NCBI GenBank assembly: GCA_024278075.1
Contig: JAJRTW010000129.1
Span: 7,522-71,521, forward strand
Direction of reading: 5' to 3'
Length of the DNA: 64,000 nucleotides
Origin: Bacteroidota bacterium
Lineage (GTDB): Bacteria > Bacteroidota > Ignavibacteria > Kapaibacteriales > UBA2268
Under the pieces are notes generated by a model. That model saw nothing but the letters and a program-made list of their open reading frames with translations. It was not told the DNA's origin and made no database searches. How positions within the stretch are numbered: the stretch's first letter is position 1; every line of letters begins with the position of its first letter. Of the stretch, positions 1 through 64,000 are shown one piece after another. A program made the translations under genes and the position numbers.

Positions 1-897
1 AATTCCGCCGGGGATGGCATTTACGGGATAGAAATCGAAGAAACATCGCACAATATTCAATATTACATTGTTGCCGAAAGCGAGGAGTCCGTCAAGTTCT
101 CACCCGAGCGGGCGGAATACGAATATTATACATTAACGGCCGGCGGCGGTTTGGTTATCAATGAATTCATGGCAGACAACGCCGCCTACAAAGCAGACGA
201 AAGCGGCGAGTTCGACGATTGGATAGAATTATTCAATGGCACCGGCGATGATATTTCTCTAAGCGGATATTTCCTTTCGGACAATGGTGAAGAGCTTTCC
301 AAATGGCCGCTGCCGGATATTATTCTCGAGGCCGGCGGATATTTGGTTGTATGGGCTGACAAGGACGAGGAGCAGGGGTCCCTGCATTCTAATTTCAAGA
401 TTTCGGCTTCGGGCGAGGCGGTTTATTTGGCCGATAGCGACGGAAATATTATCGACGAAGTTGCATTCGGCCCGCAGGCGGCCGATATTTCGTATGGCCG
501 CTATCCGAATGGCTCTGGCCCGTTTCGGGCAATGCTGCCTACCTTTATGGCAGTCAATGAATTGGCAACATCAAATGATGAACCCGGTTTGTCAGATTCC
601 TTTTCGGGTTATAATAATGTGCTGCGGCAGAACCGCCCCAACCCTTTTAGCCAATCCACAATTATCAATTTTGAATTAACAATGCCGGGCTATGTTGTCC
701 TAAAGGTATATGGCGTGATGGGCAATGAAATAACTACGCTGGTGAATGAATTTCAATCCGCCGGCAGCCATCGGGCAACATTTGATGCAAAGAAAACAGG
801 CAATCGTCTGCCGGAAGGGATGTATTATTACACAATCCGGATTGAAGGAGGGGCGAAGAGTGGAATTAAGAGCGGGAATATGATATTAATCAGATAG
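1..897 (+). CDS. Secreted lamin-tail-domain (LTD) protein with T9SS C-terminal sorting domain; 5' partial, frame 1 is open from base 1
   Basis: No stop in frame 1 from nt 1. LTD-like motif INEFMADN...DWIELFN. C-terminus NPFSQSTIINFEL...GMYYYTIRI matches the type-A por-secretion CTD. Confidence 0.6.
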   Translation, partial: NSAGDGIYGIEIEETSHNIQYYIVAESEESVKFSPERAEYEYYTLTAGGGLVINEFMADNAAYKADESGEFDDWIELFNGTGDDISLSGYFLSDNGEELSKWPLPDIILEAGGYLVVWADKDEEQGSLHSNFKISASGEAVYLADSDGNIIDEVAFGPQAADISYGRYPNGSGPFRAMLPTFMAVNELATSNDEPGLSDSFSGYNNVLRQNRPNPFSQSTIINFELTMPGYVVLKVYGVMGNEITTLVNEFQSAGSHRATFDAKKTGNRLPEGMYYYTIRIEGGAKSGIKSGNMILIR

Positions 898-1552
898 AGG
901 CAGAATCAAACTCCCTATAAAGGTCGATCAACTCCTGCATAATCATTGCCGTTGCCCCCCACAGCGGAGTTTTGCGGCCAATATCCCAGAGCGGTACGTC
1001 GGCTTTTTTGCCTTTGAAATCCCACTGCTCAATCTTCATGCTGCCATTATTAAGCAATAAATCAAAATCAATGAAAAATGCCTCTTCAACTTCATCGGGG
1101 TTTATTTCAATATTAAATGGTTCTTTCAAAAAAGCAACCACGGGAGTAACCACGGAATCCGACGGCAGCACATATAAATCAGACAAGAAACCGATAATTC
1201 GGGCAAGTCCGGGTTCGAGGCCGACTTCCTCGCTTGCTTCACGCAGAGCGGTTTCCGTAACGGACTCACCCTTATCGCTTCTGCCGCCCGGAAAGCTGAT
1301 TTGCCCGCTGTGGTTCTTCAGGGCCGAGCTTCTCAATGTAAGGAAAACCCGGAGCTTTGCATCCGCCCCGCCCGGGGCAAACAGAATAAGCACGGCGCTT
1401 TGTCCGGAAGATTCCTTCGGGTCGAAATCGCGATAACGTTTGCCGCCAATAAGCGGAGTCATTATAAGATGTGACTTTCTGCCAGGCAAAGGCTCTTTCA
1501 GGCGGCCTTGTAGATAATTCAGAAAGTCTGGTAATGTGTCGTTATTCATCAT
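890..1552 (-). CDS. NUDIX hydrolase, CoA pyrophosphatase-like
   Basis: Nudix box GGRSDKGESVTETALREASEEVGL. Convergent 8-nt overlap with the upstream gene. Confidence 0.7.
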   Translation of the reverse strand: MMNNDTLPDFLNYLQGRLKEPLPGRKSHLIMTPLIGGKRYRDFDPKESSGQSAVLILFAPGGADAKLRVFLTLRSSALKNHSGQISFPGGRSDKGESVTETALREASEEVGLEPGLARIIGFLSDLYVLPSDSVVTPVVAFLKEPFNIEINPDEVEEAFFIDFDLLLNNGSMKIEQWDFKGKKADVPLWDIGRKTPLWGATAMIMQELIDLYREFDSASI

Positions 1553-2009
1553 AATAGGCCAGGCCTGAAAAAGTCTTTTAAGATAATATTACTACAGTAT
1601 CATCTCACAACAAATTAATGTTTAACGTTCCGTCAGTTGTTACAACTGGCCAGTGGCGGCAGTTTCTACATTGCCATTTGTAACAAATGGCAGAACATAA
1701 ATTCAGGCAGGTTGCGAACCTGCCACTACATATACATTAGATTGGTATATAATATTTTTTTTTGCCGTCAGGACTTCCCGTCCTTATGCCTTTCCACCGC
1801 AAGCCAAACCCCAGCCTGACTACATCAAAAATGTAACAAAGCTCTGATGAATCGGAATCTTCGACTGGAACTTAGTTACAAGGTTTAATAGAGCAATTGT
1901 TTCTGAGATGATGCACTACGGATATACTGCCCGGATTTGCAATTAAATAGGTTAAACTCAAAAAGTATCAACTAATCATAATGTAAGGTAGTTATAAAAG
2001 ATATTCAAC

Positions 2010-2176
2010 AACAAAGTGCAAGGCATACAATTTATTATGCTCGAAAACCTTGCAGAAAGTATGACAACCCCCTGCTCGCCTGGCTCACTTCCCCCTTAAT
2101 AAAGGGGGATTTAGGGGGTTGTAACTTCAACTATTTCCCCCTTAATAAAGGGGGATCTAAGGGGTTGTTTTTTTCC
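2010..2176. repeat. C-rich palindromic repeat element (ACAACCCCC...CCCCCTTAATAAAGGGGG x2...GGGGGTTGT); an inverted copy lies at 19455-19600
   Basis: About 165 bp align with the reverse complement of 19455-19600, including the nested G5/C5 hairpins. Confidence 0.6.
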
Positions 2177-2321
2177 TTAATATTGCAAACGTACTAATAA
2201 TTATATCTCAGTCAACTTTCTTAGGAAACCCTAAATAAATCAATGCGGCAAAATATTTCCAAATAAAAAGCGGGTTCACGCCGAAGCTTTATTAGCTTTT
2301 GTGGATTTCCTTGATAACATG

Positions 2322-2354
2322 AACTTGTCCAAAGTTTGAAACTTTGGACAAGTT
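2322..2354. repeat. 33-bp perfect palindrome AACTTGTCCAAAGTTT-G-AAACTTTGGACAAGTT (copy 1 of 3)
   Basis: Two 16-nt arms that are exact reverse complements, with a 1-nt centre. It sits just 3' of the vWA/CTD gene and is not followed by a T-run. Confidence 0.7.
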
Positions 2355-2369
2355 GAAATGAAAGCTGGG

Positions 2370-5300
2370 CTACTTTGTGAATATCACAGCCCTGGTGGCC
2401 ATGAACGGCCCGGATACTATTCTGATTATATAATATCCCGCAGGTATGTCAATGCCTGTTACATTGACTTCGTAATGCCCCGGTTTGTGTAAATCATTCA
2501 CTATTGTCTTGACATTTTCGCCCAATGTATTGATTAATTCTATCCGTGTGTTTGCCTTCAGGCCGATGGAATAATCTATTGTGAAAGCACTCGAGGCCGG
2601 ATTCGGGGCAATAGAATTCAAACTGTACTCTATCCCTGAAATGGTAATCAAACGGCCATCTACAAAACAAACACTGTCAAGCATTATCTTACGGGTTATT
2701 TCGGGCGGCTTGCAGGGAGCCTGAACTGCCCCGATAACGAATTCCGAAGTTTGAACCTCGCCCAGGCTAATAATAAAAGGTATCATCAGGATATTGCCAT
2801 TGAAAGGCGTCGGAATGCCACCAGAGCCTGTGATTTCCATAAGATTGGGCCGCAGAAAAACAGGCGTGTCCCAGGCCCACTGGCTTGCAGGCAATCCGGA
2901 CTGCAATTCTGCAACGGCATCCGGATTCATAATGGCTATCCCAGCCGAGTCCAATACCATCATGTTATCTTCAAAAGAGATGTGCAGTTTCATGTAATCA
3001 ATCGGGCCTTTGCTTAACGCAGCTATATTTGCGTTCAATGTAATTACACTGCCATTGCCGGGTTTGATGGAATAATCAGCCTCCTCCACGAACAGGTGAA
3101 TGAATTCGCCCCGGCCGGACAGTTCGCGCCTGATCTGTACGCCTTGCGAGTTGATAAAATCAATCGAAGCGCTATATTCCCTCTCCTCGGTTGGCAGAAA
3201 TGAGACTTCAATATTTTCAATGATTGATGGCTGAATAATCAAATCATCATCAAGAATAACTGCAAAAGCATCGGGGTCGCTGCCGGTGATGGAGATGCTG
3301 TCTTTATAGATAATCAGGTCAGTACTGCTCGACGGGTTTTGAATTTGGGTGGCCAATGTATCAATCTCACAAGCCAACTGCCCGCCGAACTCCATATTTC
3401 CCGAGCTGCCCGCAGTCACATCGCATTCGATGTTATAGGTGCCTTTAACAGATAAATTATAATCCGGGCCGATACCATCACCAATATCCGAATCGGAATA
3501 ATGTGCAATCCTGATTCCCGAAGTATTATCTGATTGGGGAGTGAAAGTAATATTAACAGAGATTTCGCCGCCATTGGCCGGAATTTCAAGGCCTCTTGGC
3601 GCCCCGCCGCCTGCCCAGCCGAAGTCGGCGTTGATATTGTCGAACACAAGGCTGTCGACTTTTGTTGGCACGTATATACTTGTATTTCTTAATGTCAAAG
3701 TGCCAATACTTGTGTCGCCTTTGATGGTGAATGGCCTTCCGCAATCCCAATCCACAACTTCGATTTGCGGCCATACGCCTATTCCGGCCAAAGCTCTCCG
3801 GATTGGCGTTTCAACTTGCCGGACTGTTACGATTAACGTATCGGAATAGGAATTCTCGTCCATTTCGGGCTTGAATCTCATGGGCAATAAATAAACATCA
3901 TTGGCCAAAATCTCAAGCGGAAACGATGGCAGGTCAAGTTCGAAAGCTGCCTGGGTGCCGGATTGTTCAATATTTTCGATAATGGCCGGAAGCGAGCCGC
4001 TATTGACAATTCTAATTGTAGTATCATTTACAGTATTCACGCGCCGCCGGCCCCAATCGACGGGTTCAACAGTTATATCGGAATCGAATCCTTCTCCGGC
4101 TAATTTTGTTTCGCTGTGCTCGCAATTTTCATCTAAGTTGTAGGTTATTGTTGCGGTTCTAATTCCCGGTGCCGTGGGTGTGAAAATCACTGTGAGGCTA
4201 ATGCAGCTGTCGGGCTCGAGGTTGACAGTGCCTATGCTTTCTTTTATGCTGAATTCTCCCGGGGTTGAATCATTCGTAATGATATCAGGCGTGACCGACA
4301 GTAATTCATCATTCGGGTTCCTGAAAATACAGGTAATCTCAGTTTCCAGTTCGACGCCGATATTTTGCTGGCCGACCCACACAGAGTCGATTGCTTCACC
4401 GCGGCAAATTCCCATGCCTGTAATATCGGCGCTCAGCGAATCCCCGCAGATGAAATCAACAGTCATAACAGCATTTCTGGAGAAAACATCGGAAGGCTTA
4501 ATAAATAATTCAATGTCAATTGCATTGCCGGGCGGGATTATGACGCCAATAATATTAGAGGTAATCCCAAAATCAAGTGCATCCGGCCCCGAAAATGAAA
4601 CATCGGAAATTTCAACCGGTAGTTCCCCGTCATTCTCAAGTGATTGGCTGAATACTTTGCCGCAAACAGAACCCAAAGTGCATTCCCCCAAATCAAAGTC
4701 GGGCAGATTAAACTTAGTTGATGGGGCGGTGACGGCAAATGACTCGGTAGTGAATTCGCTGCCCGGAGTAGAGCCTATTTTGGTTACGAAGATGTCCCTT
4801 TTCCCGGCACTAGTTACGGTGAATCCACCGAAGTCCCTCTGATTTTGAAAAGAGCCCGTGGAGTAGATACTGCCTTTGCTGTCGGTGTCGGTATTGGAGG
4901 AATAATTTTCGTTTATCCCCCCTTCGTATATATCAACTATGTTTAGGTCAAGGTCATAGACCGCAGTAAATAGCCTTGGGCTGGTTGCGTTTGGCAAATT
5001 TCTTTGAGGCCCGCCGGGGATTTGAATCTGAATCGAGCTTAAATACATACCCTGGACCATTATTTTAGGATTAGTGTCATCATGGACATATTTTATTCTT
5101 TGGCCCCATGCCTCAAATCTTGTGTAGAATCCTTTGGCCCCGAGGAGTGTTACTTTGGGGTTTGGCCCCTGGCTCGGATCGTATTTGGCAATGAAGCAGT
5201 ATCGTAAATCATCCTGCTCCACAGTCGGTGTCAGATTCCCGAATTTAACCGTCTGATAGCATGTGCCGGTAATATAAGCAAAGTTTGACGAGTCCGTGCA

Positions 5301-7040
5301 TACGCCGGTTGCGAAGTCATTATTCAAGCCGCCGGCCTGTTGCACCCAAATGGGATTGCCATCGGAATTATACTTAGCAATGAATATATCTTTATTTCTT
5401 ACACTCTGGATTTCAATATCCCCGAAGTGGGCGGTTTCTTCGAAGCTGCCGGTAGCATATACGAATAAATCATCATTCTGAACAGCAATCGAAGCGCCAA
5501 TATCATCTTCATTTCCGCCATTGGCTGTTGCCCACATATAACCGCGGGTGGCCTCGACTATTGCCCTGATTCTATAATTAACACCCACCTCCGGCGGTTT
5601 CCATCTGAGCTGCAAACCATAGGCATTGTTTGCAATCGCGGCCCAGGTGGTGCCATCATCAGTGCTATAAGAAAAGTCGACCGGTACGTTCCAGTCCACG
5701 CCGGCCCAGATTATATCGATAGTGTCGCATGTGGAAAATAATTCGCCGCCTGCGGGATTAATAATCCTTACTTGCGAGGTGCCGCCCACTAATGTTATTT
5801 GCGGAGGGCATGGATTGCCAACAAGAATTAATGATGCCTGCCTGTAAATCTTGGAAACGGCCTGGGTAAAGGTCACTTCTATGCTTCTTGATTTTCCGGA
5901 ATCAAGAAAGAAAGGAACGGTTTTGTCCGTTTGCCCGACATTTACGTCGGTAACGCTATAATAGTTGGGCGGTGATATGTAAATACTATCTACCTGAAAT
6001 CCGGTTACAGCAGAAGTGATGGTAACGGTGTCTTTCACCGGCACCCCAACATCAGGATTGCCAAACGAAAGTATGCTTGATGATCTGTCAACGTAGGCAA
6101 TGCTGGATTCGGGTGCTAAATATCTTCTCTCGATTAGCTCTCGGGCCAAATCTTTTTTAAATCGGATTTCCACATTCCTGATTCGGCTTTTCTCATCACA
6201 GCCGTAATATGACTCCCAAGTCAGTTCGCAAAGTGTTTTGGTCTGGACATCAAGGGCAATATATTTATAGATATTATCAAGCTCTTCTTTGTCATTCACA
6301 GAAAATGCCCTGCCGCCAGTTTCCCTGGAGATATAAGCCAGGTCCTTATTCATTGGCATTTGCAATGTAATCGAATATACCTGAATATTTGCATTTTGCA
6401 GCGAGTCGATAATCCTTGCTGTGGACGGATCTTTGTCTGGTAGCCCATCGGTAAGGAAAACCACAATTCTTCTTATGTCAGTCGGCCTTGATGACAACAA
6501 TTGGACAACCCCGTAGCGAGGGTCCAAAAAAGGAGGGTCATACCTTGTTATGCCAACCGGGACAACCGTATCCAAAGCACTAAGAAGCTGATCTTTATCG
6601 CTGCTGAAATTGCAAACGATATAAGAGCCTCTGGCAAATGAAGTAATCGCTAATTTTGTTCTTCCAACAAATTTCAATGTATTAATAAATGAAGTTGCAC
6701 CCTGAACAACCCAATTCCATCTTGGGTCCTCTTCCGGCTCTTTCATAGACAGGCTTTGGTCGAGAACAAGAACAACGCTTACTTCGGGGTCTTCATCGCG
6801 TTTGATACATTTAACCGTAACGCTTGCGTCAACATTCAAATTATCTTCCATAACAGTAAAGTTCGTATCGGCAAGGTCTTCGTAAGAATTGCCGGCCTGG
6901 TTTGTGGCAATAAAACTTGCTTTTACAGTTGGGAATTCATCGGTATTAATTTCCGAGATAGAAAATCCCTGGGATGATAAATCAAAATGCAGAAACAGCA
7001 TTAGAGTAAAATAAAAGATAAGAGTAGCGCCATACTTCAT
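2370..7040 (-). CDS. Large secreted vWA-domain / beta-propeller (SBBP-like) repeat protein with T9SS CTD
   Basis: Signal peptide at the N-terminus. vWA MIDAS-like segment VVLVLDQSLSM...FLTDG. Repeats such as DIFIAKYNSDGNPIWVQQAGG. C-terminal NPASSAFTIDYSI...YYIIRI sorting domain. Confidence 0.7.
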   Translation of the reverse strand: MKYGATLIFYFTLMLFLHFDLSSQGFSISEINTDEFPTVKASFIATNQAGNSYEDLADTNFTVMEDNLNVDASVTVKCIKRDEDPEVSVVLVLDQSLSMKEPEEDPRWNWVVQGATSFINTLKFVGRTKLAITSFARGSYIVCNFSSDKDQLLSALDTVVPVGITRYDPPFLDPRYGVVQLLSSRPTDIRRIVVFLTDGLPDKDPSTARIIDSLQNANIQVYSITLQMPMNKDLAYISRETGGRAFSVNDKEELDNIYKYIALDVQTKTLCELTWESYYGCDEKSRIRNVEIRFKKDLARELIERRYLAPESSIAYVDRSSSILSFGNPDVGVPVKDTVTITSAVTGFQVDSIYISPPNYYSVTDVNVGQTDKTVPFFLDSGKSRSIEVTFTQAVSKIYRQASLILVGNPCPPQITLVGGTSQVRIINPAGGELFSTCDTIDIIWAGVDWNVPVDFSYSTDDGTTWAAIANNAYGLQLRWKPPEVGVNYRIRAIVEATRGYMWATANGGNEDDIGASIAVQNDDLFVYATGSFEETAHFGDIEIQSVRNKDIFIAKYNSDGNPIWVQQAGGLNNDFATGVCTDSSNFAYITGTCYQTVKFGNLTPTVEQDDLRYCFIAKYDPSQGPNPKVTLLGAKGFYTRFEAWGQRIKYVHDDTNPKIMVQGMYLSSIQIQIPGGPQRNLPNATSPRLFTAVYDLDLNIVDIYEGGINENYSSNTDTDSKGSIYSTGSFQNQRDFGGFTVTSAGKRDIFVTKIGSTPGSEFTTESFAVTAPSTKFNLPDFDLGECTLGSVCGKVFSQSLENDGELPVEISDVSFSGPDALDFGITSNIIGVIIPPGNAIDIELFIKPSDVFSRNAVMTVDFICGDSLSADITGMGICRGEAIDSVWVGQQNIGVELETEITCIFRNPNDELLSVTPDIITNDSTPGEFSIKESIGTVNLEPDSCISLTVIFTPTAPGIRTATITYNLDENCEHSETKLAGEGFDSDITVEPVDWGRRRVNTVNDTTIRIVNSGSLPAIIENIEQSGTQAAFELDLPSFPLEILANDVYLLPMRFKPEMDENSYSDTLIVTVRQVETPIRRALAGIGVWPQIEVVDWDCGRPFTIKGDTSIGTLTLRNTSIYVPTKVDSLVFDNINADFGWAGGGAPRGLEIPANGGEISVNITFTPQSDNTSGIRIAHYSDSDIGDGIGPDYNLSVKGTYNIECDVTAGSSGNMEFGGQLACEIDTLATQIQNPSSSTDLIIYKDSISITGSDPDAFAVILDDDLIIQPSIIENIEVSFLPTEEREYSASIDFINSQGVQIRRELSGRGEFIHLFVEEADYSIKPGNGSVITLNANIAALSKGPIDYMKLHISFEDNMMVLDSAGIAIMNPDAVAELQSGLPASQWAWDTPVFLRPNLMEITGSGGIPTPFNGNILMIPFIISLGEVQTSEFVIGAVQAPCKPPEITRKIMLDSVCFVDGRLITISGIEYSLNSIAPNPASSAFTIDYSIGLKANTRIELINTLGENVKTIVNDLHKPGHYEVNVTGIDIPAGYYIIRIVSGPFMATRAVIFTK

Positions 7041-7132
7041 ATGAATTCCCCGATTTTGTGATTTGCTTTTCTTACTTCACAATCAGCTTAATATAATTAA
7101 TAACACACTAAAAAGCTAAATGTTCCAATGAT

Positions 7133-8203
7133 TTATGTTATAACGGACTGATTAAGGATTGAAAATGTCTTCTTGGTTGCGTCCATTTCCGCTTGAGTTC
7201 CAATCGGCAGTGTCAGCTTATTTTTTACATGTCCGAAGGGCAGGCCGATAAGCGTGGGCTTGCCAACCGGCTTGACCACCTGATCGATTACTTCTTTAAT
7301 CGTATAAGACCTGTTCGGATAGAAAGGCCTTCTGTAGTTCAATTCCTTAAAATGGCCAAAGATTATTCCGTTGCATTCATCGAATTTTCCGGCCAGAAGC
7401 AGTTGTGTTAACATTCGGTCAATTTTATAGGGGTGTTCCGAAACTTCTTCGATTAGTAGAATTTTATCTTTCGTATCTATCTCATAATCGGTGCCGAGTG
7501 TGCTTGTAAGCATAGTCAGATTGCCACCAACAAGAGTGCCGCTTGCCGAGCCTCCATTAATTGTCAATCCGCGGGGCACTTTAATTTCCACCGGCTCGAA
7601 GCTGCTACTGGCAAACAAAATTTTCTTCAGATTATTAACCGTGAATGAGTTGAAGGTAACCGAAGCCACAGGGCCGTGGAAAGTAACAAGGCCAGTTCTT
7701 TGGTAGACAGCATTCAGCAGTGCTGTAATATCGCTGAACCCGATAATTATTTTCGGATGCTCTTTGAACAGATTAAAATCGATCATAGGAAGGATTCTCA
7801 TAATCCCGTAGCCGCCTCTGCCGCAAAGGATTGCATCAATATCGTCGCGTTTCAGAAACTCCATAAGCTCCAAAGCACGCACTTCGTCGGGGGCGGAGAA
7901 ATAGCGGTATTGATTTCGGCTTTTCCGGATTGTATCGCCAACAACTATCTTACAGCCCATTTTCTTGAGTGCTTTATATCCTTTTGCTATTTCGCCCATA
8001 CTGGTAGGCGAGGCCGGAGCGGTGATGGCTACAGTGGAATCCTTCGCCAGGGCTTTGGGCAATAATATCTTCTCGCTGTTCGGGATTTCAGGTATTTCCG
8101 GAATGATAATATCAGGGCTGACACTAATTTCCTTTGCCTGCGATTTCATATAAACGGCAGACAGTCCGGTAACCGACAGAAATTTCCTTCTCGATAATTT
8201 CAT
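7133..8203 (-). CDS. ldcA: LD-carboxypeptidase (peptidase S66, muramoyltetrapeptide carboxypeptidase) with Tat signal
   Basis: Twin-arginine signal SRRKFLSVTG. S66 motifs ILCGRGGYG and GFSDITAL. Confidence 0.75.
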   Translation of the reverse strand: MKLSRRKFLSVTGLSAVYMKSQAKEISVSPDIIIPEIPEIPNSEKILLPKALAKDSTVAITAPASPTSMGEIAKGYKALKKMGCKIVVGDTIRKSRNQYRYFSAPDEVRALELMEFLKRDDIDAILCGRGGYGIMRILPMIDFNLFKEHPKIIIGFSDITALLNAVYQRTGLVTFHGPVASVTFNSFTVNNLKKILFASSSFEPVEIKVPRGLTINGGSASGTLVGGNLTMLTSTLGTDYEIDTKDKILLIEEVSEHPYKIDRMLTQLLLAGKFDECNGIIFGHFKELNYRRPFYPNRSYTIKEVIDQVVKPVGKPTLIGLPFGHVKNKLTLPIGTQAEMDATKKTFSILNQSVIT

Positions 8204-8380
8204 TTCCGCACCGGAGAAATTAGTATGATATGTACTTTCGGATAAATCATAGATGATAGAACAACTAAGTTACTGAAATATTGAATAATAAAATATTTAT
8301 TATAGTTATAGTATGCTTTTGGAATTCCCCACAGCCTGCTTAAACATACACATCCGCAGCCGTTTTGTTAAAGTATTTTT

Positions 8381-8650
8381 TGTACTGTCCGGTTAACAAA
8401 AAGAGTCATTCCTACTATATGCTTGAATACTATGTCCTGTAATCCTGAGCGGAGTCGAAGGATCCAGTGTTTATGGCTCCTCTGGCAGTATTAAGATGGA
8501 TTCATCACTACGCCATAAATGGCTTCGTTCTGAATGACGCACTTTTTCCGTAGCGTCAGGACTTCCCGCCCTGATACTCTGACATATAATCCTTAAGCTT
8601 TCCGTAGTGTCAGGACTTTCCGTCCTGACGGCGTTACCATAGAATCATTA
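8381..8650. mobile_element. MITE-like composite palindromic element (left TIR ACTGTCCGGTTAACAAAAAGAG; GTCAGGACTTCCCG..CCTGAC hairpin modules); right end degenerate
   Basis: Shares the outer TIR and inner hairpin modules with elements at 14.4, 17.6, 46.7, 49.0, 57.4 and 63.1 kb. Non-coding. Confidence 0.5.
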
Positions 8651-8768
8651 TGTTATCAAACATAACTCTTATATTTCCCATAAGGTACATAGCCTTTGAG
8701 TAAAAAAGCCCGAAAAAATCGGGTTTATCTTTTGAATAGCGATATTAATTTATTTAACTTGCACAATC

Positions 8769-8855
8769 GGGAAGGTGCAGGAGTGGTTGAACTGGCACGC
8801 CTGGAAAGCGTGTGTACCTGCAAGGGTACCGTGGGTTCGAATCCCACCCTTTCCG
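8769..8855 (+). tRNA. tRNA-Ser (anticodon GGA), class II with long variable arm
   Basis: Hand-folded cloverleaf. Acceptor GGGAAGG/CCTTTCC, D stem CAG/CTG with GAGTGGTTGAA loop, anticodon stem CACGC/GCGTG with loop CTGGAAA. 18-nt variable arm, T arm GTGGG-TTCGAAT-CCCAC. CCA is not encoded. Confidence 0.8.
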
Positions 8856-9099
8856 CAATATTTATTATTTCATGGGATTTATAAAAATGGAATTAATAAA
8901 AAGAACAATTCAAGCCTCTTATCGGGGCTTTTTATTTATTTATTATCATTAATAAATTAGTATGAAGCAAATAATGTGCCGAACAGACAAGTATGTATAA
9001 GGATGGCGAATTGCCCTGCCTAATGTAACCGGAAAGAATAATTTTGATACAGTGGAAAAGTATATTATATTGAAGGAACGGAACTGCATAATTATATGA

Positions 9100-9132
9100 A
9101 ACTTATCCAAAGTTTCAAACTTTGGATAAGTT
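9100..9132. repeat. 33-bp palindrome AACTTATCCAAAGTTT-C-AAACTTTGGATAAGTT (copy 2 of 3), 36 bp upstream of the YD/CTD gene start
   Basis: Exact inverted arms. Same family as 2322-2354 and 10728-10760. Confidence 0.7.
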
Positions 9133-9168
9133 AGTCTTTAGATAATTTATTTATTCAATGGAACTACA

Positions 9169-10704
9169 ATGAAAACACGTATTACCACACTCGCTATTCT
9201 CTTTGTCATATTTAACATTATCCCCTCCAATGCTATTGACGGACAAGCACGAGCCAAACCGGGGCACATTCCATTTCCCGGAATGAATGAACAGCAAGAA
9301 CTATTTCCGTCCGGACTTGGAGAAATGAACGAAGACGGTGCGGTAAGATTTATGAAGATGGGCGATGGGGTTCAAAGCAATCCGGGTTATCTTGTTGAAA
9401 GTGTAAGAGTGTATTCATTGGTTGATAGCAATACTAAATACATATACGCTTACAATGAAAGCAATCAAATATTAACTGAAACATCCGAAGGATGGGAAAA
9501 CGGTGCATGGGTGAATTATGAAAGAATAACCAACACTTATGATTCCGATGGTAATCTCCTTACTAATTCACAGCAAAGATGGGAAAACGGTGCATGGGTG
9601 AATTATGAAAGAAGAACCAACACATACGACGAGAATAGTAATTTATTAACATGGTTATACGAATTAAAAATTAGCGAAAAGTGGGTGGAATTAATAAAAT
9701 ACACCTACACATACGACGAGAATAACAATATGTTGACATGGCTACAACAAAGCGGTATTGATGATGAATGGGTAAATGTTTTCAGATTTTCCCATACATA
9801 CGACGAGAATAACAATATATTGACATTGCAGAGAGAGGACTGGAAAAACGAGGCATGGCTAATATACATGAGATATATAAACACCTACGACTCTGAAGGC
9901 AATTTAATTACAAAAATATTTTTACAATGGGAAAATGAAGAATGGCATGATTATTCCCGAAGCACCTACGACTATGATGATGAAGGCAAACAGCTGTCAT
10001 GGGTTAAAGCAACCTGGAAAAATGAAGAGTGGGTGGATTTTAGCAGAGAAATTAACACTTACGACATTAACGGCAATCTGATACTATGGACATCTCAAAA
10101 TCTGCAGAATGAAGAATGGGTGGGTTTTAGGCAGGAAACAAACACCTACGATACCGATGGCAATCTAAGAACATCTATATATCAAAGAATAAGAAACTAT
10201 GAATGGGTCAATGATTGGAGAAAAACTTACACGTACAACACCGACGGCAATTTAATAGTATGGTCATATAGTCTTTGGCAAAACGAAGAATGGGCAGATA
10301 ATGGATTCTATTTATCTTTTGAAGACTCCTATGGAAATTCTTTTGGTAACTATTACGGTTTCAGCATAGGAATTATATGGAGGAGTGCTACTTCTGTCGA
10401 GGATGAATCGGATGACAACTTCTCCGTAACGTCTTTCCCCAATCCGTTCTCCGGTTCCACTACAATAAATTATACTCTTGACAATCCCGCCCGGGTTCGT
10501 ATTAATATTTATGACAATCTCGGAATTAAAATAACTTCTTTGATTGATGAATATCAATCCGCCGGCGAACATCAGGCGATATTCAATGCAATAAAAACAG
10601 GCAATCGCCTAAAAACAGGCAATCGCCTGTCAGCCGGAATGTATTACTATACTGTTCAAATAAATAATCAATTTGAACAAGGGAAATTATTGCTGGTGAA
10701 ATAA
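9169..10704 (+). CDS. Secreted YD-repeat-like protein with T9SS CTD
   Basis: About 12 degenerate repeats W(E/K)N(G/E)xWVxxxRxTNTYDxxGNLLT (YD-like). C-terminus FPNPFSGSTTINYTL...GMYYYTVQI. In-frame 18-bp tandem duplication KTGNRLKTGNRL inside the CTD. Confidence 0.6.
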   Translation: MKTRITTLAILFVIFNIIPSNAIDGQARAKPGHIPFPGMNEQQELFPSGLGEMNEDGAVRFMKMGDGVQSNPGYLVESVRVYSLVDSNTKYIYAYNESNQILTETSEGWENGAWVNYERITNTYDSDGNLLTNSQQRWENGAWVNYERRTNTYDENSNLLTWLYELKISEKWVELIKYTYTYDENNNMLTWLQQSGIDDEWVNVFRFSHTYDENNNILTLQREDWKNEAWLIYMRYINTYDSEGNLITKIFLQWENEEWHDYSRSTYDYDDEGKQLSWVKATWKNEEWVDFSREINTYDINGNLILWTSQNLQNEEWVGFRQETNTYDTDGNLRTSIYQRIRNYEWVNDWRKTYTYNTDGNLIVWSYSLWQNEEWADNGFYLSFEDSYGNSFGNYYGFSIGIIWRSATSVEDESDDNFSVTSFPNPFSGSTTINYTLDNPARVRINIYDNLGIKITSLIDEYQSAGEHQAIFNAIKTGNRLKTGNRLSAGMYYYTVQINNQFEQGKLLLVK

Positions 10705-10727
10705 AACTTAAACTTATTCTTGAACTA

Positions 10728-10760
10728 AACTTATCCAAAGTTTCAAACTTTGGACAAGTT
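10728..10760. repeat. 33-bp palindrome (copy 3 of 3, one mismatch) immediately 3' of the YD/CTD gene
   Basis: AACTTATCCAAAGTTT-C-AAACTTTGGACAAGTT. Preceded by partial AAACTTAT repeats. Confidence 0.65.
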
Positions 10761-10775
10761 GGCTAAGGCGATTCC

Positions 10776-11411
10776 CTACTTCAACTGCTTGGAGATAAGC
10801 TCCAATGATGAGATAGCTTTGCGTTCGTCGTCTGTTACTTCGCTTTTAACCACTCCGACACCCCGCAGATAATACTGCCTTATATTCCGGCCTGCATAGA
10901 TGTAACAGTCATAGGCCCTGCCAGCGGGGACGGTTACCGTCCTTATGTCCTCCATCTTGAATTCATAGGACTCGAATCCGATCTCAGGGAAGTCGCTAAT
11001 CTCAAACAAAACGACATAGGATTGTTGCGAATCGTTCCAAAACCCATATAGGATCATTTTATCTTCCAGCTGCCCGGCCTGGCAATATGCAAATCCTATG
11101 GCCGAATCATTATCCATAATCTCGTAGGTATTATACCGGCCGAGATCATAATAATTCGTATCGATATTCTTTTTCCAAAGCATTTGCCCGCGATTATTCA
11201 AAGTTCTGACAATCGTAACAGGGCCCGCCTCGCCGGTCTCGGGGTTCACTGTGGCATACTCCCACATATTTCCTTCTACAAGCGGGATTACTCTGTCGGC
11301 CTGCGTTTTGGCAACAGAGATAACCTTAGGCAGAGTTCTCCTCGGCGAATCGCAGCTGGTCAGATATGCGACGAATAATAGGAATATGAAATATTTAGTT
11401 ATGTGAATCAT
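10776..11411 (-). CDS. Hypothetical lipoprotein
   Basis: Lipobox LTSC after a hydrophobic N-terminus. No recognisable domain. Confidence 0.4.
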   Translation of the reverse strand: MIHITKYFIFLLFVAYLTSCDSPRRTLPKVISVAKTQADRVIPLVEGNMWEYATVNPETGEAGPVTIVRTLNNRGQMLWKKNIDTNYYDLGRYNTYEIMDNDSAIGFAYCQAGQLEDKMILYGFWNDSQQSYVVLFEISDFPEIGFESYEFKMEDIRTVTVPAGRAYDCYIYAGRNIRQYYLRGVGVVKSEVTDDERKAISSLELISKQLK

Positions 11412-11518
11412 TACGTCAAATATTGATAATCTTAAGTAATAAACAGACGAATAGCTGCAATTTAACTATTTTTTGTTGATTACTCCATCCATGAAACTAC
11501 TGAATTATCTTAGGCAAT

Positions 11519-11880
11519 CACTGTCCGGTGAAAAATGGGAGACTCTCTGAATATAATCCTAATATGCAAGTTGTGTTCTATAATATGATTAATCATATCG
11601 TATGATATATGATGCTGTCATTCCGAGCTTGCAAGGAATCCAGTATTTATGGCTACAACCAAGTATTTAATCCCAATACAGTTCATTTAACAACAATCTG
11701 ATTTTATTTCGTATTTTGTTTTAGTCATGTGGCTTATTCAATATTGTCAACTGTTGTGTCATTCGTACTATGTCATTGCCGTGACTACGAAGAAGCAGCG
11801 AAGCTCAAACGGGGATCCATTATTCCATGCACTATCTAACTATAAAAAGATGGATTCCGGATCAAGTCCGGAATGACAAC
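11519..11880. mobile_element. MITE-like composite element (left TIR CACTGTCCGGTGAAAAATGGGAG; GTCATTCCGAGCTTGCAAGGAATCC and GGATTCCGGATCAAGTCCGGAATGACA modules)
   Basis: Same module set as the other family members. No ORF. Confidence 0.5.
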
Positions 11881-12029
11881 TATAATGATCTGTCATAATT
11901 AGATTAACAAGCCATGAACCAAATATTAAGTGAACAGTATTGGTATTAACCCTCATTCTCTTTTACCACGAGCTAAAGCACGTGGCTATTGAAAAATATA
12001 ACATTAGATTGTATCCCTAACCTAATTCC

Positions 12030-13202
12030 CTAATTGTATTCGGGCAATGTATGTTCCCTACCCTTATTCTGCTCTTTTAAGTAATCCATCAGCGGGGCGA
12101 AATAATCAACCATCGGTTTGGCGCTCATATCCGAGCCGATGCTGGTTTGCAGCAATTCCCTCCAATCGACAGAAGCACCGGGCTTCATAATATCATAGAG
12201 GAATTTGCCGGTTTCCTTGCTGCCCCAGTAATTCGTAGAATGAGGGTCTTGCTTCAATATGTTCTTGGCGATATAATCATGGAACTGGAACAAAAGTACA
12301 TAGGAAATTGCATAGTCGTAATACTGTGCGGGGTCGTTGTTGATGTGTGTTTTCGAAGTGGCATCGCAATACTCCTCCCCGCGCTCTGCCGGAGGTACTA
12401 TCCCCTGATATTCTAATTTCAAATTCCACCATTTCTTGTTGAATTGCCCGGCATCCAGATTATTCGAATATAATTCCCACTCGAAATCAGTCATCACTCC
12501 TGCACCCCATGGGATAAAGACAATATATTCGAGAGCTTCTTTGAGCAATGTCATAGTTTCATCGGTTTTCGCATTTTCGTCGATAAGGCCAAGCCCGGTG
12601 AGGAATGGCTTCTGCAGGGAGGCAAGGCCGAGCAGGCTGCCGATTGCTTCGTGATAGCCCCTGTTGGCTCCGGTGCGAAGGACTATCGGGACATCTGGGT
12701 TTGTGTAGGCATCGAAATAATATATATGGCCGAGTTCGTGCAGAGTGGTTGCCCACCAGCGGGTGTTGTTGACAATACTCATCAGTGAACGCAGGTCGTT
12801 GTTCAGGTCGATATGCCAGGCCGAGGCATGATTGTTCTTCTTATAGTCCGCATCATCGGGAAGCGGATAGAGGCTCGACAGCTCGTAGAAAGAATGTGGC
12901 AGCGAATCCAGCCCGAGGCTCACATAGAACCTTTCGCCTTCCTTGACTATCCAGTTGCCGGGTTTTTCTTTCAATACTTCATCAAGGTTCATACCCTCGA
13001 CATTCACTAAGGCCGTCCAGTCCTGCCCCCACCTGTTGGGCATCCAGTGCGCCGGCAGCATATCCGGCACTTCCTTGCCATATTTTTCTGCCAATGTATA
13101 TCTTGCCCAGGTGTGCAATTCACGATAAAGCGGCCAGATGTCTTTAATCATACTCTGGCAAACCGCCCTCATTTCTTCAACTGTCATGCCATATTCAGAC
13201 AC
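12030..13202 (-). CDS. Peptidyl-dipeptidase A (ACE-like, MEROPS M2) catalytic portion, C-terminal 390 aa of a split gene
   Basis: HEXXH zinc motif TLHELGHIYY, GANRGYHEAIG and KWWNLKLEYQGIVPP align residue-by-residue with the ACE C-domain. Starts at GTG directly after an in-frame TAA. Confidence 0.75.
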   Translation of the reverse strand: MSEYGMTVEEMRAVCQSMIKDIWPLYRELHTWARYTLAEKYGKEVPDMLPAHWMPNRWGQDWTALVNVEGMNLDEVLKEKPGNWIVKEGERFYVSLGLDSLPHSFYELSSLYPLPDDADYKKNNHASAWHIDLNNDLRSLMSIVNNTRWWATTLHELGHIYYFDAYTNPDVPIVLRTGANRGYHEAIGSLLGLASLQKPFLTGLGLIDENAKTDETMTLLKEALEYIVFIPWGAGVMTDFEWELYSNNLDAGQFNKKWWNLKLEYQGIVPPAERGEEYCDATSKTHINNDPAQYYDYAISYVLLFQFHDYIAKNILKQDPHSTNYWGSKETGKFLYDIMKPGASVDWRELLQTSIGSDMSAKPMVDYFAPLMDYLKEQNKGREHTLPEYN

Positions 13203-13844
13203 TTAATAGGCGAAGAAATCGGAGTAATCCAAAGCCTGAACCGAAGCGTTCCTCAAGTGCCGAAGATTCTGCAATCCCTCTTTTAGGCCCTTACCCACTT
13301 CCTTGGACGCCTCCCATGCCTTCAATCTTTCCGTTAGGTCGGACGATTCGTCGAGGATTTTGTCGATGTCGTTGGTGGAAACCGGTTTGCCGTCAATCTG
13401 AAAATCAAATCCGAATAAGTCCTTGGTCTGTTTCGTATCCGCCTTGATTTTTTCCTTCACAACAGAATCAGCCGTAGCCGGGTTTCTTCCGGCGGTGTAA
13501 ATGATAGCGTCTAATTGCCTGGCCTGCAGGCCGGTTAATTTATTCTTATCGGCAAGGAAACCCTTAGCGCTTGTAATATTGTCGATACTGCCGGTGAATT
13601 TGGCATATTCTTCATTAGCTTTTTCGGCTAATTGGGCGGTTATGGTATCGCCTTCGATAATTTTAGTATTTAGCAGCCACTCCGCTTCGGAGGATTTTGT
13701 AACTAATTTCTGGATTTCAGCATTATATCCGTCCAGATAAGCCTGCACGGAATCCCTTAATTGGGAATAGTCTTCGGCGGGCTGTTCTTGTTTGCCGCAG
13801 GAAATTAGTGTGGCCAGGAGAATAAGAGTCAGGATTTTTTTCAT
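13203..13844 (-). CDS. N-terminal 213 aa of the same M2 peptidase (lipoprotein signal), terminated by in-frame TAA at 13203-13205
   Basis: Lipobox LISCGK. LKAWEASKEVGK...LRNASVQALDYSDFFAY matches the ACE N-terminal lid region. Same frame as, and contiguous with, 12030-13202. Confidence 0.65.
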   Translation of the reverse strand: MKKILTLILLATLISCGKQEQPAEDYSQLRDSVQAYLDGYNAEIQKLVTKSSEAEWLLNTKIIEGDTITAQLAEKANEEYAKFTGSIDNITSAKGFLADKNKLTGLQARQLDAIIYTAGRNPATADSVVKEKIKADTKQTKDLFGFDFQIDGKPVSTNDIDKILDESSDLTERLKAWEASKEVGKGLKEGLQNLRHLRNASVQALDYSDFFAY

Positions 13845-13903
13845 AATAGTAATTCGATTATTAGTGATACAATATATTTATTTGATTATTTTCTTAATGT
13901 GAT

Positions 13904-14118
13904 TTATAACAGTTCTTTTTTATTTATTCCAGCTTGTTTTAATATTTCAAGTAAGGTGCCTTTCGGTAAATCCTTTTTGTGATAAGGAACAATAACCCTG
14001 TTTTTGTTTTCAGGATTGAAGTAAATTCTATGGCTTCCTTTTGTTCATTTTATAACGAAACCTTTTTTAGAAGTAGCTTAATTATCTGGTCTGGTGTTAG
14101 GACAGGAGATTTAGGCAT
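13904..14118 (-). pseudogene. hicA: hicA toxin pseudogene (one A6-run frameshift plus an in-frame TGA)
   Basis: Across two frames reads MPKSPVLTPDQIIKLLLKK / KGFVIK*TKGSHRIYFNPENKNRVIVPYHKKDLPKGTLLEILKQAGI, matching the HicA consensus (GFxLVRxKGSHxxF...KDLxxGTLxxILKQAG). ATG overlaps the hicB stop (ATGccTAA). Confidence 0.55.
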
Positions 14119-14395
14119 GTGACTCAACAGAAAGATTATACTCTAAAGTTTGATCGTCACTGGGAACTTCTTCTCCATCCGCAATAAGGTCATCAATATA
14201 AATCCCAATGGCCTCTCTGGCCATATCAATAGATTCATCTATAGTATCTCCAAAAGTAACACAACCGGGGAGGGATGGAACAATTACGGTATAGCCGCCT
14301 TCGGGTTCTTTTCTGAGTATGATCCTCTTTCTGAGTATGATCCGGGAATTAAGAATCTTCATGGTTTTCTTCTTCGGGTAAATTAATTGATTCAA
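14111..14395 (-). CDS. hicB: HicB-family antitoxin (UPF0150)
   Basis: GGYTVIVPSLPGCVTFGDTIDESIDMAREAIGIYIDDL. In-frame 18-bp tandem duplication RIILRKRIILRK near the N-terminus. Confidence 0.7.
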   Translation of the reverse strand: MNQLIYPKKKTMKILNSRIILRKRIILRKEPEGGYTVIVPSLPGCVTFGDTIDESIDMAREAIGIYIDDLIADGEEVPSDDQTLEYNLSVESHA

Positions 14396-14430
14396 GAGAA
14401 TGCAAATATATTAATAAAATAATATATTTG

Positions 14431-14720
14431 GTCACAAGTATCCGGTTAAAAAGCAGTAAATAAGTTTAAATCATCGATTATTACTGCATATTAGTCTATA
14501 TTGTGCTATTTTTGATACGATTCGTAAATTAGTGAAATATAATATTAAAGCGCGTCATTCCGGACTTGTTGAGCTTGCGAAATCCCGCTATCGGGAATCC
14601 GGAATCCATCTCAATATGGCCACATAGCCCGTGAATACTGGATTCTGAAACGAGTTCAGAATGACAAGTCATAATATCCAGGTACATATTCTGAGCGTTT
14701 CTCTTTTTTTAACCGGACAC
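14431..14720. mobile_element. MITE-like composite element, complete (outer TIRs GTCACAAGTATCCGGTTAAAAAGCAG / TTTTTTTAACCGGACAC; inner GTCATTCCGGA...CAGAATGAC modules)
   Basis: Imperfect terminal inverted repeats plus nested hairpin modules. Non-coding. Its right end supplies a false upstream ATG for the next gene. Confidence 0.6.
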
Positions 14721-14759
14721 ATGTTATATTTGGTAAATAACTATTATGAAAAGCGTAAT

Positions 14760-15635
14760 ATGCTATATTATATTTTAATCTTTATTGTCTTTATAAACCC
14801 GGTTGTTTCGATAGCTGGCCAAACAGAGGAGGCAAAACTTCCTGACACATCAGCAACAAAAGTAAGCTCCACCAAACTTGGCATAATCGGCGGAGTGACG
14901 GCTGCCGGAGTTGTCATCGGGCAGATACACCAGTCCGGCACTTACTGGAATGAAAGGACAGCTTTTCATGCCATGCCTCTGGACAAGGAATACCCCGATG
15001 CCTTGATGGCGGATAAATTCGGCCACCTGTTCTTCGCCAATTTCCTTGCAAGTACATATAAATCAGCTTTTGAATGGGTGGGCTATAATCAGTCAAATGC
15101 GGCACTTCTCGGCGGGGGCGTGGCGTTGGCCTATCAGACACTGGTGGAGATGCAGGACGGATTTTCAGGCGGCAAACCCTACCTCGGCTTTAGCTATGGC
15201 GATATGTTGTTTAATACTGCAGGGGCTATATTCCCCTATCTGCAAATTAATTATTCGGTATTGAACAGATTCCGATTCAAGGCCAGCTTCCAGAAATCAA
15301 GCAACTTCGACCGGCTTAATTATAATTCCATCACAGAAGATTACGAAAGCACATATCACTGGCTGAGTATTAATATATGTGATCTGCTGCCAGATAATAT
15401 TCAACAATGGTACCCGGAATTTGTGAATCTTGCAATTGGGCATTCCGTTAGCAATATTGACCGCTATGGCGCCGGCGGCCACGAATTATATTTAGCTTTG
15501 GACTGGAACTTAGAGGCTTTGCCGGGAGATAATTTCTTCTGTGATTTCATCAAACAAACGTTTAATTTTTATAAACTGCCCGCACCGGCTGTGAAAATAT
15601 ATCCCAATGTAGTTTGGTACGGGCTGAAGTTCTGA
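14760..15635 (+). CDS. Secreted hypothetical protein (signal peptide); start moved to M34 of the six-frame ORF, downstream of the MITE
   Basis: MLYYILIFIVFINPVVSIAGQ signal peptide. The upstream 33 codons lie inside the repeat element. No confident family assignment. Confidence 0.45.
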   Translation: MLYYILIFIVFINPVVSIAGQTEEAKLPDTSATKVSSTKLGIIGGVTAAGVVIGQIHQSGTYWNERTAFHAMPLDKEYPDALMADKFGHLFFANFLASTYKSAFEWVGYNQSNAALLGGGVALAYQTLVEMQDGFSGGKPYLGFSYGDMLFNTAGAIFPYLQINYSVLNRFRFKASFQKSSNFDRLNYNSITEDYESTYHWLSINICDLLPDNIQQWYPEFVNLAIGHSVSNIDRYGAGGHELYLALDWNLEALPGDNFFCDFIKQTFNFYKLPAPAVKIYPNVVWYGLKF

Positions 15636-15759
15636 GGATGCTTGATTCCGGGTATATGTTGTGGTATATTCAGTAATTGGAATTAATGAATAATTTATTT
15701 ACCTTTTAATCGACTTATTATCATAGGGAAGTAAATATAATGAATGGATATAGAAAAAA

Positions 15760-15990
15760 ATGTTGAGAAATTTCACAGCAAAATACACTAAAATAAGTTC
15801 CGGCTATATGGGGCAAATTCTGGAATTACCCGAAGTTATCACTGAAGGCAAAAGCATTGAAGAATGCCAGGTTTTCCTTAAGGGTGCTCTTTTGGAAATA
15901 ACATTGGCATATAAACAACTCGGAAAGGAATTGCCTAATAATAATTGTTTGTTCGAACAGATTTCTTTGGATTCGGAAAATGTCAGTTAA
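15760..15990 (+). CDS. hicB: HicB-family antitoxin (second copy)
   Basis: YMGQILELPEVITEGKSIEECQVFLKGALLEITLAY has the HicB/UPF0150 N-terminal fold signature. Confidence 0.6.
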   Translation: MLRNFTAKYTKISSGYMGQILELPEVITEGKSIEECQVFLKGALLEITLAYKQLGKELPNNNCLFEQISLDSENVS

Positions 15991-16167
15991 GAGACGTGAC
16001 TTAATACGATACTTAGAGAAGAACGGATTTTATCTTTTGCGTGAGGGCGGGAACCATTCAATCTATTATGATAATAAAAAATAATACCTGTAAAACGGCA
16101 TAGAACCTTAGATAGGATCACGGCTAATGAAATTTGCAAGCAAGCCGGATTAGAGAAATTTTTTTAA
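15980..16167 (+). pseudogene. hicA: hicA toxin with frameshift in A6 run (16076-16081); reads as full-length 62-aa HicA if one A is added
   Basis: Frame 2 gives MSVKRRDLIRYLEKNGFYLLREGGNHSIYYDNKK*. Frame 1 continues IIPVKRHRTLDRITANEICKQAGLEKFF*. ATG overlaps the hicB stop. Confidence 0.55.
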
Positions 16168-16189
16168 TATTACGAAACGCAATAAGAAA

Positions 16190-16398
16190 ACGTGTCATTC
16201 CGGTCTTGTTGAGCTTGTGAATTCCCGTATTTGGAAGTAATCCCGCCATCGTAAATACGGAATCCATCTTGATTATGCAAATAGCCTATAAATACCGGAT
16301 TCCTCGCTTAGCTCCCCGATGAATCGGGACATGCAGAATGACAAGTCAAATTTATTAGGATAATATCCGGAGAAGCGGCCTTTTTTCACGGACATCAG
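16190..16398. mobile_element. MITE-like element fragment (inner GTCATTCCGGTCTTG...GCAGAATGACAAG module, degenerate right TIR)
   Basis: Family modules present. The left outer TIR is absent, and this flank abuts the hicA 3' end. Confidence 0.5.
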
Positions 16399-16418
16399 TT
16401 TTCGTTTTTATCGAATAA

Positions 16419-17093
16419 TCAATCCGTTACTTTCAGCTTTACCTTTCGCTCAAAATAATTTGCGATTCCAGCCGAGGCATCCCCTTTTTTCGTATCACCT
16501 TTTGTCAGCATCGCCTGCAAGGTTAATTCCACATCTTCCGCAGTGTCCGTCGGGCGAATGGACGAAGGGACTATCGTGATCTTAGCTCCTTCGTATCCCT
16601 TTAATTTATCCCCGGTGATCTTGCAGGACATTGGCAGGTTCACATCCCACCCGGGAGCGAATTTTGATAGAGAACTCGTTCCGATTGTGGTTGGATCGAC
16701 ATAAAGGAAAGCATTCCTGTATGGCGATATTTCCCTATCGCCTGCCTGCCTGCCTATGACCGTAATTATATTAATCACTTCATTACGCTTTGCCTCAATC
16801 AGGAACGATCCGTCTGGCTGCTTAAGGGATTTTTTTGTGGCTTTGTCAAGTATGTCGATAATGGTTTTGCTGTCATCTTTCCACGGCCCGTTATCGTCGT
16901 GGCAGGCAATGCAGTTTTCGGCATCGCTGAGAATCCCCACCGCAGGCGGATAGGCATAAGCCACACCGTAGCTGCTTTTGCCGAACTCAGGATGATAGTA
17001 ATATTCGGAATTGATGATCTGAACAATAATCATTGCCGCCATCACCAATATAGTTGTTGTTAATAATTTTGTTTTCATAATAATGCCTTTCAA
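16419..17093 (-). CDS. Membrane-anchored hypothetical protein with a single CXXCH haem-binding motif (possible c-type cytochrome)
   Basis: N-terminal TM helix and CIACH motif. No other recognisable domain. Confidence 0.35.
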   Translation of the reverse strand: MKGIIMKTKLLTTTILVMAAMIIVQIINSEYYYHPEFGKSSYGVAYAYPPAVGILSDAENCIACHDDNGPWKDDSKTIIDILDKATKKSLKQPDGSFLIEAKRNEVINIITVIGRQAGDREISPYRNAFLYVDPTTIGTSSLSKFAPGWDVNLPMSCKITGDKLKGYEGAKITIVPSSIRPTDTAEDVELTLQAMLTKGDTKKGDASAGIANYFERKVKLKVTD

Positions 17094-17257
17094 CCTATAT
17101 TATTTATAAAATATCCAAGATGACCACAAGGAAAAGTATAGTAGATGTTATCGTATTCTCAGTTTTTGATCCGACATGATTCTAATACTATCTACCTGGC
17201 CGATATATCGCCAGAAAAGATACTAAGCCTTTGAGTGAAAGTCCCGAATTATTCGGG

Positions 17258-17611
17258 TTAAAAAGTTAATACTTTATCCGCTTCAACAGTCAATTTTGCT
17301 AATTCATTTAAAGTACTTAATTCCGCACCTTCGATTAATTGTAAATCATTAATACCTCTGGCACCGGCACAGGTTCCGCATAATTTCACTTCACCGTTTC
17401 TTCGGATTACCGCCCTTAACATCCTCTCAATATTATAATAGCCATCGGGAGTCTTTTGATTGCTCATTGCACAAAAGGCAGCATCAGCCATCAGAAAAAT
17501 TCTTACCTCAACATCACCCGAATCTCTTTGAATCTGCATAGCCATTCGCAGCGCATTGTATGCCCTCTCCGTTCCATAGGGAGCGTCATTAATAATAAAC
17601 AGGATTTTCAT
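17258..17611 (-). CDS. DsrE/DsrF/TusD-like sulfur-relay family protein
   Basis: 117 aa. MKILFIINDAPYGTERAYNALRMA and a conserved Cys in KLCGTCAGARG. Confidence 0.6.
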   Translation of the reverse strand: MKILFIINDAPYGTERAYNALRMAMQIQRDSGDVEVRIFLMADAAFCAMSNQKTPDGYYNIERMLRAVIRRNGEVKLCGTCAGARGINDLQLIEGAELSTLNELAKLTVEADKVLTF

Positions 17612-17657
17612 AAAATTCCAGTGTCAGAGTTAAACAATTTCGTTTTTATAATATTTT

Positions 17658-17969
17658 GTCACAAGTGTCCGGTTAAAAAGCAGCCAATTGGTGATAATCA
17701 TAGTAATAAGCACCCTTTTGCCCTATATTGTGCTATAGTGGATGCAATTTCGGATTTAGCGAGATTTTATATTAAAGCGTGTCATTCCGGACTTGATCCG
17801 GAATCCATCTTTATTATAGCGAATAATATAATGAATACTGGATTCCCGCTGGAGTTTATCCTGAGCCCTTCGACTTCGCTCAGGATAAACTGCCGAAGGG
17901 CAGGAATGACACGTGACAGATATTAAGGGTATATTCATCAAGGCTCTCATTTTTTTACCAGACAGTACT
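17658..17969. mobile_element. MITE-like composite element, complete (TIRs GTCACAAGTGTCCGGTTAAAAAGCAG / CTCATTTTTTTACCAGACAGTACT)
   Basis: Inner TGTCATTCCGGACTTGATCCGGAATCCA hairpin and TTTATCCTGAGCCCTTCGACTTCGCTCAGGATAAAC hairpin, closed by GGAATGACACGTGACAG. Confidence 0.6.
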
Positions 17970-18090
17970 GATATTTTGTAATAAATTATTCCCTATTAAT
18001 GTACTACCCAGCCGCATACAGCTTGGTATCGATTTTGATTATCATTATAACAAGCAGGCAGGCCACTGGGAATAAAACCCGAGAGTGGGA

Positions 18091-18618
18091 TTAAACTTCA
18101 AAACCCATGAAAGCACTGAATACGAGCACTGATATTGCAAAAACAAGGCATATTTCGCATAAATATTTCCTGCGGGCGCGGAGCTTAAAGAACTCAGCCT
18201 CTGTTTCGGAATCCGGCTGGCTTGAACTTGAAAATCCCTCGAACATTACCTTTAGTTTTGGGTTGATCTTCAAAAATATCATACTCATTATTATCACCAT
18301 GCCAACAACAGACACAAGTTTGAGAGTGAGTGAAATTGATGCAACATTGGACAGGTCTTTGAAAGAATCATTGAAGAGATAGTAATTAAGCGGTATTCCG
18401 ATGCCGGTAACGAATAATGTTATTATAAAAGATATACAGTAGGGAGCATTCCCCTGCAATGTATCCTCTACAACCTTGTCTAATTCATAGAATAATTTAG
18501 GCCCGAATTGGCTTCTGTGGGTGACGAGGCTTCTGTTATAAAAAGGTGCTGCCGCACAGCCGACTAACGCAATATTATGCAGTGCGAGCAGAAATCCGTG
18601 AATAATTTGTTCTGTCAT
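18091..18618 (-). CDS. Hypothetical integral membrane protein (about 4 TM helices)
   Basis: Hydrophobicity pattern only. Confidence 0.35.
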   Translation of the reverse strand: MTEQIIHGFLLALHNIALVGCAAAPFYNRSLVTHRSQFGPKLFYELDKVVEDTLQGNAPYCISFIITLFVTGIGIPLNYYLFNDSFKDLSNVASISLTLKLVSVVGMVIIMSMIFLKINPKLKVMFEGFSSSSQPDSETEAEFFKLRARRKYLCEICLVFAISVLVFSAFMGFEV

Positions 18619-18656
18619 TTTTTTGAAACTCCCTATTTCAGGTTAAATAATTTTAC

Positions 18657-18983
18657 TTATAATTTATTGAGTATCTCATTATTTTTATGAAGCCTTTCGA
18701 TCAGAACTTCGCGCATAAGCTGGCAGGCTTCGACAACTTTAGGGGTGGACAGCTTAAAAAAAGTATATAGCCCTTCCTTTCTTTGCGTTAGGATGCCCTT
18801 CTCCACCATTACGGATAAATGCTGCGACAGGCTGGATTTCGCCACTCCGGTTTTGTCGGAGATCTGCCCAAAATTCATCTCGCGGTACTGCAACACATCA
18901 ATTATTTCAATCCTGATTGCGTGAGCCAATGCTTTGCAAACATCGGCGTGTAGTTTGTAAATCGTTTTGTCGTCCATAGCCAA
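18657..18983 (-). CDS. ArsR/SmtB-family HTH transcriptional regulator
   Basis: IRIEIIDVLQYREMNFGQISDKTGVAKSSLSQHLSVMVEKGIL winged-helix signature. Confidence 0.75.
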   Translation of the reverse strand: MAMDDKTIYKLHADVCKALAHAIRIEIIDVLQYREMNFGQISDKTGVAKSSLSQHLSVMVEKGILTQRKEGLYTFFKLSTPKVVEACQLMREVLIERLHKNNEILNKL

Positions 18984-19454
18984 TATTATAATATTATTAA
19001 TTCTAATCCCACATTGTGGGTTTAATACCCCGCTGCTTGCGGTGATTATTAAATTCTGTTAAACATTAATACCCCGCTGCTTGCGGCAGGGTAGTTTATT
19101 AGTTCGTCATATTATGAACTAATGAAGATACGAACATCTTATAATTTTATTTTTTAGCCTGCACTATTCGTAGAATATTCAAAATAACTGATATTTAATG
19201 TCAGATTTGCAGTGGATGGCAGGTATTACGGGATACTTAAATTGAGTCAATCCTGATTGCCATAGCCTCTGCCTAACTTAATAATATCTAATTAGTTACG
19301 AAGCTCTATAATAAAAGGCCCGAAATAATCGGGTAAATAAGGATATGTTTCAAACGTTAACGATTAATGAATAGGTAAATACGGAATATATAACTAGGGT
19401 TTCCTCAAAAAGTAGTCGAGGAAAAAGATTTTAATGATTATGATTAAAGGAGAA

Positions 19455-19600
19455 TAACAACCCCCTTAATCCCCCTTTTTTAAGGGGGAATTCTACTGGC
19501 TATTCCCCCTTAAAAAAGGGGGAAGTGAGCGATGCGAGCAGGGGGTTGTCCTACAATATGCAAGGCATAAAAGAATAATAAATCTATTTCCTTGCACCTT
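19455..19600. repeat. C-rich palindromic repeat element, inverted copy of 2010-2176
   Basis: The reverse complement aligns with 2010-2176 (TTGCACC...GACAACCCCCTGCTCGC...CCCCCTTTTTTAAGGGGG...). Confidence 0.6.
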
Positions 19601-19685
19601 TATAGTTGAATATCTATTGTAACTACAATACCAATAAGTATTTAATACTTTTTAAGGAATATATAAATACGGAACCGAAATTCAA

Positions 19686-20312
19686 ATGCCGGAACATCAG
19701 GACTGGGGCTTAATAGATTATCGCAAAGCCTGGCAAAGGCAGAAGCAGCTTGTAGCGGAAATTCAGGGCGGCAGCCAAAAGAGCATACTGGTTCTGTGCG
19801 AGCACCCAACGGTAATTACCATAGGCAAAACAGGCACAAAGGACAATATATTGCAAACAAGTGATTATCTCGAATCGCTTGGCGTTAAGGTGGTAGAGAA
19901 TGACCGCGGCGGGGATGTTACACTTCACAATCCCGGGCAATTAGTCGGCTACCCGCTTTTTGATTTAAAGCATTACCGCAAGGATTTGCACTGGTTCTTG
20001 CGGGAGATTGAAGAGGTGATAATTGAATTATTGGCCCGCTATGGCATCGAATCCGGCAGGGTGGATGGCCTGACCGGCGTATGGATAGACAATCTGAGGA
20101 AGATATGCGCTATGGGGCTGCATTGCTCCAGGTGGGTGACTTCACACGGTTTTGCATTGAACGTAAATAATAATTTGGGAGAATTCTCCTATATTGTTCC
20201 ATGCGGAATTGATGACAAAGAAGTAACGTCAATGAGCAATGAACTTGGCATGAATGTTGCAATGATTGACGTGAAAGAAGATTGCAAAAAGTTCTTTGAT
20301 TCACATTTTTAA
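19686..20312 (+). CDS. lipB: Lipoyl(octanoyl) transferase
   Basis: DRGGDVTLHNPGQLVGYP, catalytic KICAMG and PCGI motifs. Confidence 0.85.
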   Translation: MPEHQDWGLIDYRKAWQRQKQLVAEIQGGSQKSILVLCEHPTVITIGKTGTKDNILQTSDYLESLGVKVVENDRGGDVTLHNPGQLVGYPLFDLKHYRKDLHWFLREIEEVIIELLARYGIESGRVDGLTGVWIDNLRKICAMGLHCSRWVTSHGFALNVNNNLGEFSYIVPCGIDDKEVTSMSNELGMNVAMIDVKEDCKKFFDSHF

Positions 20313-20384
20313 TTCCGCCATAAGAAATTTATTTGTTTATAAATCAAAAAACCCTTATTTTCGGAATACTAAAGAGTAAATCAA

Positions 20385-20456
20385 GCGGGAATAGCTCAGC
20401 GGTAGAGCACAACCTTGCCAAGGTTGGGGTCGCGAGTTCAATTCTCGTTTCCCGCT
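20385..20456 (+). tRNA. tRNA-Gly (anticodon GCC)
   Basis: 72-nt cloverleaf. Acceptor GCGGGAA/TTCCCGC, anticodon loop TTGCCAA, T arm GCGAG-TTCAATT-CTCGT. Confidence 0.85.
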
Positions 20457-20802
20457 CGACGGCGAAAGCCGTTACTTCCTCTTTATGCTGCATGCCTTGC
20501 TGTCAAGTCCCCCCGATGGCGAGGCATTTTTTTATACAATAAATTCGCCGGCTGTCGTCACAAAATTATAGAATGGAATTATTGGAATTGAGAATTATCT
20601 TGTAAATTGTAACTATTGCACTATATTTGTGTTTATAGTGAAAAGTAACCTAAGAATATCTTTAATAACAAATCACTGCCGATTATTGAAAAATTTGCTA
20701 CCGAGTTAACATCGAAAACATATTGCGACCTTGTTTTATGCCGTTCATATTCTAATCGGTGTGGCTTTTAATTGCTAATTTTTTTATATATCAGGTACAT
20801 AA

Positions 20803-23800
20803 ATGCTTTCTCTTTCTGTTTCTCCCATAGATAGTATTAGTCGCAATTGGCTGATACCCCTGGCCTTGATATTTGTGTTTATTGGCCTGCCGTCACCCAA
20901 TCTATCCGGCAAATCCAGCGATGGTATCGAAATCATTTCATCATCGGCTTCTTCATTAGTCATTTCATATACACCTAACCTGCGTTCTGTGGGCAATGTT
21001 TTCACCGAAAGCGACATCCGTACTCTTCGCCCGGAAATCGCAGGATCTCGAATTATCGACGCCAATCCGGGGGCGCCTGCAACTATTGCTGCTATCAGTA
21101 AGATCACGGTTCCGGGGCGTAATGGATTCCATTTGGCTGATGTAAGAATTGGAAACGTAAGGGAAATCCCGGGTAGAATGTTCCCATATCCGACGCTAAC
21201 GCTCGAAGGCGGACTGCCGGCAGAGAAGTATAAGATGAATTATAATTCCTATAGAAATTATAATATGCCTGTTTGGGTTGAGCTTAATTATTCCGGGATT
21301 GCCCGCGACAGGCATGTGGCAGAATTGAAAATAGTTGCCGCAAGATATAACCCATCGGCCAATATGATTGAAGTGCCGGAGAGAATTCTAATTACAATAA
21401 ATTTTGATGATGAATTAATTGATTATAAATCCGCACCGACAAAAGCTAATTTCGACCCCCAATTCTCGCTGAACCACTTTCAATCTAAAGATTGGCGTAT
21501 TAATATTATTGATTCTGATGATGATATTAAATCAAATAACACAGATAAGATGAAATCCAACTCTATACAGTCCGAGAATGAAGAAATCAGCTCGGGCAAT
21601 TGGGTGAAAATAAGAATCCCGGCCGAAGGCATTTACAAAATCGATAGGAATATGCTATCCGGCCTCGGGTTTAATTTGTCATCGGCCGATGCCGCTACTT
21701 TGAAAATATTCGGAAACGGCGGCAAAGAGCTTAGCGAATTTGTTCCCGATGCGGTTAACAACGAAATGAACCAGCAGCCTGTTTTGGTTAGGACAAGCGG
21801 CAATGGCAGCTTTGCCTCGGTGATATTTTATGCCGCTCCGGCCAATGGTTTTGAATATATCGACGGTGAGTTCTCGCATTATATAAATCACTACAGCGTA
21901 GATAATTATTATCTGCTGACCTGGGGAGGCTCCGCCGGATTGCGTGCTGACGGGCTTGAAACTCCCACAGGGCAACCGGATTTTGAACCTGATACTTATT
22001 ACGAAAGATTATTTTATGAAGAAGAATTATACAGCCCCTATAAAGCAGGCTCCGGCCGGCAATTCTTCGGAAGAACTTATTTTAGCTTAACAGACGAGTT
22101 CATTAGGATGTTGCATAATCTTGACAAAAGCGGCACCATTAAATTCAGGTTCTCCGTGGCGCATAGATCCGACTATACCGGCCAGTTCACCGTTAGCCAA
22201 AGCAATAATACGATAACAACAATTCCGATGAAACCATCATCAAGCTTATATCAGGAGGCTTATAGAAATGAAGTGTTTGTTGATTATCCGGCGGCGCAAA
22301 TTCCATCTGATAACAGAATCGGCCTAAGATTTAATTACACGAATTCCAACGGACAGGCAAGCGCTACGGCATTCTTCGATTATTACGAAATTCACTACCC
22401 GCGATCATTTTTGCCAATTGCAAACCAGATAGGTTTTTATACCGACACCTCGTATAGGGGCATTGTTCAGTACAGGATAAATGAATTCTCCGGCCCTGAA
22501 ATAATCGGTTTTGAGGTGACCAACCCCGGGCAGCCTAAAGTGCTGGCCAATACCGACAATTCTATTAAGAGTTTGTTCGTATTTAAGACTGCCGTTGAGG
22601 ATTCCCCTAAGAAATTCTTCATTTCATCACAATTCAAAACACCATCAATTAAAACAACTGAGTTTGCCAACCTGCGTTCCGAACAATCGGGGGCGAATGT
22701 GGTGGTCATATCGCCCAAGGCTTTCATCGAATCTGCAATTAGTTTTAAGAATTACAGGGAATCGTCCGGTGAATTAACGGTTAAAGTTGTTAACGTAGGC
22801 CATATATATAATGAGTTTGGCAGCGGCGTTCAAGACGTTACGGCCATAAGGGATTTCTTGGCCTATGCTTATTCGAATTGGGAAACAAAGCCTGAATACG
22901 TTGTTCTTTGGGGCGACTGGCATTATGACTATAAGAACGTGCAAACGGAAAAACCGAATTTCATACCGCCGTATGAATCATTGGACGATACCAACATGTT
23001 CGATGCGATTCATACAACCACAACCGACGATTACTATGCGAGAATAGTAGGCAACGATATGGAAATCGACCTTGCAATAGGCAGGATAACGGTGGACTCA
23101 CCCCGAATGGGCCATTGGATGGTTGATAAAATAAAAAATTATGAAAAAAGCTCGGGTACGGACTCGTGGAGAACTACTGTGACGCTTGTAGCCGACGACG
23201 GGCCGGCCGGGAGAGATGAAAATGACGGGGCAAGGCACACTGTGCAGTCAGAAACCCTGGCAAAATACTATATCCCCGGGGATATGCAGATTAAGAAAAT
23301 ATATCTGGTTGACTACCCGACGGATTATCTTCCCAACGGAAGAAGAAAACCCGGCGCTACTGCCGATATGCTGACAACAATAACCACTACCGGCACATTA
23401 ATGCTCAACTGGCTTGGGCACGGCAATCCTCAGGTATGGGCCCACGAATCGGTTTACGACAGGGAACTCACAACACCTCTTATGACGAATATGAATAAGT
23501 TGTTTTTTGTCACTGCCGCAACTTGTGATTTTGGCAGATTCGACAAAACCGATGTGAGAAGTGGCGCCGAAGAAATGTTACTAAGTGATGTTGGCGGAGC
23601 CATAGGTGTATTCTCTGCAACGAGAGTTGTCTACTCTCAGCAAAATGCTGACATCAATAACTATTTCTACAATAATGTTTTCACAAGGAACGAGCTGACT
23701 GGCCAGCACCCCCGCCTTGGTGAAATAATGTACACGGTGAAGCAGAAATATAATAGCCAAAATGATCAGAAATTCTTTCTATTGGGCGACCCAACGATGA

Positions 23801-24891
23801 GACTGCTGATACCAAACCTCCAGGTAAAAATTAATTCTATCAACGGCATAACAATTACCGATAGTACGGAGATTCAATTGAAAGGCCTGTCGCGGGTTCG
23901 GATTTCCGGTTCGGTAATCAATGCTGCCAACAATGAAATTAATACTTCATTTAATGGCACGGCAATTGTTTCCATGCTCGACGGCGATGAAAATATTCAT
24001 ATTGTAGATATAGATGGCTATAACTTTAATTTTGTGAAATACGGCGGAGCTTTGAACAGAAGCGCCTATGAAGTGACAGCGGGCGAGTTTGAAGCAAGTT
24101 TTGTTATCCCGAAGGATATAAGCTACAGCGAGAGCAAAGGCCGGCTTTATACGTATGCGTTTACCGAGGACAATAGATTTGCAAAGGGTGTATCGAGGAA
24201 TTTCAGAATTGAAGGCCTGGATACCAGTGCTTTGGATGACAACACCGGGCCGGTGATTTCCGCTTTTATTGATTCAAGAAAATTTCAAAATGGCGGCATT
24301 GTCAGGCTCAACCCACTATTAATAGTCGATCTGTTCGATTCCACCGGCATTAATTCTACGGGGATTGGCATAGGCCATAATATTGAAGTATGGATAGACG
24401 ACAACCCAAAGCCTATTGATTTAACCGATAAGTTCTTCACTTCATTGCAGGACAATCGCTATGGCACCGTCCAGGATATATTATATGAATTGAAGCCGGG
24501 CAATCATAAAGCCTTAATTCGGGCTTGGGATGTTTCAAATAATTATACTACCGCAGAGATTAGTTTTAGAATCGTATCGTCGGAAGAGTCTATTCACCTG
24601 AGCGAATTGCTGAGCATTCCAAATCCGTTTATTGACAAGACAACAATTTCGTTCAGGCATAATATTGCTCCCCCATTCAATGCGGAACTAAATATTTTCT
24701 CGCAAAACGGACAATTATTGAGAACAATCAAAGAAAGAATAAATACACCGCTTTATGCGGAGATCCCCTGGGACGGATTGGACAATAGCGGATTGCCGGT
24801 TCCCATTGGTGCGTATGTTTATTCGATATTGGCCGATACAAGATTCGGCAACGAAGTGATGATTGGCTCTGCGGGCATTAAGATGAAATGA
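20803..24891 (+). CDS. porU: PorU-like T9SS C-terminal signal peptidase (peptidase C25, gingipain family) carrying its own CTD
   Basis: C25 catalytic dyad context LNWLGHGNPQVWAHE (His) and FFVTAATCDFGRF (Cys). C-terminal IPNPFIDKTTISFRH... sorting domain. Lies immediately upstream of a PorV homologue, as in Porphyromonas and Flavobacterium. Confidence 0.65.
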   Translation: MLSLSVSPIDSISRNWLIPLALIFVFIGLPSPNLSGKSSDGIEIISSSASSLVISYTPNLRSVGNVFTESDIRTLRPEIAGSRIIDANPGAPATIAAISKITVPGRNGFHLADVRIGNVREIPGRMFPYPTLTLEGGLPAEKYKMNYNSYRNYNMPVWVELNYSGIARDRHVAELKIVAARYNPSANMIEVPERILITINFDDELIDYKSAPTKANFDPQFSLNHFQSKDWRINIIDSDDDIKSNNTDKMKSNSIQSENEEISSGNWVKIRIPAEGIYKIDRNMLSGLGFNLSSADAATLKIFGNGGKELSEFVPDAVNNEMNQQPVLVRTSGNGSFASVIFYAAPANGFEYIDGEFSHYINHYSVDNYYLLTWGGSAGLRADGLETPTGQPDFEPDTYYERLFYEEELYSPYKAGSGRQFFGRTYFSLTDEFIRMLHNLDKSGTIKFRFSVAHRSDYTGQFTVSQSNNTITTIPMKPSSSLYQEAYRNEVFVDYPAAQIPSDNRIGLRFNYTNSNGQASATAFFDYYEIHYPRSFLPIANQIGFYTDTSYRGIVQYRINEFSGPEIIGFEVTNPGQPKVLANTDNSIKSLFVFKTAVEDSPKKFFISSQFKTPSIKTTEFANLRSEQSGANVVVISPKAFIESAISFKNYRESSGELTVKVVNVGHIYNEFGSGVQDVTAIRDFLAYAYSNWETKPEYVVLWGDWHYDYKNVQTEKPNFIPPYESLDDTNMFDAIHTTTTDDYYARIVGNDMEIDLAIGRITVDSPRMGHWMVDKIKNYEKSSGTDSWRTTVTLVADDGPAGRDENDGARHTVQSETLAKYYIPGDMQIKKIYLVDYPTDYLPNGRRKPGATADMLTTITTTGTLMLNWLGHGNPQVWAHESVYDRELTTPLMTNMNKLFFVTAATCDFGRFDKTDVRSGAEEMLLSDVGGAIGVFSATRVVYSQQNADINNYFYNNVFTRNELTGQHPRLGEIMYTVKQKYNSQNDQKFFLLGDPTMRLLIPNLQVKINSINGITITDSTEIQLKGLSRVRISGSVINAANNEINTSFNGTAIVSMLDGDENIHIVDIDGYNFNFVKYGGALNRSAYEVTAGEFEASFVIPKDISYSESKGRLYTYAFTEDNRFAKGVSRNFRIEGLDTSALDDNTGPVISAFIDSRKFQNGGIVRLNPLLIVDLFDSTGINSTGIGIGHNIEVWIDDNPKPIDLTDKFFTSLQDNRYGTVQDILYELKPGNHKALIRAWDVSNNYTTAEISFRIVSSEESIHLSELLSIPNPFIDKTTISFRHNIAPPFNAELNIFSQNGQLLRTIKERINTPLYAEIPWDGLDNSGLPVPIGAYVYSILADTRFGNEVMIGSAGIKMK

Positions 24892-24952
24892 TCGAAATAA
24901 TTGTTGAGCCAAGTGGTTAATAAATAATGTTATTGATGAATAATAGTTTTAG

Positions 24953-25086
24953 TGAATAATAGAATTAAAGAAAATAATAGAATTAAAGAAAATAATAGAA
25001 TTAAAGAAAATAATAGAATTAAAGAAAATAATAGAATTAAAGAAAATAATAGAATTAAAGAAAATAATAGAATTAAAGAAAATAAT
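24953..25086. repeat. 18-bp tandem repeat AGAATTAAAGAAAATAAT x ~7.5 in the porU-porV spacer
   Basis: Perfect head-to-tail copies. It generates the spurious LILLFS-repeat ORF on the opposite strand. Confidence 0.8.
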
Positions 25087-25372
25087 AATAAATAATAATA
25101 AAGATAAGAGTGCATAGGCTGGTGGAAATGAACAAGAACTGAGTATCGGGTTTTTGCCATCACCGCCGAATTAAAGTGCGGCCCGGCTAATGCCTGCATT
25201 TTCATTCAATATATAATTCCATTTAAACTTTGCATGGCTATCAGCCGCAGCATGTGAAAATGGTCGAAAATTTATTTAAATTATTTGGTGATTAGAAAAG
25301 TTTATTAGCAATTGAAAAAATATTAGAAATATAAATTCGTAATAATATAAATGTTATAATAAGGAATGAATT

Positions 25373-26500
25373 ATGTTTATGAGGAAGCTAACGATGAAAA
25401 TGATATTAAAGGTGTGCCCGGCAATTGTGATAATTGCATTGTTGCTGCCATGCAATAATCTCTTTGGCCAGGCCGGAGGCTCTGCAGTGCCGTTCATATC
25501 GATTTCGCCGGACGCCAGGGCCAGTGGAATGGGCGAGGTAGGCACAGCCATAGCCGATGATATAAATGCCATATATTGGAATCCCGGTGGATTGGCGTTT
25601 TTGGATTATTTTGATTACGGCGATGATTTTGACATGGATGAAGAATTAATACCGTATCGTCAGGTTGCTTTATCTTACTCGCTTTGGCTGCCACAGTTTA
25701 ATGCCGACCTGTTTTACAGCTATCTAACAGTTGGCCAGTATTTTGAAGATTTAGACGGCACGGTTGCCTTCAACTTTATCTTTATGAATCTTGGCGAGTT
25801 TACTAAGACAAGCGCACAGGGCACAGTATTGGGGAAGTTCATGTCCAATGAATTCGCCGCGGGGTTGTCTTATGGCACTATTATCGCTCCGGATTTGGGG
25901 GTTGGCTTTCAATTAAAATATATTCAGTCTAATTTGACACCAACATCAGTGCAGGGCCAGGATGCAGGCACCGGCATTAGTGCTGCTTTCGATATTGGAG
26001 TGCTGTGGAAACCGCAGAGCCTGGATTTTCTTGATATTGAAGACCGGTTGGCGCTGGGATTGAACCTTCAGAATATTGGCCCGAAGATGACCTATATAAA
26101 AGAATCCGACCCATTGCCCTCCACTCTCCGCATGGGCATTGCTTTTGATGTGGTTAAGGATGAATTCAATGAGCTCACATTTGCTTTTGATTTTGCTAAA
26201 TTATTAGTTAAACGCGATTCATTGGGATCTGACCCTTTGCCGAAATCGCTTGTTTCCTCATGGGAAAACCGGGGGGCGGAATTGTCTTTCGGGATGGAAT
26301 ACTGGTACGAACACGTAGTTGCTTTAAGAGCAGGATATTTCACGGAACCGGCGGTGCTGGGCAATAGGAAATATTATAATTTCGGGGCCGGAGTGCGCTA
26401 TGATATATTCAGATTAGACTTTAGCTTTATCAATACAATAGAAGAAAATCACCCGCTGGCAAATACTATGCGATTCTCGATGCTGATTGATTGGGAATAG
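25373..26500 (+). CDS. porV: PorV/LptO-family T9SS outer-membrane shuttle protein
   Basis: N-terminal signature AVPFISISPDARASGMGEVGTAIADDINAIYWNPGGLAF is typical of PorV. About 375 aa, beta-barrel-like, and adjacent to the porU homologue. Confidence 0.7.
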   Translation: MFMRKLTMKMILKVCPAIVIIALLLPCNNLFGQAGGSAVPFISISPDARASGMGEVGTAIADDINAIYWNPGGLAFLDYFDYGDDFDMDEELIPYRQVALSYSLWLPQFNADLFYSYLTVGQYFEDLDGTVAFNFIFMNLGEFTKTSAQGTVLGKFMSNEFAAGLSYGTIIAPDLGVGFQLKYIQSNLTPTSVQGQDAGTGISAAFDIGVLWKPQSLDFLDIEDRLALGLNLQNIGPKMTYIKESDPLPSTLRMGIAFDVVKDEFNELTFAFDFAKLLVKRDSLGSDPLPKSLVSSWENRGAELSFGMEYWYEHVVALRAGYFTEPAVLGNRKYYNFGAGVRYDIFRLDFSFINTIEENHPLANTMRFSMLIDWE

Positions 26501-26525
26501 TTAGATGATTACTAAATTCAGAAAA

Positions 26526-26547
26526 GCCGGTCCGACCGGCTTTTTTT
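26526..26547 (+). terminator. Rho-independent terminator after porV (GCCGG-TCCGA-CCGGC followed by T7)
   Basis: GC-rich 5-bp stem, 5-nt loop, then TTTTTTT. Confidence 0.65.
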
Positions 26548-26667
26548 GTTGGGATATAAACTCGTCATCTGTTTAATATTGAATAGCTTAGCCCGCCAAC
26601 CCATAGGCTGGTGAAGCTAAATATTGTTTGGATATTCAAATAAACAGTCATAACTTTGTAATTCAAA

Positions 26668-26738
26668 GGTGCTATAGCCAAGTGGTTAGGCAACGGTCTG
26701 CAAAACCGTGAACGCCGGTTCGAATCCGGCTGGCACCT
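26668..26738 (+). tRNA. tRNA-Cys (anticodon GCA)
   Basis: 71-nt cloverleaf. Acceptor GGTGCTA/TGGCACC, anticodon loop CTGCAAA, T arm GCCGG-TTCGAAT-CCGGC. Confidence 0.85.
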
Positions 26739-26862
26739 CGATTTATTAATATAAATGAACTACTCCGCCGCAAGCAGCGGGGTATCGATTTAGATTGTAG
26801 TTTTTAAAAGCGTGGCAAGCCACGGAGAATTAAACCCACGAGTGGGATTAACTAAGGGAATA

Positions 26863-27426
26863 ATGGCAAAAACACAAGATCTAAAGAACGGGTCTATCAT
26901 CAAATTCAATGGCGATAACTGTGTTATCATCTCGAATGCTCATATCAAACCAGGCAAAGGCCCGGCGTATATTCAGGTTAAAATGCGGAACCTCCGCAGT
27001 GGCAAACATTATGAACACCGGTTTAATACTGGTGCTACCATCGAATTAGTGCGTGTGGAAAGGCACGCCTACCAGTATTTATACAGAGACGGCACCAGCC
27101 TGATTTTTATGAATAAATCGAATTATGACCAAATCCCGGTTGATAAGGATGCGATTACGGGCAATATCGGATTTATGAAAGAAAATGAAGATGTCCAGAT
27201 TGCCTTCGAGGGCGATATCGTTCTTAGTGTAGACCTGCCCCAGCATGTTAACATAAGAATAACCCAAACCGATCCGGGGTATAAGGGTGACACCGCCACC
27301 AACGTATTGAAAGCCGCAACTCTTGAGACCGGTGCGGTTGTGCAGGTGCCGCTGTTTATTAACGAAGGTGATATGATAAGAATTGACACTAAAACCGGCG
27401 GGTATATTGAAAGGATCAAAGGATGA
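26863..27426 (+). CDS. efp: Elongation factor P
   Basis: MAKTQDLKNGSIIKF...KPGKGPAYIQVKMRNLRSG. Start moved to the conserved MAKT, 17 codons into the six-frame ORF. Confidence 0.9.
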   Translation: MAKTQDLKNGSIIKFNGDNCVIISNAHIKPGKGPAYIQVKMRNLRSGKHYEHRFNTGATIELVRVERHAYQYLYRDGTSLIFMNKSNYDQIPVDKDAITGNIGFMKENEDVQIAFEGDIVLSVDLPQHVNIRITQTDPGYKGDTATNVLKAATLETGAVVQVPLFINEGDMIRIDTKTGGYIERIKG

Positions 27427-27524
27427 TCTTTGCATAATCGCTCAAAGCCAATACGCGTATCGGCATTTATTTATTTGCATATTTATTTATTTGCATATTT
27501 ATTAATTAAGGTTTCGAGGAAGAA

Positions 27525-28043
27525 ATGGATCTCAATTATCTGAAAAAAATTATAAAAATCTTTGATGACAGCACGGCTACGAATCTTGAAATCAAAGAAG
27601 AAGGTGTTAATATCAAGATTTCGAATGCTCAGCCGGCCAATACTAGCGGGCAGGTGCCTTATCCCTTTTTCCCGATGCAAACCGCAGCTGCTCCGGTTCA
27701 GGGTAATCAAATTCAGCAATCGGCTCCGGAAACCTCTGCGCCGGTTCGGGATATGGTTAGTTCTGATGTTCAATCAGGAACCTCGGCACCTGATGCAGGG
27801 AATTATTACGAAATGAATTCGCCGATTGTTGGCACTTTCTATCGCTCGCCATCGCCGGATACCGATCCCTTCGTTGAAGTCGGGACGAAGATCAAGTCAG
27901 GGGATACTCTCTGCATCGTCGAAGCCATGAAACTTATGAACGAAATCGAAAGCGATATATCCGGTAATATTGAAAAAATATTAATTGAGAATGGACAGCC
28001 GGTTGAATATAATCAACCGCTATTCATTATCAAACCTGAATAG
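27525..28043 (+). CDS. accB: Acetyl-CoA carboxylase biotin carboxyl carrier protein
   Basis: Biotinyl-lysine motif [10 protein letters not shown] and a Pro/Ala-rich linker. Confidence 0.85.
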
Positions 28044-28169
28044 GTTGCACCTGAATAGGTTGCACCTGAATAGGTTGCACCTGAATAGGTTGCACCTGAA
28101 TAGGTTGCACCTGAATGGGTTGCACCTGAATGGGTTGCACCTGAATAGGTTGCACCTGAATGGGCGGCA
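28035..28169. repeat. 15-bp tandem repeat CCTGAATAGGTTGCA x9, whose first unit is the last three codons plus stop of accB
   Basis: accB ends ...AAA CCT GAA TAG. The unit is then reiterated 9 times, with two ATGGG variants, up to 65 bp before accC. Confidence 0.8.
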
Positions 28170-28233
28170 TTAGATTAATCGCTGCACCAGAATAGAATAT
28201 ATCAGAATAATCCTTAATAAATAAGAATAATAA

Positions 28234-29577
28234 ATGATAAAGAAAGTATTAATTGCGAACCGAGGCGAAATAGCCTTACGTATCATTCGTGCCTGCCATG
28301 AATTAGGGCTGCGAACCGTTGCCGTATATTCGGAAGCTGACAAGAGATCGCTCCATGTAAGATTTGCAAATGAAGCCGTTTGCATCGGCCCGGCTTCGAG
28401 CCTCGACAGTTATTTGAAAATAACATCAATCATATCTGCGGCCGAACTTACCAACGCCGATGCTATCCATCCCGGCTATGGCTTTTTGGCAGAGAATGCG
28501 GATTTTGTGAAGATTTGCCAGGATCACGACCTTACTTTTATTGGCCCATCGGCAAATGCCATCAGGAATATGGGGCATAAATCCAAGGCGAAAGAGACTA
28601 TGCGGCGGGCAGGTGTGCCGGTGGTGCCGGGCAGCGACGGGATTGTCAATTCAATTCCCGAAGCCAGCAAAATAGCCGCCGAAATTGGCTATCCGGTGAT
28701 GCTGAAAGCTGTTGCAGGCGGTGGTGGCAAGGGTATGAGGCTCGTTGACGAACCATCCGGGCTCGAGAAAGCCTTTCTGCTTGCAAGCAATGAAGCCGAA
28801 ACCTTTTTTAATAATCCTGACCTCTACTTAGAAAAACTCGTGGTAGGCTCACGGCACATTGAAGTGCAGGTGATTGGTGATAAATTCGGCAATATTATTC
28901 ACCTGAACGAAAGGGAATGCTCTATTCAGCGCCGCCATCAAAAATTAATTGAAGAAGCTCCTTCGCCGGTTGTATCTGAAAAGCTGAGGGCAACGATGGG
29001 CGAAGCTTCCGTCCTGGGGGCCAAAGCTGTAGATTATGTGGGGCCGGGGACAATCGAGTATCTTGTTGATGATAAAATGAATTTCTTCTTTATGGAGATG
29101 AACACTCGCATCCAGGTGGAGCATCCCGTTACCGAGCAGTCGCTTGGCATTGACTTGATTAAAGAGCAAATCAGGGTGGCTTCCGGCGAGAGGCTGTCCC
29201 TAACCGTTTCTCCTCCGCTAATGCACTCGATTGAATGCAGGATTAATGCCGAGGACCCCGAGCATGGTTTCAGGCCGTCCCCCGGCAAAATCGAAAGCCT
29301 GCATTTCCCGGGCGGCAACGGCATTCGGCTGGATACTCATATTTACCAAAGTTATGAAATACCGCCATTCTATGATTCGCTGGTGGCTAAACTTATTTCT
29401 TATGCTCAAACACGGCTGGAGGCTATCGAGAAAATGAGGAATGCACTGGATGAGTTTGTTATCGAGGGCATTAAAACGACTATTCCGTTCCATCAGAAAA
29501 TGATGAGGAACAAAGACTTTATTGATGGCAATATTGATACGAAATATTTGGAAAGAAATGATTGGAAGAATATGTAG
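28234..29577 (+). CDS. accC: Acetyl-CoA carboxylase biotin carboxylase subunit
   Basis: [24 protein letters not shown]-grasp motifs and [14 protein letters not shown]. Confidence 0.95.
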
Positions 29578-29692
29578 GCATTTTTAGGAATTTAGGGAAT
29601 TAGGAGTATAATTATCCACGAACTAAAGCACGTGGCAATTGAATAACTAATAATAGCATGGCTAAATATATTACCTTTTCATAGGGATGCAA

Positions 29693-29985
29693 ACTAGTGT
29701 CGTGTCATGCATACTTTGACGAATTATTTGTTGGCTGTCATTGCGGAACTTGTTTCCAAATCCAGTATTCACGGCCTATTTGGCTATATTAAGATGGATT
29801 CCGGATCAAGTCCGGAATGACATAGTACAGTTGACATATCACTAGTGTCGTGTCATGCATACTTTGACGAATTATTTGTTGGCTGTCATTGCGGAACTTG
29901 TTTCCAAATCCAGTATTCACGGCCTATTTGGCTATATTAAGATGGATTTCGGATCAAGTCCGGAATGACATAGTACAGCTGACAC
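29693..29985. mobile_element. Two tandem 148-bp copies of a MITE-like module (…GGATTCCGGATCAAGTCCGGAATGACATAGTACAGTTGACA…)
   Basis: Copy 2 (29841-29985) repeats copy 1 with about 3 substitutions. Preceded by a CCACGAACTAAAGCACGTGG mini-palindrome that also occurs at 11963 and 60957. Confidence 0.6.
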
Positions 29986-30033
29986 ATCACTATAATCGAA
30001 TAAACGCTTTTGTAATAATCGGTGCTACTGATA

Positions 30034-30106
30034 ATAGATACGTATAATCACAATAGATACGTATAATCACAATAGATACGTATAATCACAATAGATACGT
30101 ATAATC
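30034..30106. repeat. 19-bp tandem repeat ATAGATACGTATAATCACA x3.8 immediately upstream of gcvH
   Basis: Perfect copies ending 11 bp before the gcvH ATG. Confidence 0.8.
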
Positions 30107-30117
30107 TATGTAAATTA

Positions 30118-30510
30118 ATGGAGAAGAGAATGAATTTCCCAGTTGACCTTAAATATACCGAAGACCACGAGTGGGTTAGGGTAGAAGGGAATATAGGCAC
30201 TATCGGCATCACCGGCCACGCCCAGGGCGAACTTGGCGATATTGTCTATATTGATATTCCTGACGAATCTGCCGAATTGTCTCTGGGCGACAGCTTCGGA
30301 ACCATCGAAGCCGTCAAGACCGTTGCGGATCTTTTCTCGCCGCTGTCGGGGAAAATTATCGAGGTTAACACCGGGCTAAATGACAATCCGGAAGTAGCTA
30401 ATAATGACCCCTACGGTGATGGTTGGATTGTTAAAATCGAATTTACCAATCCCGCCGAATTAGATAAGCTTCTGGACGTGAATTCCTATAAAGAATTAAT
30501 TGGCCAGTAA
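30118..30510 (+). CDS. gcvH: Glycine cleavage system H protein
   Basis: Lipoyl-lysine motif GTIEAVKTVADLFSPLSG. Confidence 0.9.
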   Translation: MEKRMNFPVDLKYTEDHEWVRVEGNIGTIGITGHAQGELGDIVYIDIPDESAELSLGDSFGTIEAVKTVADLFSPLSGKIIEVNTGLNDNPEVANNDPYGDGWIVKIEFTNPAELDKLLDVNSYKELIGQ

Positions 30511-30600
30511 TTATCCGGTAATTATCCGGCAACTATCCGGCAACTATCCGGCAGCTATCCGTATTCGGCAATAATGAATTGGCAATAATGAATTGGCAAT
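30507..30600. repeat. Short tandem repeats (TAATTATCCGG x2, CAACTATCCGG x3, CAATAATGAATTGG x2) beginning in the gcvH stop codon
   Basis: gcvH ends ...GGC CAG TAA TTATCCGG, after which the 11-bp unit is reiterated. Confidence 0.75.
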
Positions 30601-30830
30601 AAGTAGTGATGTGTCAGGCATACTATGACGGTTCATTTAAGTTGTCATTCTGAACCCTTCGGCAGTCTATCCTGAGCCCTTCGGCTTCGCTCAGGATAAA
30701 CTATGTCGAAGGACTCAGGATAAACTCCGTGAAGAATCCAGTATTCAAAGGCTATTAGGATGTATCAAAATGGATTCCGGATCAAGTCCGGAATGACATA
30801 GTACAGTTGACACGTCAGTAGTATAAATCA
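30600..30830. mobile_element. MITE-like element (GTCATTCTGAAC…TATCCTGAGCCCTTCGGCTTCGCTCAGGATAAAC…GGATTCCGGATCAAGTCCGGAATGACATAGTACAGTTGACACGTCAG)
   Basis: Same hairpin modules as the other family members. Confidence 0.5.
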
Positions 30831-31116
30831 ATAAGTACTGTTAATCATTGCCGTAAATTATTTATAGCCAAGCCCAAACAGGATTTTATTCATCAAATAA
30901 TTCGTTTGCCCACGAGCTTAACCACGGGGCGGCCTAAATAGACAGGCGTCCATATAATAATATCATTTTTTACTTGAAATCGTAATAAACTATACCCTTA
31001 AAGGTATAGTTAATAAAGAGCTATGTAAATTATTTTTTTCAATTCAATTAGGAATTGATATAAGTAGCCATGAGTTTTAACTCGAGGGAAAAGCAATAAA
31101 ATCATTACTTCTGTTT

Positions 31117-31635
31117 CTATTCGTGTTCTATATTATCCGCAGGTGCAGATTCCACATTCGAGCTTACAACCGAAAGTATCCCGCTAACAATTACCCATTT
31201 ATTATTTTCCTTTTTTAATGTTCTGGAACCGCGAAGGTAATAATGCGTTGTTTCTCCATCGAATGTAAGGTGGCAAGGCACGCCAAAGATGATCGAAGCA
31301 AAAGTAGCATTGTCATCCATTTGGATCGACACATCGGATAGCTCGCCAAAGTCAATTCTTTCATACTGCTCCCATTGCTCTTTCATTTTGGTTTTGAATT
31401 CGGCAAAAGTCCTAATGATTTCGGACGAATCGGTTCCGAAGAATATTACTTCATCTGCTAAGGTTTCAACCATAGCCGAAAAATTCTTATCTTCCGAAGC
31501 GGTGTTGTATCGTTCGATAACACTCATTACCTGCTGCTTTTCCTGTTTAATTTGTTCTGGAGAAAGGAACTTTTGTTCCGGGTTGCAACTGGCAAAAAGC
31601 AAACAAATCAATAAAAATGGTAAGTATTTTTTCAT
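31117..31635 (-). CDS. Hypothetical lipoprotein, NTF2/SnoaL-like (DUF4440-like) fold suspected
   Basis: Lipobox LFASC. Weak similarity only. Confidence 0.35.
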   Translation of the reverse strand: MKKYLPFLLICLLFASCNPEQKFLSPEQIKQEKQQVMSVIERYNTASEDKNFSAMVETLADEVIFFGTDSSEIIRTFAEFKTKMKEQWEQYERIDFGELSDVSIQMDDNATFASIIFGVPCHLTFDGETTHYYLRGSRTLKKENNKWVIVSGILSVVSSNVESAPADNIEHE

Positions 31636-31810
31636 ACGGCCCCCAAAGGAAAATAGGTTATAACAATATTATTGAATATGATGAAATTGGCTATTCGGTA
31701 ATAAAAAGGGTCAGATATTGGTATATAAATTGCATTAATGAATAAACCAATATCATTGATTAATTGTAATTTAAAACATTCTTGTCATTAATACAAATCA
31801 GAGATAAAAA

Positions 31811-32188
31811 ATGAATATTACCGAAATCAGGGACAGCGGCTCTAAACCGTATGATTTATCACTATTTGACGCAATTCAGTCTGAATCAATTAAAACAACA
31901 GAACCTGTGAAAAAGGAATCTAAGCCCGTGGCTTCCACTTCGTGGCAGAAAAAAATACTCCTCGATGCCCTTGATAAGCTGGAGAATAATATTCAGCTGG
32001 ATGATAGTAACCCGCTGGATAAACTTAACAACACCCCCATCGAAAGCTACGAGGAAGCATTGATTGAGTTAAGTTTTATCAAATCGCCATTCTTTAACAA
32101 GCATGCATCCCAGGCCCAGGCGAACATAAATGCCAATGATGTCATGTATCTATTTGCAAATGAAGAAAATCTCCTCGACATTAAATAA
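31811..32188 (+). CDS. Hypothetical protein
   Basis: ORF only. Acidic, with no motifs. Confidence 0.3.
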   Translation: MNITEIRDSGSKPYDLSLFDAIQSESIKTTEPVKKESKPVASTSWQKKILLDALDKLENNIQLDDSNPLDKLNNTPIESYEEALIELSFIKSPFFNKHASQAQANINANDVMYLFANEENLLDIK

Positions 32189-32470
32189 TTATTTGCTAAT
32201 TCTAAATATTAATAATCCCTGCCCGCAGTTGTTTTATCCTGTTCGGCGATGCAATTAATATCCGGTGAACCGGCAATATTCAATCAGATGTTGCCGGCGG
32301 ATTCGGCACGCAAGATAATGTTGCGGGTGCATTTGTTACCCATGAATTATTCATGCCAAAAACCTTGAGTTAATTTCGCATAGCATACAATAATTGAGAG
32401 GATTGAACGATTCCCACCTTTAGTATATAATTAAAGAAGTAGCTAATCAACAAAAACAATCCGGCATTTG

Positions 32471-33867
32471 ATGTTTTCTTCTATCAAAAAATTCATTTCG
32501 TAGGTATCGGCGGTATAGGAATGTCAGGGATAGCAGAAATACTGCTGAACCAGGGATTCGATGTAACCGGCTCCGATATTTGCAGTTCCGGTGTAACGGA
32601 CAACCTCGAGCAAAAGGGAGCTATCGTATATATCGGCCACAGGCCGAAAAATGTTAAGGATGCCGAATGTGTGGTCTATTCCAGCGCTGTGAACCCGGCT
32701 GAAAATGTGGAGACAAAAGCTGCGGTTGCAAGGTCAATTCCATTGATTAGAAGAGCTGAAATGCTTGCCGAAGTGTCGCGGCTGAACTATTGCCTGGCGA
32801 TCTCGGGCACACACGGCAAAACCACCACCACGTCTATGCTTGGCCTGATTATGATTGAAGCCGGAATTGACCCTACGGTCATTGTTGGCGGCAGGCTAAA
32901 GGATTTTGGAGGGACTAATGCACGCTTGGGCAATGGAAAGTGGACGGTGGTAGAAGCCGATGAATACGACAGGTCTTTTTTGCAGCTTGCGCCAACAATA
33001 GCTGTAGTCAACAATATAGAGCCGGAACATCTTGATATATACGATGATTTCGACGACCTGAAAAACTCGTTCTCCCTTTTTGCCAATAAAGTACCTTTCT
33101 ATGGCATTGCCATACTTGGGGCGGATTGTCCGGGCGTTTGCGATATTATTTCCGGTATAAATAAAAGAGTTATAACTTTCGGTTTGGCCAAGGGGAGTGA
33201 CATCAGAGCCGATTCGATAACTTATGACGGCAGAATGTCTTCGTTTGCGGTATTCGAAAAAGCAGGCGGGAAGGAACAATATCTGGGTGAAATATCCATT
33301 AATGTACCTGGCAGTTATAATATTAAAAATGCTCTGGCGGCGGTTGCGGCAGCAAGAAGCATGGACATCGAATTCAATATTATTAAGTCCGCTTTGTCGG
33401 ATTTTGAAGGTGTCTATCGCCGGTTCGACATCAGGGGGGAGAAAAACGGAGTGTTAGTGGTAGATGATTATGCCCATCATCCGTCGGAGATCCGTGAAAC
33501 TCTTCGTGCTGCTAAAATTGGTTGGGGGAGAAGAATTATCTGTGTTTTCCAACCGCATACGTTTACTCGCACAAAGGAATTCTACAAGGAATTCGGAGAA
33601 TCATTCGCCGATGCAGACCTGATATGTATTACCGACATATTTCCCGCACGTGAGAAACCAATCGAAGGTGTGAACGGAGAGCTTATTTGGGACTCGGTTA
33701 TCAAAGCTGGCAATGACAAAGTAACTTATTGTAAAAACATTAATGATATATTTGATACTCTAAAAGCGGTAATGCGGAAAGGAGACATGGTTATTACCCT
33801 CGGCGCCGGAAATATTTGTAATGTAGCCGATGAAATCATGGAAAACGACTGGAAAATTTTAAATTGA
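32471..33867 (+). CDS. murC: UDP-N-acetylmuramate--L-alanine ligase; needs +1 A in the A6 run at 32486-32491 to join MFSSIKK to IHFVGIGGIGMSG
   Basis: The Rossmann motif HFVGIGGIGMSGIAE lies upstream of the six-frame ORF start, in a frame with no start codon. ATG 32471 is one frame off and meets it at the A-run. Downstream MurC motifs ISGTHGKTTTTSM and DDYAHHPSEI are present. Confidence 0.75.
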
Positions 33868-34066
33868 ATCGAATTTCTTTTCGAATTTATTCTCCAACTT
33901 TAGGTAATTTGATTATCCGGATGGGAACGAAATGAAATTTAGTAATCAACAACCCCGCAGCAGGCAAATGGGTATGTATCTGAGATAATATACCTGTTTC
34001 CGGCGCAAACCTCGGGGGAATAAAACCAAATAAGTAGGATTTAATAATTAATCAGGAAAACAAATA

Positions 34067-36097
34067 ATGAGAAAAACCTTTATGTTCACGGGGATAATGA
34101 TTTTTTCATTTTTTATTTTTAGTAAATGTTCGATATTCAATGTCGAGAACGAATCTACTGTGGTTGCCACTGTGGGCAGCGAAAAGATAACATTTGAAAA
34201 TTTGGAAAAGGCATTCCAAAAGAATATGAACCGCCGGCAGACAAAGCTCAAAGAGGTTTCGCAGGACAGTGTACTGGACTTTCTTGACCTTTATATAAAA
34301 TACCGCCTGAAGGTCAACGATGCAGTGAAAAGAGGATTCGAGAATGATTCTTCGGTTGTTGCCGACCTGGCGCAAAACAGGAAGCTGCTGGCCGAGAATT
34401 ATTACTACGAAAACAAGTTAATTGCTCCGGGAATCGAAGAACTATTGAACAAGCGGTCAAGGGAATTAAAAATTGCTATCATATTAGTGTCGAATAAGAA
34501 AGGTGTTGTTGGCGGGGCAGAGGAATCCGGGAAGAAAGCCGAAGAAGCATTGGAGAAAATTAAAGCCGGTGCTGATTTTTCGGAAATAGCAAAAGAATAT
34601 TCAAGCGACCCGCGAACAGCGGAATCCGGCGGGGTCATCAATAATTACATCACAGCCGGGAAAGTAAACTATGAAATAGAAAAAGTGATTTATGCCGCCA
34701 AACCAGGCGAAGTATGGCCGGAAGTAGTTGACTTAGGCTTTGGGTCGTTAATTGTTAAAGTATTGGAAAACGTCCCGCGGATAAAAGTAAAAGCCAGCCA
34801 CATATTAATATCTACCGGATCGGAAAGCGATTCTTTATTAAACATTCAGGAGGCCGACAGCATAATAACACTATTAAAAGCCGGCGATGATTTCAATAAG
34901 CTTGCCGAGGATAATTCGGACGACCCCTCGAGTGCTATGCGAGGCGGGCAGCTTTCGAGCTTCTATTCCCGCTCCTCGGGGTTCGACGATTCCGGCGCTC
35001 CGGTAGTGACAGAATTTGAAGAAGCGATGTTCGCCATGAAAGACGGAGAAATTTCGGGCAAAGTGTTTACTGATTATGGCATACACATAATTCGCCGTGA
35101 TTCCACAAGAGCCTTCGACCCGGAAGCCGAACGTGAGGAAATGAGGAAGGTGTATAAGAGGTTATACCTGAAAAAAGCTAAGGAGAAATTATTGGATTCT
35201 TTGGCAAAATCCTATGGATTTAAGCTGTATGACAATACTCTAACGGCGCTGACTTCGGCGATTGATACTACCAAAACGAATCTGGACTCGGCATGGACAT
35301 CTAAAATCGATAATAATTTAGCATCGCAACAGCTATATATGATTTTCAATAAAAGCTATACCGTTCAGGATTTCGTAAAAAAATCGATAAACGACAACGG
35401 ATTACGCGGCCAAAGCCTGAACGAAAAGGGCATAAGGGCGACCATTGACAAAATTATTAAGCCGATGGTTTTTGATGAGGCAACCCGAAATCTTGAGAAT
35501 GAGAATGAAGATTTTGCTTCTTTGATGAATGAATTCCACGACGGGATTTTGCTTTTCAGAGTGGAAGCCCTTGAGGTGTGGGACAAACTTGGGTTCGACT
35601 CCACTTTGGCTCGGGAGTATTGGGAGCAAAGAAAAGAGAATTATGTTATCGATGACCGGTACTCTGTTATTGAAATCTACGTACTGACTGATTCAATGGC
35701 TAATGCTATTTATGACAGAGCCATGAAGGGCGAGGAATTCAGCAAGCTGGCCGCCGAATCTACTATGCGTGACGGATACAGGGAAAAGCAAGGCAATTGG
35801 GGGATAGTCCATGCCGGCAACAATGCTCTGGCCCAAAATGCAAAAGCAGCCGATGCCACGGCTGGAGCGATACTGAAGCCTTTCAAAAATGGCAAGGGGT
35901 GGTCTATCATCAAAGTAGTGTCAAAAGAACCCAATATTGTTAAAACGTTTGAACAGGCAATCCCCGATTTCGCTGCTGAGTTTCAGGATATGATGCAGAA
36001 AAAATTAACTAAACAGTGGCTCGATAGAGTTAAGAATGATTTCCCGGTAGAAATATATAAGGAAAAGTTATTGGATATGATTGATAATAGTAATTAA
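34067..36097 (+). CDS. Periplasmic parvulin-type peptidyl-prolyl isomerase, PpiD/SurA-like (two rotamase domains)
   Basis: SurA_N-like N-terminus, PPIC domains (ASHILIS...; FTDYGIHIIRR). Confidence 0.7.
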   Translation: MRKTFMFTGIMIFSFFIFSKCSIFNVENESTVVATVGSEKITFENLEKAFQKNMNRRQTKLKEVSQDSVLDFLDLYIKYRLKVNDAVKRGFENDSSVVADLAQNRKLLAENYYYENKLIAPGIEELLNKRSRELKIAIILVSNKKGVVGGAEESGKKAEEALEKIKAGADFSEIAKEYSSDPRTAESGGVINNYITAGKVNYEIEKVIYAAKPGEVWPEVVDLGFGSLIVKVLENVPRIKVKASHILISTGSESDSLLNIQEADSIITLLKAGDDFNKLAEDNSDDPSSAMRGGQLSSFYSRSSGFDDSGAPVVTEFEEAMFAMKDGEISGKVFTDYGIHIIRRDSTRAFDPEAEREEMRKVYKRLYLKKAKEKLLDSLAKSYGFKLYDNTLTALTSAIDTTKTNLDSAWTSKIDNNLASQQLYMIFNKSYTVQDFVKKSINDNGLRGQSLNEKGIRATIDKIIKPMVFDEATRNLENENEDFASLMNEFHDGILLFRVEALEVWDKLGFDSTLAREYWEQRKENYVIDDRYSVIEIYVLTDSMANAIYDRAMKGEEFSKLAAESTMRDGYREKQGNWGIVHAGNNALAQNAKAADATAGAILKPFKNGKGWSIIKVVSKEPNIVKTFEQAIPDFAAEFQDMMQKKLTKQWLDRVKNDFPVEIYKEKLLDMIDNSN

Positions 36098-36199
36098 TCG
36101 TATCGATTTCTTAACTGTAGCAATATATAATTGAAACAATATTGGTAATTGTTAGTCTATATATTATACGCACTAACCGGAATAACCAAGAAGAAATAA

Positions 36200-37513
36200 A
36201 TGACATTCAAAACGCCAAATATCTTCAAAGCCATCTGCTTAATAATGGTTTTATTTTACTCTGATTCTGGCATAATCTATAGCCAAGTCGAATCGGGCCA
36301 AACTCTTGACAAGATTGTTGCCGTTGTGGGCAAGCAAATCATTATGCAGTCCGACATAGATGCGCGAATTACGCTAATGGCCCAGCAAGATACATCGCTC
36401 GATATTCAAGATGCTGAAATCAGAAAGCAGGTATTGGATGCTTTTATCAACGAGAAATTAATAATCACTAAGGCGATTGAGGATTCGGTGGAAGTAACCG
36501 AAGAAGAAGTTGACCAGCGGCTGGAAATCGTATTGCAGGATTTGGTGCGACGGTATGGATCGGAGAAAAGAATCGAAGACATCTACGGCCTGTCGATTGC
36601 CAGGTTAAAATTTGAGTACCGCGATGAGATAAAGAAATCATTGCTATCGCAGAAAATCGGGCAGATTAAATTTTCTAATGTTAAATGCTCGCCCCAGGAA
36701 GTAGAGGGGTTTTTCAAGGAATATCAGGATTCTCTTCAAATGGTGCCGCCGCAAGTGGAAGTATGCCATATTGTCAAATATGTAAAACCGGAGGAATCTG
36801 CCAAGAAGAAGGCCATCGATTTGGCTAATAAGGTTCGGGATTCGATATTGGATGGCGGCGACTTTGCTGAATTTGCCCGAAGATACAGCGGAGACCCGGG
36901 CTCGGCGGCTGATGGCGGGAACTTAGGCTGGTTCGACAAAGGAAGCCTGTTCCCCGAATTCGAAAAAGCTGCATTTGCACTTCAGGTGGGCGAAACCTCT
37001 CTTCCCGTTGGAACACCTTTTGGCTACCACCTTATCCAGACAATCGACAAGAAAAAGGACGCCTTGCTGACAAGGCATATTCTATTCAGGTTTGAGCAAT
37101 CCAACGATGAGAAAGAGAAGGTAAAGCAGGAATTATTGGAATTAAAGAAGCGGGCGGAAAGTGGGGAATCTTTTGAAGAATTGGCCAAAGAATACTCCGA
37201 CGACAAAGATACACGCGGTTTTGGTGGGTTGATCGGCAAATTGGATAAAGAGAATCTGCCCGTCAATATTGCAACAGCTGTTAAGGATTTGAAGGAAGGA
37301 TGTATTTGCGATCCGGTGCCGTATGGGAATGATCCAACAAAACCCGGGTTTAATATTGTGTATCTTAAAAAGATTTACCCGGAGCATAAGCCCACATTGG
37401 ATGAGGATTATAAGCAAATAGAGCAAATAGCTGCCATGCAGAAGCGACAAAAACTATACTTGAAATGGATAGAGGAATTAAGAAAAGAGATGTATTGGGA
37501 AATTAAGGAATAA
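36200..37513 (+). CDS. SurA-like chaperone / parvulin PPIase
   Basis: Signal peptide, SurA N-domain and parvulin motifs (TPFGYHLIQ). Confidence 0.7.
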   Translation: MTFKTPNIFKAICLIMVLFYSDSGIIYSQVESGQTLDKIVAVVGKQIIMQSDIDARITLMAQQDTSLDIQDAEIRKQVLDAFINEKLIITKAIEDSVEVTEEEVDQRLEIVLQDLVRRYGSEKRIEDIYGLSIARLKFEYRDEIKKSLLSQKIGQIKFSNVKCSPQEVEGFFKEYQDSLQMVPPQVEVCHIVKYVKPEESAKKKAIDLANKVRDSILDGGDFAEFARRYSGDPGSAADGGNLGWFDKGSLFPEFEKAAFALQVGETSLPVGTPFGYHLIQTIDKKKDALLTRHILFRFEQSNDEKEKVKQELLELKKRAESGESFEELAKEYSDDKDTRGFGGLIGKLDKENLPVNIATAVKDLKEGCICDPVPYGNDPTKPGFNIVYLKKIYPEHKPTLDEDYKQIEQIAAMQKRQKLYLKWIEELRKEMYWEIKE

Positions 37514-37668
37514 GATTGGCCGATATGATTGCATCCCCTTCAAGTCAGGTGTAACACCTGGCTTGACATTGAAAATGTGAGGTTACAAGTTCCTTTGAGG
37601 AGCTTTTTTCTTATTATAATACGCCAACAGAATAAAGCAGCAAAAGATTAGGAAGACTACAGGCAGCT

Positions 37669-38958
37669 ATGCAGCGAAACAGATTAAAAAAATTCCGTAG
37701 TGGTGATAATATCAACAGGGAATCAGACAGCCGGTTGATTTTCAATAAAACAGTTATATCCAACGGGATTCGGGTAATTACCGAAGAAGTTCCCAATGTG
37801 GAATCATTTGCTCTCGGTATATTCATCAATGCCGGTTCGCGAGAGGACCTCCACCACCCCGGGATTGCGCATTTTCTTGAGCATGCCGCCTTCAGGCATA
37901 CCCGCAGCCGCACTTCCAGGCAAATTGCGTCGCAATTCGAATCCATCGGGGCGTATACCAATGCCTACACTTCTAAGGAATACACTTGCTTCTATGTTCG
38001 GGCATTGAAAAAGAATTTCAGGAAATCGCTTGAGCTTCTGATCGATGTATGCCTGAACCCCGCACTTGCCGAACGGGATATTGAGAAGGAAAGGCCTATT
38101 CTGATCGAAGAGATTAATTCTTATGATGATGATGCTGAGGACCAGATTTTTGATTTGGCGGACAGCGTGATGTTCCCCGGGCATCCGTTGGGCAATGTCA
38201 TAACCGGCGACAAGCAATCGGTATCGAGAATATCGCAGGCCGACATTGTTGATTTTAAGAACAGCCATTATCACCCCGAAAATATTTTGATAGCTGTTGC
38301 AGGGAATCTGCCGCATTCGAGAATTAATAGTCTTGTGGAAGGATTTACTGCTGATATTCAGGCGGTTTCCAATGATTATCAGAGAAGCTGGCCCGGCGCT
38401 GTTGCACCCTCAAACCTGAGTATTAATAAGCCAATTCAGCAATCGCACTTCCTGCTTGGCAAACGAATTGGCGGCATTGATGACGGCGAAAGGTATCCAC
38501 TGGCATTGATTAATGTACTTTTTGGCGATGGCATGAGTTCGCGGCTGTATCAATCCCTGAGGGAGAAGAACGGCCTTGCCTATAATATTTATTCTTCGAT
38601 TCATCTGTATTCCGATTGCGGGACTTTTTATATTTATGCCGGTTTCGACAGAGCTAAAAAAACGAAAATTGAAAGGCTAATATATCGTGAAATTGAAAAG
38701 CTCGGTAAATTGAAATTGACTAAAGTGGAAATTGCAAGGGCAAAGGAGCAGCTCAAATCCGGTATAATTATGGAAATGGAGGGCCTGGCCGAAAGGATGG
38801 CTTCGCTGGCCAAAAGTGAATTCTACCTCGGCAAAAGGGAGGAGGTCTCCGAGATTCTCGATAATATTGACGCTATTTCAAACGATGAACTCAACGAAAT
38901 CATCTCGAAATATTTTACCTCGGACGGATGGTCGGAAGTGAGTATAATGCCTGAGTAA
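37669..38958 (+). CDS. Peptidase M16 (insulinase/pitrilysin family)
   Basis: Inverted zinc motif HFLEHAAF (HxxEH). Confidence 0.8.
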   Translation: MQRNRLKKFRSGDNINRESDSRLIFNKTVISNGIRVITEEVPNVESFALGIFINAGSREDLHHPGIAHFLEHAAFRHTRSRTSRQIASQFESIGAYTNAYTSKEYTCFYVRALKKNFRKSLELLIDVCLNPALAERDIEKERPILIEEINSYDDDAEDQIFDLADSVMFPGHPLGNVITGDKQSVSRISQADIVDFKNSHYHPENILIAVAGNLPHSRINSLVEGFTADIQAVSNDYQRSWPGAVAPSNLSINKPIQQSHFLLGKRIGGIDDGERYPLALINVLFGDGMSSRLYQSLREKNGLAYNIYSSIHLYSDCGTFYIYAGFDRAKKTKIERLIYREIEKLGKLKLTKVEIARAKEQLKSGIIMEMEGLAERMASLAKSEFYLGKREEVSEILDNIDAISNDELNEIISKYFTSDGWSEVSIMPE

Positions 38959-39018
38959 AGAAAGCCCCGGCAAAGATGGATTGTTTTTTTCATTTTGACA
39001 TTATATTTTCTCCGGCTA

Positions 39019-39528
39019 TTAATAGTTATATATCATCGTAGTATCGAAAATAACGCTGTATTTTTCTTCTAATCTCGGTATTAATAGCCAGTTATTTCTT
39101 ACTATCAATATTTCTTCTATACCTGTGATAGAAATGTCAATATTATAAAAATACTTTTCCTCGGCATCATTTCTATAAACGCTACGTTTTATCTCACTGG
39201 GACCAGTTTTTGTAACAAAACCAATTAAAGTATGATCATTAAAATCTATTTCAGGCAGTTCATAGTCAGGACAGTCAAAATATTGCCATCGAATATCAAG
39301 CAATTTGTTATATTCATTGGTATTCCTTATTACGTAATTTTCTGCTATTTTGTCTCCATCCATGCATTCAATATTAATGGACATAGTATCCGTTACCTCC
39401 ACCCAATTCTTATCATTCAGAATTGTATTGATGTCGATATCTTGCGTATATTCCGTCGCTTGCTCATCGCCGCAGGCGACAGCAGCAATAATGAATATTG
39501 CAAATATTAAACTTGTGAGTGATTTCAT
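39019..39528 (-). CDS. Hypothetical lipoprotein, paralogue A (tandem pair)
   Basis: MKSLTSLIFAIFIIAAVACGDE lipobox. The N-terminus is nearly identical to that of the neighbouring gene. Confidence 0.45.
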   Translation of the reverse strand: MKSLTSLIFAIFIIAAVACGDEQATEYTQDIDINTILNDKNWVEVTDTMSINIECMDGDKIAENYVIRNTNEYNKLLDIRWQYFDCPDYELPEIDFNDHTLIGFVTKTGPSEIKRSVYRNDAEEKYFYNIDISITGIEEILIVRNNWLLIPRLEEKYSVIFDTTMIYNY

Positions 39529-39596
39529 TTTCCGCTGAACCAATTCAAAAACACATAAATAAGTTTTCATTACAACACCTAACATTTTCGATAATG

Positions 39597-40118
39597 CTAA
39601 TTATTAAATAAACTTCTTAAGGAATAATCAAAATCCTTAAAATTTTCCGGATACTTACCAGTTCCATTTGAAGGATTAATATTAACTTTTTTAAGTGTAT
39701 CAGCCTTATCACTTCTCCAACTTAAAGTTTCAAAGGATGATAACGACATAGGTGGTACAGTTGTATCAATATCCCATGGAATAGTTGAAGGATAATCAAT
39801 AAAATTAATTCTAATAAAAATACTATCTAAAGAATTTAAAAAATCTTTGCTAACTTTAGTTTCTTCAATAAAACGATAATCTTCAATTACTCTGCCACTT
39901 CCATAAAGTCGATGGTATAATTTAAACTTACCGGAAAACTCAATGACTCTTTTAATCATTGTTATATCATTTTCTTCATATACATCTTGAAAACCCCCGA
40001 ATTCATAAATATATTTTATTTCTTCTTGGTTAACTGTATTAATTACATTTTTATCATCGCCGCAGGCGATTGCAGCAATTAATAATATTGCAAATATTAA
40101 ACTTGTGAGCGGCTTCAT
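39597..40118 (-). CDS. Hypothetical lipoprotein, paralogue B (tandem pair)
   Basis: MKPLTSLIFAILLIAAIACGDDK lipobox. Confidence 0.45.
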   Translation of the reverse strand: MKPLTSLIFAILLIAAIACGDDKNVINTVNQEEIKYIYEFGGFQDVYEENDITMIKRVIEFSGKFKLYHRLYGSGRVIEDYRFIEETKVSKDFLNSLDSIFIRINFIDYPSTIPWDIDTTVPPMSLSSFETLSWRSDKADTLKKVNINPSNGTGKYPENFKDFDYSLRSLFNN

Positions 40119-40214
40119 TTTTCTTTCTCCTCTATTCATTATAATAAATTAGTTTCGGATGAAAACAAAAACTCCCGAATCTATAATAGGCCTGGGAGTG
40201 TAAATATAACAAAC

Positions 40215-40238
40215 AACAGGGGGCTTCAGCCCCTTGTT
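40215..40238 (-). terminator. Hairpin AACAGGGGGC-TTCA-GCCCCTTGTT 3' of the 918-aa gene (probable intrinsic terminator)
   Basis: 10-bp GC-rich stem. On the minus strand it is followed by a U-rich GUUUGUUAUAUUU. Confidence 0.45.
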
Positions 40239-40253
40239 CATAACATGATTTGT

Positions 40254-43010
40254 TTATTCCGGATCCATCCAGACGGTTTCCTGCATGGATTTGCATTTGC
40301 CGTATTCGAAACTGAATTCCTCGTCGGCATACCCGTCCTTTTCAACGACAACAGTGTAAGTCTTTGGGGCGCAAAGCTCCTCACGAACATAATAGCCTTC
40401 GTTGTTTGATTCACCCTCGGCTATCACATCGTCGCCGTCGTATATCTTCACGCTTGCACCGCTCAAATAGTCTTCGCTATCCTTATCCCTGATAATTAAT
40501 TTCAGCCTGCCGGTGCAGCATTCACCGTCATCGGCTTCAAGTTCCTTTGTAATTTCCAGAGTTTCATCGCAGTCAAGCTCGGCTTCGAATTCAATATTGT
40601 TATAATCCTCGTGCATAATATCAATACCATAGCCACCTTCGCAGAGGCCGTCAAAGATTGCCACACCGTTGCTAATCTCAGCAGTTTCAACCAGCTTGCC
40701 ACCTTTCCACAGCTTAACCTTGCCGCCGTTTATCGCCTCGCCATCGGCATTTTTCGGGTATATTTTCATCACCCCATTGCAGCATTCCCGCTCTTCGATA
40801 GTCACCTCTTTTTCGATAGTTTCATCGCAATCAAACTCAACTTCAAACTCACCCTCTTCGCGGCCTTGATACAGTACGTCCACTCGGTATGCACCCTTGC
40901 ACATTCCGTCGAACATAGCAGCGCCGCCTTTCAATTCCACTTTCTCGACCAATTTACCATCCCGGAATATCCTAACATAGCCGCCGTTAATGCTGTTGCC
41001 TTCGCTGTCCTTTACATTTACTTTCAATATACCTTTACAGCATTCCTGTTCCGAAATAATCACCTCTCTTTCGATAGTTTCGTTGCAATCGAACTCAACT
41101 TCAAACTCACCCTCTTCGCGGCCTTGATACAGTACGTCCACTCGGTATGCACCCTTGCACATTCCGTCGAACATAGCAGCGCTGCCTTTCAATTCCACTT
41201 TCTCGACCAATTTACCATCCCGGAATATCCTAACATAGCCGCCGTTAATGCTGGTGCCTTCGCTGTCCTTTACATTTACTTTCAATATGCCTTTGCAGCA
41301 TTCATCTTTGGATGTCATTTCCTTAACGAACTCAACTTCGCCATCGCATCCGATTTCGAATTCAAATTCAATCACGCCATAGCCCTCGCCGGAGATTCGT
41401 ATATCGTAGCTGCCTTCGCAGACACCGTCAAATACAACGCCATCCTCACTTTTTTGAATTAATTTTTCAATCATAGCCGGATGCTGGCGCAGTTCGATTT
41501 TTGCCCCGATAATCACTTCGCCGGTTTCACTATCCTTTGCAACTACACGAACCAGCCCATGGCAACATTCCATGTCTCTGGTCATTTTCTTATGGATTTC
41601 CTTTTCGCCATTACAATCCAGTTCTACTTCGAATATCATTTCTTCGTAGTCTTCGCTTTGGATTTTCACGACATAGCCGCCTTCGCAAAGCTCTTCGAAA
41701 ACGGCAAAGCTATCTTCAATTTCCTGAACGGCAATCTCTTCGCCATCTTGTATTAATACAACTCTTGCATTCTTGATTCTATCGCCTGTCTTGGCATCCT
41801 TCGGGATCACATAAATCTTGCCATCGCAGCAATCATCGCCTTCAAGTTCTTTTACGATTGGCTTCTGCTCGTTGCATCCAAGCTCGACTTCAAACTCGAT
41901 ATTCTTATAATTTTCGTGCGAAATCTTAATACTATAAACACCTTCGCACAGGCCGGAGAAATCAATTCCCTCGGCAGTAGTAATTCCGGATAGCACCAAA
42001 TCACCGTCAAGCCATACATCTACTTTCGCGCCAATAATTGGGTCTGCCGTTTCGGCATCCTGCGGCGTTATTATCATCACCCCATTGCAACAACTTGTGT
42101 CCTTTTCAGTCATAATAATAGTATAGTCAACTGTTTGGTCACAATCAAGCTCTACGGTAAATTCAACGGTTTCATAACCGGAGTTTCTCATCTTCACCGA
42201 GTAGACGCCCTCGCACAGACTGTCGAGCACGGCTTGCCCATTTTCGCTTCTAACTTCGCGGGTATCTTCGCTTCCGTCCCTTTTTGCGGTAATTAGGACA
42301 TCATTGATAACCGCATTTGTTAAGCTGTCCCGCGGCGTAATTGTTATTGAACCATCGCAGCATGAATCCTCGGGAGTACTCATAGGCTTCATCACAATCG
42401 GCAATAAGGGGTCGTCGCACTCGATTATGTTAACTTCCCGCTCAACGACTTTGAAACCATCTTTCGACAGCCTCAAAACGTATTCACCTTCGCATACATT
42501 TTCGAACACTAATTTGCCATCGCTGTTTGTAAACTCCTTGCGGTTTAGCTTGCTGCCGCGCGTTAGCCGCACCTTAACATCATCAATAGGCGACTCATCC
42601 ACAGATGAAGTGACTGCCACCCCGATTTCTCCGCAGCAATCCTCACGGTGCTGAATTTTCACCGGAATCTTTTCGGCGCCTTTATTCTCTTCTTTCAGAG
42701 TTAACAGAGAAAGAGTGGCCGTACGGAAGTCGCCGTGCAGAATGTTCAAATTAATATCCAACAGGCTTTCAGGAATATTCTTCAGTAAGAAGTTCCCGTC
42801 TTCATCTGTGGTATCACGGTCTAATATTTTGCCAGCTTTGTTTATGGCGTCGACAATTGCACCCGGAACTGATATGCCCTGTTCGTCAGAGATTATTCCG
42901 GATACTTCAATAGTGTTTTCAGGTGGCGTAACCGTTTCCTCGCAGGAGAAAAGCACTGTTAGTACGAAAATTGATAGAAATATCTTTACGGCTGTAATAG
43001 AAAATCTCAT
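40254..43010 (-). CDS. Cys-rich repetitive lipoprotein: about ten 86-aa modules (CarbopepD_reg / transthyretin-like fold suspected), each bounded by CCxG...CEG.Y...DC
   Basis: Lipoprotein signal LFSCEE. Modules such as ECCKGILKVNVKDSEG.SINGGYVRIFRDGKLVEKVELKG.AAMFDGMCKGAYRVDVLYQGREEGEFEVEFDC. Two adjacent modules are about 95% identical at the DNA level, with a period of about 258 bp (approximately 40790-41310). Confidence 0.5.
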   Translation of the reverse strand: MRFSITAVKIFLSIFVLTVLFSCEETVTPPENTIEVSGIISDEQGISVPGAIVDAINKAGKILDRDTTDEDGNFLLKNIPESLLDINLNILHGDFRTATLSLLTLKEENKGAEKIPVKIQHREDCCGEIGVAVTSSVDESPIDDVKVRLTRGSKLNRKEFTNSDGKLVFENVCEGEYVLRLSKDGFKVVEREVNIIECDDPLLPIVMKPMSTPEDSCCDGSITITPRDSLTNAVINDVLITAKRDGSEDTREVRSENGQAVLDSLCEGVYSVKMRNSGYETVEFTVELDCDQTVDYTIIMTEKDTSCCNGVMIITPQDAETADPIIGAKVDVWLDGDLVLSGITTAEGIDFSGLCEGVYSIKISHENYKNIEFEVELGCNEQKPIVKELEGDDCCDGKIYVIPKDAKTGDRIKNARVVLIQDGEEIAVQEIEDSFAVFEELCEGGYVVKIQSEDYEEMIFEVELDCNGEKEIHKKMTRDMECCHGLVRVVAKDSETGEVIIGAKIELRQHPAMIEKLIQKSEDGVVFDGVCEGSYDIRISGEGYGVIEFEFEIGCDGEVEFVKEMTSKDECCKGILKVNVKDSEGTSINGGYVRIFRDGKLVEKVELKGSAAMFDGMCKGAYRVDVLYQGREEGEFEVEFDCNETIEREVIISEQECCKGILKVNVKDSEGNSINGGYVRIFRDGKLVEKVELKGGAAMFDGMCKGAYRVDVLYQGREEGEFEVEFDCDETIEKEVTIEERECCNGVMKIYPKNADGEAINGGKVKLWKGGKLVETAEISNGVAIFDGLCEGGYGIDIMHEDYNNIEFEAELDCDETLEITKELEADDGECCTGRLKLIIRDKDSEDYLSGASVKIYDGDDVIAEGESNNEGYYVREELCAPKTYTVVVEKDGYADEEFSFEYGKCKSMQETVWMDPE

Positions 43011-43255
43011 AGCATCATCCTTATAAATTAATATAAATTCAGTGTGGAAATTTATTCATGCTCTATTTATATAATAATTATTAACAGTTAATAATATAAA
43101 TAATTACAATTTCGGGATTAATTCTATCTACCGAACATCTTATATATAATCACCCTATGTTGCTAAATCACTCTATGTTGCTAACTTATCTTAGGCAGCA
43201 AGGAAAAGCCGTCAGGAGACTGCCCATGCTGCCTGAAAAAAACAGAACAGTCGTT

Positions 43256-45328
43256 CTACATCCCAAGCAGGCTCATAACGAACCTCCACTCCAGCGATAT
43301 ATTCTCAATGGATTGTTCGATGGATTTCCCCGAGCCGTGGCCACTTTCGAAATCGACAAACAGCATTATCGGATTCGTCTGCCCCGGGTTATGCTGCAGG
43401 GCTGCCACAAATTTCTTGGCATGCAGAGGGTCTACCCTCGAATCATTCTCGCCGGCCTTAACGAGCATTGTGGGATAGTCGAACCCTTCGCGGATATTAT
43501 GATAAGGCGAATAAGTGAGAATGTACCCAAGGTCAGCCTTCACGTCCGGGTCGCCGTATTCCGGTATCCAGTACCGGGCAATCAGGAACTTATGATACCG
43601 GGCCATATCGAGCAACGGAACGGCACAAACCGCAGCCTTGAATAAATCCGGCCTTTGTGTTACCACAGCACCAATCAGCAATCCGCCGTTACTACCGCCG
43701 CGAATTGCCAGCCTGTCCGAAGTCGTATATTCCTCCTTGATTAGATATTCTGCCGCCGCAATGAAATCATCGAATGTATTTTGTTTATTTCTCAGCATTC
43801 CGGCCTGGTGCCAGTTCTCGCCATATTCGTCGCCGCCCCGCAGGCAGGCAATCGCATAAACCCCGCCGCGGTTGATGAATGAAGCGGTTGTGCCAAGATA
43901 GCGAGGCCTCATGCTAATGTTAAAACCGCCGTAGCCATAGAGAAGCACCGGATTGCCTGCGTCGAGTTTCATTCCCTTTTTGTGAATAATAAACAGAGGA
44001 ATCTTCGTCCCGTCATTGGATGGGTAGAAGACCAGTTTTGATGTAATATCCTTAGTGTCGATGGGGGGAGTATCCTGGAAGAAGAACTCCCAGGTTAAGG
44101 TTTTGCCGTCAAGCTTGTACACTTTGGACGATGAAGTAAACGTTCCCAAAGTAACGAAAACAGTGTTGGATTCCTTATGGAATTTAATACTACTGACATT
44201 TGCAACTTCAGGCAAATCAAGGGTTTTAACAAAATTGCCCTTAAGGTCGTAGGCCGACAACCTGCTCAGAACATCCTTCTTTTCCTGAATAATCACGTAA
44301 TCGGCTGTTATTTCGAAGTCCTCGAGCACGGTTTCCTTTTCCGGATAGAATTCCGCCCAGTTCTCGAATTCCGGTTTGTCAATATCAGTCCACATTATCT
44401 TGAAATTCGGAGCTTCTTGATTAGTGTAAAAAAAGATTTTGCCGTATTTCGCTTTCGGATTAGCTCTGAATTCCTTGCTGGAATAAATTACTTTCGGCTT
44501 TGCTTGCGAGCCGGCTTTTCTGATGCTAAGCGTATTGGAATAGAAATCCCCTTCGGAAAAGAAAGTAACCTCCCCGTCGCGGTCGTCCCAAACGCTGGCA
44601 AAATTCTTGGCATCATTTGGTGCCACAAGGAATACATCCTTTTTCCTATCCTCGCCGATTGTGTGCAGATAAGTTCTTATCGGCACCTGATTATCAATCA
44701 TTTCCTGAGTTCGGACAGCGATATAAGCATGTTCTTCGTCCAGAGTCCAGCCGAACCCACGCAGGCCTTTAATAGATTCGCCCTCCACCTTGCCGGTTTT
44801 GGTGTCTACAATGCGGTACTCGCTAATCTCATTTCCTTTGTATTGCAGGCCAATGGCGGCTTTATTGCCATCCTTGGTAAAAGCTGCACCCGTAAGGGCG
44901 GATTTCCCGGAAGAGTCTATCTCCTCGGGGTCAAATAATTTTATTACCTCGCCGTTTATCCGGGTAAATAATTTATTTTGCTGCTGTCCCTTTTTACGGG
45001 CATAGAAGAATTCGCGATTGCCTTTGAAGAATGGGGCGCCATTATAATCCCTGTTGAGGTATTTCTCAATCTCATCGTCCAGTCCATCGACCGCTTTGGT
45101 TTTTTCCTTCAGATATTTTACGGTGTAGTCGTGCTGGGCATGGGACCAATCGCTCACTTCGGGGTCTTTCTTATCCTCCAGCCATTGATAAAAATCCGTG
45201 AATATAAACCCGTGCATATTATCGGTTACCGCTTGACGCTTTGCAGCCGGCGGATTGAAACTGCCTTTGGCGAAAACGAATGAATAAGCAAAAATGAAGG
45301 CCAGTAATAAAAGTGCTGTATTTCTCAC
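43256..45328 (-). CDS. Prolyl oligopeptidase (peptidase S9A)
   Basis: N-terminal beta-propeller plus catalytic GGSNGGLLIGAV with the downstream Asp/His region. Signal peptide. Confidence 0.85.
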   Translation of the reverse strand: MRNTALLLLAFIFAYSFVFAKGSFNPPAAKRQAVTDNMHGFIFTDFYQWLEDKKDPEVSDWSHAQHDYTVKYLKEKTKAVDGLDDEIEKYLNRDYNGAPFFKGNREFFYARKKGQQQNKLFTRINGEVIKLFDPEEIDSSGKSALTGAAFTKDGNKAAIGLQYKGNEISEYRIVDTKTGKVEGESIKGLRGFGWTLDEEHAYIAVRTQEMIDNQVPIRTYLHTIGEDRKKDVFLVAPNDAKNFASVWDDRDGEVTFFSEGDFYSNTLSIRKAGSQAKPKVIYSSKEFRANPKAKYGKIFFYTNQEAPNFKIMWTDIDKPEFENWAEFYPEKETVLEDFEITADYVIIQEKKDVLSRLSAYDLKGNFVKTLDLPEVANVSSIKFHKESNTVFVTLGTFTSSSKVYKLDGKTLTWEFFFQDTPPIDTKDITSKLVFYPSNDGTKIPLFIIHKKGMKLDAGNPVLLYGYGGFNISMRPRYLGTTASFINRGGVYAIACLRGGDEYGENWHQAGMLRNKQNTFDDFIAAAEYLIKEEYTTSDRLAIRGGSNGGLLIGAVVTQRPDLFKAAVCAVPLLDMARYHKFLIARYWIPEYGDPDVKADLGYILTYSPYHNIREGFDYPTMLVKAGENDSRVDPLHAKKFVAALQHNPGQTNPIMLFVDFESGHGSGKSIEQSIENISLEWRFVMSLLGM

Positions 45329-45473
45329 ATTATCTCCTTGGTTATGTGAATAAATAAAAAATAATTTCCAATAATTAATTGTTGCCCCAATATAATATTG
45401 TCCCTAAAATGAATTATATTGCATGATAAAATAACTAAACGTTATAAATTTATAAAATTGCAACGTATAATAT

Positions 45474-46022
45474 ATGAAAATATATACGAAAACAGGCGAC
45501 AAAGGTGAAACCGGCCTGCCCGGAGGCAAGAGGGTCTCCAAGTCCGCCCTTAGGGTGCAGGCCTACGGTACCGTCGATGAATTGAATTCGTTGGTCGGGC
45601 TTGCAATTTCATCGAAACCCCATTTGGGTGTAATCGTCGTGCTAACTAAAATCAGCAATTTACTTTTCACTCTCGGCTCCGACCTTGCCGCCCCTTTGGA
45701 TACGAAATCCGCTATTAGGGTAGAGCGAATCGGCGAGGCTGAGATATTATGGCTCGAGGAAATGATTGATAAGTTCGACAGCGAACTGCCTGAACTGCGT
45801 AATTTCATTCTGCCCGGCGGGGCTATCGATGCGGCACATCTGCACCACGCACGCACTGTATGCCGCAGGGCCGAAAGGCTATCTGTGGAATTATCGGAGA
45901 ATGTGGACATTGGGCAATACGCCGTGAAATTCCTGAATCGGCTGTCGGATTTTCTATTTGTAGCCGCACGGTACTCCAACTTTGTTTCGGGGGTTGATGA
46001 TGTTGAATGGAATAAAAAATGA
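45474..46022 (+). CDS. Cob(I)yrinic acid a,c-diamide adenosyltransferase, PduO type
   Basis: MKIYTKTGDKGETGL N-terminus characteristic of PduO/MMAB. Confidence 0.85.
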   Translation: MKIYTKTGDKGETGLPGGKRVSKSALRVQAYGTVDELNSLVGLAISSKPHLGVIVVLTKISNLLFTLGSDLAAPLDTKSAIRVERIGEAEILWLEEMIDKFDSELPELRNFILPGGAIDAAHLHHARTVCRRAERLSVELSENVDIGQYAVKFLNRLSDFLFVAARYSNFVSGVDDVEWNKK

Positions 46023-46075
46023 TTTAAGTTATATTCGTAATTATATCTAATTATGATTAATCATGGAGCAAATTT

Positions 46076-46621
46076 ATGAAACGCCCCGATTGGGACCAAT
46101 TATATATAACTATGTGCTACCTTGTGGGAATGAGGAGCAAGGACGAGCATACCCACGTCGGCTCTGTAATTGTCGACGCCGACAATGTGCTTGTATCGAC
46201 CGGATATAATTCGCTGCCGCGCGGCATTGAGGACAGGCCCGGCACCAGCAGGCTTTCGAGGGAGCAGGGCGAGAAATATCACTGGCTGGAACACGCCGAA
46301 CGCAATGCAATCTACAATGCGGCACGCCGGGGGACGGCATTGAAGGGATGTAAATTATATGTCCCGTGGGCGCCATGCACCGATTGCGCCAGGGGGATAA
46401 TTCAGACCGGTATCTCGGAGGTAATAGTTCACCAGAACGGCCAGGATTTCTACGACCTGTCGACAAATGGCAAATGGACGGATGCCCACAAACGGACCAC
46501 CGAGATGTTCCTTGAATCCGGAGTGAAGATGCGATTTCTTACTTGTGATATTGTTGTGCCGGAAATATATATGAACGCAAAGATTCATAACGCCCAGGTG
46601 TATCTTAACAAGGAATCCTGA
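46076..46621 (+). CDS. dCMP deaminase (cytidine/deoxycytidylate deaminase family)
   Basis: Zinc-binding HAERNAI...PCTDCARGI. Confidence 0.85.
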   Translation: MKRPDWDQLYITMCYLVGMRSKDEHTHVGSVIVDADNVLVSTGYNSLPRGIEDRPGTSRLSREQGEKYHWLEHAERNAIYNAARRGTALKGCKLYVPWAPCTDCARGIIQTGISEVIVHQNGQDFYDLSTNGKWTDAHKRTTEMFLESGVKMRFLTCDIVVPEIYMNAKIHNAQVYLNKES

Positions 46622-46724
46622 GCTGGGAAATACTAACTAAATTATTCTTGCTCAAAAAAAACTTTGCCAAATTGGGAAATAGCCTTAATTTTGAATTAGT
46701 AAAATTTCGATTCAATTTGAATAT

Positions 46725-47035
46725 CAGTAGCGTCCGGTTAAATAGCAGTCAAAAAGTGCGAATCGCTGATATTAGCTTCACTTTGACCTATTATATGTTG
46801 CATTAGGTGCGATTTTGGATATAACAAAAATAGTTGTTAAAGTATGTCATACCGGACCCCGATCCGGTATCCATCTTAAATATAGCAAATAGCCTATGAA
46901 TACTGGATTCCCGCTGGAGTTTATCCTGATCCCTTCGACTTCGCTCAGGGTAAACTGCCGAAGGGCAGGAATGACACGTAACAGTTATTAAGGGTATTTT
47001 CTGCATAACTCTCATTTTATTAACCGGACAGTAGT
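46725..47035. mobile_element. MITE-like composite element, complete (TIRs CAGTAGCGTCCGGTTAAATAGCAG / CTCATTTTATTAACCGGACAGTAGT), 17 bp upstream of tRNA-Ser
   Basis: Inner modules are nearly identical to the 17.6-kb copy (…TTTATCCTGATCCCTTCGACTTCGCTCAGGGTAAAC…GGAATGACACGTAACAG). Confidence 0.6.
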
Positions 47036-47051
47036 ATTTGAATATACCACC

Positions 47052-47134
47052 GGAGGATTCGCATAATTGGTATTGCAGCGGTCTTGAAAACCGCCGAGCG
47101 CAAGCTCATGGGGGTTCGAGTCCCTCATCCTCCG
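47052..47134 (+). tRNA. tRNA-Ser (anticodon TGA), class II
   Basis: 83-nt cloverleaf. Acceptor GGAGGAT/ATCCTCC, anticodon stem GCGGT/ACCGC with loop CTTGAAA. 15-nt variable arm, T arm GGGGG-TTCGAGT-CCCTC. Confidence 0.8.
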
Positions 47135-47314
47135 CACTGCAATATTTAAGCCTCGTAATATCAATTATTTACGGGGCTTTTCTATAGATAAATACTTGCT
47201 AATTACTTTCAATGAACAGATACCTCCGGTAAAGTATTGTTTTTAACACTCGTTAAATAATGTTAATTTCGTTTTTTGATAACACATATTCAATCATAGA
47301 AATAAGACAAACCA

Positions 47315-48103
47315 ATGCACCCTTTTTATCGGCCAATAGTTTCCTCATTTCTTCTTGTAATATTAATCACCATTTTTCCTTTTCAATTGTTAGCCGAAGA
47401 TGATAATAACGATTCTGAAATGGAAAAGTTCAGAAATGATCCGATACAATGGGCAAGTGCGGAACTGCCGACTCCATACGGATTAATCATCGACGCATCA
47501 TATCCGAGTTCTTCCGGCAATGAAGATTTTAAGGGGTTTACTTATAATTTCAGCCTTGAAGCATACTATGATATGTGGGCTTTTGGGCTTAGGAAGAAAG
47601 AATATGGGATGATGATTACGATGATGCAGAGATCAATGGACATCGATGCCGCTGATGGTTTTTTGATTGAAGCCGGGCTTACAAATGATATTCAGGTATC
47701 ATTTACATTTTATGATGAAGCGAAATCAAAATACATAGACACTTCTTTCAAATACACGAAGTACTTCTTAGGAATTGGCTATAGGTGGATTACAAGAGCA
47801 GAAAAAGAATCCCACATTTCTTATTTTGGAGAAATAACAGCAGGTCTGTCCGAACCGGATAAGGAAGTTGGGGGAAGCGATGTTTTATATGCTAAATATG
47901 AAATAGGAATTGGCTATAGATTTCAATTTCAGTCCGATGCGCTAAGCTGTTGGATGTACGCATTTGTGGGTTATGTTCCCGCGTCTGATTCTAAATTGTC
48001 AAATATTGGAAATTCCGAGTCAGACATTATAGTCGATGACCATTTAGGCATATACGGATTGGCATTCAAAATGCAATATGCTTTTAATTTCTTATCTGAA
48101 TAA
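47315..48103 (+). CDS. Hypothetical secreted protein, possibly an outer-membrane beta-barrel
   Basis: Signal peptide. Alternating hydrophobic strands (GIGYRW, GIGYRFQF) and an aromatic-rich C-terminus. Confidence 0.35.
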   Translation: MHPFYRPIVSSFLLVILITIFPFQLLAEDDNNDSEMEKFRNDPIQWASAELPTPYGLIIDASYPSSSGNEDFKGFTYNFSLEAYYDMWAFGLRKKEYGMMITMMQRSMDIDAADGFLIEAGLTNDIQVSFTFYDEAKSKYIDTSFKYTKYFLGIGYRWITRAEKESHISYFGEITAGLSEPDKEVGGSDVLYAKYEIGIGYRFQFQSDALSCWMYAFVGYVPASDSKLSNIGNSESDIIVDDHLGIYGLAFKMQYAFNFLSE

Positions 48104-48132
48104 TTATTATTAATAAATCATTTAGAGATAAA

Positions 48133-49002
48133 ATGAAATCATCCAAATTGTTTATTATCGCAACTGTTATTGCTGGTATCTTGTTTAATAGTTGCAGCTT
48201 CACAGGAATGGAAGTCTGGAAAAAAGGGCGGTATTATCATACGGAAATAGCAGATGATTTTAGCGAAAGAAAAATTAGGAAAATCGGCGTTTATGTTTTT
48301 TCAGAGGGCGGTGCTGTTGACGGCACTCAGAGCAGCCTGACCGCAGGGCGGATTATTAGTGCAATTATGCTCGCTCCAACATTTTGGGGGCTTTTTCTTC
48401 TTATGCCTCCTACTGCCACGGGCGCCCAGGAATATTTTTTCTTAGATGAAATTACAAATAATTCGGAGTTTAATCCGGTATTGGACAATGCCGGCCCAAG
48501 CCTTGAGTTGGGGATTCAGGTTTCTCGGAGGCTGCAAAAAATAGGATATAAGGCAAAGGTTATTGAAGAATTAGGCCATAAATCCAAAGTCAATGTTGAT
48601 GCGTGCATCGACAATGCTAAGAATAAGAAATATGACGCTGCCATGATTGTTCATTATAATGCTATAGAGAAATGGAATTATTATGGGAATTTAGCTTCTA
48701 TTATTTTTCGGATGACTGAGAAAAATGAATTCCTATTCGTGCCAAATGCTGCCTTGTTTGACACGAAAACCAGAGAAATAATCTGGAAGAGTTCCTACTA
48801 TGGATTAGTCGAAAATGCTCATCATTTTAATATTATCGGCGAGCCTTTCAGCAGGCCTTCAAACAAAGCAATTATGGAAATGAACGCAAATACTTATTTG
48901 GAAGCGGCTGGTAAAGCGGCGGATGTACTGCTGAACCCAAGCTATTGGAAGGGTAGTTTTAAAAGTCTGCCGGTTATTAAGACAAAAGGCAATAAGATTT
49001 AG
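48133..49002 (+). CDS. Hypothetical lipoprotein
   Basis: Lipobox LFNSCS. Confidence 0.35.
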   Translation: MKSSKLFIIATVIAGILFNSCSFTGMEVWKKGRYYHTEIADDFSERKIRKIGVYVFSEGGAVDGTQSSLTAGRIISAIMLAPTFWGLFLLMPPTATGAQEYFFLDEITNNSEFNPVLDNAGPSLELGIQVSRRLQKIGYKAKVIEELGHKSKVNVDACIDNAKNKKYDAAMIVHYNAIEKWNYYGNLASIIFRMTEKNEFLFVPNAALFDTKTREIIWKSSYYGLVENAHHFNIIGEPFSRPSNKAIMEMNANTYLEAAGKAADVLLNPSYWKGSFKSLPVIKTKGNKI

Positions 49003-49040
49003 CCTGTTTATTGTAAACATTGCTCCGGGTATATCTTATT

Positions 49041-49306
49041 GTCAGTAGTGTCCGGTTAAAAAGCAGTGAATAATTGGTAATCACAGTTATAGCCTGTATT
49101 TTGCCTTAGATAACGCTGGTTTAGATACAATTTCGTATCATAGCAATTATAATAATATTACTTGCCATTCCGGACCCCGTCCGGAATCCATCTTAATATA
49201 GCCACATAGCACGTAAATAATGGATTCTGAAACGAGTTCCGCAATGACAAATCATAATTATTAGGTATAAATTAGGAACGCCTCTCATTTTTAACCGGAC
49301 ACTACT
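49041..49306. mobile_element. MITE-like composite element, complete (TIRs GTCAGTAGTGTCCGGTTAAAAAGCAG / CTCATTTTTAACCGGACACTACT)
   Basis: Inner GCCATTCCGGACCCCGTCCGGAATCCATCTTAATATAGCCACATAGC…GCAATGACA module. Confidence 0.6.
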
Positions 49307-49368
49307 GTCTTATTGTCCCTTATGCAATCGAGCTAAGCTAAAGCCATAACAACTTCACAATATTCCGC

Positions 49369-51009
49369 TTAGCCTTTTGGCAAAGTGAATATAAATGTCG
49401 AACCTTTGCCGGGTTCGCTTTCTACCCAAATTTCACCGCCACATTTATCGACGAAATCTTTGCATAGGATTAGCCCAAGGCCGGTGCCTTTCTCTTGCGA
49501 TGTTCCGATGGTTGTGTGATGAACGTCAATCCTGAATAATTTCTTAATATCATCGGCGCTCATGCCAATTCCAGTGTCCGAAACAGATATTTGAATCATT
49601 TCTCCATTGGCAATGGCCGAGACAGTAATCTCCCCGTTTTCGGGAGTGAACTTCAACGCATTGGAAATCAGATTCCTCAATATGGTATTGAGTATGTTGC
49701 TATCAGCAATAATGAAAGTATCCCTTTTAATATCAACGGTTAAGTCAATATTTTTCTGCAAAGCTGTTTCCAAAAACAAGCCGGATATTCTTTTGGCAAA
49801 GTCATAAAGATCAAGAGTGACCAGTTCCAACTCGATTCTGCTCATCTGGGCTTTCGACCATTCAAGCAAGTTCTCAAGCAGATTATAAAGCTTTTTGGCG
49901 GATTTACTCATTGATTTCGAGATTTGGGCAATTGCTTTGGAATCCAGATTCTCATACTCCTGTTCCATAAGCTCGGAGAGGCCGATAAACCCGGAGAAAG
50001 GCCCCCGCAGGTCGTGGGCAATAATCGAAAAGAATTTATCTTTTGTGGCATTCAATTGCTTTAAATTTTCCTCCGACTCGCTTAGCCGGATATTGAGCCG
50101 GTTAATTTCAAATGCCCTTTTGTCAACTTCTTCTCGGTGCAGCTGCATCTCTTCTATTAGCTTTTCAAGTTCGTCCTGAGTTCGTTTCAATTCGGTGAAA
50201 TCATGAATTATCCCTGAGATAAATTCAGGTTTTCCGTCTGCGTCATATTCTATCCTTGCGCTGATAAATACATCCAGAATGACACCGTCTTTTCTTACTA
50301 ATTTAAGTTCGTAGTTGGTTACATGCTTTTCCGTAAGTATGGTTCTTAAGAATCTTCGTTTATCTTTCGGATTATGGTAAACATCAAGGACGGACGTGCC
50401 AATCAACTCCTCTATATTATACCCCGTGAGTGGTACAACCGATGGGCTTAGAGCAAATATTATCCCTCTCATATTTGTCTGGAAGTATAAATCCTCGAAG
50501 TGATCGAAAATCTTCCTGTATTTCTCTTCACTAAGTTTTAATTTTCTTTCGATTTCCTTCTTGTCGGTTATCTCTTCTTTAATTGCTATGTATTTAATGA
50601 TGCTGCCATCGTCATCAAATATCGGAGCAATTGAAGCCATTTCCCAATATAGGTCACCATTCTTCTTTTTGTTTTGAAATTCACTCCGCCACACTTTGCC
50701 GGATGCAATCGTTTCCCACATATCCTTATAAAATTCATCGGGATGCAAGTCTGATTTTAATATTTGAGGGTTTTGGCCTATAGCTTCTTCAACGGAATAG
50801 CCAGTTACTTCGCAAAATTTTGGATTCACATATTCAATTCGCCCTTCGGCATCGGTGATTACAATTGAAGTCGGGCTATGTGTGATAGCTGTTTCCAAAT
50901 AGTTCAATCCACCTTGCGCACTTCTATTTCGCTCAAAGATTTTCACCATTTTTCTTTTGACTTTTCCCCTGTTCTTTTTGGGTAGCTGTTCTTTTGAAGT
51001 TGTGGCCAT
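49369..51009 (-). CDS. PAS-domain sensor histidine kinase (orphan; no adjacent response regulator)
   Basis: Two or three PAS/PAC segments, H-box IAHDLRGPF and a HATPase_c G-boxes (GTGLGL). Confidence 0.8.
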   Translation of the reverse strand: MATTSKEQLPKKNRGKVKRKMVKIFERNRSAQGGLNYLETAITHSPTSIVITDAEGRIEYVNPKFCEVTGYSVEEAIGQNPQILKSDLHPDEFYKDMWETIASGKVWRSEFQNKKKNGDLYWEMASIAPIFDDDGSIIKYIAIKEEITDKKEIERKLKLSEEKYRKIFDHFEDLYFQTNMRGIIFALSPSVVPLTGYNIEELIGTSVLDVYHNPKDKRRFLRTILTEKHVTNYELKLVRKDGVILDVFISARIEYDADGKPEFISGIIHDFTELKRTQDELEKLIEEMQLHREEVDKRAFEINRLNIRLSESEENLKQLNATKDKFFSIIAHDLRGPFSGFIGLSELMEQEYENLDSKAIAQISKSMSKSAKKLYNLLENLLEWSKAQMSRIELELVTLDLYDFAKRISGLFLETALQKNIDLTVDIKRDTFIIADSNILNTILRNLISNALKFTPENGEITVSAIANGEMIQISVSDTGIGMSADDIKKLFRIDVHHTTIGTSQEKGTGLGLILCKDFVDKCGGEIWVESEPGKGSTFIFTLPKG

Positions 51010-51188
51010 AATGTCTAATAATGTATCTATAATATATTCTAACTATTAAAGCTGCATCAATAATAAACGTAATTAATAAATTATGGTTAGAATAATTAGT
51101 ATATTATGAATAATGATTGATTTAAACAATTAAAAAATAGCGGAGAATTAAAACTTTTTCAATATTCTATCGTTTACCCGGAAAGCAA

Positions 51189-52040
51189 TTGATATTTATT
51201 ACATATTTAGAGGCCGATATGAAGAAAAGCATAGTTTTACTAATGGCGGTTATCATAGTTGCCGTTTCACTCAATTCCTGTTCCGAAGATGACAGCCCTA
51301 CAAATGGCTCAATCGATATTGTAGATTATTTTCCGATGGAACAAAACTCATGGTGGAAATATGAAAACCACGTACTTGATACCGCCGATCAAAAACCCAT
51401 AGGCGATGCGGAATACGACTCCGTGGCCGTAACAAATGAGGACGTTGATAAATTAGGCAAAACGGCCTATGAATTTACAACATGGGACATTGTTGATGGC
51501 AAGGCTCAAGATCCGATTAAGGATTATTTCTACATGGAGGGGGATCAGCTATACGCCTTTTCGGATTTAATCAGCAGGCAATTGGACTTGGGGACTTCTT
51601 TGCCTATCCCAATTGAAATCGATGATCGATGGGTGAAAATTGCCGACCCGAATGAAGGTTCATGGGAAATATTTGAGCAGAAAATGGAGGGAGTTCCAAT
51701 CGACTTGGGCGTCCCGACTTCTTTTACCGGCGATTTCAAAATCACCGGAAATAAAAAAGAAACCGCTACCGATATAGCCGAAAACAATGTGACAACTCAA
51801 AGATATGAAATCCTGTTTGTCATTAAGGGTATTGCAGACGCTGGCGTGCTTGGAAGCTATGACCTTCTAATTGAAGCAAGATATAGCGTGTGGTTTGCCG
51901 AAGGAATTGGAATTGTCAAGACGGAATTAAAACCTTTTAAAGCTGTTATTAAACCTCCTATTGGAAATCCTATCGAAATGCCATTCGAAGGGGCTCAGTC
52001 TGTCCTTAAAGATCATAATGTCCCGCAGGCTGTGCAATAA
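51189..52040 (+). CDS. Hypothetical lipoprotein; its 3' end is part of a tandem duplication
   Basis: Lipobox LNSCSE. The C-terminal 60 aa are paralogous to the gene fragment at 52142-52384. Confidence 0.45.
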   Translation: MIFITYLEADMKKSIVLLMAVIIVAVSLNSCSEDDSPTNGSIDIVDYFPMEQNSWWKYENHVLDTADQKPIGDAEYDSVAVTNEDVDKLGKTAYEFTTWDIVDGKAQDPIKDYFYMEGDQLYAFSDLISRQLDLGTSLPIPIEIDDRWVKIADPNEGSWEIFEQKMEGVPIDLGVPTSFTGDFKITGNKKETATDIAENNVTTQRYEILFVIKGIADAGVLGSYDLLIEARYSVWFAEGIGIVKTELKPFKAVIKPPIGNPIEMPFEGAQSVLKDHNVPQAVQ

Positions 52041-52141
52041 TAGATATATAGCTAAGAGAAATATGTAATTGGCAGGGGTAATTCATTAATTGCCCCTATT
52101 ATTGCTATAGTGAAATCAGAGAAAACCCTCTAAATCTCCCT

Positions 52142-52384
52142 TTGAAAAGGGAGACTTTTAACCCCATTTACCAAGCGAGCTTGTTTCAAAGGGGGTGGTT
52201 CCGAAGGAACCGGGGGTTTCTAATTGAAGCCAGATATAGTGTTTGGTTTGTAGAAAATATTGGTATAGTAAAAACTCTACGGAAGCCGATTACTATTTCA
52301 GCGGCAGGTGAGACAGTGTCTACATTTCCTGGCGATCAATCAATTTTAATAGATCATAACGTTCCGGAGGAACCTTCTGAATAA
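52142..52384 (+). pseudogene. Silent duplicate of the C-terminal cassette of the 51189-52040 lipoprotein (gene fragment)
   Basis: ...LIEARYSVWFVENIGIVKT...IDHNVPEEPSE parallels ...LIEARYSVWFAEGIGIVKT...KDHNVPQAVQ. It lacks an N-terminal/signal region. Confidence 0.5.
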
Positions 52385-52783
52385 ATATTGTGCTAAGAGA
52401 AATATTTTTTGTAGGGGTAATTTGTGAATTGCCCCCATTATTGCTATAGTGAAATCAGAGAAAACCCTCTAAATCTCCCTTTGAAAAAGGGAGACTTTTA
52501 ACCCCATTTACCAAGCGAGCTTGTTTCAAAGGGGGTGGTTCCGAAGGAACCGGGGGTTTCTAATTGATTGGGATTCCCGCTCTACTGTCGCAATGACATA
52601 TTACAGTTGACACGCCGCTAATATATTAATCACGACAGTGAATGGAATACTATTATCCGCATGATCGAATTTTTCCCCGAGAGAAACAACCTGCCTTTTT
52701 AATTTCAATTTTTATTAATTTGAATAATTATCCCGTACATATTCGTTTAATAATTGATTTGACATTTTTTAATCCTCAATAAA

Positions 52784-54232
52784 ATGGCCGATAAAAAGAC
52801 TAAGCCCGGCGATCTCGAAGAAAACGAGAAATTGATTACCGATACGGACGAATCGTTTCGCGACCGTGTGTCGACCATCGGCACAAAGGGCAATCGCATC
52901 TGGGTCTATCCACGCAGGCCAAAAGGGAGTTTCCACCGCGCCCGCATTCTGGTGACGATTATTCTTTTGGCAGTCATGGCCGCCATCCCCTTCGTTAAGC
53001 TTAATGGCCATCCATGGGTGCTTCTGGACATAATGAACCGCAAATTCATCCTGTTCGGATATATATTCTGGCCACAGGACTTCCATATATTCGCTTTGGT
53101 TTTCCTTGGCCTTGCGGTTTTCGTTGTCCTGTTCACGGCAGTTTACGGGCGGATATGGTGCGGCTGGCTTTGCCCGCAGACGGTATTTATGGAGATGGTT
53201 TTCCGCAAAATAGAATATTGGATTGAAGGCGGGGCCAATAAACAAAAAGCTCTGAAAAAAGCACCCTGGACGGCCGGGAAAATATTCAAAAAGGGGCTGA
53301 AGCATTCGATTTTCTTTGCCTTATCATTCCTAATCGGCAATCTGCTGCTGGCATATTTAATCGGAATCGATGAATTGAGCAGCATTATCACCGACCCGCC
53401 GGCCCGGCATATTGGCGGACTGACGGCAATGACTTTATTCGCACTCACATTCTACGGCATTTTTGCCCGCTTTCGGGAGCAGGCCTGCATCTACGTCTGC
53501 CCCTATGGCAGGCTGCAATCAGTGCTGTTAGACAAGAACTCAATAGTCATTACTTATGATAACGTCCGGGGAGAGCCTCGGGAGACAATATCAAGAGATA
53601 AGGAAAATGAAACCGCCGGGGACTGCATTGATTGCGGATTATGCGTGCAGGTATGCCCCACCGGGATAGACATTCGCAACGGCACTCAGCTGGAATGCGT
53701 GAACTGCACTGCCTGCATCGACGCTTGCAACAGCGTGATGGCAAAGATTGCCCGCCCGAAAAATCTCATTAAATACGCTTCCGAGAGCCAAATATCAGAA
53801 GGCACCAAATTCAGATTCACGCCCCGGATTGCCATTTATACATCTGTTTTGATATTGCTTTTTGCGCTGGTTAGCATCATGATGATTTCACGCACTGAGG
53901 TGGAAACCAATATCTTAAGGGCTAAGGGAGCCATTTCGCAGGAACTTCCTAATGGAAATATTCGGAACCTATACACACTGAAAATAGTGAATAAGACATT
54001 CGATTTTCTGCCGATCGAGATTAAGATCAAAGATATTCCCGGCAGGATTGAATTAATCGCTATCGATTCGTTAGCGGTTAAGCCGAATGGAATTGCCGAG
54101 GCGGCCTTTTTCATTGAAATACCTATTAAATATGCCCGTCAACAAAAAAATGTAATTGAATTATATATTATGAGCGGCGAGCGGCAAATCGATATAGTCG
54201 AAACGGTTTTTTCAGGCCCGGTGAATTATTAG
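52784..54232 (+). CDS. ccoG: cbb3-type cytochrome oxidase accessory protein CcoG/FixG (4Fe-4S ferredoxin)
   Basis: RIWCGWLCPQ motif. Two CxxCxxCxxxCP clusters (CIDCGLCVQVCP; CVNCTACIDACN). Confidence 0.85.
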   Translation: MADKKTKPGDLEENEKLITDTDESFRDRVSTIGTKGNRIWVYPRRPKGSFHRARILVTIILLAVMAAIPFVKLNGHPWVLLDIMNRKFILFGYIFWPQDFHIFALVFLGLAVFVVLFTAVYGRIWCGWLCPQTVFMEMVFRKIEYWIEGGANKQKALKKAPWTAGKIFKKGLKHSIFFALSFLIGNLLLAYLIGIDELSSIITDPPARHIGGLTAMTLFALTFYGIFARFREQACIYVCPYGRLQSVLLDKNSIVITYDNVRGEPRETISRDKENETAGDCIDCGLCVQVCPTGIDIRNGTQLECVNCTACIDACNSVMAKIARPKNLIKYASESQISEGTKFRFTPRIAIYTSVLILLFALVSIMMISRTEVETNILRAKGAISQELPNGNIRNLYTLKIVNKTFDFLPIEIKIKDIPGRIELIAIDSLAVKPNGIAEAAFFIEIPIKYARQQKNVIELYIMSGERQIDIVETVFSGPVNY

Positions 54233-54325
54233 GCCTATTACTTCGGGTTGTTTTCTTAGTTATTTTGCCTCGGTGTGGCAATAGAAGAAGTCATAAAATA
54301 TATGTAGGATAATAACAAATATAAT

Positions 54326-54775
54326 ATGAAAATTAAGCTAAACTGGGGGTGGGCAATAGTCCTTTTTTTTATTTTGTTTATAACTGCATTGCTTTCCTTC
54401 GTCGTATTCACAACAACTGTTCATAACGATCTTGTGGCCGTTGATTATTACGAGCAGCAGATTACTTACCAGCAGCAAATCGATAAAGTCAAAAGAACGC
54501 AGAAGCTTGGCCGGCAATTGGCTGTGCGGCAGGGCAATGATTTTCTTGCTATAACATTCCCGGATACTTTCGCCGTGGATTCGATTGCCGGGAAAATCAT
54601 TTTCTTCCGGCCCGATGATGCAAAGAAAGATTTTACTATTGATATACTAACTGACTCGAACCTGAGGCAAGTGGTGTCGACCAAAGGCCTGCATCGCGGG
54701 CTGTGGAAATTAAGAATCGACTGGGCCGCCGGCGACAGTTTGTATTATAACGAAGAGCAAATTATACTTAGGTGA
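54326..54775 (+). CDS. FixH-like single-pass membrane protein
   Basis: About 150 aa with a single N-terminal TM, immediately after ccoG, as in ccoGH(IS) clusters. Confidence 0.5.
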   Translation: MKIKLNWGWAIVLFFILFITALLSFVVFTTTVHNDLVAVDYYEQQITYQQQIDKVKRTQKLGRQLAVRQGNDFLAITFPDTFAVDSIAGKIIFFRPDDAKKDFTIDILTDSNLRQVVSTKGLHRGLWKLRIDWAAGDSLYYNEEQIILR

Positions 54776-55486
54776 TTGCAATTGGATTTATTATCCGGAT
54801 TTATGATAGGGCTGCTTGGCAGTTTCCATTGCATTGGAATGTGCGGGCCAATAGTGTTATCGCTGCCTTTGGGCCAGCCCGGGGCTGCATCGCTGATAAT
54901 CCACAACGCTCTATATAATTTCGGACGGGTGTTGGCATACATGTTCCTCGGATTAATTGCCGGAGCAATCGGCCAGTCGATTTCCTTTGCCGGCTATCAG
55001 GAAGTATTGTCGGTTTCATTGGGGATACTTATCCTGTTATTATTATTTGCACCACGCAAAATAAAATCGTTATTTCTCGATATTCGACTAATTAAATCCG
55101 CATCAGAAAAATTCAGGTCATTTTTTGGAAGTAAATTAATTGCCACATCGAACACATCGATGCTTATAATTGGCGTGCTGAATGGATTTCTGCCCTGCGG
55201 ACTTGTCTATTTGGCCCTGGCCAACGCTGCTGTTTCGACAAGTGTTTATGGCTCTGCTGCGGTGATGTCCGCCTTTGGCCTTGGGACTATCCCTATGATG
55301 GCGGCAGCGTTTTTTCTTAAGAGGATTATCACTCCAAACTTAAAGCGGAAAATCAATAAATTTATTCCGATAGGAGTGGCGCTGATAGCCCTGCTGTTGA
55401 TTCTGCGCGGCCTGTCGCTTGGCATTCCGTTTATCAGCCCGATACTTCCCGATGCCGCCGGCGGTGCTATAATGGAGTGCCATTAA
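54776..55486 (+). CDS. DsbD_2 / UreH-like (sulfite-exporter TauE/SafE-annotated) polytopic membrane protein of the cbb3 maturation cluster
   Basis: GSFHCIGMCGP motif in TM1. 6 TM helices. Confidence 0.5.
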   Translation: MQLDLLSGFMIGLLGSFHCIGMCGPIVLSLPLGQPGAASLIIHNALYNFGRVLAYMFLGLIAGAIGQSISFAGYQEVLSVSLGILILLLLFAPRKIKSLFLDIRLIKSASEKFRSFFGSKLIATSNTSMLIIGVLNGFLPCGLVYLALANAAVSTSVYGSAAVMSAFGLGTIPMMAAAFFLKRIITPNLKRKINKFIPIGVALIALLLILRGLSLGIPFISPILPDAAGGAIMECH

Positions 55487-55671
55487 AGAGCTGTTGGGAT
55501 TGTATAGCAGTGAATTTGATCGACATTTTGACGAAGGGGCAGGTGGCCTGTCTATACTCTTATATTGGAACGGCTTGGAACAGTCCCCTGTGGATGGCTC
55601 GATTATAATTATTGGATAATAATTATTGAATTGAAACCACAGAACTAATATGCGGAATTATTCTATTCGGA

Positions 55672-55971
55672 TCAATCCTCCGAAATACTATCGAATCGAG
55701 CTTCATCATCAAAAGTATTTTCATTGGAATCACTACTGTCGGCATCGTCATCCGAATCATTTTCATCTGTTATGGTTTGAGTCTCTTTATTGATCTCGGT
55801 TACAACCTGCTGGGCCGAATCGAGGAACTGCCGGCATCTTTTGGCTACAAGCATACCTTCCTTATACTGCTCTAACAGCTTATCCAGCGGGAGTTCGCCT
55901 TCGTCGAGCGATGCAACAATTTGCTCAAGTATATTTATTTGTTCTTCGAATTTGAAATTATCATCTTTCAT
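55672..55971 (-). CDS. xseB: Exodeoxyribonuclease VII small subunit
   Basis: QINILEQIVASLDEGELPLDKLLEQYKEGMLVAKRC with an acidic tail. Confidence 0.8.
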   Translation of the reverse strand: MKDDNFKFEEQINILEQIVASLDEGELPLDKLLEQYKEGMLVAKRCRQFLDSAQQVVTEINKETQTITDENDSDDDADSSDSNENTFDDEARFDSISED

Positions 55972-56157
55972 ATTTATCTCATTTATTGTTAATTACCATT
56001 ACTTGTAAAATGCTTTAAAGGGCTGACAGACATCGGCCAACAGATTATTACGATTGCTCATTTATGAGTCATGCATGATTGCTGTGCTGTAGGCCTAACA
56101 CTTGTCTTTCCTTCAAGATACGACGTTCGTGAGTTGCAACCGAGATATTCGGGTTAA

Positions 56158-57360
56158 TTAGCCGAATAGCGATTTCGGCAATATTTTAATCACTCTTGCC
56201 TCGGCCGTTTCATCCTTTCTTCTGATTTCAATCCTCCGCATTTTCCCAAGCGAATCTTCATTGCTCAACACCCTGCCATTATGCAACAGCATGGCAAAGC
56301 CCTTGCCGAGCGGTGCCAGCGGATAGAGCGACCGGCAATGAGAATCAAGAGAATTAATCCGGGATTTTAAATTTGAAATATTATTATTTACGTTATTCTT
56401 ATTTCTTAATTCAAAATCATCGATCATTTGGTTATATAAATTGATTCTTTCGGTTAGCCGCCTGCTCAGGTTTTTGCTTGCCATAAAGTCAAAATGCTGC
56501 CGCAAGGTTTTCAGTTTCGTATTAATTAACCTATGCAACAACTCCCCGTAGGAAGCGAAGGCCTGATTCAATTCATCAATTGTCCTTGGCGTGGCAATCT
56601 CGGCCGCAGCAGTTGGTGTGGCCGCCCTTCGATCGGCAACGAAATCGGCAATAGTGAAATCCGACTCATGCCCCACGGCTGAAATTACCGGCAGGTTTGA
56701 ATTAAATATCGCATCGGCTACCGTCCGAGTATTGAAAGCCCACAGGTCTTCAATCGACCCGCCGCCTCGGCCAACGATTATAACTTCGGCGCCGGAGCCG
56801 TTCAACTCTTCTATCGCATCGGCAATATCGCGTTCCGACCCGTCGCCCTGGACGATTGCCGGCCGGGAATATACCTTAGCCACGGGGAATCGCCGCTCTA
56901 AAGTGCTGAAAATATCTTTTACGGCCGCACCGGTTGGCGAGGTGGCAACCCCGATTTTCATTGGCATAACCGGCAGTGGTTTCTTATTATCCTCATCGAA
57001 ATACCCGAGCTGGGCCAGCTCCTTTTTCAATTTTTCGAAGGCAAGGTAGAGGTCGCCGACGCCAAGCGGTGCCATCGAGCGGCAGTCTATCTGGTAATTG
57101 CCCCGCGGGGGGTATACCGTCAGGCTGCCATGAATTACCACCTTCATTCCGTCGGTTGGCAAGAATCCAAGCTGGCGGGTGCGCCACATAACACAGGAAA
57201 TTTGCGAGCCTTCGTCCTTCAGCGTGAAATACCTGTGCCCCGAGCTATGGGCTTTGAAGTTCGACAGCTCGCCCTGCACGGCAACGCTCCCGATATTGTC
57301 TTCCAGCTGATGTTTTATTTCCTGGGTTAATTCCGATACGGTTATTGCTTTTGTTTGCAT
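56158..57360 (-). CDS. xseA: Exodeoxyribonuclease VII large subunit
   Basis: N-terminal OB-fold (YFTLKDEGSQISCVMWR) and catalytic domain. Confidence 0.85.
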   Translation of the reverse strand: MQTKAITVSELTQEIKHQLEDNIGSVAVQGELSNFKAHSSGHRYFTLKDEGSQISCVMWRTRQLGFLPTDGMKVVIHGSLTVYPPRGNYQIDCRSMAPLGVGDLYLAFEKLKKELAQLGYFDEDNKKPLPVMPMKIGVATSPTGAAVKDIFSTLERRFPVAKVYSRPAIVQGDGSERDIADAIEELNGSGAEVIIVGRGGGSIEDLWAFNTRTVADAIFNSNLPVISAVGHESDFTIADFVADRRAATPTAAAEIATPRTIDELNQAFASYGELLHRLINTKLKTLRQHFDFMASKNLSRRLTERINLYNQMIDDFELRNKNNVNNNISNLKSRINSLDSHCRSLYPLAPLGKGFAMLLHNGRVLSNEDSLGKMRRIEIRRKDETAEARVIKILPKSLFG

Positions 57361-57410
57361 TGACGTTATTGGTGTAATAAATTATTTGAGTGTAATTAGG
57401 TTGTTATTTA

Positions 57411-57906
57411 TTGTCAAAAGTGCCGTCCTGATAATAAAGCGGCCAAATAGTAACAATCTCAGTAATAAGCCCCATTTTACCCTATATTGAGCTATTAAGG
57501 ATATATTTAGAAAATTGCGAAATATAATATTAAAGAGTGTCATACCGGACTTGTTGATCCCAATGAAATCCCGCATTGGGAAGTAATCCCGCTATCGTGG
57601 ATCCGTTATTCGAATTAAATCAAAACCCCCGGCATCTTCGGAACAATAGTTCCTTCGAAGCCATCCCCTTTGAAAAATGGGGTTTAAGAATCAAAGTCTC
57701 CCTTTCTCAAAGGGAGATTTAGAGGGTTTTCTTATTTTGCTGTGGCATCATAGCTTCATTTCCTTCTGCCTAACACTGTATTCCCGCAGAAGTTTATCCT
57801 GAGTCCTTCGACTTCGTTCAGGATAGACTGTCGAAGGGCGGGAATGACACGTGAAAGCTATTAAGGATATATTTAGAAAGACACTAATTTTATTCCCGGA
57901 CACTGC
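57411..57906. mobile_element. Large (~500 bp) MITE-like composite element carrying extra CCCCTTTGAAAAATGGGG / TCTCCCTTTCTCAAAGGGAGA hairpin modules
   Basis: Degenerate left TIR, right TIR TTTTATTCCCGGACACTGC. Inner GTCATACCGGACTTG…GGGAATGACACGTGAAAG. It shares the CTCCCTTTGAAAAGGGAGA module with 52130-52560. Confidence 0.55.
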
Positions 57907-58104
57907 TTATTTATCTTAATCACTGTGAAATTATGCTCAAAATCAAAATTAATAAATATTTCATTGATATTATTATCTTAAATATAATTATTCTTCGTCA
58001 TTTTCTTAGTTTTTTGTTATTATGAATATTGTTAATATGGATATTTTGTTTTTCAATAATTATTTTAATCTATCTATTTACCATAATTACTAATACTATT
58101 TATT

Positions 58105-58581
58105 ATGATTGGTTTTGGTTACGATACGCACCGCCTTGCCAGTGGTGAAATTTTAATATTAGGCGGGATAATAATCGACTCCGACATTGGCACCACAGCC
58201 AATAGCGATGGGGATGTACTGCTGCATTCAATCATGGACTCGCTGCTTGGCGCTGCCGGCCTTGGCGACATCGGCGAGCATTTCCCCGACACCGGCCCGG
58301 ATTATAAAAATGCTGACAGCGCAGAATTGACTAAAATTGTTGTGAAGATGCTGTTGGATAGATCACTAACCATAATAAATGTGGATGCCACTATCGTGCT
58401 TGAAAGGCCAAAATTAAGTGGGTATAAAGAAATGATACGAAAAAATACGGCATCGATTCTGGACATTCCCGTTGGCAGAGTGAACATAAAGGCAACAACG
58501 AATGAAAAAATGGGGCCGGAAGGCCGCAGCGAAAGCATTACCGTTTACAGTGTTTGTGAAATTCAGGATAAGTCAGCATAA
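58105..58581 (+). CDS. ispF: 2-C-methyl-D-erythritol 2,4-cyclodiphosphate synthase
   Basis: MIGFGYDTHRL...GHSDGDVLLHSI...GDIGEHFPDT. Confidence 0.9.
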   Translation: MIGFGYDTHRLASGEILILGGIIIDSDIGTTANSDGDVLLHSIMDSLLGAAGLGDIGEHFPDTGPDYKNADSAELTKIVVKMLLDRSLTIINVDATIVLERPKLSGYKEMIRKNTASILDIPVGRVNIKATTNEKMGPEGRSESITVYSVCEIQDKSA

Positions 58582-58582
58582 G

Positions 58583-60886
58583 ATGTTTTGTTATTGCAAG
58601 ATTATATATCTGATAATAATAGCTTTATTTGGCTTGATCCTGCTCATGCCGGTTTCCGCCGGCGATACCTACCCATATTCATTCCATTCGGCCGAGAATC
58701 ACGATGGCGGGGATATCTTTGTGCTAAAAGATTCAACCTCTGATGCTCCCGTTATCGTATTCATTAAGCCGAATTGGGGCGATGAAACCGAATATTTCTA
58801 TACCTGGAATGGCTACGACAGGGAAAATGCGATTTGCATCTCGTTGCCAAATGCCGAAATATTGAACGCAAAATCTTTCGGGAATCATATAAATATTTTA
58901 TGGAAAAGCAGCGGTGAGTTGTTCGCAAGCCAGCTTAATGATTCGCTCGACCTTAGGAATACGTTGAAAATTGAACTGGTTATTGGCCCCTATGCAGACA
59001 TAAACTCGGAATGGATTGGCGAACTAAGCGGCGGCAGGAAACTATTGCTGCTGAATTCTTCATTGGTATTAATCGGGGAAACATCGTTCGAAGTGATTGA
59101 TAATGATGTCCGGGCTGCCGCCATCAATGCCGAAAGTACGGCCAAAAGCAACTCCGAAAGAATCTTCGAATTTGCCTATCTGAAAAGCTATGAAACAACT
59201 TCAGTTCTTTATATTTACGATTCATTTTCTACTAAAATTGAAGTTGAAAGGTTAGAAAAGAACGACAAAATGTTCCTGAAGTCCATAGATGGGGAAATTG
59301 CAGTCATATCGGAATATTTGTCGGAATCACTTATACAATTAATAGACGTTGAGGAGCGGGTTGTAACCCCTATGTGGGCCGGCGCCAAGGGAGCGTTGCT
59401 CGAGATAGTCAAAACCCGTGATGGAATTGATGCCGTTTTTCTGGCTGCCCGGGGCAAAGGATATGCCCTGTATATTGAACCGCTGGATGGTAGCCCGGCC
59501 GAAGGTAGGCTTGCAACAGGTGAATCAACGCCCGGCGGTGGTATAATTCTTCAACTGCCCTACGAACTGATGGACCCAATCGGCCTGTTTGTAGATTCCG
59601 GAGTTATTTTCTTATTATTCAGAAACGGCATTGCCTCGGCGGATTTCGAGGGCGAAATTCTATCTGTTGACTTTATTCAGTTCGGGCAGAGTTTTAATTC
59701 AATCCCGCGGCTGGTTTTCGGGGATAATACGCTGGTGCTGTCGTCGACGGACTTCTCGCAAATACTAATAAGGTCGGACAATGAGTACTGGTATATATAT
59801 CGCTTTCTGCAAAAAACGGGGGATTATCTTTTCCCGTCGATAGCAATTATTATTATCCTAATCCTTATCCAGATGTACAGGCACCAGAAGCGTATATTGC
59901 GTACTATTTTAGAGATGCCCACGGCCGGAGTGGTTTTCGTAGTCGACAAATCCGGGCATCTGAAAAAAACCAACGGCCCGGGCAAAGACATACTCGGGAT
60001 TAATGAAAGCATACCAATGGGACGGCAATTTCATTTCTATTGCTCGCGCAGCCGCACCCAGCCGCTGATGGAAATCATCGAAAAGGGCATGAGGCTGAAA
60101 GAATCATTCAACCAAAAGCTGAATATTATCCACAATGGCGAATCGAAAGAGTGGTTCTGCACGATAATCGTATTGATGAACATTACCGGGAATTTCCGCG
60201 GGCTGGTGTTCACCGGCATAGACATAACCGAAGAACTGGAGCGCAAGCGTTTGTCGAACTGGGCCCAGCTGGCCCACGATATGCAAACAAATCTGTCGAC
60301 AATCCGTCTGAACGCCGAGAAACTTGAGGTGGAACCCGGCGGTAATGACCATAAAAGGCGGAAGAAAATTATCCACCAGGTGAACCTGCTGATTCACCGC
60401 GTAAGGGATATTGTTACCGTTGGGCGGAGCGACAGGTTGGATAAGGAGGTGGTACTTGCCGGCGAAATTTGCATCGAGGCAAGAAATGAATTCGACGACG
60501 AGATGTTCCCGAATGTTGAGTTTATTATCAACATTAATAATTTTCAGGTTGAATGCGACAAGCAGAAGATAATCCGGGCTATACGCAATGCCGTGGAGAA
60601 CGGCATCGGGGCCTTGCAGGAAAAGCAGGGGAGCATTACTATCTCGTGCAGTAAAGATACGAGGAATGCTTATTTTTCTATAAAAGATTCCGGTGTCGGG
60701 TTGGATTCCGAATCAAGAAAGAAGATGCTTGTGCCGTATTATTCAACATCAAGAAGCCGCGGCGGCACTGGCATTGGCACGATGATTATGCAGCATGTGG
60801 CCGAGCTTCACGGCGGCGACATTATCATCAACTCGGAACCGGGCAAAGGGACTGAAATTATTTTCAAAATTCCCAACCGGATTTAG
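58583..60886 (+). CDS. Sensor histidine kinase with large periplasmic N-terminal domain
   Basis: Start at M28 of the six-frame ORF, just after the ispF stop. Signal/TM, internal TM, H-box region and HATPase_c (GGTGIGTMIMQHVAELHGGDIIINSEPGKGTEIIF). Confidence 0.7.
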   Translation: MFCYCKIIYLIIIALFGLILLMPVSAGDTYPYSFHSAENHDGGDIFVLKDSTSDAPVIVFIKPNWGDETEYFYTWNGYDRENAICISLPNAEILNAKSFGNHINILWKSSGELFASQLNDSLDLRNTLKIELVIGPYADINSEWIGELSGGRKLLLLNSSLVLIGETSFEVIDNDVRAAAINAESTAKSNSERIFEFAYLKSYETTSVLYIYDSFSTKIEVERLEKNDKMFLKSIDGEIAVISEYLSESLIQLIDVEERVVTPMWAGAKGALLEIVKTRDGIDAVFLAARGKGYALYIEPLDGSPAEGRLATGESTPGGGIILQLPYELMDPIGLFVDSGVIFLLFRNGIASADFEGEILSVDFIQFGQSFNSIPRLVFGDNTLVLSSTDFSQILIRSDNEYWYIYRFLQKTGDYLFPSIAIIIILILIQMYRHQKRILRTILEMPTAGVVFVVDKSGHLKKTNGPGKDILGINESIPMGRQFHFYCSRSRTQPLMEIIEKGMRLKESFNQKLNIIHNGESKEWFCTIIVLMNITGNFRGLVFTGIDITEELERKRLSNWAQLAHDMQTNLSTIRLNAEKLEVEPGGNDHKRRKKIIHQVNLLIHRVRDIVTVGRSDRLDKEVVLAGEICIEARNEFDDEMFPNVEFIININNFQVECDKQKIIRAIRNAVENGIGALQEKQGSITISCSKDTRNAYFSIKDSGVGLDSESRKKMLVPYYSTSRSRGGTGIGTMIMQHVAELHGGDIIINSEPGKGTEIIFKIPNRI

Positions 60887-61026
60887 CAGGCTCTTTTTGC
60901 CAACTCCTTCCCATATCGGAATTTGGAAATTAGATAAGGCCAAAGGATAAATAGCCCCGTGCTTTAGCTCGTGGGAAAAGGAAGACATAAAATATTTTAC
61001 CTCTCCGGAGGAAAGCCACCGCATCA

Positions 61027-61503
61027 ATGGGAACAATGAACATCGAACGGGAAAATATTATTAAAATCATCAAAGGCAAGAGGATTGCCGGGGTTGATTA
61101 CGGCAGGAAAAGGGTAGGCCTGGCCGTAAGCGACGAATTGCATGTGACGGTTTCGCCGCGGAAAGCATTGATTTTTGATTGTAATGATTTTATGGAGCAG
61201 TTGATTGCTTTTCTTAACAATGAGAATATCGGTGCAATTGTTGTTGGTGTGCCCTACGGGGCTGGCAGCAAAAGCACTGAAATAATTAATGAATGCAAGG
61301 AATTAATTAAGGATTTGAGAACTAAATCGGAACTGCCCGTGTTCGAGCAGGATGAATCTTTTTCATCTAAGGAAGCAGTCAGTACTATGATTAATATCGG
61401 CAGGAAAAGGAAATACCGCAGAGAAAAAGGGAATATTGATTCGATTGCAGCTTCGATTATTTTACGCGATTTTTTAAATGAAAATGAGGGCTATTCGCTA
61501 TGA
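61027..61503 (+). CDS. ruvX: Holliday-junction resolvase-like RuvX/YqgF
   Basis: RIAGVDYGRKRVGLAVSD. Confidence 0.85.
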   Translation: MGTMNIERENIIKIIKGKRIAGVDYGRKRVGLAVSDELHVTVSPRKALIFDCNDFMEQLIAFLNNENIGAIVVGVPYGAGSKSTEIINECKELIKDLRTKSELPVFEQDESFSSKEAVSTMINIGRKRKYRREKGNIDSIAASIILRDFLNENEGYSL

Positions 61504-62921
61504 CAGGTAGTTTGATTAGTAGTTCTGATAAATACAAATGTTTTATAAGCAAGTGCTCAAAATACGGTTTGCAGTTAGTATTGATTTTCGCAATGTTTTT
61601 TGGAGCCGCGGATGCACAGATAGACAAGACATTATATTACTCCTTTGGCAAGAAGTTTTATACCGAAGCCTTCGTTCAGCCTGCCGGTTCGGCCGATTCA
61701 ATTGATGTGGTGATAATTGTCAGGCTGGCTTATGACGCGATTTCGTTCATGCAGGAAATCAAGCACGGCAACTCAAAGCAATTTTCCGGTGTGGCAAATA
61801 TCGAAGTATCTTTTCGTGATGAAATCGGAGTTATCAGAAAACGTGTGAACTGGCGTGATACGGTAATTGTTGATAATTACGAAAGCACTAATTCGAAGGA
61901 CAGTTTTATCACGGGAGTGCTGAATATAACATTGCATTCGGGACAGTATACGGTGACATCTGAAATTTTGGATGATTTCAAGAAAAATATCAAAAAACAG
62001 AAGTTTAAGATAGGCAAGGCCAGCTTTGCAAGCAGCGAGACAATTGCAGATGATATTTTCGTTTATAAGAAGCAAGTGTCCGGCGAGGAAATAATCCTGC
62101 CGTATGCTTTGGGTGATAATATTGATTTCACATCATTCGACCCGATTGTTTTTGTCAGTGTGTCCTACGGGGATTCGCCGGGTAATTATTTTTATTCTGT
62201 TGTGAAAACAGAGTCTAAAGACAAAACCATCGGATGGGATAAAGAGATCAATTTATCCGGGCTTACCGGCTTTTTGCCGAACAGGAAACTAATTGTTGTT
62301 AAATCAAATTCCGTTAGTTCTTTCGAAACAGTCGAGTATAATGAAAAAAATAACAACATACCAAACGGGCAGCATCAAAATAATTTTGGCCTGCTTGAAA
62401 TAGTTTTGCCCTCGAACGAATTGGTGCCGGGCAATTATGAATTATTGGTCTTCAAAGATGGCGGCAATGATACTTTAAGAAAAGAATTTAGTGTGATATG
62501 GGTGAATAAACCACTATCAATGAAGGATATAAATTATGCAACGGAATTAATGTATTACCTGCTGACCGACGATGAATATGATATAATGCGTGATGGATCG
62601 AAAAAGGAGATGGCAAGGAAATTTCACGAATATTGGAAAAGCAAAGACCCAACTCCCGCCACACCGTTTAATGAAGCAATGTCAACATATTTTAAAAGAG
62701 TAGACCATTCGTATTTTAATTTCCAGACCATATCCGAAAAAGACGGGGCAAAAACTGACAGGGGCAAAATATATATACTTTACGGAGCGCCGGACAGCGT
62801 GGCTACATCATTGGAAAATGGCAATTCCCGTGAAGTATGGGTATATGAAAGGCTGAAGAAGGAGTTTATTTTTGAAACTATTGCCGTAGGTATATATAAA
62901 TTAGTCGATATTAAAAAATAA
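61500..62921 (+). CDS. GWxTD-domain-like secreted protein
   Basis: C-terminal DGAKTDRGKIYILYGAPD resembles the GWxTD signature, with W replaced by A. Signal peptide. 4-bp overlap with ruvX. Confidence 0.4.
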   Translation: MTGSLISSSDKYKCFISKCSKYGLQLVLIFAMFFGAADAQIDKTLYYSFGKKFYTEAFVQPAGSADSIDVVIIVRLAYDAISFMQEIKHGNSKQFSGVANIEVSFRDEIGVIRKRVNWRDTVIVDNYESTNSKDSFITGVLNITLHSGQYTVTSEILDDFKKNIKKQKFKIGKASFASSETIADDIFVYKKQVSGEEIILPYALGDNIDFTSFDPIVFVSVSYGDSPGNYFYSVVKTESKDKTIGWDKEINLSGLTGFLPNRKLIVVKSNSVSSFETVEYNEKNNNIPNGQHQNNFGLLEIVLPSNELVPGNYELLVFKDGGNDTLRKEFSVIWVNKPLSMKDINYATELMYYLLTDDEYDIMRDGSKKEMARKFHEYWKSKDPTPATPFNEAMSTYFKRVDHSYFNFQTISEKDGAKTDRGKIYILYGAPDSVATSLENGNSREVWVYERLKKEFIFETIAVGIYKLVDIKK

Positions 62922-63131
62922 TAGATAGGAGCAGGAAGCTGGGCATTGGTGATGAGAATTGGATTGTTTGATATGGAGATTTGGCCGGCAATGCCTTGCT
63001 AATAAAGTAATCCGCCCCATGGAAAAGAGATAAAAGGGGATGACTATTTCAATCATAAATTATGAATTATATTTTTAAGCATTAGATTGTGACCGCCAAT
63101 AACTCTAATAATAATTCATTTTTGTATCATT

Positions 63132-63273
63132 GACTGTCCGGTAAAAAATGAGAGTTGCTCTTAACTAATATCTGATTAATATGACTTGTCATCCTTCGAC
63201 TCCGGCCAGAATGACACTGCATTGAATATCGGCAAGGATTTGGAACGATTCATATTTTTAACCGGACACTACT
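63132..63273. mobile_element. Short (~140 bp) MITE-like element (TIRs GACTGTCCGGTAAAAAATGAGAG / CATATTTTTAACCGGACACTACT) with one inner GTCATCCTTCGACTCCGGCCAGAATGACAC hairpin
   Basis: Minimal member of the family, made of outer TIRs plus one module. Confidence 0.55.
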
Positions 63274-63313
63274 ATTCCACAGCACACTACAGAACCGTAT
63301 TTGCAGCAAGAAA

Positions 63314-63985
63314 TTACTTTAAGTAATATATTCTTTTAACAACTGCCTTCTTATCGAATTGTAGAACAGCTGAGTATTGGCCGGCAGATAAATCAATTCC
63401 ATTGTCATCTTTTCCGTCCCAAATAAACCTATGGTTTCCGGCAGTTAGATAATTTCCGGTTATGGTTTTAACAATTTCACCGTTCGTACTGACAATGAAT
63501 AAAGAAACTACGCCACCATGCTTCATTGAGTAGTCGATGGCAGTATCATCAGAAAATGGGTTCGGCGATATTGAAACCGCAGACAAATAATTGCCCGCAG
63601 AAATAGAACTTATATCTGGCTTGCTGCTGGCATCTCCGGGATTATAAACTATCTCCGGGTCTCCCGGGCCAGGCTGGCCAAATGTCCAATTGCCTTCCGG
63701 GTCCTGAAGTTCGGTTCCATTGGTAAAACCGTCGCCATCTGAATCCCTTGAGGCAAGACTTGAGCTCCAAATAACATTCCCACTATTATCCAAATAATCA
63801 TCCGAAACTGTCCGGCCGAAAGAAGTTAACTGGCCCCCACCTTGCGGACTAACATGGCAATTTGCACAACTATTGATACTGCCATTTGGCAATTGTGCAG
63901 CTCTGAACTCGCGCGAATGTATATCTGTGTAATTAATAATAATTACAAAAAATACAGTCAATAATATTGTTAATCTTCTGAACAT
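63314..63985 (-). CDS. Secreted CXXCH-motif protein with calcium-binding (TSP3-like) repeat and T9SS CTD
   Basis: Signal peptide. CANCH. DSDGDGFTNGTELQDPEGNW. C-terminal ISPNPFSDDTAIDYSM...QYSAVLQF sorting domain. Confidence 0.5.
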   Translation of the reverse strand: MFRRLTILLTVFFVIIINYTDIHSREFRAAQLPNGSINSCANCHVSPQGGGQLTSFGRTVSDDYLDNSGNVIWSSSLASRDSDGDGFTNGTELQDPEGNWTFGQPGPGDPEIVYNPGDASSKPDISSISAGNYLSAVSISPNPFSDDTAIDYSMKHGGVVSLFIVSTNGEIVKTITGNYLTAGNHRFIWDGKDDNGIDLSAGQYSAVLQFDKKAVVKRIYYLK

Positions 63986-64000
63986 AAGACCCTCATAAAT

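Follow-up and report, generated by a model that had tools for sequence, protein, structure and literature searches.

The 15-bp repeat that follows accB, the gene for the biotin carboxyl carrier protein, is a real tandem repeat of an ordinary kind and was most likely made by slippage during DNA copying. It is one of several arrays found in the spacers of a formerly compact efp-accB-accC-gcvH operon, and these arrays are probably locus-specific, neutral slippage minisatellites of the VNTR type. The best reading of the region is that minisatellites bloat the spacers of this once-compact operon. The reading is built on the anatomy of the arrays, the ancestral gene ends, the homologous and pre-duplication states in relatives, the repeat-rich lineage, and the lack of a coding effect; from these, we infer the slippage mechanism and the neutrality. 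No function of the arrays is indicated, nor is any change to a protein.

The accB array and its neighbors

The window is the whole 64-kb stretch of DNA that was analyzed. It comes from an uncultured bacterium with a type IX secretion system (T9SS) and affinities to Kapaibacteria/Ignavibacteria. The window holds chromosomal housekeeping genes (efp, accBC, gcvH, murC, and tRNAs), and between 20.8 and 30.5 kb, the genes for PorU, PorV, a tRNA, EF-P, AccB, AccC, and GcvH are all encoded on the + strand (strong NCBIfam matches; the tRNA by Rfam). Interspersed hairpin modules are abundant in the spacers of the window.

accB (27525-28043, + strand; NCBIfam TIGR00531 BCCP, E=1e-47) encodes a protein of 172 aa with the C-terminus IKPE*. 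The gene ends AAA CCT GAA TAG, and its stop codon is located at 28041-28043. The last 9 nt of accB (CCT GAA TAG) are the beginning of unit 1 of a 15-bp minisatellite composed of nine units of CCTGAATAGGTTGCA (28035-28169, + strand). Nine in-frame copies had been claimed in the initial annotation, and they were borne out by direct reading, by Tandem Repeats Finder (TRF; 15 bp x 8.5, 98% identity), and by pattern search. The units lie head-to-tail at an exact 15-nt spacing, with 0,0,0,0,0,1,1,0,3 mismatches per unit in the pattern search. The exact copies are units 1-5 and 8; TAG>TGG distinguishes units 6 and 7, and unit 9 is degenerate. The statement that each unit carries its own TAG was incorrect: units 6, 7, and 9 read TGG. 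In the shuffled-sequence control, CCTGAATAGGTTGCA with at most 3 mismatches gave 1.85 matches, and 11 matches were reached in 0 shuffles. The array has the direct head-to-tail repeats, the unit of 10-100 bp, and the absence of spacers between units that characterize a VNTR or minisatellite. Downstream, a relic unit, GCTGCACCAGAATAG (28181-28195, + strand; direct reading), matches the unit in the GTTGCACCTGAATAG register at 13/15 positions, a sign that the distal end of an older array has decayed.

The neighboring spacers contain arrays with other units, all on the + strand. Between porU and porV is an 18-bp array, AATAATAGAATTAAAGAA x7.4 (24955-25087; TRF), in which every copy is perfect and which is flanked by degenerate copies (24917-24962). 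The efp-accB spacer holds a 16-bp array, ATTTATTTATTTGCAT x2.7 (27465-27507; TRF). After the stop codon of accC, the biotin carboxylase gene (28234-29577, + strand; NCBIfam; TAG stop 29575-29577), come degenerate TAGG-periodic copies: TAGGCATTTT TAGGAATT TAGGGAAT TAGGAG. A 148-bp composite hairpin (MITE-like) element is present as a tandem duplicate with 98% identity (29693-29992, + strand; families D7, D8, D9, D18), and a third related copy lies at ~30620-30825. Directly upstream of gcvH is a perfect 19-bp array, AATAGATACGTATAATCAC x3.9 (30033-30106; TRF). No further copies of the 15-mer CCTGAATAGGTTGCA or the 18-mer were found in the 64-kb window beyond chance at up to 3 mismatches.

gcvH (30118-30510, + strand; NCBIfam GcvH) ends in a TAA stop (30508-30510). 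In the database, the gene is called from 30130 and encodes 126 aa; P0241, also 126 aa, is 100% identical. An 11-bp array has this TAA, at 30508, as its first triplet and is composed of TAATTATCCGG x2, CAACTATCCGG x2, and CAGCTATCCG x1 (30508-30562, + strand; TRF 11 bp x 4.5, 92%). It is followed by a perfect 14-bp array, GGCAATAATGAATT (also read as CAATAATGAATTGG) x2.6 (30567-30602, + strand; TRF). The gcvH array is present as initially described, but the copy counts given for it were not right: TAATTATCCGG occurs twice in total, not three times, alongside CAACTATCCGG x2, CAGCTATCCG x1, and CAATAATGAATTGG x2.6. The 19-bp array upstream of gcvH and the 18-bp array between porU and porV were both found where that description had placed them.

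Tandem duplications also occur within ORFs, and the two in-frame 18-bp cases reported initially were both recovered. One is KTGNRL x2 in a T9SS C-terminal-domain (CTD) protein (10594-10629, also given as 10592-10628, + strand; TRF and ORF reading), and the other is RIILRK x2 in a HicB-family antitoxin ORF (14309-14344, - strand; 16/18 nt identical). Within ORFs, the clean duplications measure 18 nt and the domain repeats 87 and 258 nt, each length being divisible by three; the intergenic units have lengths of 11, 14, 15, 16, 18, and 19 nt. Duplications that arise everywhere but persist only where they do no harm would leave such a pattern.

Gene ends and copy states in related species

The window was compared with related species represented by GCA_054033535.1 (loci L081 and L084), Logan SRR29092999 (L083), and GCA_964613245.1 (L086 and L091). 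The accB loci of GTDB representative genomes, among which the closest AccB is ~50% identical, served as outgroup controls. Nucleotide identities of 81-84% for efp and 77-78% for accB place the window, L081, and L083 in a trichotomy, which is compatible with one origin or two origins of the accB array. Exact look-ups of the window's AccB, GcvH, and P0001 (the protein-collection entry for the window's own AccB) for strains of the same species returned nothing, and metagenomes scanned with either a degenerate accB-end anchor or an accC-start anchor gave 0 matches.

AccB ends in IKP[D/E]* in 19 homologues from Kapaibacteria/Ignavibacteria-like genomes. Judged from these sequences, this C-terminus is ancestral, so CCT GAA TAG is the native gene end, and the repeat is a copy of the accB end rather than the reverse. 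The gcvH end, LIGQ*, is common to the window and L081. The proposal that the repeats derive from the genes' own stop regions is upheld by both gene ends.

The relatives preserve other states of the same site. In L083, accB ends AAA CCT GAT TAG and is followed by AAACTTGATTAAGAT, ACACCTGATTAAGTT, and ACACCTGATTAATTC. Including the gene end, this makes four 15-bp units in the window's register, which are mutually diverged and carry the GAT codon of L083. L081 has one copy, AAACCCGATTGAGTTAAAC, flanked by an AAAC...AAAC direct repeat whose halves are exactly 15 nt apart, a well-known kind of slippage substrate, and AAAC..AAAC at 15-nt spacing is also present in L083. At gcvH, TAAT(T) occurs twice, 11 nt apart, in the coding end (TTA ATT GGC CAG TAA TT), a distance equal to the spacing of the 11-bp units. 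Local derivation and microhomology at the unit spacing, the marks of a slippage minisatellite, are thus found at both accB and gcvH. The copy number of the accB array differs between species (window 9, L083 4, L081 1; for the window's species, from one genome). Among 82 accB loci, a repeat overlapping the accB stop was found only in the window and L083.

The spacers also differ in length. Against a median of 27 nt in 76 other bacteria, the accB-accC spacer measures 190 nt in the window, 69 nt in L083, and 104 nt in L081. Two more distant relatives have the same gene order and no repeat at this spacer: L087, whose AccB is 55% identical, has a spacer of 29 nt, and L088, whose AccB is 56% identical, has one of 11 nt.

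Other stop codons in the clade are the site of similar events. At the accC stop, L091 has TAGGCAGTAGGGGAT x1.9, a perfect 15-bp duplication that begins at the stop, and L081 has TAGGCGGTAGGAGTT / TAGGCGGTAGATTAG, also a 15-bp duplication beginning at the stop. In L081, a perfect 14-bp x3.4 array begins at the last base of the efp stop. A single copy of ATTTATTTG lies in L081 at the position of the window's efp-accB 16-bp array. The arrays of the other spacers are non-homologous between the window and L081, L084, or L091, which implies fast turnover.

The events by which such arrays may have formed can be outlined. The process would be slipped-strand mispairing, or unequal exchange between sister copies, within intergenic spacers. 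It would start from a short direct repeat around a stop codon (AAAC...AAAC over 15 nt at accB; TAAT...TAAT over 11 nt at gcvH), and one slippage event would duplicate a unit that holds the gene's last codons and stop. With two copies present, more slippage would expand and homogenize the array. Unit 1 would retain the intact ORF end and stop, leaving the downstream copies non-coding and near neutral. Duplications within ORFs would persist only if in frame, as in the 18-bp cases. With ancestral spacers of ~10-50 nt, any duplication of 11-19 nt would be likely to take in a stop. Selection would purge duplications that break ORFs, which would add to the apparent anchoring at stops.

Placement, folding, and alternative explanations

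The placement of arrays was analyzed with intergenic tandem duplications (period 7-25, at least 80% identity) from 113 kb of the clade. The null model places them uniformly in the present-day spacer and allows an overlap of less than one unit with the 3' end of the gene. Of 63 arrays in the clade, 8 overlap a stop codon vs 3.77 expected (P=0.017), and 7 lie within 25 nt of a start codon vs 8.3 expected (P=0.77). Across 33 outgroup loci (362 kb, 84 arrays), the numbers for stop overlap are 6 observed and 6.9 expected (P=0.77), which calibrates the model. There is thus a weak, clade-specific excess of stop-overlapping arrays of ~2-fold. This excess is modest and not robust: homologous events and weak 2-copy cases are among those counted, and the present-day spacers of the null model have themselves been inflated by arrays and MITE-like insertions. 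Among arrays with at least 3.5 copies, 4/6 begin at a stop, with a threshold picked after the data were seen. Given these figures, a preference for stop regions, whether mechanistic or selective, may contribute. An earlier placement test (TRF score of at least 40; 5 observed vs 3.2 expected) included one match on a dubious tRNA-overlapping ORF and missed the gcvH array, and it has been superseded.

The excess would mainly reflect ancestral compactness together with selection against ORF disruption. If ancestral spacers were 11-50 nt long, as those of relatives are, and the last ~15 nt are needed for initiation of the next gene, a duplication of 11-19 nt would very often take in the stop. The initial annotation had proposed slipped-strand expansion anchored at the 3' end of the ORF. 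Slippage fits the microhomology at unit spacing, but special anchoring does not find the same support: the excess is only ~2-fold, and the outgroups have none. Likewise, the enrichment at gene 3' ends that was suggested for a TRF survey is present in the 113 kb of the clade (8 vs 3.77, P=0.017), yet it can be explained by tiny ancestral spacers.

The suspicion that the genome is generally prone to such expansion is supported for the lineage. With TRF at period 7-60 and a score of at least 50, there are 1.7 arrays per 10 kb in the window and 9.2 in L081; other bacteria have a median of 0 and a mean of 0.67 across 73 orthologous accB loci. Under the criteria used for the tandem repeats of Borgs (at least 3 perfect units, at least 50 nt), the window has 3 arrays, at 24955, 28034, and 30033. 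All are inside 5.2 kb, and their units are unique to their locus. The background of 842 kb from other bacteria contains no array of this type, nor do the 46 kb available from relatives. Moreover, all window arrays with at least 2.5 copies fall in 24.9-30.6 kb. The local hotspot of perfect arrays in the window is real. Simple uniform slippage does not predict strong clustering of perfect arrays.

Several roles for the arrays were considered and rejected. Promoter-like and terminator-like matches in the arrays do not exceed those in shuffled sequence, and a promoter or terminator role was dismissed on these counts. A replication origin with iterons was rejected as well: DnaA-box matches are at chance level and unclustered, and the neighborhood contains no rep gene. 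An operator for BirA or another protein, suggested by the near-palindrome GGTTGCACC, was set aside because the motif is unconserved in relatives and no BirA regulon is known to include accBC.

A functional reading takes the arrays to be cis-elements, either RNA spacers that tune coupling, stability, or stoichiometry, or arrays of DNA-binding sites. The predicted fold of the accB-accC spacer reaches -67.7 kcal/mol (z=-4.2 vs shuffles), and hairpins in this spacer may have an effect on the mRNA. A second species, L083, has a 15-bp array at the same accB stop, TAGG-periodic copies follow the accC stop in three species, and the arrays cluster in a single operon whose housekeeping genes are probably expressed at high levels. 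Against this, the spacer folds better than shuffles because the 15-mer unit holds a small 7-bp bulged hairpin, and good folding is expected of any array with a partly palindromic unit. The hairpin occurs in the 15-mer unit only; the other arrays are unstructured (18-mer 0 kcal/mol), and no common RNA or DNA structure was found among the arrays. The units are unrelated between spacers, and between species at one spacer. The L083 copies are decaying, and the L081 array was lost or never present, while more distant relatives function with spacers of 11-29 nt. No Rfam match to the arrays was found at gathering thresholds or at E<=1. A cis-regulatory role is unlikely, though it is among the stronger of the alternatives. 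Far less likely is that the arrays, or at least their copy numbers, are artefacts in the assembly of a metagenome-assembled genome (MAG). The window does come from an NCBI MAG contig of 89 kb, and its two longest arrays measure 133 and 135 nt. Lengths of 133-135 nt are near what the common maximum k-mer sizes of short-read assemblers resolve, and true copy numbers could be higher. Nevertheless, arrays that are homologous or analogous recur at these sites in independent assemblies from other samples (L083, L081, L091), the internal variant units and flanking relics are not produced by collapse or expansion artefacts, and the accB-accC spacers of L081 (NCBI) and L082 (Logan) are identical.

Insertion of a mobile, interspersed family (MIRU- or MITE-like) that targets gene boundaries is slightly less probable still. 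Such a family would agree with spacers full of hairpin modules, and MIRUs are known as tandem units in operon spacers with ORFs that overlap the flanking start and stop codons (PMC12548453). It would not agree with the 15-mer and 18-mer being confined to their own loci in the 64 kb, with a unit 1 that is the ancestral gene end itself, or with units of 11-19 nt instead of 46-101 nt, each spacer having its own. The least credible explanation, which we regard as nearly negligible, is that the repeat is translated, either by suppression or recoding of TAG at accB to give an (X-VAPE)n tail or as a repeat peptide from the antisense strand or another frame. The 15-bp unit is divisible by 3, and read-through would give E-X-VAPE-X-VAPE... 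and end at the TAA at 28176-28178. Moreover, 4/6 frames are open, including an antisense ORF of 46 aa with an ATG, M-PP-(IQVQP)n (28170-28030). Nonetheless, TAG terminates 13/46 genes in the window, the repeated units of L083 contain TAA, accB of L081 ends in TGA, and translation would need to pass six TAGs in succession. Any short unit divisible by 3 is expected to leave frames open, and no homologues or domains were found for such peptides. The claim that loss of a stop would append VAPE-like repeats to AccB stands in the sense that one lost stop adds X-VAPE. (NNRIKE)7 and M-PP-(IQVQP)n, the repeat ORFs, arise because the length of the underlying unit is a multiple of three. Neutral slippage minisatellites in the spacers of a formerly compact operon are thus the preferred explanation.

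Comparison with known repeat systems

Phase-variable contingency loci carry simple sequence repeats in promoters or 5' coding regions, as in Neisseria, Haemophilus, and Campylobacter. The window shares with them its slippage-prone tracts. Unlike in contingency loci, a change in copy number here cannot shift a reading frame, and altered promoter spacing is not indicated. The arrays lie after stops or upstream of start regions, and promoter signal is not above that of shuffled sequence. The phase-variation-like behavior raised by the initial annotation has no support at this locus: no ORF can be switched by gaining or losing units, TAG acts as a normal stop codon, and at the same site relatives use TAA or TGA.

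MIRUs are a second point of comparison. Supply et al. in 1997 reportedly described them as tandem units in operon spacers whose ORFs overlap the flanking start and stop codons. In spacers of co-transcribed genes, MIRUs overlap the boundary codons, and gene expression is undisturbed (PMC12548453). Similarly, the window's units in operon spacers overlap boundary codons, namely the accB and gcvH stops. MIRUs, however, form a single interspersed family that is apparently mobile, with units of 46-101 bp that contain short ORFs, whereas the units in the window measure 11-19 bp, come from the end of the gene itself, and are each confined to a single locus.

The class that the arrays resemble most closely is that of bacterial VNTRs or minisatellites, which arise by slipped-strand mispairing and are used for MLVA typing, according to the review by Zhou, Aertsen & Michiels 2014 as it is cited in PMC9879509. 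Like VNTRs, the window arrays are head-to-tail without spacers, have 11-19 bp units drawn from local sequence, and are mostly intergenic. Their central copies are near-identical, their edges are decayed, and counts differ between related genomes (9, 4, and 1). Unlike in VNTRs, the perfect arrays here are concentrated in one operon region of 5-6 kb, and first units overlap stop codons.

The value of the locus is mainly descriptive, in that it gives a stepwise view of a compact bacterial operon gaining long spacers. The states run from microhomology at the stop to a stop-including duplication, to expansion, and to decay, with all three states kept in three related species. The locus also carries two warnings for annotation: repeat ORFs such as (NNRIKE)7 and (IQVQP)n are spurious, and array copy numbers in MAGs may be lower bounds.

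The tandem repeats of Borgs, of which 460 arrays have been described in 10 Borgs, provide the remaining comparison, and a regulatory role has been proposed for those in intergenic regions (Schoelmerich et al. 2023, PLoS Biol, PMC9879509). As in Borgs, the window's units are perfect and locus-unique, in-ORF units are divisible by three, partial repeats flank the arrays, and arrays turn over fast between relatives. With 3 perfect arrays (at least 50 nt each) in 64 kb, the local density is comparable in order of magnitude, given the genome sizes of Borgs. The differences are also clear. The window is a bacterial chromosome with housekeeping genes, whereas a Borg is an archaeal extrachromosomal element, and the perfect arrays of the window are clustered in 5.2 kb of 64 kb, with few or none in relatives. 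The fraction of A is 0.67 in the 18-mer, 0.47 in the 19-mer, 0.43 in the 14-mer, 0.27 in the 15- and 11-mers, and 0.25 in the 16-mer, against an intergenic baseline of 0.33. An enrichment in A on the coding strand, a trait of Borg repeats, is thus inconsistent here: it appears in some units (the 18-, 19-, and 14-mers) and not in the accB unit. A Borg-like tandem-repeat process could have been active locally and recently in this lineage, preferring the stops of a highly expressed operon through a property of replication or repair or through selection for expression-tuning spacers, and we consider this improbable relative to neutral slippage. If the hotspot and the stop preference hold genome-wide, the lineage would be tractable for asking what makes replicons repeat-prone. 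The operon also offers a bacterial chromosomal counterpart to the perfect, gene-end-anchored repeats that have so far been highlighted in Borgs.

Tandem arrays between porU and gcvH

Tandem arrays in the window are concentrated in a hotspot at 24900-30610. Five of six successive spacers in the porU-porV-efp-accB-accC-gcvH region hold the three perfect arrays that span 50 nt or more, together with all of the arrays that reach 2.5 copies. The remaining 58 kb of the window contains no perfect array of at least 50 nt and no array reaching 2.5 copies. The accC gene is one more member of the operon with a repeat at its own stop codon. In two relatives, a 15-bp duplication begins with the accC stop codon TAG, at 131-159 of locus L091 (GCA_964613245.1; TAGGCAGTAGGGGAT, 1.9 perfect copies) and at 11965-11994 of locus L081 (GCA_054033535.1). 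In the window, a degenerate TAGG-periodic run begins at this stop codon (29575-29606).

Two alternative starts are present for gcvH (30118-30130). The public gene call for the window's GcvH (P0241, 100% identical) is a protein of 126 aa that begins at the second ATG (30130), and thus the distance from the end of the 19-bp array to the likely gcvH start is 23 nt, not 11 nt.

Array-borne and interrupted reading frames

The array sequence yields repetitive ORFs that possess a start codon: (NNRIKE)7 at 24952-25095 (plus strand), (LILLFS)n at 24930-25205 (minus strand), M-PP-(IQVQP)n at 28030-28170 (minus strand), and (LNRLH)n at 27985-28173 (plus strand). These ORFs are spurious and may be annotated as genes by gene callers.

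Protein-level repeats also occur inside ORFs. A T9SS C-terminal-domain protein carries approximately 7 copies of a 29-aa (87-nt) unit (9488-10251), and a 918-aa protein carries 86-aa (258-nt) CarboxypepD_reg-like domain repeats (40634-41303). The ACE-like Peptidase_M2 gene (12030-13844, minus strand) consists of two contiguous in-frame ORFs divided by a single TAA (13203-13205) and may be a pseudogene or reflect a sequencing error.

Dispersed repeats and palindromes

The intergenic spacers of the window are rich in interspersed, modular hairpin elements that are MITE- or REP-like (e.g., TGTCATTCCGGACTTGATCCGGAATCCATCTT, AGTTTATCCTGAGCCCTTCGACTTCGCTCAGGATAAACT, GAATCCAGTATTCA). They are found at 11832-11890, 14420-14660, 17640-17990, 29693-29992, 30620-30825, 46700-47050, 49030-49250, and 57480-57920, include copies in either orientation, and are common to related species (L081 9850-9930 and 12570-12680; L084, from the same assembly as L081, 4650-4760). 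A further interspersed repeat containing AGAAAACCCTCTAAATCTCCCTTTGAAAAGGG is present in direct and inverted copies (52057-52151, 52396-52490, 57693-57732) with a 40-nt arm that is 98% complementary. Lastly, a 33-nt perfect palindrome, AACTTGTCCAAAGTTTGAAACTTTGGACAAGTT, occurs three times (2322-2354, 9100-9132, 10728-10760), adjoining genes for T9SS C-terminal-domain cargo proteins. These palindromes look like terminators or regulatory hairpins.

Follow-up and report, generated by a model that had tools for sequence, protein, structure and literature searches.

A lipoprotein array of transthyretin-like domains with co-varying cysteine pairs in an Ignavibacteria-type genome: a candidate disulfide-stapled stalk

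The gene under study lies in the window (the whole 64-kb stretch of DNA analysed here) and encodes a complete protein of 918 aa (Table 1), confirming the open reading frame with a lipoprotein signal that was proposed in a preliminary description of this DNA. The mature protein, as computed from its sequence, comprises ~896 aa (99 kDa), with a pI of 4.35 and a net charge of about -100. A terminator-like hairpin just downstream suggests that the gene is monocistronic, while an 18-bp direct repeat upstream of the start codon (TTAGCAACATAG[A/G]GTGAT on the gene strand) could represent a putative regulator binding site. An ORF on the plus strand (40611-41462; 283 aa) was disregarded as a shadow ORF within the repeats. 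Two small lipoprotein genes located downstream were dismissed as candidate partners, as they have no homologs beside other members of the family and are cut off from the target gene by the hairpin. None of the neighbours in the window was found to recur at any of the loci compared (three loci by eye; ORF clustering over 35 loci). The neighbourhood of the gene is rich in peptidases, and a type IX secretion system (T9SS) is encoded elsewhere in the window, represented by PorU/PorV and by cargo proteins with sorting domains.

The N-terminal lipobox (MRFSITAVKIFLSIFVLTVLFS-C23) conforms to the pattern [LVI][ASTVI][GAS]C, and the protein is, by its sequence, a bacterial lipoprotein with predicted lipidation at Cys23. 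The residues that follow (E-E-T-V-T-P-P-E) form an acidic stretch resembling the lipoprotein export signal (LES), which in its canonical Bacteroidota form consists of a polar or Lys residue and then two to three acidic residues at positions +3 to +5 (PMC5080379); the comparison made here looked for a polar or Lys residue with at least two acidic residues after it, between +2 and +6 of the lipidated Cys. As in Bacteroidota LES lipoproteins, acidic residues thus follow a lipobox, here in an FCB-group host with a T9SS; however, the C-E-E-T of the query departs from the canonical motif, and validation of the LES is confined to Bacteroidota and does not extend to Ignavibacteriota. A clear lipobox was identified in 105 of 148 family sequences, with the consensus C-[DEQKN]-[DE]-[NDTS] and with D or E at +3 in 77% of members; at least two D/E residues at +2 to +5 were present in 46 of the 105 lipobox-bearing members (the query reads C-E-E-T-V-T). 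At the C-terminus (...ETVWMDPE), neither a T9SS sorting domain nor an LPXTG sortase anchor was detected, the sole Por_Secre_tail match being internal (aa 344-370) and below the cut-off (21.5 versus 27 bits); the predicted anchor is the N-terminal lipobox. Placement in the outer membrane is probable and exposure at the cell surface possible.

Downstream of the signal, the protein was shown to consist of one Cys-free N-terminal domain and nine Cys-bearing modules with a period of 86-92 aa (roughly 88). The preliminary description had counted about ten modules, each with five Cys, for a total of about 50. The number of ten domains holds, while only nine of them bear Cys, and each of these contains exactly four, giving 37 in total (4 x 9 plus the lipobox Cys). 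The module motif itself was recovered as originally written (D/E-CC-x-G ... F..(L/M)C(E/K)G.Y ... EFEVE.DC), and the Cys spacing in each of the nine modules is CC-x46/47-C-x23/25-C. Across 437 to 1017 homologous modules, conservation at each of the four Cys positions is 94-95%, a regularity far above chance. Within the N-terminal domain, the motif DTTDEDG (D46-G52) is invariant in the family alignment, and first, middle and last modules each carry signature residues specific to their position. A pattern of conserved ends and a variable middle was not supported by percent identity, since the medians were 34-37% in all module classes.

Table 1. Coordinates of the gene, its domains and flanking elements within the window
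Feature	Position	Strand	Remarks
Terminator-like hairpin, GGGGC-TGAA-GCCCC + T-rich tail	40220..40233	-	~20 nt past stop codon
Complete coding sequence	40254..43010	-	918 aa + stop codon
Module 9 (aa 830-918), last-type, up to C-terminus	40257..40523	-	signature CCtA.lkl...LCa.tY...eC....E
Module 8 (aa 742-829), middle-type	40524..40787	-	41-44% identity to modules 6 and 7
Module 7 (aa 656-741)	40788..41045	-	copy B of 258-bp tandem duplication
Module 6 (aa 570-655)	41046..41303	-	copy A of 258-bp tandem duplication
Modules 2-5 (aa 216-305, 306-392, 393-480, 481-569), middle-type	41304..42365	-	four Cys each
Module 1 (aa 124-215), first-type CC...C...C	42366..42641	-	signature veVrL...R.aK.GY.V.E...CD.
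N-terminal Cys-free CarboxypepD_reg domain (aa ~34-122)	42645..42911	-	best Pfam stretch aa 36-107
Signal peptide (aa 1-22) + lipobox L-F-S-C	42942..43010	-	Cys23, predicted lipidation site
18-bp direct repeat, 2.1 copies	43148..43184		138-174 nt upstream of ATG

The recent duplication that had been noted between two adjacent modules was substantiated: only 15 of the 258 nt distinguish modules 6 and 7, an identity of 94.2%, and Tandem Repeats Finder placed the repeat at 40798-41303, with a period of 258, 2.0 copies and 96% matches. The 15 differences between copy B and copy A fall in 12 codons, seven of them amino-acid-changing, and ten are located in the last 13 codons. At a threshold of 88% identity, duplicated modules were also observed in about 10 of 59 family members.

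Strong homologs of the protein numbered 58, and the family sharing the CC...C...C pattern comprised at least 148 sequence clusters, nearly all of them predicted lipoproteins. The module count varies among the members, with 3-11 modules each. On the sequences compared, the CC...C...C signature is specific to one coherent, unnamed family. All 34 genomic loci of the family were found in Ignavibacteria/Kapaibacteria/FCB MAGs, in a survey that used an N-terminal alignment with the motif DTTDEDGx[FY] and that misses members lacking the exact motif; the family could serve as a lineage marker for MAGs of the Ignavibacteria/Kapaibacteria type. The literature on the family, on Ignavibacteria surface proteins and on CarboxypepD_reg stalks yielded nothing specific.

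With regard to fold, the protein matched Pfam CarboxypepD_reg (PF13620; Transthyretin clan) in five stretches, with a score of 156.5 bits against a gathering cut-off of 32.3 (E=2.3e-46), and the AlphaFold2 model of a module (pLDDT 95) displayed the seven-stranded prealbumin-like beta-sandwich. By these two lines of evidence, every module is a CarboxypepD_reg/transthyretin-like beta-sandwich, in agreement with the fold initially guessed. CarboxypepD_reg and CarbopepD_reg_2 domains, as found in carboxypeptidase D, NOMO and the N-terminal extensions of SusC/TonB-dependent receptors, constitute a generic family without conserved Cys, and the Cys-free relatives that the profile retrieved are very large proteins (1475-7796 aa) containing 11-53 repeats. 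What sets the present subfamily apart is its CC...C...C staple, its lipoprotein anchor and its order of N-domain, first, middle and last modules.

The distribution of Cys among modules was informative as to their pairing. In a set of 437 modules, all four Cys were retained in 391, whereas 22 lacked C1 and C4 together and 17 lacked C2 and C3 together. Fisher's exact tests on these 437 modules, which take no account of phylogeny, gave p=6e-32 for C1-C4 and p=1e-32 for C2-C3, while cross pairs were not significant. In an enlarged set, inspection of 895 complete modules revealed none with an odd number of Cys, and 50 of the 895 retained only C1 and C4 or only C2 and C3. These losses correspond to at least 12 independent events (at least eight for C1+C4 and at least four for C2+C3). 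When placed against the strands of the model, the four Cys are all found at the N-terminal pole, near the junction with the preceding domain, with C3 in the beta4-beta5 turn and C4 in the beta6-beta7 turn. The paired loss of Cys favours two nested disulfides over a four-Cys metal site, and the co-loss statistics, together with where the Cys fall on the modelled strands, support two such disulfides per module. Of the two roles suggested in the preliminary description, disulfide stapling is favoured, metal or cofactor binding being very unlikely given the persistence of modules with a single pair. One clade of first modules (six modules in two groups) retains C2 and C4, which is not a nested pair, so that the pairing would appear to be rewirable or not strictly nested. 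Disulfide formation requires an oxidising periplasm; Dsb/VKOR genes were not seen within the 64-kb window.

On balance, we lean towards the view that the protein is a stalk or spacer lipoprotein of variable length, anchored in a membrane and riveted by covalent bonds. It would represent a lipid-anchored envelope protein in which ten tandem transthyretin/CnaB-like beta-sandwich domains form a rod that, if extended, would measure roughly 35-40 nm, as estimated from about 4 nm per domain; in all but the N-terminal domain, a nested pair of disulfides would act as a lock (C1 of the vicinal CC with C4, and C2 with C3). The C1-C4 bridge would tie the beginning of the first strand to that of the last, closing a covalent loop of about 71 residues out of roughly 87, the same topological solution that the Lys-Asn isopeptide provides in the CnaB stalk domains of Gram-positive bacteria. 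With such loops the rod would be expected to withstand force, heat and proteases without unfolding, a presumed mechanical role. The stabilisation of stalk domains by covalent cross-links between first and last strands is established (PMC12617251; parts of bioRxiv 10.1101/310227). The working role proposed is that of a rigid acidic stalk or spacer, whose length would evolve as middle modules are duplicated and lost, one fresh duplication being present in the window; the distinct last module may conceivably have a binding function.

Structurally, the module came closest to the CnaB/SpaA/SdrD-B stalk domains found in adhesins of Gram-positive bacteria. The SdrD B repeats, the Bacillus anthracis TIE protein (6fwv) and Corynebacterium diphtheriae SpaA share with it a fold in which the first and last strands are adjacent. 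These stalks contain a Lys-Asn/Asp isopeptide where an apparent disulfide pair is present here, and they are anchored by a C-terminal LPXTG motif, in contrast to the N-terminal lipobox and diderm FCB-group host of the present protein, which, unlike Gram-positive MSCRAMM and pilin stalks, has neither a sortase nor an adhesive A-domain. The CnaB isopeptide triad (Lys, Asn/Asp and catalytic Glu) was searched for in the module alignment and found to be absent: columns 79-87 of the last strand have no conserved Asn or Asp, and the Lys closing strand 1 is only 50% conserved. The ten tandem Transthyretin-clan domains also constitute the multiple stalk typical of fibrillar adhesins, which, as described in parts of PMC8286594 (Monzon et al. 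2021), likewise consist of one long chain of such stalk domains anchored at one end. Fibrillar adhesins carry an adhesive domain at the distal end, whereas no adhesive or ligand-binding Pfam domain scored above cut-off in the present protein, the last module being a variant of the stalk domain. Lipoprotein anchoring is not among the anchor types given for fibrillar adhesins in those parts of PMC8286594.

The family is a modest variation on a known stalk theme and not a new kind of system. If the disulfide pairing were confirmed, it would provide a diderm counterpart of the isopeptide-riveted pilin and adhesin stalks of Gram-positive bacteria, with the same fold combined with Dsb-type chemistry and a lipid anchor, indicative of convergent solutions for inextensible, protease-resistant surface rods. 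A lipoprotein-anchored, stalk-only architecture would likewise join the catalogue of fibrillar surface proteins, and the compact, double-stapled module of 87 aa may offer a robust scaffold for protein engineering. Beyond these points, no long-standing question is opened by the family.

The same architecture could also serve within the periplasm, where a structural lipoprotein attached to the inner leaflet of the outer membrane or to the inner membrane would act as a spacer or ruler for the periplasm or peptidoglycan without being displayed at the surface. We regard this as unlikely. It is in keeping with the periplasmic origin of disulfides, with the lipobox as sole signal in an organism that possesses a T9SS, and with the departure of the query from the canonical LES. 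A PBP2-type transpeptidase gene was, moreover, found directly upstream of the family gene at 11 loci; however, these belong to one Kapaibacteria-like subclade, the only one in which this gene and a downstream 177-aa gene recur, and no such neighbour occurs in the window. The estimated length of the ten-domain rod would exceed a typical periplasm, and the variable module number fits poorly with a ruler of fixed width. Also counting against a periplasmic role is the prevalence of acidic residues at +3, as in Bacteroidota surface lipoproteins (PMC5080379).

Less probable again is a surface coat or S-layer-like arrangement, in which a dense acidic brush or lattice, as opposed to single adhesive stalks, would protect against proteases, phage or grazers. 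The extreme negative charge, the lack of an adhesive domain, the peptidase-rich neighbourhood and the presence of the SlaB S-layer stalk among the top structural matches would all suit such a coat, as would a weak NCBIfam match to the Kustd1514-type anammox S-layer glycoprotein (NF052345; E=1e-9). Membership of the latter family was nevertheless rejected, since its score of 36.2 bits is far below the cut-off of 1400 and reflects a shared domain fold only, and no lattice-forming or SLH-type domain was found.

Metal or cofactor binding, with a Cys4 or two Cys2 sites per module (Zn, Fe, Cu or a thiophilic metalloid) serving sequestration, mineral attachment or redox, is considered very unlikely. 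It would account for the 36 evenly spaced Cys grouped by four at one domain pole and for their conserved acidic or amide flanks (D at -2 of the CC in 78% of modules; N/D after C4 in 80%), and would be compatible with the low-oxygen habitats from which many family members derive, going by sample names. A single Cys4 site, which depends on all four ligands, would not tolerate the independent loss of either pair, and the module alignment contains no conserved His, CxxC or CxxCH. The export route also passes through the compartment in which structural disulfides form, and the Cys clusters, at an estimated distance of about 4 nm, would be too far apart for electron hopping. Very little weight is likewise given to the clusters being functional thiol/disulfide or thiophilic-metal sites, repeated approximately every 4 nm along an anionic surface fibre of 35-40 nm; if they were, the protein would constitute a redox-switchable or metal/mineral-binding appendage of uncultured FCB bacteria that would be rigid in the oxidised state and, once reduced in anoxic sediment, extensible or metal-loaded. 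An intermolecular disulfide network rigidifying the envelope, comparable to the cysteine-rich proteins of the chlamydial outer-membrane complex, might be imagined for a Cys-rich lipoprotein with many exposed Cys-bearing turns, yet is scarcely credible given that C1/C4 and C2/C3 are partners within a module, that Cys numbers are even in all complete modules and that the partners invariably share one pole of a single domain.

The gene under study encodes a long predicted lipoprotein, as claimed in the preliminary description, with the coordinates of this and other features of the window collected in the table below. Nine CC dipeptides lie 86-92 aa apart in its product, and each opens the pattern CC-x46/47-C-x23/25-C, which corresponds to four Cys per module (designated here as C1 to C4, with C1 and C2 forming the vicinal CC) rather than the five first counted, and the protein contains 37 Cys in total, not about 50. 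Of the proposed arrangement of about ten 86-aa modules, the ten domains and their approximate spacing were retained, except that one domain (residues ~34-122; referred to as the N-domain, as it precedes modules 1-9) is free of Cys. The protein is strongly acidic (pI 4.35, net charge about -100). Across the gene, at window positions 40001-42000, a strongly negative GC skew of -0.29 is accompanied by an AT skew of -0.14, because the coding strand is purine-rich and specifies many E, D, K and G residues. The repeats are also overlapped by a shadow ORF of 283 aa (40611-41462, + strand).

Features of the window, listed by position
Feature	Position	Strand	Remarks
Cargo-like protein, 1556 aa	2370-7040	-	Sorting domain of the type IX secretion system (T9SS); VWA and Ig-like domains
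S66 LD-carboxypeptidase	7133-8203		
Cargo-like protein	9169-10704	+	T9SS sorting domain
M2 (angiotensin-converting-enzyme-like) peptidase	12030-13202		
PorU-like C25 peptidase, 1362 aa	20803-24891	+	Core T9SS component
PorV	25373-26500	+	Core T9SS component
SurA-like parvulin PPIase, 676 aa	34067-36097	+	Periplasmic outer-membrane-protein chaperone, adjacent to the next
SurA-like parvulin PPIase, 437 aa	36200-37513	+	Periplasmic outer-membrane-protein chaperone
M16 insulinase-type peptidase	37669-38958		
Small lipoprotein, 188 aa	39019-39585	-	In tandem with the next
Small lipoprotein, 180 aa	39597-40139	-	Directly downstream of target gene
Target ORF, 918 aa	40254..43010	-	ORF call
Module 7, aa 656-741	40788-41045	-	Compared codon by codon with module 6
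Module 6, aa 570-655	41046-41303	-	Compared codon by codon with module 7
Signal peptide and lipobox, MRFSITAVKIFLSIFVLTVLFS-C	N-terminus of target protein	-	Cys23; sequence inspection
18-bp direct repeat, TTAGCAACATAG[A/G]GTGAT	43148-43184		2.1 copies; 245-bp intergenic region upstream of target gene
Secreted S9 prolyl oligopeptidase	43256-45328		

The module domains belong to CarboxypepD_reg and the Transthyretin clan, consistent with the fold predicted earlier. A search of 5.8 billion proteins yielded 58 strong homologues (E 1e-227 to 1e-88, 28-42% identity, 574-1069 aa) from Ignavibacteria, Ca. Kapaibacterium, FCB-group and Bacteroidota metagenome-assembled genomes (MAGs), with generic names only ('carboxypeptidase regulatory-like domain-containing', 'SpaA isopeptide-forming pilin-related', 'MSCRAMM family', 'transthyretin family' and 'hypothetical'). 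The exact 918-aa protein is present in a public collection (NCBI assembly); its 90%-identity cluster is represented by an unrelated 41-aa 'Planctomycetia' transaminase fragment, evidently a clustering artefact, which probably accounts for the absence of the protein from the homology-search results. When 1.84 billion cluster representatives were searched exhaustively with a profile, 1006 matches reached E<=1e-30; the best 150 of these were inspected, 128 of them being new. At least three strict CC...C...C modules were present in 89 of the 92 new proteins below 1300 aa and in none of the giants, 36 proteins of 1475-7796 aa with 11-53 repeats; the Cys signature therefore marks a discrete subfamily. 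This subfamily comprises at least 148 sequences with 3-11 strict modules apiece, in line with the variable module count for which a search of orthologues had been suggested. A clear lipobox was identified in 105 of the 148 sequences, and 77% of members have Asp or Glu at position +3 relative to the lipid-modified Cys.

When species-representative genomes were scanned for the N-domain motif DTTDEDGx[FY], 34 loci were obtained, none of them from the window's own genome, with two paralogues apiece in four genomes. Some 'uncultured Hyphomicrobiales' titles aside, all derive from MAGs labelled Ignavibacteria, Kapaibacteria, FCB or Bacteroidetes. The title 'uncultured Hyphomicrobiales bacterium', borne by binchicken/TPA_asm MAGs (loci L013, L015, L021, L023, L024, L027, L033, L035 and L037) with an Ignavibacteria/Kapaibacteria-type gene, looks like a taxonomic labelling artefact. 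The domain order of the family is the Cys-free N-domain, a first-type module, a varying number of middle-type modules and a last-type module (CCtA...LCa.tY...eC....E); signature residues differ between these module types, and overall identity is alike for all of them. Literature searches turned up neither this family nor any CarboxypepD_reg repeat stapled by Cys, and at the protein level the target represents an unnamed, uncharacterised family.

The near-identity of two neighbouring modules was borne out. Tandem Repeats Finder reported a 258-bp unit in 2.0 copies (96% matches, 40798-41303), and the codon-by-codon comparison of modules 6 and 7 showed 15 differences in 258 nt (94.2% identity), affecting 12 codons, seven of which alter the amino acid; ten of the 15 differences fall within the last 13 codons. 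Every other module pair in the protein is at most 44% identical. As recent intragenic module duplications (identity >=88%) were observed in about 10 of the 59 family members, the duplication in the window represents one case of recurrent stalk-length change.

The target protein is probably a lipid-anchored, disulfide-riveted, acidic and length-variable rod. When extended, such a rod would measure an estimated 35-40 nm (about 4 nm per domain), with its length varying through gain or loss of middle modules and its domains riveted by Dsb-type chemistry. In the lipoprotein export signal (LES) of Bacteroidota, acidic residues come after a polar residue or Lys (PMC5080379). Acidic residues also follow the lipidated Cys here, but C-E-E-T is non-canonical and the signal was defined in Bacteroidota, not in the host's phylum, and surface exposure is therefore no more than plausible. 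A spacer lipoprotein confined to the periplasm is an unlikely alternative: the non-canonical LES, the lack of a T9SS sorting domain and a PBP2 gene adjoining the homologue in one clade would suit it, whereas the range of 3-11 modules across the family and the presumed length of the rod would not. A surface coat or S-layer-like brush appears improbable, since the similarities that suggest it, i.e. a weak NCBIfam match with the S-layer protein Kustd1514 (36 bits versus a cut-off of 1400) and a structural similarity to SlaB, reflect a shared fold only.

Regarding the chemistry of the modules, an HMM built from the nine query modules was used to align all family modules. The first set comprised 437 modules of 59 proteins; all four Cys are kept in 391 of these modules, 22 lack exactly C1 and C4, and 17 lack exactly C2 and C3. 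Co-loss was highly significant for C1-C4 (Fisher p=6e-32) and C2-C3 (p=1e-32), and weak or non-significant for the four cross pairs (p 0.03-0.38). Raw counts over 895 complete modules were 835 CCCC, 31 C--C, 19 -CC-, 8 -C-C and 2 CCC-. Upon inspection, both CCC- modules proved to possess C4, displaced by one column, and two of the eight -C-C modules retain C1 (DTCYG and DSCNG), so that none of the 895 modules has an odd number of these Cys. The sole real exception to paired loss is the retention of C2 and C4 in six first modules that resemble one another (DSACG...). When two lost modules were counted as one event if closer to each other than to the nearest intact module, at least eight independent losses of C1+C4 and at least four of C2+C3 were obtained, plus two exceptional groups.

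Such strictly paired loss with set partners fits two separately dispensable disulfides, not a single four-ligand metal site. Of the two roles first considered for the Cys, disulfide stapling is thus favoured, and metal binding by the module Cys is very unlikely; no conserved His, CxxC or CxxCH was found in the family module alignment. Intermolecular cross-links are scarcely credible, as the partner specificity lies within modules. We infer a nested topology, with C1-C4 as the outer and C2-C3 as the inner bridge, in which the vicinal CC links the N-terminus with both hairpin turns at one pole of the domain. The outer bridge would connect the beginnings of strands 1 and 7, closing a loop of about 71 of the roughly 87 residues, and a pulling force would consequently bypass most of the domain.

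In Gram-positive pilins, CnaB-type stalk domains carry autocatalytic Lys-Asn isopeptide bridges between the first and last strands, which are adjacent, and covalent bonds of this intramolecular kind make stalks resistant to heat, proteolysis and mechanical force (PMC12617251; bioRxiv 10.1101/310227). The target modules share the fold and, presumably, the logic of a covalent first-to-last-strand link, but show neither isopeptide nor sortase hallmarks: the isopeptide triad is absent, with no conserved Asn/Asp in the last strand in the family module alignment. The 2025 isopeptide survey reports disulfides alongside isopeptides in other stalk families and does not mention this domain type (PMC12617251); a specialist would hardly be surprised to meet Ig-like stalks stabilised by disulfides in a diderm. 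The suggestion of a repeat adhesin fits the tandem stalk domains and the predicted anchor, which recall fibrillar adhesins, but these by definition have an adhesive domain (PMC8286594), and the target protein has no match to an adhesive Pfam family.

A terminator-like hairpin lies 3' of the stop codon, and the window neighbours (S9 prolyl oligopeptidase, two small lipoproteins, M16 peptidase and SurA-like PPIases) recur beside none of the 34 homologues; the gene thus appears to stand alone. The signal peptides of the two small lipoproteins are almost the same (73% over 26 aa; MKPLTSLIFAILLIAAIACGDD versus MKSLTSLIFAIFIIAAVACGDE) and their mature parts are unrelated to each other; neither has a Pfam or NCBIfam match, and their exact sequences are absent from a 15-billion-protein collection. 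The 18-bp repeat upstream of the gene, followed by a very AT-rich stretch, could be a regulator binding site. In one Kapaibacteria-like subclade (L007, L012, L013, L014, L017, L028 and relatives), a PBP2-type transpeptidase gene lies upstream of the homologue in 11 loci, and in six loci a conserved ~177-aa protein without a Pfam match, then a family-9 glycosyltransferase, are encoded downstream; this PBP2/~177-aa synteny is absent from the window. The peptidase-rich content of the window is consistent with a proteolytic lifestyle. Its PorU and PorV genes, together with the cargo bearing T9SS sorting domains, assign the window to a bacterium of the FCB group.

Within the N-domain, D-T-T-D-E-D-G (aa 45-51, window 42858-42878) is invariant in the family alignment that includes this domain, and the Cys cluster of each module is flanked by conserved D-x-C-C and C-(N/D)-(D/E)-T. 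D-T-T-D-E-D-G resembles DxDxDG-type Ca2+ loops, and also the Bacteroides O-glycosylation motif, D-(S/T)-(A/I/L/V/M/T). A cation site at domain junctions, glycosylation or turn geometry may possibly account for this motif and for the Cys-flanking residues.
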